The position numbers and the translations under genes are program-made. Below are positions 1-64,000 of a DNA stretch of 64,000 bases, one piece after another. The notes under the pieces are model-generated. The model was not told where the DNA came from and did not search any database. It worked only from the letters and a program-made list of their open reading frames with translations. Position 1 is the first letter of the stretch. Each line of letters opens with the position of its first letter. The DNA comes from Alphaproteobacteria bacterium (lineage in GTDB: Bacteria > Pseudomonadota > Alphaproteobacteria > UBA8317), in contig JAYPQH010000017.1 in the NCBI GenBank assembly GCA_038131935.1, positions 32,001 to 96,000 on the forward strand. The letters run 5' to 3'.

Positions 1-3000
1 AGTTGGTTCGGCAAGTGAGGAATTGGTATTTGCACTGGTTGTACATGATGGTGTGTCAGATTCTCTTCCCGCAATGGTGAAGGTCACTGTTGATGCGCCT
101 GCAAACAGCCGTCCATTATCAGATGCAGGTCACAACCAATCTGTGTCATCAGGCTCTTCTGTGATCTTGGATGGAGGTGGTTCATCTGATGCAGATGGTC
201 AGGATTTGGGTTATCTCTGGATGCAAATCTCTGGTCCATCGGTTGTTTTGTCCGATGCAACATCGATACGCCCAACCTTTACCGCACCATTGTTGGATAT
301 TGGTGATGAAGCGGCCAGCCTCATATTCTCGTTGGTTGTGAATGATGGGTTTGAGAGTTCACTGGCCGATGAGGTGACGGTTACGGTCAATGCACCTGCA
401 AACAGCCGTCCATTATCAGATGCAGGTGACAACCAATGAGTGCCATCAGGCTCTTCTGTGATCTTGGATGGAGGTGGTTCATCTGATGCAGATGGTCAGG
501 ATTTGGGTTATCTTTGGACGCAAATCTCTGGTCCATCCGTTGAGATATCAAATGCCTATCATCCCCGACCGTCATTTGTATCGCCTTATCTTCAACCAGG
601 GGAGCAACCCATTGAAATTATATTTGGTTTAACGGTCCATGATGGTTTTGAAGATTCGTCTTTGAGTACGGTAGCGATCACTGTTCAATCCCCATCTAAT
701 ACAGTTCCGATTGCCGACGCTGGTATTGATCAAATTGTTACATCAGGCGCGTTGGTCTCTCTTGATGGTTCAGGATCAGAGGATTTTGATGGACAAGACT
801 TGATATATAACTGGTCACAAGTTTCAGGTGTTGATGTCACACTATCGGATACACAGCTTGCTACTCCGCAGTTCATGGCGCCAATTTTGAATGTTGGCGA
901 TTTGCCTGCAACCTTTATCTTTGCATTAAGGGTCTCGGATGGCTTTGATGAATCTGAACCAACTTTTACGACTGTACAGGTAACAGCCCCTTCTAACTCA
1001 GAACCATTCGCCTATGCAGGACAAAATCAAATTGTAACATCTGGCTCTTCGGTTACACTTGATGGTGGTGGTTCATCCGATGTTGATGGTCAGGATTTGA
1101 GTTATCTCTGGACACAAATCTCTGGTCCATCTGTTGTGTTGTCCGATGCGAGATCGGTAAGCCCAAGTTTTACCGTACCAACTTTGGATGTTTTGGACGC
1201 TGAGGTCATTTTAGAGTTTGGTTTGACTGTTTCTGATGGATTTTCCCGGTCTGGGTTGGATCGGGTCTTGGTTACAATAACCCCACCTGAAAATAATATT
1301 CCCATGGCGGATGCTGGTAGGAGTCAGCTTGTTTTATCACAGACCGTTGTATCGCTCGATGGCACAAATTCAAGTGATGGTGATAACAACCCTCTTACCT
1401 ACCAATGGAATCAATTGGCAGGGCCAGTGGTCGCATTGTCTGATGCAACATCACCAAAACCAAGTTTTTCAGCTCCATTGGTACAGCCAGGGCAATCTGG
1501 TGTTGTTCTTGAATTTGGATTGGTGGTGAATGATGGCTTTGTGGATTCGCTGGTTGATAAGGTTGTTGTCGCTGTGCAATCTCAATTCACGCCAATACCT
1601 TTTGCTGACGCAGGGAGTAACCAGCTTATTCAAAGTGGATCTCTTGTTCAGTTGGATGGCTCGAATTCATATGTATTTGGCAATGAACAAGCCAGTAAAA
1701 CCTATATTTGGACGCAGGTTTCAGGCCCAACCGTAACATTGTTGGACAACCAAGATGCAAAGCCAACATTTGTGGCACCTATCCTTGCTGTCGGCCAAGA
1801 TGATGTCACCATGGGCTTTAGGCTGGTGGTGGATGATGGGACGCGCCAATCTGCTGCTGATGATGTGGAGATCACGGTTCAAGCTCCAGAGAACAAAATA
1901 CCAACTGCAGATGCTGGTATTGATCAAATTGTCGCTGCGGGTGAGCTAATTTCATTAGATGCCACAAGGTCGCAAGATCCAGACGGGCATTCATTGACGT
2001 ACATTTGGTCTCAAATTGGTGGTCCAAATGTTGATTTGTCGGATAGCTCATCTGCACGTCCTTCCTTCGTAACACCAACGCTAAATTTTGGAGATTTGGA
2101 CCAAGAATTGCTCTTTGGTTTGTTTGTCAACGACGGCTTTGATCAATCAAGTTTGAGCATGGTGAGGGTCAAGGTAAAAGCCCCTGTGGCGAAACGCCCA
2201 ATCGCAGATGCAGGGCCTGATATGCTGGTAAAAAATAGTGAAAAGGTTCTTTTATCTGCTTCGGACTCCCGCTTAGGGTCTGGACCTGGTCCTTTAACCT
2301 ATCTGTGGACTCAGATTTCTGGTCCTAGTGTCATGTTAAATGACGTCACATCACAGGTGCCGGTATTTACAGCACCATCATTAATGCCTTCTTCACCCCA
2401 AGTGATATTACGGTTTGAGCTAAGAGTAAGCGATGGATTAACCACGTCTACCCCTGATTTGGTGACCGTTACCGTAAGAGCCGCAGATAATAATAAGCCC
2501 GTTGCTGATGCGGGGGATTCTCAATCTGTCTCTTCTAATGCGTTGGTTTTTCTCGATGGCACGGCTTCAAAAGACCGTGATGGCCATGCGCTTTCATATC
2601 ATTGGACGCAAATTTCAGGTGAAGATGTCATATTGTCAGATGCCGAAGCTGCGCGTCTTAATTTTAAAGCCCCAACTTTGGATGTGGGAGATGATCCTGT
2701 TGAATTAACTTTTGAACTGGTTGTTTTTGATGGTTTCATACATTCCGCACCAAATCAGACAAAGGTAACGGTTTTACCGCCACTGAACAGATTGCCCATC
2801 GCAGATGCCGGACAAAATCAAACTGTTGAGATGGGGAAGGTCGTTACACTAGATGGCACGGAATCATTTGACCGCGATGGACAAGATTTGTCTTACAATT
2901 GGTCGCAGGTTTCTGGCTTCCATGTTGTCTTATCGGATCACACTCTAGCGCAGCCAACCTTTACCGCTCCGATATTGACTGCTGATCAGCAAGATCAGGA

Positions 3001-6000
3001 GGTCGTTTTTAGACTTGTTGTGAATGATGGGGTGGGGGACTCTGGACAAAGCTTTGTTGTGGTTACAGTTCAGGGATCTTCAACAACCAATCAAATGCCT
3101 GTAGCCGATCCTGGGTTAAGCATAATTGCGAATTCTGGTGCGCTGATATCTATAGATGGGTCAGCGTCTTTTGGTTTTGGGCAAGAAGCATTGTTGTACA
3201 ATTGGTCACAGATTTCAGGCCCCACTGTGGTTTTATCAAACCCCTCCTCTGACAAACCAACCTTCGTGGCGCCATCTCTAAAACGTGATGAGTCGAATCA
3301 GTCATTATTGTTTTCACTTGTTGTACAGGACGAATTGGGCAGTTCGGAACCAAAATTTGTTGATGTGACGGTTGTAGCGCCCAGGAATAGGGTGCCTATC
3401 GCCGATGCGGGTGTGAACAAAACAACAATTTCAGGTTACTCGATTGTTCTTGATGGCTCACGATCTACTGATGCAGATGGAGATGTGCTGACCTACAACT
3501 GGGAACAGGTTTTGGGGGCTGATGTCTCATTATCTAACCCTAAATCTGCGACACCTATTTTTGAAACACCTGTTTTGCATATAGGTGATCTTAATCAAAC
3601 CTTTGCCTTTGATCTTACGGTTGATGATGGTTTCGAACTTTCACAGCCCAGTCGTGTTTTTGTGACCGTAGAAGCGCCACAAAATATGATTCCTTTTGCT
3701 GACGCCGGTGCCGACCAAAGGGTTGTTTCTGCTTCAACAGTTGTTCTAACTGGTGGAAATTCGTATGATCCGAATGGTCAAGCGTTGCGCTTTCACTGGC
3801 AACAACTTTCTGGACCGCTTGTTGATTTGTCGGATGAGAGCGCCGTTCAACCAATATTCAAAGCACCCGATATAGATGTGGGATTATCACATCAAACATT
3901 GGTGTTTTCGTTGATTGTGCATGATGGATTGGCCGCTTCGGTTGCAGATACTATTGTCATTACGGTTGAGCCAGCAAATGCCCCTGAAAGACCTCTGGCG
4001 GATGCGGGTCGTGATCTCATGGTGGATTCCAACATTGTGGTCGAATTAAATGGCACCCGATCACAGCCACAAGGTGATACGCCATTACAGTTTACCTGGA
4101 CACAAGTGGCAGGCAAAGCTGTCAATCTTTTGGACCCATCATCTGCGCGTCCACGCTTTCGAAGCATGAAGTTATCTATTGGCGATGACGTCGAAGATTT
4201 ACAATTCAAACTTATTGTTGATGATGGACTCATGGAATCTTATCCAAGTTTTGTGCGGGTTTCAGTGCATCCCCCAAAAAATACCATTCCTATTGCGGAT
4301 GCTGGCGTAGATCGAGCTATACAATCTGGTGAAACTGTATTTTTAACGGCATTAGGATCAAGTGATGCTGATGGTCAGGGTTTATCCTACAGCTGGACGC
4401 AAGTGACGGGAACACCTGTCCAGCTCTCTGATCCTCAAAGTGCAGAGCCTAGCTTTGTTGCTCCTTTTTTGAATGTTCACAATACCCCCGAGATACTCGT
4501 TTTTTCTGTAGCGGTAAGTGATGGATATGCGGTCTCTGAACCTGATTTTGTAAGCTTAACTGTTGTTTCACCGCCTGAGGAGAACGCACCAATAGCCCAT
4601 GCTGGAGAAAGCCAAGATGTTGATGCTGGGTCTTTGGTTATGTTGGATGGATCTGCGTCTCGTGACGCGACGGGTCAGCCGTTGACCTATGAGTGGAAAC
4701 AAGTTTCTGGAACTTCAGTAAAATTGTTGAATGCATCAACGGCCAAACCAAATTTTGTTGCGCCCGTGCTTGATGTGGGTGACAGCTCATCACTTTTGGT
4801 TTTCTCCCTAACAGTTAACAATGGGCGCTCGGTGTCGCTTGCTGATCAGGTGCAGGTTACAGTTCATGCGCCATTGAATACAAAACCTATGGCGCAGGCT
4901 GGAGAAGATATCACCGTAGCATCTGCCAGTACTGTCAAATTAGATGGATCAGCTTCTTTTGATAATGATGGTCAGGCATTACGTTTTCATTGGCAACAAG
5001 TCGGTGGGGAAACAGTAACCCTCTCAGGCAGTTCGGATATACAACCTTCCTTCTTATCACCTACGTTGAATATTGGTGCGGCTGCCAAAGTTCTCTCATT
5101 TTCTTTAATCGTCAATGATGGCATTGAGGATTCAATAGCTGATCTTGTTCAAGTAACTGTTGTGGCACCGCAAAATACTGTTCCATTGGCTGACGCGGGT
5201 ATGGATCAAGTGGTTCGTTACGGTTCTTTTGTTACGTTGGATGGGGCGGGTTCTTCCGATGCTGATGCACATATGTTGACATACAAATGGACGCAAACTT
5301 CTGGGCCGACGGTCGAGTTATCAGACTCTACAGTTGCTCAGCCAACCTTTTTGGCACCCATGTTAGACATCCATCAGGCAAACATTGATGTTGAATTTTC
5401 TTTGGTTGTTCATGACGGATATGACATGTCTGAACCGGCAAATGTCCGTATTACGATTGAGGCTCCTACCAATGACCCCCCAATTCCTCATGCTGGTATG
5501 AATCAGGTGGTCAAGGCCGGCTCTCAGGTTATTCTGGACGGTAGTGCTTCAGCGGATGCACAAGGGGATCTTATTATGTACCGCTGGCGTCAGATTGATG
5601 GCATGAATGTTACCTTATCGGACGATACAAGCATGCAGCCCCATTTTATGGCGCCCATGGTTTCGAATCCGCAGGTCATGCATTTCGCGCTCAAGACATT
5701 TGATGATTTTCACGCAGAGGATGATGTCGAACAAGAAGACGTGGTCGCAGTTACTGTATTACCAAAAGCGTTGTATCCGGAAATCATTCCTATTCAAGAT
5801 CAGACAAGCCTTCTTAATCAGAAAGTAAGCTACGGCGTGCGAATGTCCAAGGATGTAACGTTACCAGTTGTCTTCACCGCGGATAATTTGCCTGTTGGCT
5901 TGCAATTACATAATCTTACGGGATTGATTTCTGGTATCCCAACTGAACTTGGTGAGCGTAAGGTCACGATTACTGCAACGATAGACAATTACAGTGCAGA

Positions 6001-7109
6001 TGTAACATTTCTATGGACAGTTATTGAGCTTCCTGATCCTCGAGAAGATCCTATCTTGCGTTCTACCCTTAAAGCGATGGGTGATATGACGATTCGATCA
6101 GCCAAAAGAGGGTTTGAGTTATTAGATGCACGTTTAGATACCTTGCTAACACTTGATGCCACTTCTCGAGATAATATCAGCGCTCAAGGTGTTAAGTTTG
6201 CTTTTGTTGACCCCACAATACAGGATATGGTCAACCAGACGGGTATCCTTTCATCCATGCAATTTCGTGACAAAAGTTTGCTTCCTGAGGGCTGGGCGGT
6301 ATGGACTGAGGGAACCATTACCTATGGCCAGCGCGATGGTGATCGAATTGACAACAATATGCGTTTTTCAACCAATGCCATTGGTCTTGGTGCAGATTAT
6401 CGCATCAATAGTGAAGCTCTAATTGGGGTTTCCGCACAGTATGTTACAGATGAGACGCGCGTAGGTGGCTATCAAGGTGTCGTTGATTTCACGGGTCATT
6501 ATGCAAACTTATACGGATCTTACCAGGTAGGTGAGGCGCAATATTTTCAAGGGGTGCTTGGGTATGGTGCCTTAAAGATGGATATGTCGAGGTTCTCGGA
6601 GGGAAGCATATTCACAGCAAGCAGGTCAGGTGACCAATTGCAGGGGCTTTTACGTTTCACCTATCATCAACCATTAGATGAGTTTTTACTCAAGCCTTAT
6701 GGTGAAATAAAACATGTAAATGCCAGTTTAGGTTCTTATGACGAAAGAGGTGGACTGGGTGCCTTTCATGTCTACAAACAAAATATAAGAAGTACCGTTT
6801 TTGGTGTAGGTCTTGGGGTTGATCGGACCATTGATTTTGGTTCCAACCAGACTCATTCTTGGTGTGGATCTCTCTTTTGATAAAAATGTGGAAAGCCAAG
6901 ATGATCCACATGTCCATTATCATGTGGCACCGCTCAATGTTTTTTCATTCAACGAAGAGGAGAATGCTGCTACGCAATTGGCCGGTGGGGTGGGTATAAG
7001 GTATGTACATGAGGACGGAATTTCTTGGCGCTTGGGTTATGAGTATATGAGACGTGGCGAATATGAGGAAGCCCATAATCTTAAGGTGGGGTTGGGCATA
7101 TCTTTTTGA
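1..7109 (+). CDS. Giant autotransporter (type Va) adhesin, 5'-truncated by the window: tandem PKD/K319-like repeats, a putative Ig (He_PIG-like) domain and a C-terminal beta-barrel. Has an in-frame TGA at 437-439 and a +1 frameshift near 6843.
   Basis: Frame open from base 2. ORFs 23..439 and 440..6880 are in the same frame. Repeat consensus PxADAGxxQxVxSGxxVxLDGSxSxDxDGxxLxYxWxQxSGPxVxL...PxFxAP. LPVGLQLHNLTGLISGIPT is a He_PIG-like motif. A PDPREDP linker helix leads to barrel strands (WAVWTEGTITYG). ORF 6813..7109 supplies the last strands and ends LKVGLGISF (terminal Phe). Confidence 0.85.
95..5760 (+). repeat. Intragenic tandem array of 19 complete ~297-300 bp (~99 aa) PKD/K319-like units, plus a partial unit at the window start
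   Basis: P-x-A-D-A-G-type motif recurs near 105, 402, 700, 995, 1292, 1590, 1893, 2192, 2490, 2786, 3088, 3386, 3683, 3986, 4280, 4583, 4878, 5174 and 5471. The first two units are near-identical in DNA over ~150 bp at an offset of 297. Confidence 0.9.
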
Positions 7110-7278
7110 TGAATTTGGTTAGGCGTCTGCTAAAGCACTCATGCGGTGGTAAGGTTTTTACGAAAAGATTTTTTGGATGGTAAATCTGTCTGGTGTATGA
7201 TGATTTCTTTTTCTGGCCTGTTGTCTGAAGCTAAATGGGTTTAACAAATCAATTGCGCATAAACTATGAGGTTTTTTC

Positions 7279-8605
7279 ATGACACGCATGCTGCTTGGGC
7301 TAACCTTATGTCTTGTCATATCAGCTGTAGTGTTTGGGGATATTCTATGGCGTTTCCCCGTTTCTGGATTAAGTATGTATTTTGGTGTTGTTGCGCTGAT
7401 AGCTATGTCAGTAGCACAGATTATAGCTTGTCGCGTGAGGATGTCTGAATGGATTTTAGGGCCTCTTGACCAGCAATACTACCTTCATAAATGGTTAGCT
7501 TTCTTGGCGGTGGCAGCCATGTTTCTTCATGATAGTATTGATGCTGAGATTGCCGGTTTGAATGCGCCATTTGGATTGAAGGATATTGGTAAGCTATTTG
7601 GGGAATGGGGCTATTACGGCGTTTTGATATTGGTTGCTACAACACTTGCAACTTTTATACCCTATCACCTGTGGAAGTTGACTCATAAATTCATGGGTTT
7701 TGTCTTCCTTCTGTCCTTTTGTCATTTTCTTCTCATGCCAAAGCCATTTTCGTTAGGAAGCCCAACAGGCATCACTGTTTTGTTTTTTTGTACTTCTGGT
7801 TTGCTGGCCTACATCGTAACATTGTTTCGAGATAAGCTCACCAGCGTATGGATGCCCTACCAAGTTAAACAAATTGAAAGCTCTGGCTCAGCAACCAGTT
7901 TGATTTTGGAGCCCGTGGATCAACATATGCGTCATAAACCGGGCCAATTCGCTTTCTTGCGTTCTGACTTGGTTGGGTTTCAAGAAGCACATCCATTTAC
8001 AATATCAAATGCGCCGAATGCTCGTGGCCTTGTTAGGTTTACGATCAAATCTTTGGGAGATTATACCTCAAAACTCAATGATTTGTTCACTGTTGGCTCA
8101 TTTTGTCATGTTCAAGGGGCGTTTGGTCGGTTTTTTCCAATATGTGATGACAAAGAACAAATTTGGATTGCTGCCGGTATTGGTATTACGCCGTTTTTAG
8201 CATGGCTTGATGATACATCATTTGGGTCAAAAGCAGATATTCAGTTTTTTGTGACCGTTTATGACAAATCGCATATCCCTCATTTAGCAGAACTCCACGC
8301 GCATGTTGAACGTCATCCTAATATTCATTTGCATGTTATTTGAAACCTATCATGAAGATCGCCTTAACGTCGAAAAAATGTGCGCTCACATCAAATTTCC
8401 AAACCGATGCCGGGTATATTATTGTGGTCCCCAAGAATGGGGAAAAATACTTAAAAAGAATTTTTTAGCAAAGGGAGTGCCTGTATCTTCATTCCATCAT
8501 GAATATTTTGTTTTGAGGTCCGGGATCGATAAAGAGCTGGTTAAAAAAGCTCTGGTGGTACTTAAATATATTCTTACATGGATGATGCGTCGGATTCCTC
8601 GGTGA
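7279..8605 (+). CDS. Ferric reductase-like transmembrane protein with FAD- and NAD-binding (FNR-type) domains; +1 frameshift near 8340
   Basis: TM helices carry heme-ligand His motifs (LHKWL, LH, THK, CH), then EAHPFTIS, GAFGRF and IWIAAGIGITPF. The C-terminus (VYYCGP...FHHEYF) lies in ORF 8303..8605; removing one T from ATTT restores the frame. Confidence 0.85.
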
Positions 8606-8648
8606 TGTGTAGATTTATTATTTTACCTAACTGACGGTGTTTGTCTTC

Positions 8649-8677
8649 TTGATGATTAGATAACTCTCGTCTATAAG
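8649..8677 (+). promoter_or_regulatory. Putative sigma70 promoter of tRNA-Gly
   Basis: TTGATG-N17-TATAAG, ending 30 nt before the tRNA. Confidence 0.55.
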
Positions 8678-8706
8678 GATTTCCTGCCGTGCATTATTTA
8701 TGGCGC

Positions 8707-8781
<75 letters not shown>

Positions 8782-8873
8782 AGATATTTCCACTTTCTTT
8801 ATCTTTTCAACAAACCGCCAAACTGATTGTTTGTTCCATTTGAGCTTCATTTGAACCCGATTTCGATCCTCCC

Positions 8874-8902
8874 TTGACAAGGTTCCATTATTGCTTCAAT
8901 TC
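8874..8902 (+). promoter_or_regulatory. Possible promoter of tuf copy 1
   Basis: Perfect TTGACA -35 with a weak -10 (CAATTC) 17 nt downstream, followed by GC-rich bases. Confidence 0.4.
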
Positions 8903-8938
8903 GCGTCAAAATTTTCATTTTTTTTGGGGCATAAGCAA

Positions 8939-10129
8939 ATGGCAAAAGCAAAGTTTGAGCGTAACAAGCCGCACTGCAACATAGGGACGATTGGGCATGT
9001 TGACCATGGTAAGACGTCATTGACTGCAGCGATCACGAAGATATTGGCGGAAGCTGGTGGAGCTGAGTTTGCGGCCTATGATGATATTGATAAGGCCCCG
9101 GAAGAGAAGGCCCGTGGTATAACGATATCGACGGCACATGTTGAGTATGAGACGGAAGCCCGTCACTATGCGCATGTTGATTGCCCTGGTCACGCGGATT
9201 ACGTGAAGAACATGATCACGGGAGCTGCGCAGATGGACGGAGCGATATTGGTTGTTTCAGCTGCTGATGGGCCTATGCCGCAGACACGTGAGCATATTTT
9301 GTTGGCACGTCAGGTTGGTGTTCCAGCGTTGGTTGTGTTTTTGAACAAGGTAGATCAGGTAGACGACGAAGAGTTGTTGGAGCTTGTAGAGATGGAAGTT
9401 CAAGAGCTTTTGACGGAGTATGAGTTTCCTGGTGATGAGATTCCGATTATTAAGGGTTCAGCGTTGTCAGCGTTGGAAGATCGGAATGACGAGATTGGTC
9501 GTAATGCGATATTAGAGCTGATGCAGGCTGTTGATGATTATATTCCGCAGCCGGATCGTCCGATTGACCAGGACTTTTTGATGCCGATTGAAGATGTATT
9601 TTCGATTTCGGGTCGTGGTACTGTTGTGACGGGACGTATTGAGCGTGGTATTTTGTCAGTAGGTGATGAAGTCGAGATTATTGGGATCCGGGATACGCAG
9701 AAGACGACCTGTACAGGTGTTGAGATGTTCCGTAAGTTGTTGGATCGCGGAGAGGCTGGAGACAATGTTGGAGCGTTGTTGCGTGGTATTGACCGTGAGG
9801 GTGTTGAGCGAGGTCAGGTATTGGCGAAGCCAGGATCGATTAAGCCGCACACGAAGTTTAAGGCTGAGACTTATATTTTGACGAAGGAAGAAGGTGGCCG
9901 TCACACGCCATTTTTTGCGAATTATCGTCCTCAGTTTTACTTCCGGACGACGGATGTTACCGGGATGGTGAAGTTACCGGATGGAACAGAGATGGTTATG
10001 CCTGGAGATAACATTGCGCTTGAGGTTGAGTTGATAGCTCCGATTGCGATGGAAGAGGGTTTACGCTTTGCGATCCGTGAAGGTGGCCGCACGGTCGGTG
10101 CTGGGGTTGTGGCGACAGTTCTGGACTGA
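8939..10129 (+). CDS. tuf: Elongation factor Tu (copy 1)
   Basis: [38 protein letters not shown]; 396 aa. Start set at ATG 8939 by identity with copy 2. Confidence 0.99.
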
Positions 10130-10183
10130 TCTGTCCAACATGTAAGGTTCCCGACCGGGCTATTGGTTCCCGGTCGGTGTTGT
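8939..10183 (+). repeat. 1245-bp direct repeat (tuf plus 54 nt of 3' flank); partner at 25198..26442
   Basis: Offset 16259 bp. Only 4 synonymous differences seen by eye. Confidence 0.97.
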
Positions 10184-10189
10184 CTTTTT
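10151..10189 (+). terminator. GC-rich hairpin after tuf (terminator or stabilising stem)
   Basis: CCGACCGGG-N9-CCCGGTCGG followed by TGTTGTCTTTTT; identical stem at 26410-26436. Confidence 0.55.
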
Positions 10190-10258
10190 AAGAAAACTAT
10201 CCCTTGCCAGGAAAGGTTCGTTCTGGCATACACCAGTTTTTCCGGTTTTCGGGGCTTT

Positions 10259-10334
10259 AGGAGTGTAGCTCAGTTGGTAGAGCACCGGTCTCCAAAACCG
10301 GGTGTCGGGGGTTCGAATCCCTCCACTCCTGCCA
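10259..10334 (+). tRNA. tRNA-Trp(CCA)
   Basis: Acceptor stem AGGAGTG/CACTCCT, anticodon arm CCGGT-CTCCAAA-ACCGG, GGTTCGAATCC, CCA end; usual position before secE. Confidence 0.97.
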
Positions 10335-10426
10335 AACATACATGGCATGGTATTTGTTATGTTGCCGATTGGTGTGAGCTGTTGGAGGCTAGAGTGGTCG
10401 GTTTGTTACTTGTTGGAAATGGGGAA

Positions 10427-10624
10427 ATGGGCAAAACATCACCAAATCAGTTCGTGCGCCAAGTCCGGCAAGAGGCCAGTAAAATTGTTTGGCCAACGCG
10501 ACGTGAAGCAGGTTTAACGACCCTAACTGTGTTTGTCATGGTGGTTATTGCGTCATTGTTTTTTGTTTTGGTGGATCAGGTTTCGGCCTTCCTCATCAGT
10601 CAGCTTTTGGGGCTGGGTAGATAG
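10427..10624 (+). CDS. secE: Preprotein translocase subunit SecE
   Basis: FVRQVRQEASKIVWPTRRE motif plus one TM helix; between tRNA-Trp and nusG. Confidence 0.95.
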   Translation: MGKTSPNQFVRQVRQEASKIVWPTRREAGLTTLTVFVMVVIASLFFVLVDQVSAFLISQLLGLGR

Positions 10625-10649
10625 TATTTTCAGAGGTTAATGCGGTTTT

Positions 10650-11180
10650 ATGGCTCATCGCTGGTACATTGTTCATGCCTATTCTAATTTTGAAAAGAAA
10701 GTCGCCGAGGCTATTTCTGAGCAGGCGGCGTTGAAAGGGCACGAAGACGATTTTTCTGAAATACTTGTTCCAACTGAGGAAGTTGTCGAGGTTCGTCGGG
10801 GAAAAAAATACTCTACTGAACGTCGTTTTTTCCCTGGTTACGTCTTGGTCAAGATGAACATGAACGAAGAGACGTTCCATTTGGTTAAGTCCGTTGGAAA
10901 GGTAACAGGTTTTTTGGGGTCTGGAAGTAAGCCGCAGCCGATTTCCGATGCTGAAGTTGCACACATCATGAATCAAGTTGAGGAGGGTGTTGAGTCTCCA
11001 CGTCCCTCAATCACTTTTGAGGTTGGTGAGGAAGTTCGTGTAACGGACGGTCCGTTCCAGTCATTCTCAGGTGTTGTTGAAGATGTTGATGATGATCGTG
11101 CTCGTTTGAAAGTGGCAGTGTCTATTTTTGGCCGGGCAACGCCTGTAGATTTGGAATATGGACAAGTAGAAAAAACATAG
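10650..11180 (+). CDS. nusG: Transcription termination/antitermination factor NusG
   Basis: RWYIVHAYSNFEKKV, FFPGYVLV, KOW domain ending IFGRATPVDLEYGQVEK. Confidence 0.99.
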   Translation: MAHRWYIVHAYSNFEKKVAEAISEQAALKGHEDDFSEILVPTEEVVEVRRGKKYSTERRFFPGYVLVKMNMNEETFHLVKSVGKVTGFLGSGSKPQPISDAEVAHIMNQVEEGVESPRPSITFEVGEEVRVTDGPFQSFSGVVEDVDDDRARLKVAVSIFGRATPVDLEYGQVEKT

Positions 11181-11187
11181 TTTTTTT

Positions 11188-11216
11188 GGTGGGAGGCTTT
11201 CGCCAGCCTAACCACC
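11188..11216 (+). promoter_or_regulatory. Putative uL1-binding autoregulatory leader of rplK-rplA
   Basis: GGTGG-GAGGCT-TTCGCC-AGCCT-AA-CCACC: two helices around a purine-rich internal loop, upstream of rplK. Confidence 0.65.
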
Positions 11217-11262
11217 GCGCACAAAATGCCGGATTAGTGTCGGCTGAATAGAGGAGTGTGTT

Positions 11263-11693
11263 ATGGCGAAGAAAGTTATTGGCTCGCTGAAGCTTCCAGG
11301 TTCCAGCAGGAAAGGCAAACCCCTCACCGCCCATCGGGCCAGCGTTGGGCCAGCGTGGTTTGAATATTATGGAGTTTTGTAAGGCGTTTAATGCTGCGAC
11401 CCAGGAAATGGAAGCGGGTATGCCAATACCCGTTGTTATTACCATTTTCCAAGATAAGTCATTTACATTCACGACCAAAACCCCGCCGGCGTCCTATTTT
11501 TTGAAAAAAGCAGCTGGCCTGAAATCAGGTGGTAAAGAGCCAGGTCGATCTGTGGCTGGGTCTGTGACAATGGAACAAGTGCGGGGAAATTGCTGAGGCA
11601 AAGATGGCGGACTTGAATGCCAATGATATAGATGCTGCCGGAAAAATTATTGCGGGTTCTGCGCGGGCTATGGGTTTGGAGGTTCGTGATTGA
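11263..11693 (+). CDS. rplK: 50S ribosomal protein L11 (two +1 indels, near 11296 and 11586)
   Basis: Reads [44 protein letters not shown]...[18 protein letters not shown]...MGLEVRD after removing one C and one G (142 aa). Confidence 0.95.
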
Positions 11694-12397
11694 TGGCTAC
11701 AAAAGCTGGGAAGCGTATCCGTAATCTTCGAGATGGCCGTGATTTTAAGGTCGTTATGAGTCTTCAAGATGCTGTTGCTGCGGTTAAAGAAACATCGAAT
11801 GCCAAATTTGATGAGACGGTAGAAGTCGCTATCAATCTTGGTGTTGATCCTCGTCACGCAGATCAGATGGTGCGTGGAGTTGTGAGTTTGCCGCATGGAA
11901 CAGGTAAGACGGTTCGTGTGGCTGTTTTCGCAAAGGATGCGAAGGCCGATGAAGCTAAAGAGGCGGGTGCTGATGTGGTAGGTGCCGAAGATCTGATGGA
12001 AGCTGTTCAAGGCGGAAAGATTGATTTTGATGTATGCATCGCAGCTCCTGATATGATGGCGATTGTTGGTCGCTTGGGAAAAATTTTAGGGCCAAGAGGG
12101 CTTATGCCTAACCCTCGGGTTGGCACTGTGACCCCAGATGTGGGCAAAGCTGTTCGTGATGCAAAAGGTGGTCAGGTGCAATTTCGTGTAGAAAAGGCGG
12201 GTATTATCCATGCTGGCGTTGGCAAAGCATCATTTCAGCCTGAGCAGCTTGTAGACAATATCAAAGCCCTTGTAGATGCCGTTGCACGTGCTAAGCCCAC
12301 GGGTGCTAAGGGTACGTATTTGAAAAGAATTGCTGTGAGTTCCACAATGGGACCCGGCTTTAAAGTCGAAGTGGGAAGTGTCGGGGCTGACGCTTAA
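11693..12397 (+). CDS. rplA: 50S ribosomal protein L1
   Basis: [36 protein letters not shown]; TGATG coupling with rplK. Confidence 0.99.
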
Positions 12398-12433
12398 CCT
12401 GCTCGATCTTGTTGGGATTCGTTCCAACAAGGA

Positions 12434-12610
12434 CCTGTCCGAGACCAAGGGTGCTCCGGAGATGAAGTTCAAAGGAGCTTAATGATACGGCCGTTGGTAG
12501 ATGGGAGCGTCGAGTGAGGAAACTTAATCGGTGATCCTGAACGGGCATTCGCCGGCTATGAGGCAAGAGCATAACTTGTTCAACTCATGGCCATAACGTT
12601 AACAGGGTCC
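12434..12610 (+). promoter_or_regulatory. L10 leader (L10-L12 autoregulatory RNA) plus downstream hairpin
   Basis: CTGTCC-GAGA-CCAAGGG...TTAAT...CCGTTGG-TAGA-TGGG kink-turn-type pattern at 12434-12506. A second stem follows: GATCCTG/CAGGGTC enclosing GGCTATGAG/CTCATGGCC. Confidence 0.7.
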
Positions 12611-12646
12611 GCTATTATATGTGGATTCTAGTATGAGGAGCGAAAC

Positions 12647-13195
12647 ATGGACAGAGCCCAGAAACGGGAAATGGTAGGCCAGCTTTCAGAGGTCTTTTCC
12701 CAAGCAGGGGTTGTGGTGGTTGCCCACTACACTGGTCTGACCGTGGCGGATATGACGCAATTACGTAGTCAAATTCGTGACGCAGGCGCTAACTTCAAAG
12801 TTGTAAAAAATCGCCTGGCTAAAATCGCTCTCCATGGCACGCCAATGCAAGGGATTGCAGAGAAGTTCAACGGCCCAACGGCTATTGCATATTCAAATGA
12901 TCCTGTCGCAGCTCCCAAGGTTGTTACCCAATTCGCCAAGAAAAATGATAAATTGGTTGTTTTGGGTGCGGCACTGGGCAATACTGTCCTTGATTTGGAT
13001 GGTGTGAAGGCCCTGGTGGATATGCCACCAATCGAAGACTTGCGTAGCAAGCTTCTGGGTCTTTTGCAGGCACCTGCTTCCAAGCTTGTGGGGCTTCCAA
13101 ATGCTCCAGCACAAAAGCTTGTTGGTGTCTTACCAGCACCTGGCAGCCAGTTGGCCCGCGTGTTCCAGGCTTATTCCTCGAGCCAAGCGGCCTGA
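12647..13195 (+). CDS. rplJ: 50S ribosomal protein L10, 182 aa, with four 11-aa C-terminal L12-binding segments
   Basis: [36 protein letters not shown]. Confidence 0.99.
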
Positions 13196-13232
13196 GCGTA
13201 ATTTATCCACTTAACCGAAAGAGAGAAAGAAA

Positions 13233-13625
13233 ATGGCAAATCTTGAGCAACTCGTGGAAGATCTTTCTTCCCTTACAGTTCTTGAAGCAGCTGAATTGGC
13301 AAAGCTTCTTGAAGATAAATGGGGCGTTTCTGCTGCTGCTGCAGCGCCCATGGCTATGCCGATGCCAGGTATGATGCCTGCAGCAGGCGGAGAAGCCGAA
13401 GCAGCTGAAGAGAAGACTGAATTTGATGTCATTTTGACGTCAGCAGGCGACAAAAAGATCAATGTGATTAAAGAAGTTCGCGGCATTACAGGTCTTGGCC
13501 TGAAAGAAGCAAAAGAACTTGTAGAAGGTGCGCCAAAGCCAATCAAAGAAGGTGTATCTAAGGATGAAGCAGAAGAGCTGAAGAAGAAGCTTGAAGAAGC
13601 CGGTGCCGGCGTTGAGCTTAAGTAA
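13233..13625 (+). CDS. rplL: 50S ribosomal protein L7/L12
   Basis: [50 protein letters not shown]. Confidence 0.99.
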
Positions 13626-13654
13626 GCTTTGCTGCAGAGCATAGAAGAAAATCC

Positions 13655-13685
13655 AGGAAGCGCAAGCATGCTCGCGCTTCCTTTT
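13655..13685 (+). terminator. rplL-rpoB intergenic terminator/attenuator
   Basis: AGGAAGCGC-N10-GCGCTTCCT followed by TTT. Confidence 0.65.
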
Positions 13686-13723
13686 CGCCGTTATGGCATG
13701 GCAGTTATTTAAAGGGGTCAGAT

Positions 13724-22001
<8,278 letters not shown>

Positions 22002-22011
22002 GGGCTAACAC

Positions 22012-22039
22012 TTGACGGGGCTGGCTGATGTCGTGTAAT
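22012..22039 (+). promoter_or_regulatory. Putative sigma70 promoter of the str operon
   Basis: TTGACG-N16-TGTAAT just after the rpoC stop. Confidence 0.55.
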
Positions 22040-22046
22040 GGCCAGC

Positions 22047-22193
22047 TCTTACATATCCAATATTTGTTCATGGCGTGAACGGGTTGGATTTGTTCAGCGG
22101 TCGAATGGCTGTTCAAGATACGATATTCGTATCCTCTGGAAATCAAGGGTGCTTGGATAATCCGAGCGCTCATAATGTTTTTGTTGTGTAAGA
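22047..22193 (+). promoter_or_regulatory. Structured 5' leader of rpsL
   Basis: Closing helix TCTTACAT/GTGTAAGA enclosing hairpins at 22055-22089, 22117-22133 and 22147-22171. Confidence 0.55.
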
Positions 22194-22204
22194 AGGCGGG
22201 AAAT

Positions 22205-22576
22205 ATGCCCACGATTAACCAGTTAATCCGTAAGCCGCGTCAGGCCCAGGTGAAACGTAATAAAGTACCTGCTCTGTTGGCTTGTCCACAGAGACGCGGT
22301 GTGTGTACGCGTGTTTATACGACCACGCCAAAGAAGCCAAACTCTGCATTGCGTAAGGTCGCAAAGATACGTTTGACATCAGGCTTTGAGGTGATCGGAT
22401 ATATTCCGGGTGAGGGTCACAATTTGCAGGAGCACTCTGTTGTTCTCATCAGAGGTGGACGTGTGAAAGACCTTCCAGGTGTGCGTTATCATATTTTACG
22501 CGGCGTGCTTGACACACAAGGTGTTAAGGATCGTAAGCAGCGTCGTTCTAAATATGGCGCTAAGCGTCCTAAATAA
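22205..22576 (+). CDS. rpsL: 30S ribosomal protein S12
   Basis: [33 protein letters not shown]. Confidence 0.99.
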
Positions 22577-22588
22577 GGAGATACACGA

Positions 22589-23059
22589 ATGTCACGACGT
22601 CATCGCGCGGAAAAAAGAGAAGTTTTGCCAGATGCTAAGTTTGGCGACGTTATCCTGACCAAATTTATGAATAACTTGATGTTGGACGGAAAAAAGTCGG
22701 TTGCTGAGCGTATTGTTTATGGCGCTCTTGATCGGATTGAAACCAAGTTGAAAACCGATCCTTTGTCAATTTTCCACGAGGCTCTTACCAACGTGTCGCC
22801 TGCTGTTGAAGTTCGTTCGAGACGTGTTGGTGGTGCGACATACCAGGTTCCTGTAGAAGTGCGTCCGGATCGTCGTCAGGCGTTGGCTGTGCGCTGGTTG
22901 ATCAATGCCGCGCGGTCCAGGGGGGAAACCACCATGGAAGAGCGGCTTTCAGCAGAGCTTGTTGATGCGGCTAACAACAGAGGGAATGCTGTGAAGAAGC
23001 GCGAAGATACGCACAAGATGGCTGAGGCCAACCGCGCGTTCTCGCATTATCGTTGGTAA
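22589..23059 (+). CDS. rpsG: 30S ribosomal protein S7
   Basis: [34 protein letters not shown]. Confidence 0.99.
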
Positions 23060-23088
23060 TTTTTTAAATATTTTTTTGAGGCATACAG

Positions 23089-25170
23089 ATGGCACGCGAT
23101 AAGCAGCTAAGCGAATACCGCAACATAGGGATCATGGCACATATTGATGCTGGTAAGACCACGACCACAGAACGGATTTTGTTCTACACTGGTCGTAGTC
23201 ATAAGATTGGTGAGGTTCATGATGGTGCGGCCACTATGGACTGGATGGAGCAGGAGCAAGAGCGCGGTATAACAATCACGTCTGCTGCAACCACATGTTT
23301 TTGGCGCGATCACCGTATTAATATTATCGACACGCCGGGGCACGTTGATTTTACGATCGAAGTGGAACGTTCTTTGCGTGTTCTCGATGGAGCTGTTGCG
23401 GTATTTGACGGCAACGCTGGTGTTGAGCCGCAAACAGAAACGGTATGGCGTCAAGCTGACAAGTATCGCGTACCGCGCATGTGTTTCGTGAACAAGATGG
23501 ACAAGATGGGTGCTGATTTTTATCGCACCTACGACATGATCATTGATCGCTTGGGTGCGACCCCGCTTGCAATTCAAATTCCTGTTGGTGCTGAGGACAA
23601 GTATGAAGGTTTGATTGATCTCATCCGGATGAAAAACGTCGTTTGGGAAGGTGAAAATCTTGGTGCGTCTTACACATATGAGGACATCCCAGAAGACTTG
23701 AAGGATCAGGCCGAAGAGTGGCGCAATAAGATGATCGAAACGGTCGTTGAATTGGACGAAGAAGCGCTTGAGGCTTATCTTGAAGGTGAAGAGCCATCTG
23801 AAGACAAAATAAGGGAACTCATCCGCAAAGGTACCATTAATTTTGATTTTGTACCTGTATTATGTGGTTCCGCTTTTAAAAATAAGGGTGTCCAGCCTTT
23901 GTTGGATGCTGTCGTCGATTTCCTGCCATCTCCTGTTGATGTTGAGTCTATTAAGGGTTTCAAAGTTGGTGATGAGACAGTTGAGGTGCCTCGTAAGGCG
24001 GATGATAATGAGCCGTTTTCAGCGCTCGCCTTTAAGATCATGAACGACCCATTTGTTGGATCGCTGACATTTACGCGTGTATATTCAGGGGTTATTGAAG
24101 CGGGTCAATCTGTTATTAACCCTGCGAAAGATAAGCGCGAGCGTGTTGGTCGTATGTTGCTTATGCATTCTAATCACCGTGAAGAGATTAAAGAAGCGCG
24201 CGCTGGTGATATCGTTGCGATTGTCGGTTTGAAGGATACAACTACTGGCGATACTTTGTGTGACCCAGTTAAGCCTGTGGTGCTTGAGTCAATGGAATTC
24301 CCTGATCCTGTTATTGAGATCGCTGTTGAGCCAAAGACGAAGGCTGACCAGGAAAAAATGTCAAATGCTCTTCAGCGTTTGGCGCAAGAAGATCCGTCTT
24401 TCCGCGTAACGTCTGATATTGAGTCCGGCCAGACCATTTTAAAGGGGATGGGTGAACTTCACTTAGATATCTTAATTGATCGCATGAAGCGCGAATTTAA
24501 GGTGGAGGCCAATATTGGTGCCCCACAAGTTGCCTACCGTGAGACATTAGGTCGGGAAATTGAGGTTGATTATACCCATAAGAAGCAATCTGGTGGTTCG
24601 GGTCAGTTTGCACGGGTTAAAATGATTGTATCTCCGAACGAGCCTGGTCAAGGTGAATCTTTTACATCCGAGATCGTTGGGGGCTCTGTCCCACGCGAGT
24701 ATATCCCTGGTGTTGAGAAGGGCATTAATTCAGTTAAAGACTCCGGTCCGTTGGCTGGCTTCCCTGTTATAGATTTCAATGTTCGGCTCATTGATGGTGC
24801 ATACCATGATGTCGACTCATCCGTTCTTGCATTTGAAATTGCCGGCAGAGCCGCGATGCGGGAGGCCATTCAGAAGGCGGATCCCAAGCTGCTTGAGCCA
24901 ATCATGAAGGTCGAGGTTGTAACCCCAGAAGAGTATATGGGTGATGTCATTGGTGATCTTAATAGCCGCCGAGGTCAAATCTCAGGTACAGAGTCTCGTG
25001 GTGTTGCGACTGTGATTATGGCTAATGTTCCACTGGCCAACATGTTTGGTTATGTGAACAACCTTCGCTCGATGACGCAGGGCAGAGCGCAGTATTCTAT
25101 GGTCTTTTCACATTATGAACCTGTTCCAAACGCTGTCGCTGAAGAAATCAAAGCGAAATACGCAAGCTGA
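23089..25170 (+). CDS. fusA: Elongation factor G
   Basis: [30 protein letters not shown]; 693 aa. Confidence 0.99.
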
Positions 25171-25197
25171 TTTATTTTTATTTAAGGAGTTTATGTC

Positions 25198-26388
25198 ATG
25201 GCAAAAGCAAAGTTTGAGCGTAACAAGCCGCACTGCAACATAGGGACGATTGGGCATGTTGACCATGGTAAGACGTCATTGACTGCAGCGATCACGAAGA
25301 TATTGGCGGAAGCTGGTGGAGCTGAGTTTGCGGCCTATGATGATATTGATAAGGCCCCGGAAGAGAAGGCCCGTGGTATAACGATATCGACGGCACATGT
25401 TGAGTATGAGACGGAAGCCCGTCACTATGCGCATGTTGATTGCCCAGGTCACGCGGATTACGTGAAGAACATGATCACGGGAGCTGCGCAGATGGACGGA
25501 GCGATATTGGTTGTTTCAGCTGCTGATGGGCCTATGCCGCAGACACGTGAGCATATTTTGTTGGCACGTCAGGTTGGTGTTCCAGCGTTGGTTGTGTTTT
25601 TGAACAAGGTAGATCAGGTAGACGACGAAGAGTTGTTGGAGCTTGTAGAGATGGAAGTTCAAGAGCTTTTGACGGAGTATGAGTTTCCTGGTGATGAGAT
25701 TCCGATTATTAAGGGTTCAGCGTTGTCAGCGTTGGAAGATCGGAATGACGAGATTGGTCGTAATGCGATATTGGAGCTGATGCAGGCTGTTGATGATTAT
25801 ATTCCGCAGCCGGATCGTCCGATTGACCAGGACTTTTTGATGCCGATTGAAGATGTATTTTCGATTTCGGGTCGTGGTACTGTTGTGACGGGACGTATTG
25901 AGCGTGGTATTTTGTCAGTAGGTGATGAAGTCGAGATTATTGGGATCCGGGATACGCAGAAGACGACCTGTACAGGTGTTGAGATGTTCCGTAAGTTGTT
26001 GGATCGCGGAGAAGCTGGAGACAATGTTGGAGCGTTGTTGCGTGGTATTGACCGTGAGGGTGTTGAGCGAGGTCAGGTATTGGCGAAGCCAGGATCGATT
26101 AAGCCGCACACGAAGTTTAAGGCTGAGACTTATATTTTGACGAAGGAAGAAGGTGGTCGTCACACGCCATTTTTTGCGAATTATCGTCCTCAGTTTTACT
26201 TCCGGACGACGGATGTTACCGGGATGGTGAAGTTACCGGATGGAACAGAGATGGTTATGCCTGGAGATAACATTGCGCTTGAGGTTGAGTTGATAGCTCC
26301 GATTGCGATGGAAGAGGGTTTACGCTTTGCGATCCGTGAAGGTGGCCGCACGGTCGGTGCTGGGGTTGTGGCGACAGTTCTGGACTGA
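25198..26388 (+). CDS. tuf: Elongation factor Tu (copy 2)
   Basis: Protein identical to copy 1; usual str-operon position after fusA. Confidence 0.99.
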
Positions 26389-26458
26389 TCTGTCCAACAT
26401 GTAAGGTTCCCGACCGGGCTATTGGTTCCCGGTCGGTGTTGTTTTAGGAAGGTTTGAA

Positions 26459-26767
26459 ATGCTTGGTCAAAATATAAGAATCCGTCTCAAGGCGTTTGAT
26501 CATCGAATTCTCGATGCGTCTACAAAAGAGATCGTGAATACTGCTAAAAGAACAGGTGCCCAGGTTCGTGGGCCCATACCATTGCCGACTCGTATTGAGC
26601 GTTTCACCGTTCTTCGTTCTCCTCACATCGATAAGAAAAGTCGTGAGCAGTTCGAAATGCGCACACATAAGCGCATGTTAGATATAGTTGATCCAACACC
26701 CCAGACAATTGATGCGCTGATGAAACTTGATTTGGCTGCGGGTGTGGATGTTGAAATTCGGACTTAA
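26459..26767 (+). CDS. rpsJ: 30S ribosomal protein S10
   Basis: [28 protein letters not shown]. Confidence 0.99.
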
Positions 26768-26778
26768 GGGGATTGACC

Positions 26779-27537
26779 ATGCGTTCGGGACTAATCGCCC
26801 AAAAAATGGGCATGACCAGGATTTACTCTCCTGACGGTAAGGGGATACCTGTTACCGTGTTAAAGGTTGATAATTGCCAAGTTGTTGGCCATCGCACGAA
26901 GGAGCAGAACGGCTACACCGCTGTTCAGCTTGGAGCTGGTAACAGAAAGGCGAAAAATGTGAGCAGGGCAATGCGTGGTCACTTTGCTATTGCTGAGGTT
27001 GAACCCAAGCATAAGCTTGTTGAGTTTCGTGTTTCTGATGACAATTTGATTGCTGTGGGTGCTTCTATGAAGGCTGACCACTTTGTGGCTGGTCAGTTTG
27101 TTGATGTTGTGGGGACGTCGATTGGTAAGGGCTTTGCTGGTGCCATGAAACGCCATAACTTCGGTGGTTTAAGAGCCTCACACGGCGTGTCTATTTCGCA
27201 CCGTTCACATGGTTCCACAGGTCAATGTCAGGACCCGGGCCGTGTTTTTAAGGGTAAAAAGATGGCCGGGCATATGGGTGCTGAGCGCGTTACCGCACAA
27301 AATTTAGAAGTTATTGGTATCGACAATGAGCGCGGGCTTGTTTTGGTAAAAGGTGCGGTTCCTGGTTCTAAGGGCGGTTGGGTTATGATTCGTGACGCCG
27401 CGAAAAAGTCGTTGCCTGCTGGCGCGCCAAAACCGGGTTCTTTTGTTCTTCCTGGCGAAGAATTGGCTCAGGTAGATACCTCAATTGCTTCTGGTGATGC
27501 TGCTCCTGAAGTGCAAGGACAGGGAGCAGAGGCATGA
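26779..27537 (+). CDS. rplC: 50S ribosomal protein L3
   Basis: [36 protein letters not shown]. Confidence 0.99.
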
Positions 27538-28151
27538 AGATTGATATTAAAAATGTTGGCGCAGACAAAGTGGGTGAGATGGATCTTGCTGATTCCATTT
27601 TTGGTGTCGAAGCTCGCTCAGATATATTGCATAGAGTTGTCACGTGGCAGTTGGCGAAGCGTCAGGCAGGCACACACGCCACAAAAACCCGTTCACAGGT
27701 TGTTGGTTCTGGTCGCAAAATTGTTCGTCAAAAAGGTAGCGGTGGTGCTCGTCACGGTGACAAGTATGCGACCCAATTTCGTGGTGGTGGTATCCCTCAT
27801 GGACCCAAAGCTCGTAGTCATGCGGTCAGCTTGAATAAGAAAATTCGCTCTTTGGGACTTAAAATGGCTCTTTCATCTAAGGCTCAGCAGGGTAGATTGA
27901 TTGTTGTTGATGACATGGTTCTCTCTGATTACAAGACCAAAGATGCAAAGGCATTCATAGATCGGTTTGGGATCAATTCGGGATTGTTTTTGGATGTTGA
28001 TTTCAAGAAAGAGTTTGTTGCGAGTGCACGTAACCTCGTTGGTGTGGATTTAATTCCAGTTGCTGGTGCAAATGTTTACGATATTTTGCGTCGTGATTTT
28101 TTGGTTTTGTCAAAAGCTGCAGCTGAAAAACTTGAGGAGCGATTGTCATGA
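27534..28151 (+). CDS. rplD: 50S ribosomal protein L4
   Basis: [28 protein letters not shown]. Confidence 0.98.
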
Positions 28152-28441
28152 GCAATCTACGCCATTATGACGTTATTCTTTCACCTGTTATCACAGAAAA
28201 AGCTACACTTGGCTCCGAATTTGGGCAGGTGCAGTTTAAAGTGGCAATTGACGCCAACAAGCTTGAAATCAAACGAGCCGTGGAAGAGCTTTTTGATGTA
28301 AAGGTCAAGGCTGTGAACACGATAAAGGTAAAAGGTAAGACGAAGTTGTTTCGTGGGCGCGTTGGGCGTCGGAGTGATTACAAAAAAGCTATTGTTAGCC
28401 TCGAAGATGGTCACTCTATTGATGTAACAACCGGCGTTTGA
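28148..28441 (+). CDS. rplW: 50S ribosomal protein L23
   Basis: [15 protein letters not shown]; operon position. Confidence 0.98.
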
Positions 28442-28454
28442 GAAGGGGATTACG

Positions 28455-29291
28455 ATGGCTTTAAAACAATACAAACCTAATACCCCTGGTCAACGTACTT
28501 TGGTTCTTGTTGATCGTTCACAGCTTTGGAAGGGTGGGCCTGTTAAGTCTTTGACAGAGGGTCTTACCAAGTCTGGTGGTCGTAATAATAATGGACGTGT
28601 TACTGCGCGTCGTCGCGGCGGTGGCCACAAGCGCTCGTACCGTATTATTGACTTCAAGCGCCGTAAATTTGACGTCCCTGCAACAATCGAACGTTTGGAA
28701 TATGATCCAAACAGAACTGCCTTCATTGCTTTGGTTCGGTATGAAGATGGTGAGCTTGCATATGTTCTTGCTCCGCAGCGTGTTGCTGTTGGTGACGTCA
28801 TTGTTTCTGGGAGCAAGGTTGATGTGCGCCCAGGTAATGCAATGCCTTTTACGGGAATGCCTGTTGGTACAATTGTACATAACGTAGAATTGAAGCCTGG
28901 TGCGGGTGGAAAGATTGCACGTTCAGCTGGTGCGTATGCTCAATATGTTGGTCGTGATGGTGGCTATGCTGTCTTGCGTCTTTCTTCTGGGGAGCAGCGT
29001 GTCGTTCTTGCTGATTGCATGGCAACGGTGGGCGCTGTTTCAAATGCGGACCATATGAACCAAAATTTTGGTAAGGCGGGTCGTAACCGGTGGAAGGGTA
29101 AAAGGCCTTCTGTTCGTGGTGTGGCGATGAACCCGATTGATCACCCGCATGGTGGTGGTGAAGGACGTACATCCGGTGGACGTCATCCTGTTACGCCTTG
29201 GGGTAAACCTACGAAAGGTAAACGGACTCGTTCAAATAAATCTACCGATAAATATATTACGCGCAGCAGACATCTGCGTAAGCAGCGCTAA
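28455..29291 (+). CDS. rplB: 50S ribosomal protein L2
   Basis: [28 protein letters not shown]. Confidence 0.99.
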
Positions 29292-29302
29292 GGAGTTCAT
29301 TT

Positions 29303-29582
29303 ATGGCACGTTCAGTCTGGAAGGGCCCTTTTGTTGATCATTATTTGTTCAAGAAGGTTGAAGCGGCTCAGGAATCTAAGAAAAAAGAAGTGATTAAGAT
29401 TTGGTCTCGCAGATCTACAATCCTTCCGCATTTTGTTGGGCTTACTTTTGGCGTTTACAATGGGCAAAAACATATTCCTGTGAATGTTACAGAGGATATG
29501 ATTGGGCATAAGTTCGGTGAATTTGCTCCCCACACGTACCTATTACGGTCATGGTGCGGACAAGAAAGCCAAGAGGAAATAG
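29303..29582 (+). CDS. rpsS: 30S ribosomal protein S19 (+1 indel near 29530)
   Basis: [12 protein letters not shown]...[25 protein letters not shown] after removing one C from CCCC (92 aa). Confidence 0.95.
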
Positions 29583-29584
29583 GC

Positions 29585-29965
29585 ATGGGTAAGAAATCTG
29601 CAGCAAGGGCTCTGCCCGATAATGAAGCTAAAGCGGTACTTAGGATGCTAAGGGTTAGTCCGCAAAAATTAAATGTGGTAGCGGGTATGATCCGTGGAAA
29701 GCCTGTTGATAAAGCGTTGACCGCTTTGTCCTTTTCACGTCGTCGGATAGCTGATGATGTAAGGAAATGTTTGCAGTCAGCGGTTGCCAACGCCGAAAAC
29801 AATCATGATTTAGATGTTGATAGCTTGATCGTAAGTGAAGCCAGTGTTGGTAAAAACCTTGTCATGAAGCGCTTCAAACCGCGGGCACGAGGCCGCATGG
29901 GTCGCATTCAGAAGCCATTTTCGCAACTAACGATCGTGGTCCGTAGCATGGAGGAACAAGCCTAA
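29585..29965 (+). CDS. rplV: 50S ribosomal protein L22
   Basis: [34 protein letters not shown]. Confidence 0.97.
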
Positions 29966-30657
29966 TGGGACAGAAAATTAATCCAATTGGCTTTCGTTTG
30001 GGTATTAACCGGACTTGGGAATCACGTTGGTTTGCCGTGAAAGGCGAGTATGGTAAATTGCTTCATGAAGACTTGGCGATAAGGAACTTTTTGCGCAAGA
30101 ATTTGACGCAAGCCGGCATCGGTAAGATTGTTATTGAGCGTCCACACAAGAAATGTCGCGTAACGCTTTATTCTGCACGCCCTGGTGTTATTATCGGTAA
30201 AAAAGGCGCAGATATTGAGAAGCTTCGTAAGCAGCTAAGTCGCTTTACCGAGTCAGAATTACATTTGAATATTGTAGAAATTCGAAAGCCAGAGATAGAT
30301 GCCACGTTGATTGCCGAGTCAGTTGCCCAGCAATTGGAACGTCGCGTTGCTTTTCGTCGGGCTATGAAACGAGCTATGCAAAATGCCATGAGGATGGGTG
30401 CATTAGGTATTCGTATTTCTTGTGCTGGTCGTCTGGGTGGAGCTGAGATTGCTCGTACAGAACAATATCGTGAGGGACGTGTTCCTCTTCATACATTGCG
30501 TGCCGACATTGATTATGGAGAGGCTCGTTCTTTTAGTGCATATGGGATTAGTGGCATTAAAGTCTGGGTGTTTAAGGGAGAAGTGATGGATCATGATCCT
30601 TCTGCCCAAGAGCGTCGTATGCAGGAAATGCAAGAAGGTAGCCGTCCTCGTCTCTGA
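29965..30657 (+). CDS. rpsC: 30S ribosomal protein S3
   Basis: [37 protein letters not shown]. Confidence 0.99.
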
Positions 30658-30690
30658 CAGGGCGGATGTTAACGAAAGGATTGTCAGGTT

Positions 30691-31104
30691 ATGCTGCAGC
30701 CAAAACGTACAAAATTTCGGAAGATGCACAAGGGTCGTATCCACGGCGTTGCGCATCGTGGTAGTACACTTAACTTTGGCTCTTTCGGCTTGAAGACCGT
30801 CGAGCCTGAGCGGATTACGTCGCGCCAAATCGAGGCGGCAAGGCGTGCTATTACAAGACATATGAAGAGACAGGGTCGTGTTTGGATTCGGGTTTTCCCA
30901 GATGTACCTGTTTCAAAGAAGCCGACAGAAGTTCGAATGGGTAAGGGTAAGGGTTCTCCAGAATATTGGGCAGCCAAGATCAAGCCTGGTCGCATTATGT
31001 TTGAAGTTGACGGTGTGAGTGAACCTGTGGCACGCGAGGCGCTTCGTTTGGGTGGTGAAAAACTTCCTGTTCGCTGGAAGATTGTCGCGCGCATTGAAGA
31101 GTAA
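30691..31104 (+). CDS. rplP: 50S ribosomal protein L16
   Basis: [18 protein letters not shown]. Confidence 0.99.
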
Positions 31105-31118
31105 TTGAGGATATTGAA

Positions 31119-31325
31119 ATGATGAAGGCTAATGAAGTTCGCGCAATGTCCGTAGACCAATTGCAAGACGAGTTGGTAAAATTGAAACGTGCGCAGTTAA
31201 ATTTGCGCTTTCAACAGGCAACTGGTCAGCTTGAGAAGAGTTCGGAGTTTAAGCGTGTGCGTCGGAATATTGCGCGCATTAAGACCATGCTAGCGGAAAA
31301 AACCAACGCAACCGTTGGTGCCTGA
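31119..31325 (+). CDS. rpmC: 50S ribosomal protein L29
   Basis: [11 protein letters not shown]...RRNIARIKT. Confidence 0.97.
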
Positions 31326-31336
31326 GGGGAAATAAG

Positions 31337-31579
31337 ATGCCTAAAAGAATGCTTCAAGGTCAGGTAGTGAGTGACAAAAGTGATAAAACGATTGTTGTGC
31401 GTGTGGAACGGCGCTTTACCCACCCTGCTATGAAAAAAACAGTCCGTACATCCAAAAAGTATCATGCACATGACGAGTTGAATACGGCTCGTGAAGGTCA
31501 AGTGGTGTGGATTGAGGAATGTGTTCCTATCTCTAAGAACAAAAAGTGGAAGCTTGTGGTAGAATCCACAGCATCTTGA
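31337..31579 (+). CDS. rpsQ: 30S ribosomal protein S17
   Basis: [29 protein letters not shown]. Confidence 0.98.
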
Positions 31580-31609
31580 AATTATGGCAATTCTAAGGAG
31601 TAGAATGTA

Positions 31610-31978
31610 ATGATACAGATGCAAACCAACTTGGACGTTGCGGATAATTCTGGGGCGCGCCGGGTGCAGTGCATCAAGGTTCTTGGTGGTGCGAAACGAC
31701 GTACTGCCTCTATTGGCGACATCATTGTTGTGTCTGTCAAAGAAGCGATCCCTCGCGGTCGTGTAAAAAAGGGCCAGGTGTTAAAGGCGGTTGTGGTTCG
31801 TACAGCGAAGGAAACGCGCCGCCCAGACGGTAGTGTAATACGCTTTGATCGCAATGCTGCGGTTTTATTGGGCAACAACGGCGAACCTATTGGTACACGC
31901 ATATTCGGTCCTGTTACGCGGGAACTGCGCTCACGTGGCCAAATGAAGGTGATCTCTTTGGCGCCGGAGGTGTTGTGA
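31610..31978 (+). CDS. rplN: 50S ribosomal protein L14
   Basis: [23 protein letters not shown]. Confidence 0.99.
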
Positions 31979-32292
31979 TGCAGAGAATTAGAAAAGGCGA
32001 CGACGTTATTGTTCTTGCAGGTCGTGACAAGGGAAAGAGGGGCGAGGTTATGTCCGTATTCCCAAAAGAAGATCGTGCAATTGTTCAGGGTATTAACTTG
32101 GTGAAGCGGCACACAAAACCTTCGCAGACAACGCAAGGAGGAATGGTGTCAAAGCGAATTGTCCATTCACCTTCTAACTTGGCGCTGATAGATCCAAAAA
32201 CAAATGAACCAACGCGGGTAGGCTATAAGCTACAAGAAGATGGCACCAAGGTTCGTTATGCAAAGAAGTCGGGGGATGTCATCGATGGCTGA
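31978..32292 (+). CDS. rplX: 50S ribosomal protein L24 (probable compensating +1/-1 indel pair near 32155-32173)
   Basis: [19 protein letters not shown] (KOW), PTRVG. Confidence 0.96.
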
Positions 32293-32851
32293 TCAGTATA
32301 TTCCACGTATGCAGCAACATTATAAAGATGTTGTGCTTCCTGCAATGCAGGAGAAATTCGCATATAAAAATGTGATGATGATGCCAAAGCTTGATAAGAT
32401 AGTTATCAATATGGGCGTTGGTGAGGCGACACAAGATTCCAAGAAAGTTCGTAATGCTGTTGCTGAACTCACGAAGATTGTGGGTCAAAAACCGATTGTA
32501 ACCATAGCTCGGAAATCCAACGCGAGTTTCAAACTTCGTGAAGGGATGCCTATTGGTGCAAAGGTTACATTGCGGCGCGCACGTATGTATGAATTTGTAG
32601 ACCGTTTGATCACCATGGCTTTGCCGAGGGTAAGGGATTTCCGTGGGCTAAACCCAAAAAGTTTCGACGGTCGCGGTAACTTTGCAATGGGCATTAAGGA
32701 ACATATTGTTTTTCCTGAAATTGAATATGACAAAGTAGAGAATATTTGGGGTATGGACGTTATTGTTTGCACCACAGCGCAGACAGATGATGAGGCGCGT
32801 GAGTTGTTGCGTGGATTCCGCTTCCCATTCATCGGCATGCAAGAGGGTTGA
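32285..32851 (+). CDS. rplE: 50S ribosomal protein L5
   Basis: [26 protein letters not shown]. Confidence 0.98.
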
Positions 32852-32854
32852 GTT

Positions 32855-33160
32855 ATGGCGAAAAAAAGTTCGATTGAAAAAAATAAGCGCCGTATTCGCT
32901 TGTCGGCACAGCATAAGAATAAGCGCGACCAGTTGCGTGCAGTTGCACGTGATCGATCACTGCCAGCTGAAGAGCGTTTTGCAGCTTCTCTAAAACTTGC
33001 TGCAATGCCTAGGAATGGTGCTTTGTCTCGGGTGCGGAATCGCTGCGAAGTGACGGGTCGCCCACATGGCTATTATCGTAAATTAAAGATGTCACGTATT
33101 GCGCTGCGCGAGTTAGGTTCGCGTGGGTTGATACCTGGTCTCGTTAAGTCGAGTTGGTGA
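32855..33160 (+). CDS. rpsN: 30S ribosomal protein S14 (long, non-zinc type)
   Basis: [25 protein letters not shown]; 101 aa. Confidence 0.98.
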
Positions 33161-33170
33161 GGAGTTTCTG

Positions 33171-33569
33171 ATGGCTACAACTGATCCACTATCAGATATG
33201 TTAACCCGTATTCGTAACGCGCAAATGCGTAAGCACCCAAGGGTGATTTGTCCTGCATCAAGTCTGCGCGGTAACGTTTTAGATGTTCTTCGTGAGGAAG
33301 GCTTTATTCGTGGCTATACACGTGTTGAGCAACATAAAGGACTCGACGATTTTGAAATCGAATTGAAATACCACGAAGGTTCTCCAGCGATCCAGGAGAT
33401 GAAGCGTGTTTCTACTCCTGGTCGTCGTGTTTATAAAGGCGTGGAAGAGCTACCAAAGATTCGCAATGGTCTTGGTATCACCATCGTCTCCACTTCTAAG
33501 GGTGTCATGTCAGATGCTAGAGCACGTGAAGAAAATGTCGGTGGTGAAGTGCTTTGCACTGTATTCTAA
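33171..33569 (+). CDS. rpsH: 30S ribosomal protein S8
   Basis: [26 protein letters not shown]. Confidence 0.99.
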
Positions 33570-33589
33570 CCTGAGAGAGGATTGTAAAC

Positions 33590-34123
33590 ATGTCTAGAAT
33601 TGGTAAGCGACCTGTTGAGATACCCTCAGGCGTTCAAGTCGAGTTGTCAGGTCGTGAGTTGTCGATCAAGGGACCTCGAGGCGCTGAGTCTTTGCAGTTG
33701 GTAGATGAAGTGAATTGTCAAATCGAGGACAATGCAATTTCCATTGTGCCTAGGGACAACACGAAGCGTGCTCGTTCAATGTGGGGTATGCAACGGACAC
33801 TTGTTCATAATAGCATTGAGGGCTTGAGCAAAGGTTTTGTTAAAGATCTTGAAATTACCGGTGTTGGTTTTAGGGCAATGCTTCAGGGCAAAATACTCGT
33901 TTTGCAGTTGGGGTACAGCCACGACATTTTTTATCCCATCCCAGAGGATATTGATATCAAATGTGAAAGGCCAACTGCGATATCGATTTCTGGTAATTCT
34001 AAGCAGCGTGTTGGGCAGATCGCTGCTGAAATACGGGCCCTTCGCGCACCAGAGCCATACAAAGGCAAGGGTGTTAAGTATGCAAACGAATATATCTTCC
34101 GTAAGGAAGGTAAGAAGAAGTAA
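33590..34123 (+). CDS. rplF: 50S ribosomal protein L6
   Basis: MSRIGKRPV, PEPYKGKG, RKEGKKK. Confidence 0.99.
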   Translation: MSRIGKRPVEIPSGVQVELSGRELSIKGPRGAESLQLVDEVNCQIEDNAISIVPRDNTKRARSMWGMQRTLVHNSIEGLSKGFVKDLEITGVGFRAMLQGKILVLQLGYSHDIFYPIPEDIDIKCERPTAISISGNSKQRVGQIAAEIRALRAPEPYKGKGVKYANEYIFRKEGKKK

Positions 34124-34132
34124 GGGTGTATC

Positions 34133-34486
34133 ATGGCAACTCGTAGTAAAATTTTTACACGTCGACGTAATAGGGTTCGTAATCACCTGAAAAAGGTTTC
34201 TAACGGTCGCCCTCGTTTGAGTGTGTTTCGCTCCGGTCGACATATTTATGCCCAAGTAATTGATGACATGCAGGGTGTAACTCTCGCTGCTGCGTCAACG
34301 TTGGAGAAAGATCTTGGTGCAACAGGTTCGAGTGTTGATGCGGCGGCAAAGGTTGGCAATCTGATAGCAGAACGTGCCAAGGCAGCTGGTGTTGAAACAG
34401 TTGTATTCGATCGTGGTGGTTTTATTTACCACGGGCGTGTTCGCTCATTAGCAGAAGCAGCACGTGAAGCTGGCCTGCAGTTTTAA
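34133..34486 (+). CDS. rplR: 50S ribosomal protein L18
   Basis: [23 protein letters not shown]. Confidence 0.99.
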
Positions 34487-34500
34487 TAAAGGATGGATTG

Positions 34501-35058
34501 ATGGCGCAAGAACGTGATAATAAAGAACGGGACTCTGAGTTCGTTGACCGTCTGGTCCATATTAATCGTGTGGCAAAGACAGTAAAAGGTGGTAAGAACT
34601 TTGCTTTTGCCGCACTGGTTGTTGTTGGGGATCAAAAGGGCCGCGTAGGCTTCGGTCATGGTAAGGCTCGTGAGGTGCCAGAAGCTATTCGTAAAGCAAC
34701 TGATCAAGCCAAGCGCCAGCTTATAAGGGTGCCTTTGCGTGAAGGTCGTACATTGCACCACGATATCGAGGGACGCCATGGCGCAGGTAAGGTTGTGCTG
34801 CGTGCAGCTCCAGTTGGTAAAGGCATCATTGCTGGTGGGCCCCTTCGTGCGGTATTTGAGACTTTGGGTATCCAGGATGTTGTCGCCAAATCTATTGGTA
34901 CTTCAAATCCATACAATATGGTTCGCGCAACCTTTGATGCGCTACAGCGTATGACGTCACCACGTATGGTAGCGGCACGTCGAAACTTAAAAGTCGCCGA
35001 CTTGGTTGCGCGCAGGAATGATGGGGTTTCTTCTGAAACAGCCATCGTTAATGAATGA
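34501..35058 (+). CDS. rpsE: 30S ribosomal protein S5
   Basis: [26 protein letters not shown]. Confidence 0.99.
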
Positions 35059-35068
35059 GGTGAGATTG

Positions 35069-35266
35069 ATGTCGGAAAACAAAAAGACAATTGTTGTTAA
35101 ACAGATTGGTAGTCCTATCCGTCGTGAATCCAAGCAGCAAGCGACATTGGTTGGACTAGGGTTGAACAAAATGAATCGTGTTCGTGTGTTGGAAGACACA
35201 CCGGCAATTCGTGGCATGATCACAAAGGTGTCCCATTTGGTGACCGTTGTGGAAGAAAAGAACTGA
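35069..35266 (+). CDS. rpmD: 50S ribosomal protein L30
   Basis: [23 protein letters not shown]. Confidence 0.97.
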
Positions 35267-35276
35267 GGGCGAAATC

Positions 35277-35765
35277 ATGAAACTTAATGAACTTGCCGAC
35301 AATCCAGGTGCGCGTAAGTCTCGCATGCGTGTTGGACGGGGTATTGGATCTGGTAAAGGAAAAACGGCTGGTCGTGGTGTCAAAGGGCAGAAGTCTCGCT
35401 CCGGTGTTGCGATTAAAGGTTTTGAAGGCGGTCAGATGCCTATTCATCGTCGTTTGCCAAAACGCGGGTTTAAAAAACCAAACCAAGTGCAATATGCTGA
35501 ATTGACCTTAGACAAGTTGGTCGCTGCCATTGCTGCTCAGAAGGTCGACGGTCAAAAACTACTCAACGAAGCTGATCTTGTGGCGTCTGGTGTTGTGAGG
35601 CGCAAAAAGGATGGTATTCGTTTGATTGGTACAGCTGATGTCAATTTGGCGGTTACTGTCGAGGTATCTGGTGTTACAGCAGGCGCTCGTCGCTGCATTG
35701 AGAGTGCAGGTGGTGCAGTGAATGTTGTTGTTGCGAAGCAAGTTGAAGGGGCAGACAGCGAATAA
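35277..35765 (+). CDS. rplO: 50S ribosomal protein L15
   Basis: [28 protein letters not shown]. Confidence 0.99.
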
Positions 35766-35802
35766 TGTTGTCTATCTCTAGGATGCGTTAAACGGAGGTT
35801 AC

Positions 35803-37698
<1,896 letters not shown>

Positions 37699-37710
37699 GC
37701 TATCGAGGAC

Positions 37711-37738
37711 TTGACGTGATGGAGTATCACAGTATACT
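37711..37738 (+). promoter_or_regulatory. Putative sigma70 promoter of the alpha operon
   Basis: TTGACG-N16-TATACT followed by a CCGC discriminator. Confidence 0.7.
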
Positions 37739-37819
37739 CCGCACTTTCGTGGAAGTTTCAGGTGGGATTTACATTTGATTATTCCAAATCCTTGTTAGCC
37801 AGCAATCAGGAGTAACAAC

Positions 37820-38188
37820 GTGGCACGAATTGGTGGCGTAAATATACCAACAAATAAGCGCGTTCATATTGCGCTGACTTACATTCACGGCATTGGTCGT
37901 CATAATGCTAAGACGATCTGTAATGCATTGGATATTCAAGAACAGAGACGTGTTGCGGAATTAAGCGATGCTGAAATTATCCAGATACGAGAAATGATCG
38001 ATCGAGATTTTATGGTGGAAGGCGACCTTCGTCGTGAGCGAGCCATGAACATTAAAAGATTGATGGATTTGGGTTGTTATCGAGGACTTCGACATCGTCG
38101 TAATTTACCTGTTCGTGGACAACGGACACATACCAACGCGCGAACACGTAAGGGTCCTGCTCGACCGATCGCTGGTAAGAAGAAATAA
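37820..38188 (+). CDS. rpsM: 30S ribosomal protein S13
   Basis: GTG start; [26 protein letters not shown]. Confidence 0.99.
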
Positions 38189-38200
38189 GGAAGTTACGTC

Positions 38201-38593
38201 ATGGCAAGACAAGATAAGACACGTGTTCGTCGTAAGGAACGCAAGAACATCTCTTCAGGGGTTGCTCATGTGCTATCGACCTTTAACAACACTTTGATCA
38301 CTATTTCTGATGCGCAGGGAAATGCTATTTCTTGGTCGTCAGCGGGTGCATTAGGTTTTAAGGGTTCGCGTAAATCCACGCCATATGCTGCTCAAGTTGC
38401 TGCAGAAGAAGCAGGAAAAAAGGCCCAAGAACATGGCATGAAAAGTCTCGACGTGGAGGTTTGTGGCCCTGGTTCAGGCAGAGAGAGCGCTTTGAGGGCT
38501 TTGTCGTCGATTGGGTTTACTATCTCCTCTATCCGAGATGTTACGCCCATACCTCACAATGGTTGTCGTCCTCCTAAGCGGCGTCGGGTATAA
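38201..38593 (+). CDS. rpsK: 30S ribosomal protein S11
   Basis: [29 protein letters not shown]. Confidence 0.99.
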
Positions 38594-38620
38594 AATTTTT
38601 TAATAACGAGGTGCAACTCT

Positions 38621-39646
38621 ATGGATGTAGCAATCCAGAAAAACTGGCTCGAATTAATTAAGCCAACGGAAATTCAATCCCAATCATCGCTTGGACATAA
38701 GCGTTCTAAAATCGAAGTTGAGCCATTAGAACGGGGCTTTGGTATAACGCTAGGTAATGCGTTGCGTAGGGTTTTGTTATCATCCATACGTGGGTCAGCC
38801 ATCATTGCCGTTCAAATTGACGGTGTTCTCCATGAATTTTCGTCTATTGCCGGTGTTCGTGAGGATGTGACTGACATTGTTCTCAATACCAAGGGGATTG
38901 CAGTGCGCTCCCAAGTTGAGGGATTAAAGCGTCTGGTTCTTGATGCAAAAGGTCCTTGTGAGGTGCGTGCTGGTGACATCTCGACAACGGGTGATATTCA
39001 GGTTTTAAACCCAGATCACGCGATTTGTACCTTGGACGATGGTGTAGAGTTACACATGGAGTTTTTGGTTTCTTCAGGGCGAGGATATGTCCCTGCTGAG
39101 AAGAACCGTACAGAAGACGCCCCAATCGGTTTGATTCCCATCGATGCCATTTTCTCACCTGTAAAGCGTGTTGCCTACAGTGTAGAAAATACGCGGGTCG
39201 GGCAGGGTCTCGATTATGACAAGTTGATCATGGAAATTGAGACGGATGGTACGGTGTTGCCAGAGGATGCGTTGGCTTACTCGGCCCGTATTTTACAGGA
39301 TCAGCTTCAGGTGTTTATCAACTTTGAGGAGGCACAACCTACCGTTGTTGTGCCAGAGGCACAAACCATTGACTTCAACCCAGCCCTATTGAAGAAGGTG
39401 GATGAGTTGGAATTGTCTGTGCGTTCTGCCAATTGCCTCAAGAATGATAACATTGTTTATATTGGTGATCTTCTTCAAAAAACCGAAGCAGAGCTTTTGC
39501 GCACGCCTAATTTTGGCCGTAAGTCATTGAATGAGATTAAAGAAGTCTTAAGTCATATGGGATTGCATTTGGGTATGGATATTCCCGATTGGCCTCCTGA
39601 AAATATTGATGATTTGGCGAAAAAATATGATGAGCCAAGTTTCTGA
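38621..39646 (+). CDS. rpoA: RNA polymerase alpha subunit
   Basis: [36 protein letters not shown]. Confidence 0.99.
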
Positions 39647-39678
39647 ACCTTAAAGAGCTTGTCTGAAGGATAAAAAAT

Positions 39679-40095
39679 ATGCGTCACGGAAATTCTTTGC
39701 GTAAACTTAACCGCACACATTCACACCGCAAAGCAATGTTTGCTAATATGGCAGCATCTTTAATCAAACATGAGCAGATAAAGACAACGCTTCCCAAGGC
39801 GAAAGAGTTAAGACCTATTGTGGAGCGTCTGGTCACATTATCCAAGCGTGGAGATCTTCATGCCCGCAGATTGGTAGCTTCTCGGCTTCAGGATAAGGAT
39901 ATGACACAGAAGTTGTTTGATATACTGGGTCCTCGGTACCAAGAGCGCCAAGGTGGTTATATTCGTATCATGAAAGCTGGTTTTAGATATGGAGATAACG
40001 CCCCCATGGCAGTGATTGAGTTTGTGGAGCGTGATGTTGAGGCTAAGGGTCAAGATTCTGGTGCCATTGAAGTATTGGCTGATAACGAAGCTTAA
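39679..40095 (+). CDS. rplQ: 50S ribosomal protein L17
   Basis: [27 protein letters not shown]. Confidence 0.99.
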
Positions 40096-40123
40096 TGGTC
40101 TTTTCTATCAGTAAACGAATAAG

Positions 40124-40151
40124 AAAGTTGCCCAAGGGCAGCTTTTTTTTT
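40124..40151 (+). terminator. Rho-independent terminator of the alpha operon
   Basis: AAAGTTGCC-CAAG-GGCAGCTTT followed by a T run. Confidence 0.85.
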
Positions 40152-40252
40152 GTTTGAATAGTCATGGCTTGAAAATAGATGATCTGCAGGGCCATGGTCA
40201 TGTGATGGTGTTGTCTTGTTACAGGAATTAAAAGGGGTTGTTACGAAACGTC

Positions 40253-41199
40253 ATGGATCACAGCAAATCTAAAAGACATGTGTATATTGTTGATGATGAA
40301 CAAAATGGTAGACGTCTGGATAGGGTAATAAGAGCGCAGCAAGGCAATGTGCCCCAGGCCTTGATAGAGAAATGGGCCCGTAGCAAGTCTCTTTTGGTAA
40401 ATAGCCAGCCATCAAAACCCAACCAAAGACTAAATATGGGAGATGAAGTAAGTTGGCCTGATGTGACTGAGGTTATCAAGCTTCGATCAAGAGAGAATCG
40501 TAAGCAAAACCTATCTCATCAAGAAATTGATATTGTTTTTCGAGCCAAATCTTTTTTGGTCCTTAATAAACCATCCGGGTTGGCATCTCAGGGGGGGAGC
40601 GGTCTTAATTATTCGGTCGATGATTGGTTAACCTCATTAGATGGTCATTGGAAGCTGGTGCATCGACTTGATCGAGCAACCTCTGGTTGTTTGTTGGTGG
40701 CTAGAGGCGCCAAAGCTACTGAGCATTTTGCACAACAATTTCGTGAACGCTCAACCTGTAAATTTTATCTAGCATTGGTGAAAGATGGTGGGGTGAGCAG
40801 ACCGGTTACATTGATGTTCCACTGCGTAGACGAGATGATGTGTCAAGAAAGTCTTTTGTTGAAGTCCATCCTGAAGGTGACAGTGCGTCTACATATTTTC
40901 ATTATTTAGGTGGCGGTGAAGATCAGCATCTGATGCTATTGCGTCCGCTTACAGGGAGAATGCATCAATTGAGGGTGCATATGGCAAGCAAGGGTACACC
41001 TATTATAGGCGATAGTTTGTATGGAGGTCACGACGCAGAAAGGTTGGCGCTTCATGCCTTATGTTTGTCTGTTAACGATCAAGATGATAACCGTCACTGG
41101 ATGACAGCAAACCCAGGGCCTGATTATAAGCGTTTGGCGCCTGATCTTATGAAATATATACCTGACCAAGATATACTTGAGGCATTGGGTGATGTCTGA
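40253..41199 (+). CDS. rluC: RluA/RluC-family 23S rRNA pseudouridine synthase (-1 indel near 40792; start uncertain)
   Basis: S4-like RLDR, NKPSGLASQGG, catalytic VHRLDRATSG; TGRMHQLRVH and PIIGDSLYG in ORF 40840..41199. Confidence 0.88.
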
Positions 41200-41851
41200 A
41201 CCTACACTCATTCTGTTTGATTGTGATGGCACATTGATGAATGGGGGGGTGGTTGTTGCAGAGGTTATGAAGGAGACCTTCGTCAACATGGGTATGAAAC
41301 CTCCGTCATCGAGTGATGTTTTTATGCTCATTGGTCTCAATTTGGATATCGTTATACAAAGACTGGGTGTTGAGGACGAACATATTAATATCTTTGTATC
41401 TGAGTATAAAAAAAATATGCTTCAAAGACGAGAAAAAGGTCCTTTGTATGAACCTTTATATGACGGAGTTTTGGGTTTACTTCAAAAGCTTTCCCATCAG
41501 CCTCATCTATTGCTTGGGGTGGCAACCGGAAAATCACTCCGTGGGTTAATGTTAGCGTTGAAGCATCATGAAATTGATCGTTATTTTACGGTTTTCAGAA
41601 CCCCTGACCATGGCCCAGGAAAACCTGACCCATTTATGATAACGGATGCTGCGAAAAGTTTGGGTATAACATCTGAGAGGACAATGATGATTGGTGACAC
41701 AAGCTTTGATATGAAAATGGCATGTGCGGCACATGCAAAAGCAGTTGGCGTTTCATGGGGGTATCATTCTGCTGAGCACTTGTTTGGTAGTGGTGCAGGT
41801 CATGTGGCAGCCGATACACGAGAATTGTATGAAATAATCATGGATTTTTGA
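41192..41851 (+). CDS. HAD-family hydrolase (phosphoglycolate phosphatase-like)
   Basis: FDCDGTL, GVATGK, KPDP, MIGDTSFD, GVSWGYH. Confidence 0.92.
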   Translation: MSEPTLILFDCDGTLMNGGVVVAEVMKETFVNMGMKPPSSSDVFMLIGLNLDIVIQRLGVEDEHINIFVSEYKKNMLQRREKGPLYEPLYDGVLGLLQKLSHQPHLLLGVATGKSLRGLMLALKHHEIDRYFTVFRTPDHGPGKPDPFMITDAAKSLGITSERTMMIGDTSFDMKMACAAHAKAVGVSWGYHSAEHLFGSGAGHVAADTRELYEIIMDF

Positions 41852-41854
41852 TCA

Positions 41855-42556
41855 ATGTCATCTCAATTTGTAAGTCAGATTATGACAAAGGGTGAGCCGC
41901 CTCACATTGTTGTCTGCAACAATGAAAAGCCTGTTAAAACCCCCAAGGGCAATATCTTGATGTCCCCTAGCGAGGAATTGGCCCGTTATGTATGTACGGA
42001 ACTGAAGGCATGTCTTGAAGACAAGACCACTCCAGGAGCAGCACTTAAACTGCACAATACTTATCTTGATCGCTCGGAGGATGATATTCTTCTCTGGCAA
42101 AATTTATGTATGGAGCAACTCCGCTCAGATGCTATCTGGATTAGAGAACCTTACCCGGAAGCTTTGTGTAAAGAACAAGATGCTCTCTTTGCGCCTTTTG
42201 AACATGTGGCCAGTCAGAGATTTGGTTATTTGCCTCAGCCGTCGCAATCTCTTTTGTTTCCAGCGATCAATAAGGACGGCGAACAGGGGGTTAAAAAATT
42301 TCTGATAGATTTGACACCTATAGGACTGCTTGCCTTTTTAGGACTGGTACAACGTTGTCAATCCTTTATCCTACCTTATGGTCATATATATGGGAGCATA
42401 TCTTGGGAAGGAATTCGTGACGCACTTTTTGTCGAAGAAAACTGGCAGCGACGATATTGGGGGGAAGATAAGGAGGCTCTTGCGCGACAAGCTCATCTAA
42501 CAGAAGATCTTTGGTATTATTGCACACTTACGCGACTTGCCCAACAAGCATCTTAG
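41855..42556 (+). CDS. ATP12-family F1-ATPase assembly chaperone
   Basis: KPVKTPKGN, VEENWQRRYWGEDKEA; conserved rluC-HAD-ATP12 order. Confidence 0.85.
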   Translation: MSSQFVSQIMTKGEPPHIVVCNNEKPVKTPKGNILMSPSEELARYVCTELKACLEDKTTPGAALKLHNTYLDRSEDDILLWQNLCMEQLRSDAIWIREPYPEALCKEQDALFAPFEHVASQRFGYLPQPSQSLLFPAINKDGEQGVKKFLIDLTPIGLLAFLGLVQRCQSFILPYGHIYGSISWEGIRDALFVEENWQRRYWGEDKEALARQAHLTEDLWYYCTLTRLAQQAS

Positions 42557-42605
42557 TGGCAGTGAGTTTTTGACTGCTCGATAAAAGTAATAACGGAAAG
42601 CTGAT

Positions 42606-44138
42606 ATGAAACCTATCATTGAACAACTTGAGGAAAAACGAACCAAGGCGAAGTTGGGTGGTGGATTGGTGCGCCAAGAAGCACAACATAAAAAAGGTAA
42701 ACTCACCGCCCGCGAACGATTGGACCTTTTCCTCGATCCCGGTAGTTTTGAAGAATACGACATGTTCGTTCAACATCGTTGTTACGAGTTTGGTATGGAG
42801 CAGCATGAATTTCCAGGAGACTCAGTGGTAACAGGGTGGGGCACTGTTAACGGAAGATTGGTGTTTGTTTTCTCGCAAGACTTTACCGTTTTTGGTGGTT
42901 CACTCTCTGAAGTACATGCCGAGAAAATTTGTAAAATTATGGACAAAGCCATGGATGTTGGTGCCCCTGTCATTGGGTTGAATGACTCAGGAGGAGCACG
43001 CATCCAAGAGGGTGTTGATTCTCTTGGTGGTTATGCAGATGTGTTTTTGCGCAATGTAAAAGCATCTGGGGTTGTGCCACAGATTTCTGTCATTATGGGG
43101 CCTTGCGCAGGTGGAGCCGTGTACTCTCCCGCGATGACTGACTTTATATTTATGGTTCGTGATAGTTCCTATATGTTCGTGACTGGTCCGGACGTTGTTA
43201 AAACAGTCACCAATGAAGTTGTCTCAGCAGAGGAGTTAGGGGGTGCGTCAACCCACACCAGTAAATCTTCTGTGGCCGATGGCGCCTACGATAATGATGT
43301 TGAAGCCCTTTTACAGACCAGAAGATTGGTAGGGTTTTTACCGCAATCTTCTCGTGAGAAGCCTCCTCGGATTCAGCGCTATGAAAGTATTGAGCATGCT
43401 GATGAGAGTTTGGACACCATTATCCCTGAAAATCCTAATGTTCCTTATGATATGAAAGAAGTGATTACCAAAATCATCGATGATGGGGACTTTTTTGAAA
43501 TTCAAGAAGACTTTGCACGTAACATCATCACTGGTTTTGCGCGTATTGATGGAGGTACGGTTGGCATCGTCGCTAACCAGCCAATGATATTGGCTGGTTG
43601 TTTGGATATTGATTCATCGCGGAAGGCTGCACGATTTGTTCGCTTTTGTGATGCCTTTAATATTCCCATTCTAACATTTGTCGATGTTCCTGGGTTTTTG
43701 CCAGGCACGGCTCAGGAATATGGTGGTATTATAAAACAAGGTGCAAAATTACTGTTTGCCTTTGCGGAAGCTACTGTTCCAAAGATAACTGTGATCACCC
43801 GAAAAGCCTATGGTGGTGCATATGATGTAATGAGTTCTAAGCATCTTCGAGGTGATGTGAATTATGCATGGCCAACAGCTGAGATTGCGGTTATGGGGGC
43901 AAAAGGTGCTGTGGAAATTTTGTATCGTTCTGAATTGGGAGATGTAGACAAAATTGCTGAGCGTACAAAGGATTATGAGGATCGATTTGCTAATCCGTTT
44001 GTGGCAGCTCAACGGGGCTTTATTGATGATGTCATCATGCCACGGAATACGCGAAGACGGGTAGCGCGGGCCTTGAGCATGCTTGCCAACAAACAGGTCG
44101 TTAATCCACCCAAAAAACATGATAATATACCTCTTTAA
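42606..44138 (+). CDS. pccB: Propionyl-CoA carboxylase beta (carboxyltransferase) subunit
   Basis: [35 protein letters not shown]. Confidence 0.95.
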
Positions 44139-44155
44139 CGGATAGGGTCATCACC

Positions 44156-46186
44156 ATGTTCAATAAAATACTTGTTGCAAACCGCGGTGAAATTGCCTGC
44201 CGGATCATCAAAACCGCCCGAAAAATGGGCATTAAAACGGTAGCTGTTTATTCTGATGTGGACCGAGATGGTTTGCATGTCCGCATGGCAGATGAGGCCG
44301 TTCATATAGGTGGTGCAGCTGCATCATCGTCATATTTGCTGGCAGATAAAATTGTGGAAGCAAGCCAATTAACTGGTGCTGAGGCTGTTCACCCAGGATA
44401 TGGTTTTTTGTCGGAACGACCAGGCTTCGAAGAAACACTCAAGAAAGCAGGAATATCCTTTATTGGGCCCAATAGCCGAGCCATTGAAGCTATGGGTGAT
44501 AAAATTGCATCAAAAAAGCTTGCGGCTGAAGCTGGTGTTAGCACGGTGCCTGGTTTCTTAGGTGTTATTCCTGACACAGAAGAAGCTGTACGCATTGCCG
44601 AGGGTATCGGCTATCCTGTCATGATGAAAGCCTCTGCCGGTGGTGGTGGTAAAGGTATGAGGGTTGCATGGAATGAGCAAGAAGTTAGGGATGGCTTCTC
44701 CGCAGCAATGAATGAAGCTCGGTCATCGTTTGGTGATGATCGGGTTTTTATTGAAAAATTTATTACCACGCCCAGGCATATCGAAATCCAAGTTCTTGGG
44801 GATAAATTTGGAAATATAATTCATTTATGCGAACGAGAATGCTCCATACAACGTCGTCACCAAAAAGTGATTGAAGAGGCCCCATCACCATTTTTAGATG
44901 AGCAAACACGTGCTGCTATGGGTGAGCAAGCCATTGCTCTGGCCCGTGCCGTGGATTATGATTCTGCCGGAACCGTTGAGTTTATCGTTGATTCTGAACG
45001 TAATTTTTACTTCTTAGAGATGAATACAAGGCTTCAAGTGGAGCATCCTGTGACAGAACTGATCACGGGTGTAGACCTCGTAGAGCAAATGATACGTGTG
45101 GCCGCTGGGGAAAAACTCTCCTTAACACAGAGTGATATTCAGATTGATGGTTGGGCAATGGAATCTAGGATTTATGCTGAGGACCCAATGCGAAATTTCC
45201 TTCCATCCATTGGTCGGGTTGTTCGGTATCAAACACCAGAAGAAGTGAGCCAAAAGAATGGCTGCACCGTGCGGGTGGATACCGGTATTTATGAGGGTGG
45301 GGATGTCTCGATTTACTATGATCCCATGATTGCTAAACTTTGTACCCATGCTTCCACACGCGACGAAGCGATTAAGATGATGCTGGATGCGTTAAATCAA
45401 ACAGAGGTGCAAGGCTTAGGGCATAATATCGTATTTTTGGCAGCTATGATGCGGGATAAAAATTTCCAGTCTGGAGATATATCCACAAATTTCATTGCGG
45501 AAACCTATCCTGAGGGCTTTAAACCTCGTTCGACTTCGGCTGAGGATCGGGAATTTCTGGCCCTGTTCGCCGCTGGGTTACATGTACGCGAGGAACAACG
45601 CCTAACCGATGAAACAAAGCATGGATCTCATCATACCTTCAGCCAAGATAAGACATTATGTGCGATCTTCGGTCCGGTAGGTCAAATTCAACATATGCAT
45701 GAAATGCGTGTTTCTCAAATTACAGAAAATGAAATTTTGATCCGGCTTATGGGTGAAAATATCATGGAAGAAGTAAAGGTTTCAATGTTGTCACCTAGAC
45801 GTGACCCCGTCCAGCGCTTCTTGGTTAATGGAAAGCCAATGGCTGCGCGAATTTCAACGAACAAATTAGGTTACAATATTTCTTGGTCGGGTTGTGTTGA
45901 AGACATCATGGTGCTGTCGCCGAGGGCCGCGGAACTTTTACGTTTCATGCCTCATAAAATGCCACCAGACACATCGAAGCTTTTGCAGTGTCCTATGCCT
46001 GGGTTATTGGTCTCGTTGGCTGTTTCCGTTGGCGATGAAGTTCAGCCTGGTCAACCTCTAGCGGTGGTAGAGGCCATGAAAATGGAGAACATTCTGCGTG
46101 CGGAACGTAAGGGAGTGGTGCAATCTATCAACGCAGACGTGGGGGCTTCGCTGAGCGTCGATCAGGTCATTATGGAATTTGAGTGA
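44156..46186 (+). CDS. pccA: Propionyl-CoA carboxylase alpha subunit (biotin carboxylase plus biotin carrier)
   Basis: ANRGEIACR, HPGYGFLSE, EMNTRLQVEHP, EAMKME biotinylation site. Confidence 0.95.
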   Translation: MFNKILVANRGEIACRIIKTARKMGIKTVAVYSDVDRDGLHVRMADEAVHIGGAAASSSYLLADKIVEASQLTGAEAVHPGYGFLSERPGFEETLKKAGISFIGPNSRAIEAMGDKIASKKLAAEAGVSTVPGFLGVIPDTEEAVRIAEGIGYPVMMKASAGGGGKGMRVAWNEQEVRDGFSAAMNEARSSFGDDRVFIEKFITTPRHIEIQVLGDKFGNIIHLCERECSIQRRHQKVIEEAPSPFLDEQTRAAMGEQAIALARAVDYDSAGTVEFIVDSERNFYFLEMNTRLQVEHPVTELITGVDLVEQMIRVAAGEKLSLTQSDIQIDGWAMESRIYAEDPMRNFLPSIGRVVRYQTPEEVSQKNGCTVRVDTGIYEGGDVSIYYDPMIAKLCTHASTRDEAIKMMLDALNQTEVQGLGHNIVFLAAMMRDKNFQSGDISTNFIAETYPEGFKPRSTSAEDREFLALFAAGLHVREEQRLTDETKHGSHHTFSQDKTLCAIFGPVGQIQHMHEMRVSQITENEILIRLMGENIMEEVKVSMLSPRRDPVQRFLVNGKPMAARISTNKLGYNISWSGCVEDIMVLSPRAAELLRFMPHKMPPDTSKLLQCPMPGLLVSLAVSVGDEVQPGQPLAVVEAMKMENILRAERKGVVQSINADVGASLSVDQVIMEFE

Positions 46187-46799
46187 ATGCTGTCGGAAGA
46201 TGCCGCATAAGGATATCATCAAATGCCTTCATGCTGATCATGACACCTTGTTCGTGAAGTGAGGTAACACCACGATCTTCTATCCCGCATGGCACGATGC
46301 GTTGAAAGTCTGACAGGTCGTTACAAATATTTATTGCCATCCCATGATGGAAAATTCTTTTTGAAACACGTATTCCCAGGGCAGCAATTTTTTTCTCGGA
46401 TTGATGGTGACCAACCCATACCCCAGTTCGTCCTGGGATAACCTTTCCTGAAATGCCAACATCTTTAAGTGCCGCTAATATCCATTCTTCAAGATGTCGC
46501 AGATATAGCCTCACATCATCTTTAAATCGCGCTGTTTTAACTATTGGGTAAATAACCCTTTGACCAAGATTGTGAACCGTATATTGGCCGCCTCTTCCTG
46601 CATCGAAGACGGGTAATTCACCTTGATCAAGTAGATCTTCAACTTTAGCGGACGTTCCAGCTGTGATGACGGGTTGATGCTCTAACCACCATATTTCCTC
46701 ATCTTGTTGTTCTTTCGCGCAGCCAGCAACATGTGCGCGCATGGCGTCAAGACAGGGACCAAAGGGCTGTGGGGTGGTGAAAAATTTATGTTTCATCAT
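46170..46799 (-). CDS. lipB: Lipoyl(octanoyl) transferase
   Basis: LEHQPVITAG, GRGGQYTVH, KIAALG, IVPCG. Confidence 0.95.
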   Translation of the reverse strand: MMKHKFFTTPQPFGPCLDAMRAHVAGCAKEQQDEEIWWLEHQPVITAGTSAKVEDLLDQGELPVFDAGRGGQYTVHNLGQRVIYPIVKTARFKDDVRLYLRHLEEWILAALKDVGISGKVIPGRTGVWVGHHQSEKKIAALGIRVSKRIFHHGMAINICNDLSDFQRIVPCGIEDRGVTSLHEQGVMISMKAFDDILMRHLPTAFTQIP

Positions 46800-46867
46800 A
46801 CTTGGGTAATACACCATCTTCACTCTTCACAAAAGAGAGGTAGTCTGGTAGATCCGTCGTCTGGTTT

Positions 46868-46954
46868 GCGGTCGTGGCGGAATTGGTAGACGCGCAGCGT
46901 TGAGGTCGCTGTGGGATAAAACCCGTGGAAGTTCGAGTCTTCTCGACCGCACCA
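46868..46954 (+). tRNA. tRNA-Leu(GAG)
   Basis: Acceptor stem GCGGTCG/CGACCGC, anticodon arm CAGCG-TTGAGGT-CGCTG, long variable arm, GTTCGAG T-loop, ACCA end. Confidence 0.97.
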
Positions 46955-47075
46955 TTCAATATGTTGTTTCTTGAGAAACACATAAGAAACTTTGCAAAAG
47001 AGTATCGTGAGGTTTGAAAACTGTTGGGTTTTGCCCTCTTTTGGGGCGCGTAAGGGTTGGGGAGCATGAGCACCA

Positions 47076-48452
47076 ATGGTTATGGCAGCATCAGCACAAT
47101 CTGAAACGATGGAACTTACCCCAGAATATGTTCGAAAAATACTATCTTCCCTAGATGCCGATAATCACGAAAATGTTCGTACTCTTTTGGGTCATCTTCA
47201 TCCCGCGGATATCGCTGATTTGCTTGGCTTGGTAAAGCGCGATGAACGTCATGAACTCATTGGATGTCTGCCAGCAGACAATCTTGCTGAAATACTCATT
47301 GAACTGGATGGTTTTGCGAGGGATGATATTGTTCAAGAGTTGGCTGAGCAGGAACCTGAGACAATCGCCAATGCTGTACGGGCGTTGCAAAGTGACGACG
47401 CACTATATTTGTTAGAAGATCTGAATGATCAAGCCCGAAATGCGGTGTTGGACTTTGTCCCTGAGGAGCGACAATCTATTGAGGCGGGCTTATTGTATCC
47501 TGAAGGTTGTGCTGGGAGGATTATGCAGCGCGAGGTCATCTCGGTGCCTGTCTCTTGGACAGTGGGTCAAGTCATTGATTTTATGAGAAGTACATCAAAT
47601 TTGCCCAAATCCTTTTATGATTTGTTTGTCGTTGATGCATCGAATAGGCCCCGTGGCACTGTTGCGTTGTCTGCTTTGTTGAGGTCTCAGCGCGCCACCA
47701 TGGTCATTGACATTGCAGATCGTGATTTGGATCTTGTTGATGTACTTACCGATCAAGAAGAAGTTGCTTTTCAGTTTAAACAGTATGATTTGACATCAGC
47801 GCCTGTGGTTGACGCGCAAGGCTCTCTCATCGGTGTTATACAAGTCGACGATATCATGGATGTCATTGATCAAGAGGCTGATGAAGACATCAAGCGTTTG
47901 GCGGGTGTAGGTGATGAAACGGTGGCTGATAGCTTCTTATCAACAGCCCGAAAACGTTTGATCTGGCTCATGATAAATCTTGTAACAGCTTTTATGGCTG
48001 CAAGTGTGATTGCGCAATTTGAAGAACAGATTAATAGCCTTGTCGCCTTGGCTGTGTTGATGCCCATCGTTGCCGCTGTGGGGGGAAATGCAGGTACACA
48101 ATCGCTTACTGTTGCGGTGCGGGCGTTAGCTGATCGTTCCCTCACGCAAACCAATGCTATGCGTGTTGTAAGTCGAGAAGCGCTTGTTGGATTTGTAAAT
48201 GGCGTTCTTTTGGCGGCCTTAACAGGAGGGGTGTCTTTTTTCTGGTTTGAAAATGGTTTGTTGTCGGGGGTTATTGCAGTAGCTATGGTCCTGAACATGA
48301 TAACGGCTGCATTGTTCAGGGTGCTTGTTCCTCTTATCTTGGAGCGTTTGGGTGCAGATCCCGCGGTATCTTCAGGGGTTTTTGTCTCCACCACGACAGA
48401 TGTTGTGGGTTTTTTCGCCTTCCTCGGGTTGGCAACCGTTGTTCTCCTATAA
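47076..48452 (+). CDS. mgtE: Magnesium transporter MgtE
   Basis: LHPADIADL, CBS pair, MPIVAAVGGNAGTQ, DPAVSSG...TTTDV. Confidence 0.96.
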   Translation: MVMAASAQSETMELTPEYVRKILSSLDADNHENVRTLLGHLHPADIADLLGLVKRDERHELIGCLPADNLAEILIELDGFARDDIVQELAEQEPETIANAVRALQSDDALYLLEDLNDQARNAVLDFVPEERQSIEAGLLYPEGCAGRIMQREVISVPVSWTVGQVIDFMRSTSNLPKSFYDLFVVDASNRPRGTVALSALLRSQRATMVIDIADRDLDLVDVLTDQEEVAFQFKQYDLTSAPVVDAQGSLIGVIQVDDIMDVIDQEADEDIKRLAGVGDETVADSFLSTARKRLIWLMINLVTAFMAASVIAQFEEQINSLVALAVLMPIVAAVGGNAGTQSLTVAVRALADRSLTQTNAMRVVSREALVGFVNGVLLAALTGGVSFFWFENGLLSGVIAVAMVLNMITAALFRVLVPLILERLGADPAVSSGVFVSTTTDVVGFFAFLGLATVVLL

Positions 48453-48473
48453 CCTGTGACAGGTTGGTTTTAT

Positions 48474-48905
48474 ATGTCTGAAATTGTTCATCTTAAAAAG
48501 CTTGCCGTGGGTGCTGAAAATATTTCGAGTTTAGAAAGGTGGCAACAAGGTGGATGCATGCTTTTGGCACGGCAAATGGGTTATTACGTACCATTTCACA
48601 GAAACCGACAAATGCACAAACGAGCGGATGATATCCGAAAAGGGGGTTCATTATTTTGGATTATAAAAAGACGTATCGTTGTGCGCCAGCCTATAATTGA
48701 GCTTAACGCGGTTGATCATGAGGGACAAAAATTTTGTGATATTCTGCTTGATCCCAAACTGGTGCTGGTAACCCCTAGACATCATAGACCCTTTCAAGGG
48801 TGGCGTTACCTTAAGAGTAAGGACGTTCCTTCTGATATTCCGGTCTCACAAACAAATGCACCAGCAGGTTTATTGTCAGAGCTTGAAGATCTGGGCCTTC
48901 TTTAA
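48474..48905 (+). CDS. DUF1489-family protein
   Basis: [34 protein letters not shown]. Confidence 0.85.
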   Translation: MSEIVHLKKLAVGAENISSLERWQQGGCMLLARQMGYYVPFHRNRQMHKRADDIRKGGSLFWIIKRRIVVRQPIIELNAVDHEGQKFCDILLDPKLVLVTPRHHRPFQGWRYLKSKDVPSDIPVSQTNAPAGLLSELEDLGLL

Positions 48906-49734
48906 AGAGAAATATTATCAATCAATCTCGTTGTGCCCATATATGCAGCCGCAAGCAATCGATCGCCTGTTTGGGCAGGAAATGCAGGGGAGAGATCTTG
49001 GAAACGTCCAGCATACACATAGTCTATCTGATCAAATCCTGAATTCTGCAGCATAACGGTACCTCTTTCTTGGATGGCCTCGGGCGATAGATTATGGCGA
49101 AGAATTTCGAGGGATAGGTCTTGCAGCATTTGATGCATTCCCACGGCTTTTTTTCGTTCATCAATTGAGAGATACGCGTTGCGGGAAGATAAGGCCAATC
49201 CATCTTTATCTCTAACTGTCGGGCAGGCAAGTATCTGACAAGGTAAGCGACAGTCTTCTACCATTTCACAAATAACCCGATATTGCTGAAAATCTTTTTC
49301 TCCAAAGATGGCAACATCGGGGCTAATGCCACCAATCAATTTGTTCACAACTGTTGCAACACCACGGAAAAAACCAGGTCGATGTGCTCCCTCAAGAATT
49401 GTGCCTATAGGTCCTGGTTCAACCATGGTCCTGGGACCTTGTGGGTAAAGGTCTGTAACATCGGGGGCATAAAGATAGTCCACCTGTAAAGATTTTAGTT
49501 TCTCTATATCTTGGTCAAAAGTTCTAGGATATGTCCCAAAATCTTCATCGGCCGCAAATTGGGTAGGGTTAACAAAAATGGAGACGATAACCGCATCGGC
49601 ATTTTTTTCGCTGCTTCGATCAGGCTTAAATGACCTTCGTGTAAAGCGCCCATCGTGGGTACCAAGGCAAGAGATTGGCCGGGAGTTCGGCGCTGGCGAA
49701 AGTCCGAAAGATGACGGACGATAACAAGGGACAT
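48902..49734 (-). CDS. panC: Pantoate-beta-alanine ligase (-1 indel in the A run at 49602-49608)
   Basis: [11 protein letters not shown] in ORF 49504..49734; [24 protein letters not shown] and RLIDN in ORF 48902..49786. Confidence 0.95.
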
Positions 49735-49858
49735 GACGAAACAAGCCTAGTTCTGGTTGACATTGAAATAGGGCTCGTGCACGCAAAAAGATGAAAGTTC
49801 AAGTCCCAACATAACGGTCAAAAGTTCAACATTGATGTTTTTGGAGTAGAATTTATTT

Positions 49859-50665
49859 ATGCATGTTATCATATTGGGTAATGAAAAAGGTGGCAGTGGG
49901 AAAACCACAACCTCTATGCATCTTACAACATCTTTATTGGCAATGGGCCAAACTGTGGCTGCCATGGATTTAGATGTACGCCAAAGGTCCTTTACCCGCT
50001 ATTTAGAAAATAGGCTTGCTTACGCAGCTAGGCATGAAATGTCCCTCACTCAGCCACGCTATATCAGATTTCAGCCATCGGAGCTGTCTGACAAAGCATT
50101 GGCTGCTGAAGAAGATACGATACGCATAAAAGATTGTTTGTCGCGTGCGGAAGATTGCGATTTTGTGGTTATTGATTGCCCAGGCTCAGATAGTACAGCT
50201 TCTCGTGTAGCTCATGATCATGCTGATACGATTATTACCCCCATTAATGATTCTTTTGTTGATTTAGATTTGATTGGACATGTGGATCCCGATAGTTTCG
50301 AGGTTTTAACCCCGAGTTATTACGCAGAGATGGTGTTTAAAGCCAGGCAACGTCGGGCTGGGCGAGATAAAAAACAAATTGACTGGGTTATCCTTCGCAA
50401 TCGTTTGTCTCAGCTTCAGGCACACAACCAACAGCGTGTTGGTGATGCATTGATTAACCTCTCAAAACGCGTTGGTTTTCGTGTTGTTCCAGGCATGTCT
50501 GAGCGGGTTATCTTTAGAGAACTTTTCCCTAAAGGTTTAACATTGATGGATTTGGGACAGGAAGAAAAACAAGCCAAAATGACCATGTCTCACATCGCAG
50601 CGCGACAAGAAGTAAGGGCACTCATCGCGGCTTTGCAGCTCCCTTTACATGAGCAAAATTCTTAA
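49859..50665 (+). CDS. mipZ: Division-plane positioning ATPase MipZ
   Basis: GNEKGGSGKTT, DLDVRQRS, TPINDSFVDLD, ERVIFRELFPKGLTLMD, SHIAARQEVR; divergent from panC. Confidence 0.93.
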   Translation: MHVIILGNEKGGSGKTTTSMHLTTSLLAMGQTVAAMDLDVRQRSFTRYLENRLAYAARHEMSLTQPRYIRFQPSELSDKALAAEEDTIRIKDCLSRAEDCDFVVIDCPGSDSTASRVAHDHADTIITPINDSFVDLDLIGHVDPDSFEVLTPSYYAEMVFKARQRRAGRDKKQIDWVILRNRLSQLQAHNQQRVGDALINLSKRVGFRVVPGMSERVIFRELFPKGLTLMDLGQEEKQAKMTMSHIAARQEVRALIAALQLPLHEQNS

Positions 50666-50738
50666 AATGGGTTTTCTCTTGGCGAATGGGCCCAACTTGG
50701 TTAAGCAATCGATGGATAGATTGTAGGAGTTAATATCT

Positions 50739-51620
50739 ATGGCACGAGTACGAAAGGCTATTTTTCCTGTCGCTGGAATGGGTACAAGATTTTTACCTGC
50801 CACCAAGGCGATGCCAAAGGAAATGCTGCCCGTAGTCGATAAGCCTATCATTCAATATGCTGTGGAAGAGGCACAAGAGGCTGGTATTGAAGAGTTTATA
50901 TTTGTTACCGGACGCGGTAAAACCTCATTAGAGGATCATTTTGATCGCGCACCAGAACTTGAAAGATTGCTTCAAGACCGTGGCAAAGAAAAGCAGCTAC
51001 ATATGCTTCGACAAGCACAGCTGGCATCAGGACAAATTGCGTATACCCGCCAGTATGACCCTTTGGGTTTAGGTCATGCTGTTTTATGCGCCCAACATTT
51101 GGTGAATGGCGAGCCATTTGCTGTGATCCTTCCTGATGATCTCATCAAAAGTAAAACCTCCTGTCTCACTCAAATGGTGCAAGTGCACAAAAAGCTTGGC
51201 GGAAATTTGGTAGCTGTCATGGAAGTGGAAGGTAGGGCGATTGAGCGTTATGGAGTCATTCAACCGGGGCAGCGACAAGATAATTGGGTTGCTGTAGAGA
51301 ATGTTATAGAAAAACCTTCTTATGCCATGGCACCATCTAATCTTGCCGTTATTGGTCGATATATCCTTGACCCCAGTATTTTTGATTACCTACGTGAGGC
51401 AAATCCTGGTTCTGGAGGTGAAATCCAGCTCACGGATGCCATGGCAAAACTTATTGCCCCCGGTTCTTTCCATGGTGTGCTTTTTGAAGGTCAACGTTTT
51501 GATTGCGGCGATAAAGCTGGCTTTGTTCAGGCAACTGTAGCTTTTGCTTTGGATCGCGAAGATATTGGAGCTGATGTGGGACGTTTTGTGACACAACTGG
51601 CTGATCGTATACAACAGTAG
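50739..51620 (+). CDS. galU: UTP-glucose-1-phosphate uridylyltransferase
   Basis: PVAGMGTRFLPATKAMPKEML, GEIQLTDA. Confidence 0.97.
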   Translation: MARVRKAIFPVAGMGTRFLPATKAMPKEMLPVVDKPIIQYAVEEAQEAGIEEFIFVTGRGKTSLEDHFDRAPELERLLQDRGKEKQLHMLRQAQLASGQIAYTRQYDPLGLGHAVLCAQHLVNGEPFAVILPDDLIKSKTSCLTQMVQVHKKLGGNLVAVMEVEGRAIERYGVIQPGQRQDNWVAVENVIEKPSYAMAPSNLAVIGRYILDPSIFDYLREANPGSGGEIQLTDAMAKLIAPGSFHGVLFEGQRFDCGDKAGFVQATVAFALDREDIGADVGRFVTQLADRIQQ

Positions 51621-51632
51621 GGAAATAGATAG

Positions 51633-52941
51633 ATGCATGTGGTGATGATTGGTACCGGCTATGTAGGCTTGGTTTCAGGAACATGTTTTGCAGATTTTGG
51701 TCATCATGTTGTTTGTGTGGACAACAATCCTGAAAAGATTGAGTTGTTACAAAATGGCGAAATTCCTATTTATGAGCCAGGTCTAGACCTTATGGTCGCA
51801 AAAAATGTAGCCGCAGGAAGACTTCTCTTTACGCAAGATATTTCTGCAGCTGTTGCAAAAGCAGATGTTGTATTTATTGCTGTTGGTACACCATCGCGTC
51901 GAGGCGATGGTCATGCCGATCTTCAATATGTGTTCGCAGCCGTCGATGAAGTCGCCGATGCAATGATCAAATCAACAGTGGTGGTCACCAAATCTACTGT
52001 TCCTGTTGGAACCAACCGGAAGATTGAAGTCCGTTTAAAGGAACGTCGGCCAGACTTGGATATTTTTGTGGCATCAAACCCAGAATTTTTACGAGAAGGC
52101 TCAGCAATTGAAGATTTCAAGCGACCAGATCGCATTGTAGTTGGGGCAGAGACAACTCATGCACAAACAGTCATGGAGCGTCTGTATCGCCCATTGCGAT
52201 TAAACAAAATTCCATTGATGACCACTGGGCTTGAAACCGCTGAATTGATTAAATACGCATCAAATGCGTTTCTGGCAACGAAGATTAGCTTTATTAATGA
52301 GATGGCCAATCTTTGTGAGCAAGTGGGGGCAAATGTTCAAGATGTTGCTCGGGGAATGGGTTCTGACAACCGAATTGGCCCCAAATTTCTTCATGCTGGA
52401 CCAGGATATGGTGGTTCCTGTTTCCCAAAGATACCCTGGCACTTGTAAAACCGGTCGAGACCATAACGCTCCCATCACCATCGTCGAGCAGGTGGTTGCG
52501 GTGAACGAGCAGCGTAAAATGGATATGGCTAACAAAATTCTTCATGCAGCTGGTGGATCTTTGGCGGATAAGCATGTCGCAATTTTGGGTGTTACATTTA
52601 AACCCAACACAGATGACATGCGTGATGCACCCAGCTTGGTCATTATCCCCCAATTGCAAAAATGGGGGGCACATGTTGTTGCGCATGATCCAGAGGGCAT
52701 GAAGGAAGCGGCGAAGGTTCTCTCAGATGTCACATGGGCAGAGGGGCCCATGGAAGCCGTGCAGAATGCTGACATACTGGTGTTGCTAACCGAATGGGAT
52801 ATGTACCGAGCTCTTCATTTGGATGAAGTTGCGCAAAGCATGCGAGGCCATATTTTTGTTGACTTGCGCAATGTCTACAGTCGCGAGGAAGTTGCCGAAT
52901 ATGGACTGTCGTTCACAGGAGTAGGTATCCCTCACAGCTGA
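51633..52941 (+). CDS. ugd: UDP-glucose 6-dehydrogenase (two -1 indels, near 52428 and 52450)
   Basis: IGTGYVGL, NPEFLREG, GYGGSCFPK(DT), FKPNTDDMR. Confidence 0.95.
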
Positions 52942-52943
52942 TT

Positions 52944-54179
52944 TTATCCCAAGTCAGGTGCAAGAGAAATACAATCCATTCCATTTCGAATAAGCAATTT
53001 ACAGGCTGACTTTGCTTGTTTCTTTGTTATACCTGTAATGCGTGCGCGGTATAAAACTTTGCCACTTCGGCCCTGTATTTGGGCGATTTGTACTGTTCCT
53101 GATAAGTTGGTCTTGTCGATGGCTTCACGCGCGGCATTCTTTGCCACACGAGGAGCATAAAAAGCGCCTACCTGAATAGTCCAATCCCCTGAGCTTTGAG
53201 ATGATTCTAGGATGAGTGCCCCAAGTTCATCCACTGGCCTTGGACGGGGAAAAGATTGATTGTCCCTATCTGTATGGCTTGCCTGAAGTGAGAAACTTCC
53301 CTCGTAAGCTTCATATCCTTCCGGAGCAGGTTCTGGTCTTGGAGGTGTGGGACTCGAAAGTGCCCAAGTCGGCTGATGAGGAATCTTTCGGAATGACCTC
53401 TGTAATATATCTTGTACATGGGCATTTCTACTTCGGCCTGATTTACCCCCCAAAACAACAGCCACCAATCGTTGTCCTTTTTGTACTGATGTTGCCAACA
53501 AATTAAATCCAGCTGCACGGGTGTAGCCCGTTTTTACCCCATCCGTACCACTGAAGCGGCCAAGGAGTTTGTTATGGTTGCGGTAAGTTCTACCTTGAAA
53601 GGAGAATGAACGGGTAGAAAAATACCTATAATAGTAAGGAAAATCATTTATCATCGCGAGCGCCAACCTCGCCATATCTCGTGCTGTTGTGAGTTGTTTG
53701 CGGTGGGTTAACCCAGAGGCGTTCATAAAGCGCGTCCTCTTCATCCCTAAGCGCTTTGCAGTTTGGGTCATACGCCGCGCGAATGCGGATTCGGATCCCG
53801 ATATATGTTCTGCGACGGCCGTTGCGATATCATTTGCTGATTTTACAGCCAAAGCATAGATAGCATCTTCAACGGAGATTTTTTCTCCTTTTTTTAAGCC
53901 AAGCCTTGAAGGAGGGCGACGCGTGGCGTTGTAGGAGATTGTTATTTTGTCTTGCAGTTGAATGCGACCATTTTCCAACTCCGTGAATAATTCATACAAT
54001 GTCATCACTTTTGTCAGTGATGCGGGGTGGCGAAGAGCATTGGAATTCTCTGCATAGAGAACTTGCCCACTATTCGCATGTATCACGAAACCTGCATACT
54101 TATTATTGGCTTCAACCTTAAAAGGGTTGGCCAACAGCAAAGCAGACATACAAAACAAAATATACAAACAATTTTTCAT
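52944..54179 (-). CDS. D-alanyl-D-alanine carboxypeptidase (peptidase S11) with C-terminal SPOR domain
   Basis: Signal peptide; SLTK (SxxK), SAN, KTG; Pro-rich linker; WTIQVGAF...YRARI SPOR motif. Confidence 0.93.
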   Translation of the reverse strand: MKNCLYILFCMSALLLANPFKVEANNKYAGFVIHANSGQVLYAENSNALRHPASLTKVMTLYELFTELENGRIQLQDKITISYNATRRPPSRLGLKKGEKISVEDAIYALAVKSANDIATAVAEHISGSESAFARRMTQTAKRLGMKRTRFMNASGLTHRKQLTTARDMARLALAMINDFPYYYRYFSTRSFSFQGRTYRNHNKLLGRFSGTDGVKTGYTRAAGFNLLATSVQKGQRLVAVVLGGKSGRSRNAHVQDILQRSFRKIPHQPTWALSSPTPPRPEPAPEGYEAYEGSFSLQASHTDRDNQSFPRPRPVDELGALILESSQSSGDWTIQVGAFYAPRVAKNAAREAIDKTNLSGTVQIAQIQGRSGKVLYRARITGITKKQAKSACKLLIRNGMDCISLAPDLG

Positions 54180-54220
54180 GAGATGTTCATATCAACTTTC
54201 AACTGATTTGAAAAATTTGC

Positions 54221-54268
54221 TGCAGTGCACAAAAATTGATTGACCTACCCAAAAAGTTCCTGTAGTCA
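54221..54268 (+). promoter_or_regulatory. Putative PhaR operator and sigma70 promoter of the phasin gene
   Basis: TGCAGTGCACAA at 54221-54232, immediately upstream of TTGACC-N17-TAGTCA (54240-54268). Confidence 0.65.
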
Positions 54269-54345
54269 CATATATGTTTCAATGCAAAAAATATGTACGC
54301 AAGCTTCGTCTTGCGTTGTTACGTTCTAAATTAGGAGTGTGTCCC

Positions 54346-54771
54346 ATGAAAGAATACATGAATACCCAACAAATCGAAACAAATATGAAAAAAGTCTTTG
54401 AGCAATCTTCTAAGAATATGGAAGATATGACAAGCATGACCAAAGAGAATGTTGAAGCTTTTGTGCAAACAATGACAATTGCCAGCAAGGGTATGGAAGA
54501 AATGATGGCAGAAATGATGTCATTCACCAAACAGCAAGCTGACGATTTTGCAAAAGTTGTGAAAGAGGTTTCGACAGTGAAATCTGTAGAAGATCTTGTT
54601 AACCAGCAGTCAACATTCACCAAACAAACATTTGAAGCCTATGTCGAAGAAATGACCAAAGTTGGTGATATGATGATCGCAACAACAAAAGACGCCATGG
54701 AGCCACTCAACGCACGTATGAATGCCATGAGTGATCATATGTCTTCCGCCATGAACAACGCCCAGGTGTGA
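54346..54771 (+). CDS. phaP: Phasin (PHA granule-associated protein)
   Basis: All-helical, KENVEAF, KSVEDLVNQQ, EPLNARM; usual position between the carboxypeptidase and clpS; SD AGGAG. Confidence 0.85.
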   Translation: MKEYMNTQQIETNMKKVFEQSSKNMEDMTSMTKENVEAFVQTMTIASKGMEEMMAEMMSFTKQQADDFAKVVKEVSTVKSVEDLVNQQSTFTKQTFEAYVEEMTKVGDMMIATTKDAMEPLNARMNAMSDHMSSAMNNAQV

Positions 54772-54802
54772 AGCTAGATTTTACCATATTTTTTAGGTAA
54801 TG

Positions 54803-54835
54803 AATCCCGCGGTTTTGACTGCGGGATTTTTTTTT
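54803..54835 (+). terminator. Rho-independent terminator after the phasin gene
   Basis: AATCCCGCGGT-TTTG-ACTGCGGGATT followed by a T run. Confidence 0.88.
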
Positions 54836-54844
54836 GGGAACGAT

Positions 54845-55249
54845 ATGTTATCTACCTTTTTGCAACAGATACCAAGACACAATCGCCCTAACTACTGGGT
54901 TATTACCTCACAATCTCTTACAGATTTGCGTCGCCAGGAAGTGCGCCACGCATTTGATGCAAAACCTGACGGTCTTTTTGGTAGTGTTGTTGCTCTTTTG
55001 ACAATGTCTTCTGGTGTTCGTGTTACAGGTTTGGACGTAGAACAACGAATTTGGTATGGACAAATTCGTACGCCAGTTTGTCGTTTTGTGGATGATCTGG
55101 GCTTTACGGTTTGGGAGTCTGACGGTATTTCACATTATATATTGTACAGTAAGTCAAGAATTGGTTACTGGGACCTAGGTGCAAATAGGCGACGATTGCA
55201 TAAGGTGATGATGAGAATTGAGTCCCTTTATGCTGAATTGAGTGGGTAA
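54845..55249 (+). CDS. DUF1499-family protein
   Basis: [27 protein letters not shown]. Confidence 0.8.
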
Positions 55250-55277
55250 TGGAAAAAGTTACAAATTGGGGTCAATG

Positions 55278-55598
55278 ATGTCTGATGATTTCGAGCAAGA
55301 TCATGAAACCGGTGTGGTAACCAGAACGCGTCCCAGGGTCGCCAAGCCTCCGATGTATAAAGTCTTGATCCTAAATGATGACTACACCCCCATGGAATTC
55401 GTTGTGTTGGTGCTGATGCAAATCTTTCATATGAGCCAAGAGAAAGCCACAGAAGTGATGTTGCATGTGCACCAAAAAGGGGTAGGTGTGTGTGGTTTGT
55501 ACACCTATGAGGTCGCAGAGACAAAGGTTATGCAAGTGCTTGATGCAGCACGTCGACACGAACACCCTTTAAAATGTACGATGGAACAAGATAATTAA
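55278..55598 (+). CDS. clpS: ATP-dependent Clp protease adaptor ClpS
   Basis: [39 protein letters not shown]. Confidence 0.98.
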
Positions 55599-55679
55599 CC
55601 CAAATTGTCGCATATTATTTGACGTCGAGCATGTTCCGCGCCAACATTACAATAGTCAGCAAACAAATGGGTGAATATT

Positions 55680-57977
55680 GTGGCCGGGTTTCATAAAGAA
55701 TTAGAAGAGAGTTTAAAGCGAGCTTTGCGCATAGCGTCTTCTCGTGGTCATGAATTTGCCACATTGGAGCATTTATTGTTGTCCCTATGTGATGATGTTC
55801 ATGCACGAGAAGTTCTGTCAGGCTGTGGTCTGGATATTGCTGCTCTGCAAGTGCAGGTTGATGAATTTTTGCTCGAGCATTTTGATAATCTTCCCTTACC
55901 AGAAGAGAGCGATCCTCGCCCTACGTCTGGGTTTCAGCGCGTTGTACAAAGAGCTGCAATACATGTGGAATCCTCAGGGCGAGGAGATGTGACTGGCGCC
56001 AATATATTGGTTGCCATCTTTGCTGAGCGTGAATCTCACGCGGTATATTTCTTAAACCAGTTGGGGGTTACCCGGTATGATGTTGTGAACTTCATCTCCC
56101 ATGGAGGTGCAAGAGGGCAAGCTGAGTCCCAGAAGTCTTTCGAAGATATGGAAGATGTTAGCAAGCGCAAGGGGAAAGAAGGAAATGACCCCTTGTCCCA
56201 ATTCTGCACCAATCTCAACGAAAAAGCACGTTCTGGACGTGTTGATCCTCTGATTGGTAGGGATGAAGAGGTGATGCGAACAGCGCAAGTTCTGGTGCGA
56301 CGCCGAAAGAACAATCCTTTGTTGGTGGGTGATCCCGGGGTTGGTAAAACAGCCATTGCGGAAGGTCTTGCCCGTAAAATTGTTGAAGGTGATGTTCCCG
56401 ACATTTTGCTTGAGTCAGAAATTTATTCTTTGGACATGGGTGCGCTTTTGGCGGGAACACGATATCGAGGTGATTTTGAAGAGCGTCTTAAAGCAGTTCT
56501 CGCCGCGCTGGAATCGCGGGACAAAGCAATACTCTTTATTGACGAAATACATACCATTATCGGTGCAGGAGCGACCTCTGGTGGCGCAATGGATGCCTCT
56601 AACCTGCTTAAGCCAGCTTTGCAGGAGGGGTTGTTGCGTTGTGTCGGCTCCACCACCTACAAAGAATATAGGCAAATATTTGAGAAAGATCGTGCACTTG
56701 CCCGACGGTTCCAGAAGATTGACGTACAAGAGCCTACCATAGATGTCTCTCGCAAAATATTAACAGGATTGAAGCCATATTTTGAGGAGCATCACCAAGT
56801 TCGCTTTACCCATGAAGCCGTGAAGACCGCTGTGGAGCTGTCTGATCGTTATATTCGAGATCGCCGGTTGCCAGACAAAGCCATTGATGTCATCGATGAG
56901 GCTGGCGCTGCACAGCAACTTTTGCCTCCAAGTCGCCGTAAAAAAGTTGTTGGCGTGCGTGAGGTCGAAAAGGTCATTGCGTCAATGGCGCGCATTCCGC
57001 CTAAGAATGTTACCCGTGACGAGATGGAAGTGCTCTCTGGTCTGAAAGAGAGTTTGGAGCGTGTGGTTTATGGGCAGACATCGGCTATTGATGCTTTGGT
57101 ACAATCTGTTCAAACTGCGCGGGCGGGTCTGCGTGAAGCTGATAAACCCGTAGGAAATTATATGTTTGCAGGACCAACTGGGGTTGGGAAGACAGAGATT
57201 GCCAAACAACTTGCCAAGCATTTGGGTATTGAGTTGATACGTTTTGATATGTCTGAATATATGGAACGTCACACAGTCTCGCGTTTGATTGGTGCGCCAC
57301 CGGGCTATGTAGGTTTTGATCAAGGTGGATTGTTAACCGACGCTGTAGATCAGCATCCACATTCTGTTTTGTTGCTAGATGAAATTGAAAAGGCACATCC
57401 TGACATATTTAATATTCTGTTGCAGGTCATGGATTCAGGCAGATTAACCGATCAGAATGGAAAGACCGTTGATTTCAGAAATGTTATTTTGATTATGACT
57501 TCTAATGCTGGTGCACGAGACTTGCAGCGCACTGCCATGGGATTTGCCAATCAGGTGCATCATGATGATGCGTCGGTTGCCATCAACAAAACTTTTTCCC
57601 CTGAGTTTCGAAACAGGCTAGACGCGGTTATCCATTTTAATCCTTTGGATCCCTCAGTTATGCATTCCATTGTTGAGAAATTTCTTATGGAGTTGGAGGG
57701 GCAACTCTTGGAAAGAAAGGTTGATATCAACGTATCAGCTGAGGCCATTCAATGGCTTGCGAAGGAGGGATATGACCCTGCGATGGGGGCACGTCCATTG
57801 GGCCGTGTTATCCAAGAACATATTAAGAAACCTTTATCATCACTTCTCTTGTTTGGGTCATTGCGTGATGGTGGAACCTTGTTTGTGACTTTGGATGATG
57901 GGGCTTTGAAACTTGACGGCAAACCCTTGATGAAAAAAAATAAAGGTGAAGAATCATTAAAGTCTGAAGAAGTTTAA
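55680..57977 (+). CDS. clpA: ATP-dependent Clp protease ATPase subunit ClpA (GTG start at 55671 or 55680)
   Basis: HEFATLEHLL, two AAA+ modules (GDPGVGKT, GPTGVGKT), MGF ClpP-docking loop, follows clpS. Confidence 0.97.
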   Translation: MAGFHKELEESLKRALRIASSRGHEFATLEHLLLSLCDDVHAREVLSGCGLDIAALQVQVDEFLLEHFDNLPLPEESDPRPTSGFQRVVQRAAIHVESSGRGDVTGANILVAIFAERESHAVYFLNQLGVTRYDVVNFISHGGARGQAESQKSFEDMEDVSKRKGKEGNDPLSQFCTNLNEKARSGRVDPLIGRDEEVMRTAQVLVRRRKNNPLLVGDPGVGKTAIAEGLARKIVEGDVPDILLESEIYSLDMGALLAGTRYRGDFEERLKAVLAALESRDKAILFIDEIHTIIGAGATSGGAMDASNLLKPALQEGLLRCVGSTTYKEYRQIFEKDRALARRFQKIDVQEPTIDVSRKILTGLKPYFEEHHQVRFTHEAVKTAVELSDRYIRDRRLPDKAIDVIDEAGAAQQLLPPSRRKKVVGVREVEKVIASMARIPPKNVTRDEMEVLSGLKESLERVVYGQTSAIDALVQSVQTARAGLREADKPVGNYMFAGPTGVGKTEIAKQLAKHLGIELIRFDMSEYMERHTVSRLIGAPPGYVGFDQGGLLTDAVDQHPHSVLLLDEIEKAHPDIFNILLQVMDSGRLTDQNGKTVDFRNVILIMTSNAGARDLQRTAMGFANQVHHDDASVAINKTFSPEFRNRLDAVIHFNPLDPSVMHSIVEKFLMELEGQLLERKVDINVSAEAIQWLAKEGYDPAMGARPLGRVIQEHIKKPLSSLLLFGSLRDGGTLFVTLDDGALKLDGKPLMKKNKGEESLKSEEV

Positions 57978-59109
57978 ACAGAGGCCTTTTTGTAAGGCGT
58001 TGTGGTATCGTAGATTTTGATTTGTTGATCTACCAAACCTCTCTCATGTTGGAGAAACTCATGAATAGCAGTTTCGAATCCTTTATGTTTAACCCAATGC
58101 CAAGATTGGGTTAAAACAGGCTCAAAGCCCCTTGCAATTTTATGTTCACCTTGGACGCCGGCTTCTACCCGCGCATATCCCGCTGCAATGGCTCGTTCAA
58201 TGGTTTGGTAGTAGCAGACTTCAAAATGCAGGAAATCTATCTGCGCTAAGCACCCCCATTGGCGTCCAAAAATTGTATCTGTGCCGACAAGGCTCCAGGC
58301 ACCTGCAATCATCTGCGAACCATCGAAGGCAGCAACAAGGGCAAGTTGTGGGCTGAGATTTGCTTGGAGCGCTTCAAATGTCTGCCGATTAAGATATGCT
58401 TGGCCCCATTTTGTATCAACTGTTGCCTCATGGCATCTAACAAATCCATCCCAATGCTCAGATTTGATATCATCGCCTTGGAGAAATTTTATTCGTAACC
58501 CGTGCTGTCGAATTTTTTCTCGCTCTTTACGTATTTGCTTCCGTTTCCTGGAATTCAGGGAGCCCAGAAACATATCGAAGTTCTGATAGTCTCTGTTATG
58601 CCAATGAAATTGCACATCTGTTCGTGTCATAAAACGAGGGTGAGGTGGGTCAATCTCTTCATTGGTAAACAAGATATGCATGGATGAAAATCCTGTCGTT
58701 GGAGCCAATGGTCCAAAATGGATAGGAATTTAGGTATATCATGCCGATCTTGCGTTAATATGCGATGCCCTGGGACAGGGGTGAACGGGATGGCTGAGAG
58801 TAATTTGGGATAGTACTGTCCTCCAGCGCGCTCAAAAGCATGGGCCCAAGCGTGGTCAAACACATACTCGCCATATGAGTGGTGTTTGATGTAGGTTGGT
58901 ATAAGTGCTTTTGGCTTTTCATGCTCGTAAATAGCAAGATGAATAGGCTGCCAGCCCGTTTGTAAACTAGCAGCGGCACTTTCTTCTAGGGCTATGAAAA
59001 AGCGTTGATCAAGAAAAGGACATCTTAAGGCTTCATCGCCGACCAAAATTTTCCAGATGTGGGAGGGTACCTTGGCTGCACCCTCATGCACATCAATATG
59101 CCAAACCAT
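57974..59109 (-). CDS. GNAT-like DUF482 (FemAB-like) protein (-1 indel near 58692)
   Basis: KHHSYGEYVFDHAWA, YYPKL...PFTPVPG, QFHWHN, LHFEVCYYQ, EAGVQGEHK, split over ORFs 58627..59109 and 57974..58708. Confidence 0.9.
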
Positions 59110-59118
59110 AGCTAAGGC

Positions 59119-59589
59119 CTACAATGTTATGAAAGTTGCCTCAACCTCAACAGGTGCTCCTAGTGGTAATGAGGCCATACCAACAGCTGCGCGGGCATGG
59201 GCTCCGAGTTCTGGTCCGAGTATTTCCGATAGAAATTCGGAGGCTCCGTTGATAATTACAGGATGTTTTGTAAAATTTGAGGGAGCGGCAACAAATCCTC
59301 GCACCACCAAGCACCCTTGAAGTCGTGTTAAATCATCATCAATGGCCTTGCATAATTGGGAAAGAATATTTGTTGTGCATAACTTTGCGGCTGCGATGGC
59401 GTCATCCATGCTGACGTCTTGTTCAACCAAGCCAGCACACACCAACGCGCCATCGCGCAGCGGAAGCTGACCAGACACCACAAGTTGATTGCCCAAATGT
59501 CTGTAAGGGACATAGGCTGCCAGTGCTGCAGGTGCGTCTGGAAGTGTTTCTCCAGTAATATTTTTATATTTTTGTCTGAGTGATGTCAT
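59119..59589 (-). CDS. RidA/YjgF-family protein
   Basis: AAYVPY, VSGQLP, INGASE, HARAAVG...LPLGAPVEVE. Confidence 0.92.
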   Translation of the reverse strand: MTSLRQKYKNITGETLPDAPAALAAYVPYRHLGNQLVVSGQLPLRDGALVCAGLVEQDVSMDDAIAAAKLCTTNILSQLCKAIDDDLTRLQGCLVVRGFVAAPSNFTKHPVIINGASEFLSEILGPELGAHARAAVGMASLPLGAPVEVEATFITL

Positions 59590-60239
59590 TGAGAACTCCT
59601 ATTTGCATTCAACTGAGCGGCGCGCAAAACATCTGAAAGCATTGATGCTGTGAGCCGATTGGTGTTCATATTGTAACGTGAACAATGGTAACTGTCGTGG
59701 ACAAAATATTGGTCTACATGATGGATTTTTCCATGTGCAAACGGTGCAGCAGATAGAGGTTTGTCCAACGCGCGTAGGACATTGTCATGTGCAATTCGTC
59801 CAAGTGCAACAATGACACGAAGATTTTTCATATGTTTGATTTCAGAGCGTAGAAATACTCTACATCTTCGTGCTTCGTCACTGGTTGGCTTATTCTGTGG
59901 GGGGACGCATCGTACGGCATTGGTAATGCGGGTAGATGACATTGATAACCCATCATCTTGATGGGCCTTGTAACGTCCTTGCGCAATCCCAAGGTCAATG
60001 AGAATTGGATAAAGTGTGTCTCCTGCTCCATCTCCCGTGAATGGGCGCCCTGTTGCGTTAGCACCTCGAAGGCCAGGGGCCAGCCCAACGATGAGTAAAG
60101 TTGCATCTTGAGGTCCGAAGCTACGAACAGGTCCATTATGCCAATCTGGATGTTCTTGTTTATGTTGATCGCGAAAACTGACCAGACGGGGGCAGTGATC
60201 GCAGTTGACTTCTGGTTCAGCAGGTAAATCGTCAATCAT
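59586..60239 (-). CDS. Uracil-DNA glycosylase, Fe-S type (family 4/5)
   Basis: CDHCPRL, GLAPGLRGAN, GRPFTGD, NAVRCVPPQNKP, YHCSRYN. Confidence 0.93.
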   Translation of the reverse strand: MIDDLPAEPEVNCDHCPRLVSFRDQHKQEHPDWHNGPVRSFGPQDATLLIVGLAPGLRGANATGRPFTGDGAGDTLYPILIDLGIAQGRYKAHQDDGLSMSSTRITNAVRCVPPQNKPTSDEARRCRVFLRSEIKHMKNLRVIVALGRIAHDNVLRALDKPLSAAPFAHGKIHHVDQYFVHDSYHCSRYNMNTNRLTASMLSDVLRAAQLNANRSSQ

Positions 60240-60819
60240 CATCGCTATCTGATGGGCGCAGACTCTGGGGAGGGGCGCCATCTTTACGCCCAAATTGGTC
60301 GCGTAAGTCAGCAATATCAAGAAAACAGTCAGCCTGTCGACGAAGGTCATCTGAAATCATTGGTGGGGTAGACCGTATCGTTGACATCACCGTAACCCGG
60401 ACGGCTTTGCGTTGCATGGCTTCAATAAGCCGACGAAATTCCCCGTCTCCGGAGATGATGATGGCGTGGTCAATATGATCAGCCAGTTCCATGGCATCTA
60501 CGGCGAGCTCCATGTTCATGTTGCCCTTGATTTTCTCGCGACCCTGAGCGTCAGTGTATTTTCGTGTTGGCTTTGAGATAATCGTATATCCATTGTAATC
60601 AAGCCAATCGACCAATGGCCTGATAGGAGAATATTCTTGCTCATCCAGCATAGCTGTGTAGTAGTAGGCGCGGACAAGGCGGCAACGACGCGCAAGTTCA
60701 ATCCGTAAGCGGCGATAATCAATGTCAAATTCAAGTGCACGAGCGACGGCATAGAGGTTTGAGCCATCTATAAACAAGGCAACCTTTTCTTCTGGGTAAA
60801 CTGGTATCGTCATAGACAT
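60232..60819 (-). CDS. NYN-domain (LabA/DUF88) protein
   Basis: FIDGSNL, RAYYYTA, KGNMNMELAVD, SGDGEF, LRRQAD. Confidence 0.93.
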   Translation of the reverse strand: MSMTIPVYPEEKVALFIDGSNLYAVARALEFDIDYRRLRIELARRCRLVRAYYYTAMLDEQEYSPIRPLVDWLDYNGYTIISKPTRKYTDAQGREKIKGNMNMELAVDAMELADHIDHAIIISGDGEFRRLIEAMQRKAVRVTVMSTIRSTPPMISDDLRRQADCFLDIADLRDQFGRKDGAPPQSLRPSDSDDD

Positions 60820-60906
60820 GTAATATAACCTAAACATTTCACTAAAAAATACACTCGAGTATGCCGATTTGTGCATAAAGGTGCAAGTTCAGTAGAGGAT
60901 ATTGAA

Positions 60907-61473
60907 ATGGCTCACCAATTTGCAGTTCTATCTTTGGGTGCAAACATTCCAAGGTCACATCTTGGTCATGGACGATTGTTCAGGAGGGTATGCCGCCAAT
61001 TGAGTCAGTATGGTGCGCCTGTGGTGACAGCATCAAGGCTTTATCGCACCGCACCTTGGCCTCCAGGTGCTCATGCTCCTTGTTATTCAAATGCAATCGT
61101 GATCGTTCGCGCAAAATTGTCGGCACCATCTTTGTTGCGGCTCATGCTATATCTTGAACTTACCAGTGGGAGGCGTCGAAGCATTCCTAATGCACCCCGC
61201 ATCTTAGATTTAGATTTGCTTGATTACCGAGGCCTGAATATATCAAAACCATCTGGTACAGATTGTTTATGGCTACCACATCCTAGGATGCATCAGCGGG
61301 CCTTTGTTCTTGCTCCATTGTGTGATGTGTGGCCTACATGGCGGCATCCCAAACTGGACGTAACGGCACATCAACTGTTGAAAAATTGTGACATGTCTGG
61401 AGTTCAGATCTTGACTTCTTATGCGATTACGGGTCATAAGACGCGCTTGTTTGGTGCGGATGTTGAGGTTTAA
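60907..61473 (+). CDS. folK: 2-amino-4-hydroxy-6-hydroxymethyldihydropteridine diphosphokinase
   Basis: LSLGAN, SRLYRTAPW, APRILDLDLL, LPHPRMHQRAFVLAPL. Confidence 0.93.
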   Translation: MAHQFAVLSLGANIPRSHLGHGRLFRRVCRQLSQYGAPVVTASRLYRTAPWPPGAHAPCYSNAIVIVRAKLSAPSLLRLMLYLELTSGRRRSIPNAPRILDLDLLDYRGLNISKPSGTDCLWLPHPRMHQRAFVLAPLCDVWPTWRHPKLDVTAHQLLKNCDMSGVQILTSYAITGHKTRLFGADVEV

Positions 61474-61833
61474 ATGGCACGGGTTACTGTCGAAGATTGT
61501 ATCGAAAAAGTTGACGGGCGCTTTGATCTCGTTTTGCTTGCCGCCCATCGTTCCCGCCAGATTGCTGGAGGCTCTCCTCTAACTGTAGAGCGTGAGCGAG
61601 ACAAAAATGCGGTTGTTGCTTTGCGTGAAATTGCAGAAGAGACAATTGAAATAAGCGCGGTTGAAGAGGACTTTGTCTGCTCTCAGCAACGACAGATACT
61701 GGATGATGAGCCCGATCCAGACGTCTCAGAAATGCAGGCTCTTGGGAAGCCAGATGAACCTGAAGAAGGGTTATCTGAGGAGGACCTTCTTAAGGTATTG
61801 CGTGGAGAGATGGACCTACCAGAGCGTTCATAA
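61474..61833 (+). CDS. rpoZ: RNA polymerase omega subunit
   Basis: [32 protein letters not shown]. Confidence 0.98.
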
Positions 61834-61860
61834 AATGATTTGACGGAGCATATGCGCACA

Positions 61861-64000
61861 ATGATCCGTCAGTATGAGTTGGTTGATCGTATACTTGAGT
61901 ACAATCCAAACGCTGATGAAGCACTCATAAACAAAGCTTATGTCTATGCCATGCGCGCGCATGGATCCCAGAAACGCCATAATGGCGACCCGTATTTTTC
62001 TCACCCTTTGCAAGTCGCAGGCATCATGACCGATTTGCGCCTCGACGATGCTTCCATTGCCACAGCATTGCTACACGATACAGTTGAAGATACCGAGACA
62101 ACCCATGAAGATATCAGCCGGCTTTTTGGTGCGGAAATAGCGCATTTGGTTGATGGCGTTACAAAATTGTCTAAATTGGAACTTTCATCACCAAATGCTG
62201 CACAAGCTGAGAACTTTCGGAAGCTTTTTTGTTGCCATGTCGCAAGATGTTCGGGTGTTACTCGTAAAACTTGCGGATCGGTTGCATAATATGAGGACAT
62301 TGCATTTTGTGCCTCATGCAGAAAAACGAAGGCGTATCGCACAGGAAACGTTGGATCTTTATGCTCCCTTGGCTGGTCGCATCGGTATGCAATCAATAAG
62401 AGAAGAGTTGGAGGAGATAGCATTTCGAGAGTTAAATCCTGACATGCATGCCTCGATCACTGCCCGGATTGACCGGATGACATCTGGAGATACCTCCATG
62501 GCAGTGCCTGTTCTTAATGATTTACGTGATTTGTTACGTCAGAATGGTTACATGTCACCAATTCACGGTCGAACAAAAAGACCTTTTTCTATTTTTGTAA
62601 AAATGCAAAGGCAAGGTGTAGGTCTTGAGCAATTATCAGATGTGTTTGCTTGTCGTGTTATCACCAGCTCCATTGCGGAATGCTATCAGATTTTAGGACT
62701 TATCCACACACATTGGGCTATGGTTCCTAATAGGTTTAAAGATTATATCTCTACGCCTAAAAGAAACGGTTATCGTTCCTTACATACCACCATCGTTGGC
62801 CCTTCCAAGCAACGCGTGGAAATCCAAATCAGAACGGCACATATGCATGAAATAGCAGAAAAGGGTCTCGCAGCTCATTGGGCTTACAAGGAAGGCGACG
62901 AAATTCGTTCCGAAGATACATATTTTACAAGTTGGATTAACGAACTGTTACAAATGATAGAAGCAGGTGATCCACCAGAAGATTTTTTGGAGCATTCTCG
63001 TTTGGAAATGTTCCATGATCAGGTTTTTTGTTTCACACCGCGCGGAGACGTCATCGGTTTACCATCAGGTGCAACACCCTTGGATTTCGCGTTTGCTGTG
63101 CATACAGAGATCGGATATCATGCTGTCGGCGCAAAAGTTAATGGTTTGCGACAACCTCTCGGTTATGTGCTGCAGAATGCTGATGAGGTCGAAATTCTTC
63201 TTTCAAAACAGCAGCGTCCTCAGCGAAGCTGGGAATCAATCGCCAAAACTGGCAAGGCTAAGGCAGCCATTCGGAGATATTTTCGAGAACAAAATCAAGC
63301 CCAGATGATAAGTTTTGGGCGTGAGTTGCTTGAATCTGGTTTTCGAGATGCAGGTTTTGTTATGACGAAGAAACTTCTGGATCAAATTGCTGGCATGATC
63401 GGACAGAAAGTAGATCCATTTTTGTATGATGTAGGCCGCGGTCAGATAAGCGTTCCAAAGGTTATTGGGATGATTTATCCTGATACAGAAACACATTTCA
63501 CCACTGCACAGATAGCGCCTATTAGAGTGGACCGAACCGGCTTGGTACCGGGTGTAAGTTTGCATCTGTCACGCTGCTGTTTTCCTGTTCCTGGGGATAG
63601 GATTGTGGGTGTACGAGACAGTGATCATGGCATTGATGTCCATATTATTGATTGCGCTAAGCTGGTCGCTTTATCTCCAATGGCAGAGCATTGGGTTGAT
63701 TTGAGATGGCCAACAAAGAATGTTGGGGGCGATCATCATTTGGCACGTTTGGAAGTTGATTTAGCCCATGAAGTTGGTGCTTTATCTGAATTAACTGGCT
63801 TGTTAGGGCGGGTTCAGTGCAATATTGATGATTTGGTTTTTTTAAAACGGGACAAGTCCGTTTATCGTATTCGACTTGATCTTGAAGTTCGAGATCTGCG
63901 GCATTTGGAGCAGATCAAAAATGCAATGTCGACTCTTGAAAATGTCACATTGGTGCGGCGTGTGCGTGGTGATGCACAGATGCGATTGGTAGAAGAGGAA
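61861..64000 (+). CDS. spoT: Bifunctional (p)ppGpp synthetase/hydrolase (Rsh/SpoT), 3'-truncated by the window; +1 indel near 62230
   Basis: MIRQYELV, AHGSQKR, LLHDTVED. After the T run the shifted frame gives KLADRLHNMRTL, KDYISTPKRNGYRSLHT, EIQIRT, TGS (FCFTPRG), CCFPVPGDRIVG and an ACT domain, open to the window end. Confidence 0.96.

Follow-up and report, generated by a model that had tools for sequence, protein, structure and literature searches.

In three-unit ribosomal stalks, each unit of helix 8 of protein uL10 holds one dimer of bL12 N-terminal domains, and the mobile bL12 C-terminal domains recruit the translational GTPases. The number of dimers differs between bacteria: two papers give two per L10 in E. 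coli and three in Thermus and Thermotoga (PMC4592705, PMC10931766), and according to a third (PMC6021402, section 10) native mass spectrometry showed the stalk to be heptameric in T. thermophilus and T. maritima but pentameric in E. coli and B. subtilis. In all three papers, the number of L12 copies is determined by how long the L10 tail is (PMC4592705, PMC10931766, PMC6021402). Up to four dimers are mentioned there for Arthrospira platensis or ‘some cyanobacteria’ (PMC4592705, PMC10931766, citing Davydov et al. 2013), and one passage is worded in a way that implies that the table of Davydov et al. already includes some eight-copy species outside the cyanobacteria.

In the literature that we examined, eight-copy stalks are in print only for some cyanobacteria, and the literature searched, which did not include Davydov et al. 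2013 and its supplement, yielded no description of an alphaproteobacterial eight-copy stalk. Why the L12 copy number should be four, six or eight is called a mystery in one of these papers (PMC4592705). A simulation study proposes that a higher L12 copy number shifts the balance from sampling towards factor binding and is associated with slow growth (PMC12179292).

The uL10 gene of the analysed locus

We examined a stretch of 64,000 nucleotides (‘the window’) from an uncultured marine alphaproteobacterium, in a metagenome-assembled genome comprising 67 contigs and 2.48 Mb, with an estimated completeness of 89.9% (handle G000). The window contains the gene order nusG-rplK-rplA-rplJ-rplL-rpoB. 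The rplJ product matches the Ribosomal_L10 family profile PF00466 over residues 1–98 with 99.5 bits, well above the curated cut-off of 22.8 (Pfam), and PDB uL10 chains match it with E-values down to 5e-25. It is the single PF00466 match in the 2.48-Mb assembly, so that profile score, position in the operon and single copy all identify it as uL10. Its features, and those of its tail, are as follows.

12647..13195, + strand: rplJ, ribosomal protein uL10, 182 aa plus stop (PF00466)
12647..13021, + strand: uL10 globular N-terminal domain, residues 1–125 (Pfam match to residues 1–98, AF2 model)
13022..13036, + strand: MPPIE loop preceding helix 8 (most three-unit relatives have LPSLD)
13037..13069, + strand: unit 1, best matched by the ‘first unit’ profile and aligning with T. 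thermophilus ELRAELVGVLQ
13070..13102, + strand: unit 2, middle-type, with Pro at position 10, best matched by the ‘middle unit’ profile
13103..13135, + strand: unit 3, middle-type, best matched by the ‘middle unit’ profile and the closest unit to unit 2
13136..13168, + strand: unit 4, last-type, best matched by the ‘last unit’ profile
13169..13195, + strand: C-terminal tail AYSSSQAA and TGA stop

The initial annotation of this DNA had divided the C-terminal helix into four 11-residue units, and both the translation and the statistics of the repeat bear this out. Residues 131–174 form four such units, starting at 13037, 13070, 13103 and 13136, with a period-11 sum-of-pairs BLOSUM62 score of 96; when these 44 residues are shuffled the score falls to −54 ± 17, and none of 20,000 shuffles reached the observed value. 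Autocorrelation along the uL10 tail peaks (with positive values) at lags 11 and 22 only. The hexamer AAGCTT does recur, as had been pointed out, at an exact 33-nt period (13049, 13082 and 13115); this is the sole such triple in the window, and none of 100 shuffles produced any. At the DNA level the units are identical to one another at only 15–18 of 33 nucleotides (45–55%), with units 2 and 3 forming the closest pair (7/11 residues and 18/33 nucleotides), and Tandem Repeats Finder reported no DNA repeat at 13037–13168. Because the units have diverged in DNA and are not detected by that program, we conclude that the repeat is old, in agreement with the initial annotation, which had described an in-frame duplication of old date.

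Comparison with three-unit relatives and measured stalks

A first sample of the class, with one genome per family, gave an L10 match in 36 of 41 genomes and 30 loci, and the window was aligned with the 29 other loci, which come from 29 other families (row L017 being an unpublished genome, G040). In 28 of these 29 relatives an exact 11-residue gap falls opposite one middle unit, that is, opposite one of units 2 and 3, leaving three units; the remaining one (G019) lacks two units. The earlier statement that a typical alphaproteobacterial L10 has three units and that of the window one more is therefore confirmed across these families. The two-unit uL10 of G019 (locus L016) has 161 residues, and the corresponding bL12 hinge, at 21 residues equal to the shortest in the sample, fits the trend in hinge length described below.

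In a search of 5.8 billion clustered proteins, the best match outside the cluster of the window uL10 itself is 70% identical to it, 171 residues long and three-unit, and there are no clusters between 70% and 90% identity. When that three-unit relative was used as the query, all 80 named loci that were found, including Kordiimonas, Terasakiella, Eilatimonas, Sphingomonas and Pelagibacterales, were three-unit, in a set that is biased by its search patterns. The window protein shares its N-domain and its operon with the typical alphaproteobacterial uL10s (as in Kordiimonas, Terasakiella and Sphingomonas), the nearest N-domain being 66% identical, but those proteins have 168–176 residues and three units, whereas that of the window has 182 residues and four.

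A similar difference is seen against the structurally characterized L10(L12)6 stalks of T. thermophilus (4v63, chain BJ) and T. maritima (1zav), which share with the window the unit motif xPxxxLVGvLx and an ‘AY’ ending. The three units of T. thermophilus L10 (4v63_BJ: ELRAELVGVLQ, APMAELVGVLG and GVARELVGILE) align with window units 1–3 and are followed directly by ‘AYA’, whereas in the window protein a fourth unit precedes the ‘AYSS’ ending, so that its tail is one unit longer than that of a measured three-dimer L10. The total lengths are 182 residues for the window uL10, 173 for 4v63_BJ and 180 for 1zav_A.

The cyanobacterial L10(L12)8 stalk of A. platensis, as described in PMC4592705, PMC10931766 and PMC12179292, likewise has a tail long enough for four dimers, with copy number read from length. 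It belongs to another phylum and has an independent origin, and the eight copies were measured there and are predicted for the window. The measurement in A. platensis is reportedly that of Davydov et al. in 2013 (Nat Commun 4:1387).

Recurrence of four units within Alphaproteobacteria

We extended the comparison to a 400-genome sample of the class, in which 359 of 401 genomes (G000 included) had an L10 match; the best 150 matches for each of two probes (whole protein and C-terminal part) were considered, and candidates were those with a match as long as the query, plus some neighbours. Within these limits, four units were verified by sequence in at least 11 of the 358 matching genomes other than G000, representing seven families. 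They comprise three genomes of family f79 (G372, G079 and G246), three of family f73 (G368, G242 and G073), one of family f14 (G326, two family mates of which are three-unit), and G163, G138, G159 and G185. In genus g73, all 13 species align without gaps over 178–180 residues of a four-unit query; the unit count was read from match coordinates (in the order of G073, 25 genomes) and checked by sequence in three of the 13. The four-unit state is stably kept in this genus.

Protein clusters from metagenomes tell the same story. Twelve of the best 119 non-self clusters are four-unit (P0014, P0031, P0036, P0040, P0049, P0052, P0057, P0079, P0088, P0090, P0093 and P0095), and in five other long clusters the length is due only to an extended N-terminus or to extra residues at the C-terminus. 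With the tail by itself as the query, 11 more four-unit L10s came to light, ten of them full-length at 178–183 residues (one of which was called from an upstream start, at 214 residues) and one a 111-residue fragment.

The initial annotation had called four-dimer stalks rare, which these counts show to be an overstatement, since the state occurs in at least seven other alphaproteobacterial families and is fixed in a genus of 13 species. It had also allowed that four segments might prove common in Alphaproteobacteria, and this is in part the case. As judged from sequence, the four-unit state, known from cyanobacteria, is not unique to the window lineage within Alphaproteobacteria.

The four-unit uL10s of the 11 genomes named above are, at 178–184 residues, similar in length and unit number to that of the window, as are the metagenome proteins P0014, P0031, P0040, P0052, P0057 and P0172–P0182. 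In these proteins, as in the window, MPPIEE often precedes helix 8, the LP/xP junction between units (slash marking the unit boundary) is frequent, and bL12 has a long hinge that is in most cases rich in Met. They differ in having separate origins (rpoB tree, below) and N-domains at most 54% identical to that of the window.

The MPPIE[DE] loop (13022–13036) and the LP/xP junctions (13097–13111 and 13130–13144) are found in many unrelated four-unit L10s, namely those of f79, f163, P0014, P0040, P0052 and P0171–P0181. The corresponding loop reads LPSLDE in most three-unit L10s and MPSIDE in the nearest three-unit relative of the window.

Age and origin of the fourth unit

A tree of rpoB was built from 28 hand-chosen rows, comprising nine four-unit rows with a usable rpoB, 18 three-unit rows (among them G085 and G098, labelled from match coordinates only) and one two-unit row (IQ-TREE, LG+G4, with SH-aLRT support). 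The window joins three rows of family f64, all three-unit, with SH-aLRT support of 100, and the resulting group sits within a clade of 15 rows of which 13 are three-unit. The four-unit label requires four changes on this tree, and well-supported branches force four. Since the window groups with three-unit rows, the gain of its fourth unit appears to be local, and the suggestion made at the outset that it was gained independently of other four-unit lineages is upheld. The sequence signature of an eight-copy stalk has arisen at least four times within Alphaproteobacteria, and one of these gains lies between relatives with 70%-identical L10s, which provides close six-versus-eight pairs to express and compare.

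The extra unit most likely goes back to an ancient event inside the window lineage, in which the middle unit was duplicated in frame; such a duplication predicts two middle-type units, and the middle-unit profile is the best match of unit 2 as well as of unit 3. The GTDB order of the window contains two species genomes only, and in the other of them (G001, of the same genus) the contig begins inside rpoB, so that the rplJ-rplL region is uncovered. The rplJ stretch itself is present in 19 runs of 12 studies, from marine, seawater, lagoon and salt-lake metagenomes. Given runs from 12 studies set against an order with two species genomes, the lineage is widespread yet barely sampled. The 90% protein cluster of the window uL10 has nine members (two of them called from Met9, at 174 residues), which are identical in residues 126–182 in all nine cases; there are five variable positions over the whole cluster, a diversity too low to show selection.

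Two alternative accounts of the extra unit bear on whether it is real and where it came from. A metagenome-assembled genome of 67 contigs is a source in which a 33-nt unit might be suspected of being an assembly or sequencing artefact. The units are, however, merely 45–55% identical in DNA, the contigs of runs X5, X7 and X13 (from three studies) cover 12900–13300 and that of run X4 (from a fourth) covers 12971–13300, all with no gaps and with T>C at 12985 as their sole difference from the window, and the two commonest variants of the 182-residue uL10 in the cluster were called on 38 and 31 contigs. These observations refute the artefact reading, to which we assign practically no probability, and they agree with the initial judgement that the repeat is no read error. 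The second account derives the four-unit tail, together with the adjoining L12 N-domain and hinge, from a different four-unit alphaproteobacterium by way of recombination, in place of a local duplication. It would explain why the MPPIE motif, the LP/AP junction and a PMAMPM hinge are common to unrelated four-unit lineages, and why the 33-residue bL12 N-domain of the window (13233–13331) is identical in protein sequence to that of G079 (L032:1380–1478), which belongs to another family. That identical domain is only 78% identical in DNA, which points to conservation or convergence and not to recent transfer. DNA identity to five four-unit lineages is 49–78% in every segment and no higher than in the flanks, and a recent transfer is therefore not indicated. 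The L10 N-domain has its closest counterpart in f64 (66% identity) and does not exceed 54% identity with any four-unit row; for the L12 C-domain, three-unit rows come closest (91%). Both domains thus track the species tree. On these domain affinities and DNA identities we reject a recent horizontal transfer or recombination of the tail and regard import as a whole as quite improbable; an ancient, as against a recent, transfer of the four-unit tail may have occurred.

Local duplication remains our preferred account: the fourth unit is, on the evidence of the sequences, real and independently gained, and eight L12 copies are predicted. Taken alone, a further lineage for which an eight-copy stalk is predicted adds only modestly to the picture.

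Predicted occupancy of the four units

We built unit profiles from the class sample, using its 41 distinct tails with three units. In leave-one-out scoring against the pooled profile, genuine units have a 5th percentile of 9.7 bits and a median of 21.6 bits, and 1080 control 11-mers from N-domains score at most 0.7. The pooled scores of window units 1 to 4 are 12.5, 14.4, 14.8 and 23.3 bits, and their best position-specific matches are to the ‘first’ profile for unit 1 (20.8 bits), the ‘middle’ profile for units 2 (11.7 bits) and 3 (13.1 bits) and the ‘last’ profile for unit 4 (24.6 bits). All four units thus keep the pattern of genuine units, with the caveat that unit 2 has a proline at position 10. 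Units 2 and 3 lie low in the range of middle units (5th percentile 9.1 bits, median 25.7 bits).

A warning had been attached to the initial annotation that extra prolines in units 2 and 3 may weaken a site. For unit 2 the warning is justified: position 10 of the middle unit in the 41 three-unit relatives is occupied by L (29), V (5), A (3), T (2), M (1) or I (1), and never by Pro. A proline at position 11, at the LP/xP junction, is found again in other four-unit L10s (ILPAPAT, VLPQPAT, ILPRPAQ...ILPAPAS).

Structure prediction adds little in either direction. In an AF2 model of uL10 (from 16 four-unit sequences), the mean confidence of 10-residue blocks is 84–92 up to residue 120, and residues 142–167 have pLDDT values below 50; the latter are uninformative, because this segment folds on its partner. 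A complex prediction of four copies of bL12 residues 1–36 with uL10 residues 138–168 (units 2–3), run without controls, scored 0.10 and 0.14, where the mark is 0.32, and is neutral on binding.

On balance we favour the reading in which all four units are occupied, forming a predicted L10(L12)8 stalk, and we consider it somewhat probable. The competing possibility, which we think rather unlikely but worth serious attention, is that the extra unit is real and that one of the four, with unit 2 the likeliest candidate, has lost its dimer, so that the stalk would remain L10(L12)6 and the additional 11 residues would serve as a spacer, making helix 8 longer or putting a kink in it. The position-10 proline of unit 2, absent from 41 of 41 three-unit middle units, and the low scores of units 2 and 3 inside the genuine range would both fit a spacer. 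Elsewhere, units score below the genuine range in some other four-unit lineages (for example unit 3 of L038 at −14.4; units 2 and 3 of L051 at −14.7 and −11.5), and not every 11-residue unit therefore need be a site. All four window units nevertheless score above the genuine 5th percentile and far above the controls, unit 2 keeps the K-L-V-G-L core, and the LP/xP junctions recur in other four-unit L10s, all of which argue against the loss of a site.

Under full occupancy, each unit would bind one bL12 N-domain dimer to give an L10(L12)8 stalk bearing eight factor-recruiting C-terminal domains, and four occupied units could in this way lead to a stronger pooling of factors. Full occupancy is an inference, as is a possible influence on the recruitment of EF-Tu, EF-G or IF2.

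The bL12 hinge in four-unit lineages

The start of rplL lies 37 nt past the rplJ stop. Its product is identified as bL12 by the presence of both domains and by its position directly downstream of rplJ.

13233..13625, + strand: rplL, ribosomal protein bL12, 130 aa plus stop (PF16320, 59.5 bits; PF00542, 114.8 bits)
13233..13331, + strand: bL12 N-terminal dimerisation domain, which binds L10, residues 1–33
13332..13418, + strand: bL12 hinge, 29 aa with 5 Met and 4 Pro
13419..13622, + strand: bL12 C-terminal factor-binding domain (Pfam)

In a comparison whose loci include L031–L041 and L051, the hinge measures 27–32 residues in all 11 four-unit loci with an L12 (the window included) and 21–28 residues in three-unit loci, and a hinge of at least 27 residues is present in 11/11 of the former and 3/45 of the latter. 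At least two Met residues occur in the hinges of 10 of the 11 four-unit loci (for example PMAMPMMPG and GGGMMMMPG) and in two of the 45 three-unit loci, both from family f150. Four-unit lineages therefore tend, with exceptions, to have a longer and Met/Pro-rich L12 hinge. Among independent pairs on the rpoB tree, all four differ in the same direction in hinge length (sign test, p = 0.125), and three of four do so in hinge Met, with one showing no difference (p = 0.25); four pairs cannot reach significance. Because the rows of the hinge comparison were chosen by hand and kin among them are not independent, we treat the trend as a lead and not as a result.

There are counter-examples. Family f150 and locus L147 are three-unit and have Met-rich hinges, and G372 is four-unit with a hinge that contains no Met. 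The nearest three-unit relative of the window has a hinge of 27 residues and no Met, as compared with 29 residues and five Met in the window. In view of these cases, and in particular of the 27-residue, Met-free hinge of the nearest relative, the shift in composition looks more consistent than the shift in length. Among the papers listed by the literature search, we found no description of a Met-rich bL12 hinge.

It is conceivable, and we put it forward tentatively as a doubtful idea, that repeated gains of a fourth site, each with a longer, Met/Pro-rich bL12 hinge, an MPPIE loop and LP/xP junctions, represent a convergent, co-adapted eight-copy state. If so, L10 and L12 would change together, and the extra unit would be no simple length variant; pairs like that of the window and the three-unit relative with a 70%-identical L10 would in that case lend themselves to asking what L12 copy number does.

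Observations on the flanking DNA

In the 249-nt spacer between rplA and rplJ (12398–12646), the Rfam L10-leader had no match at E <= 0.1. An Rfam scan of 10000–14000 gave a tRNA at 10259–10331 as the only RNA match.

Between rplL and rpoB, a 12-bp GC-rich palindromic hairpin (of the GGAAGCGCGAGCATGCTTGCGCTTCC type) is located at 13655–13682 and is followed on the + strand by TTTTCGCC. The known rplL-rpoB attenuator occupies this position.

The rpoB alignments of the window (13724–17821) to families f79, f73, f150, f159, f98, f19, f163 and f138 (loci L070–L078) break near residue 220, which suggests a possible insertion there. For the window rpoB and its closest relatives, f64, f11 and f14 among them, the alignment continues past residue 220 without a break.
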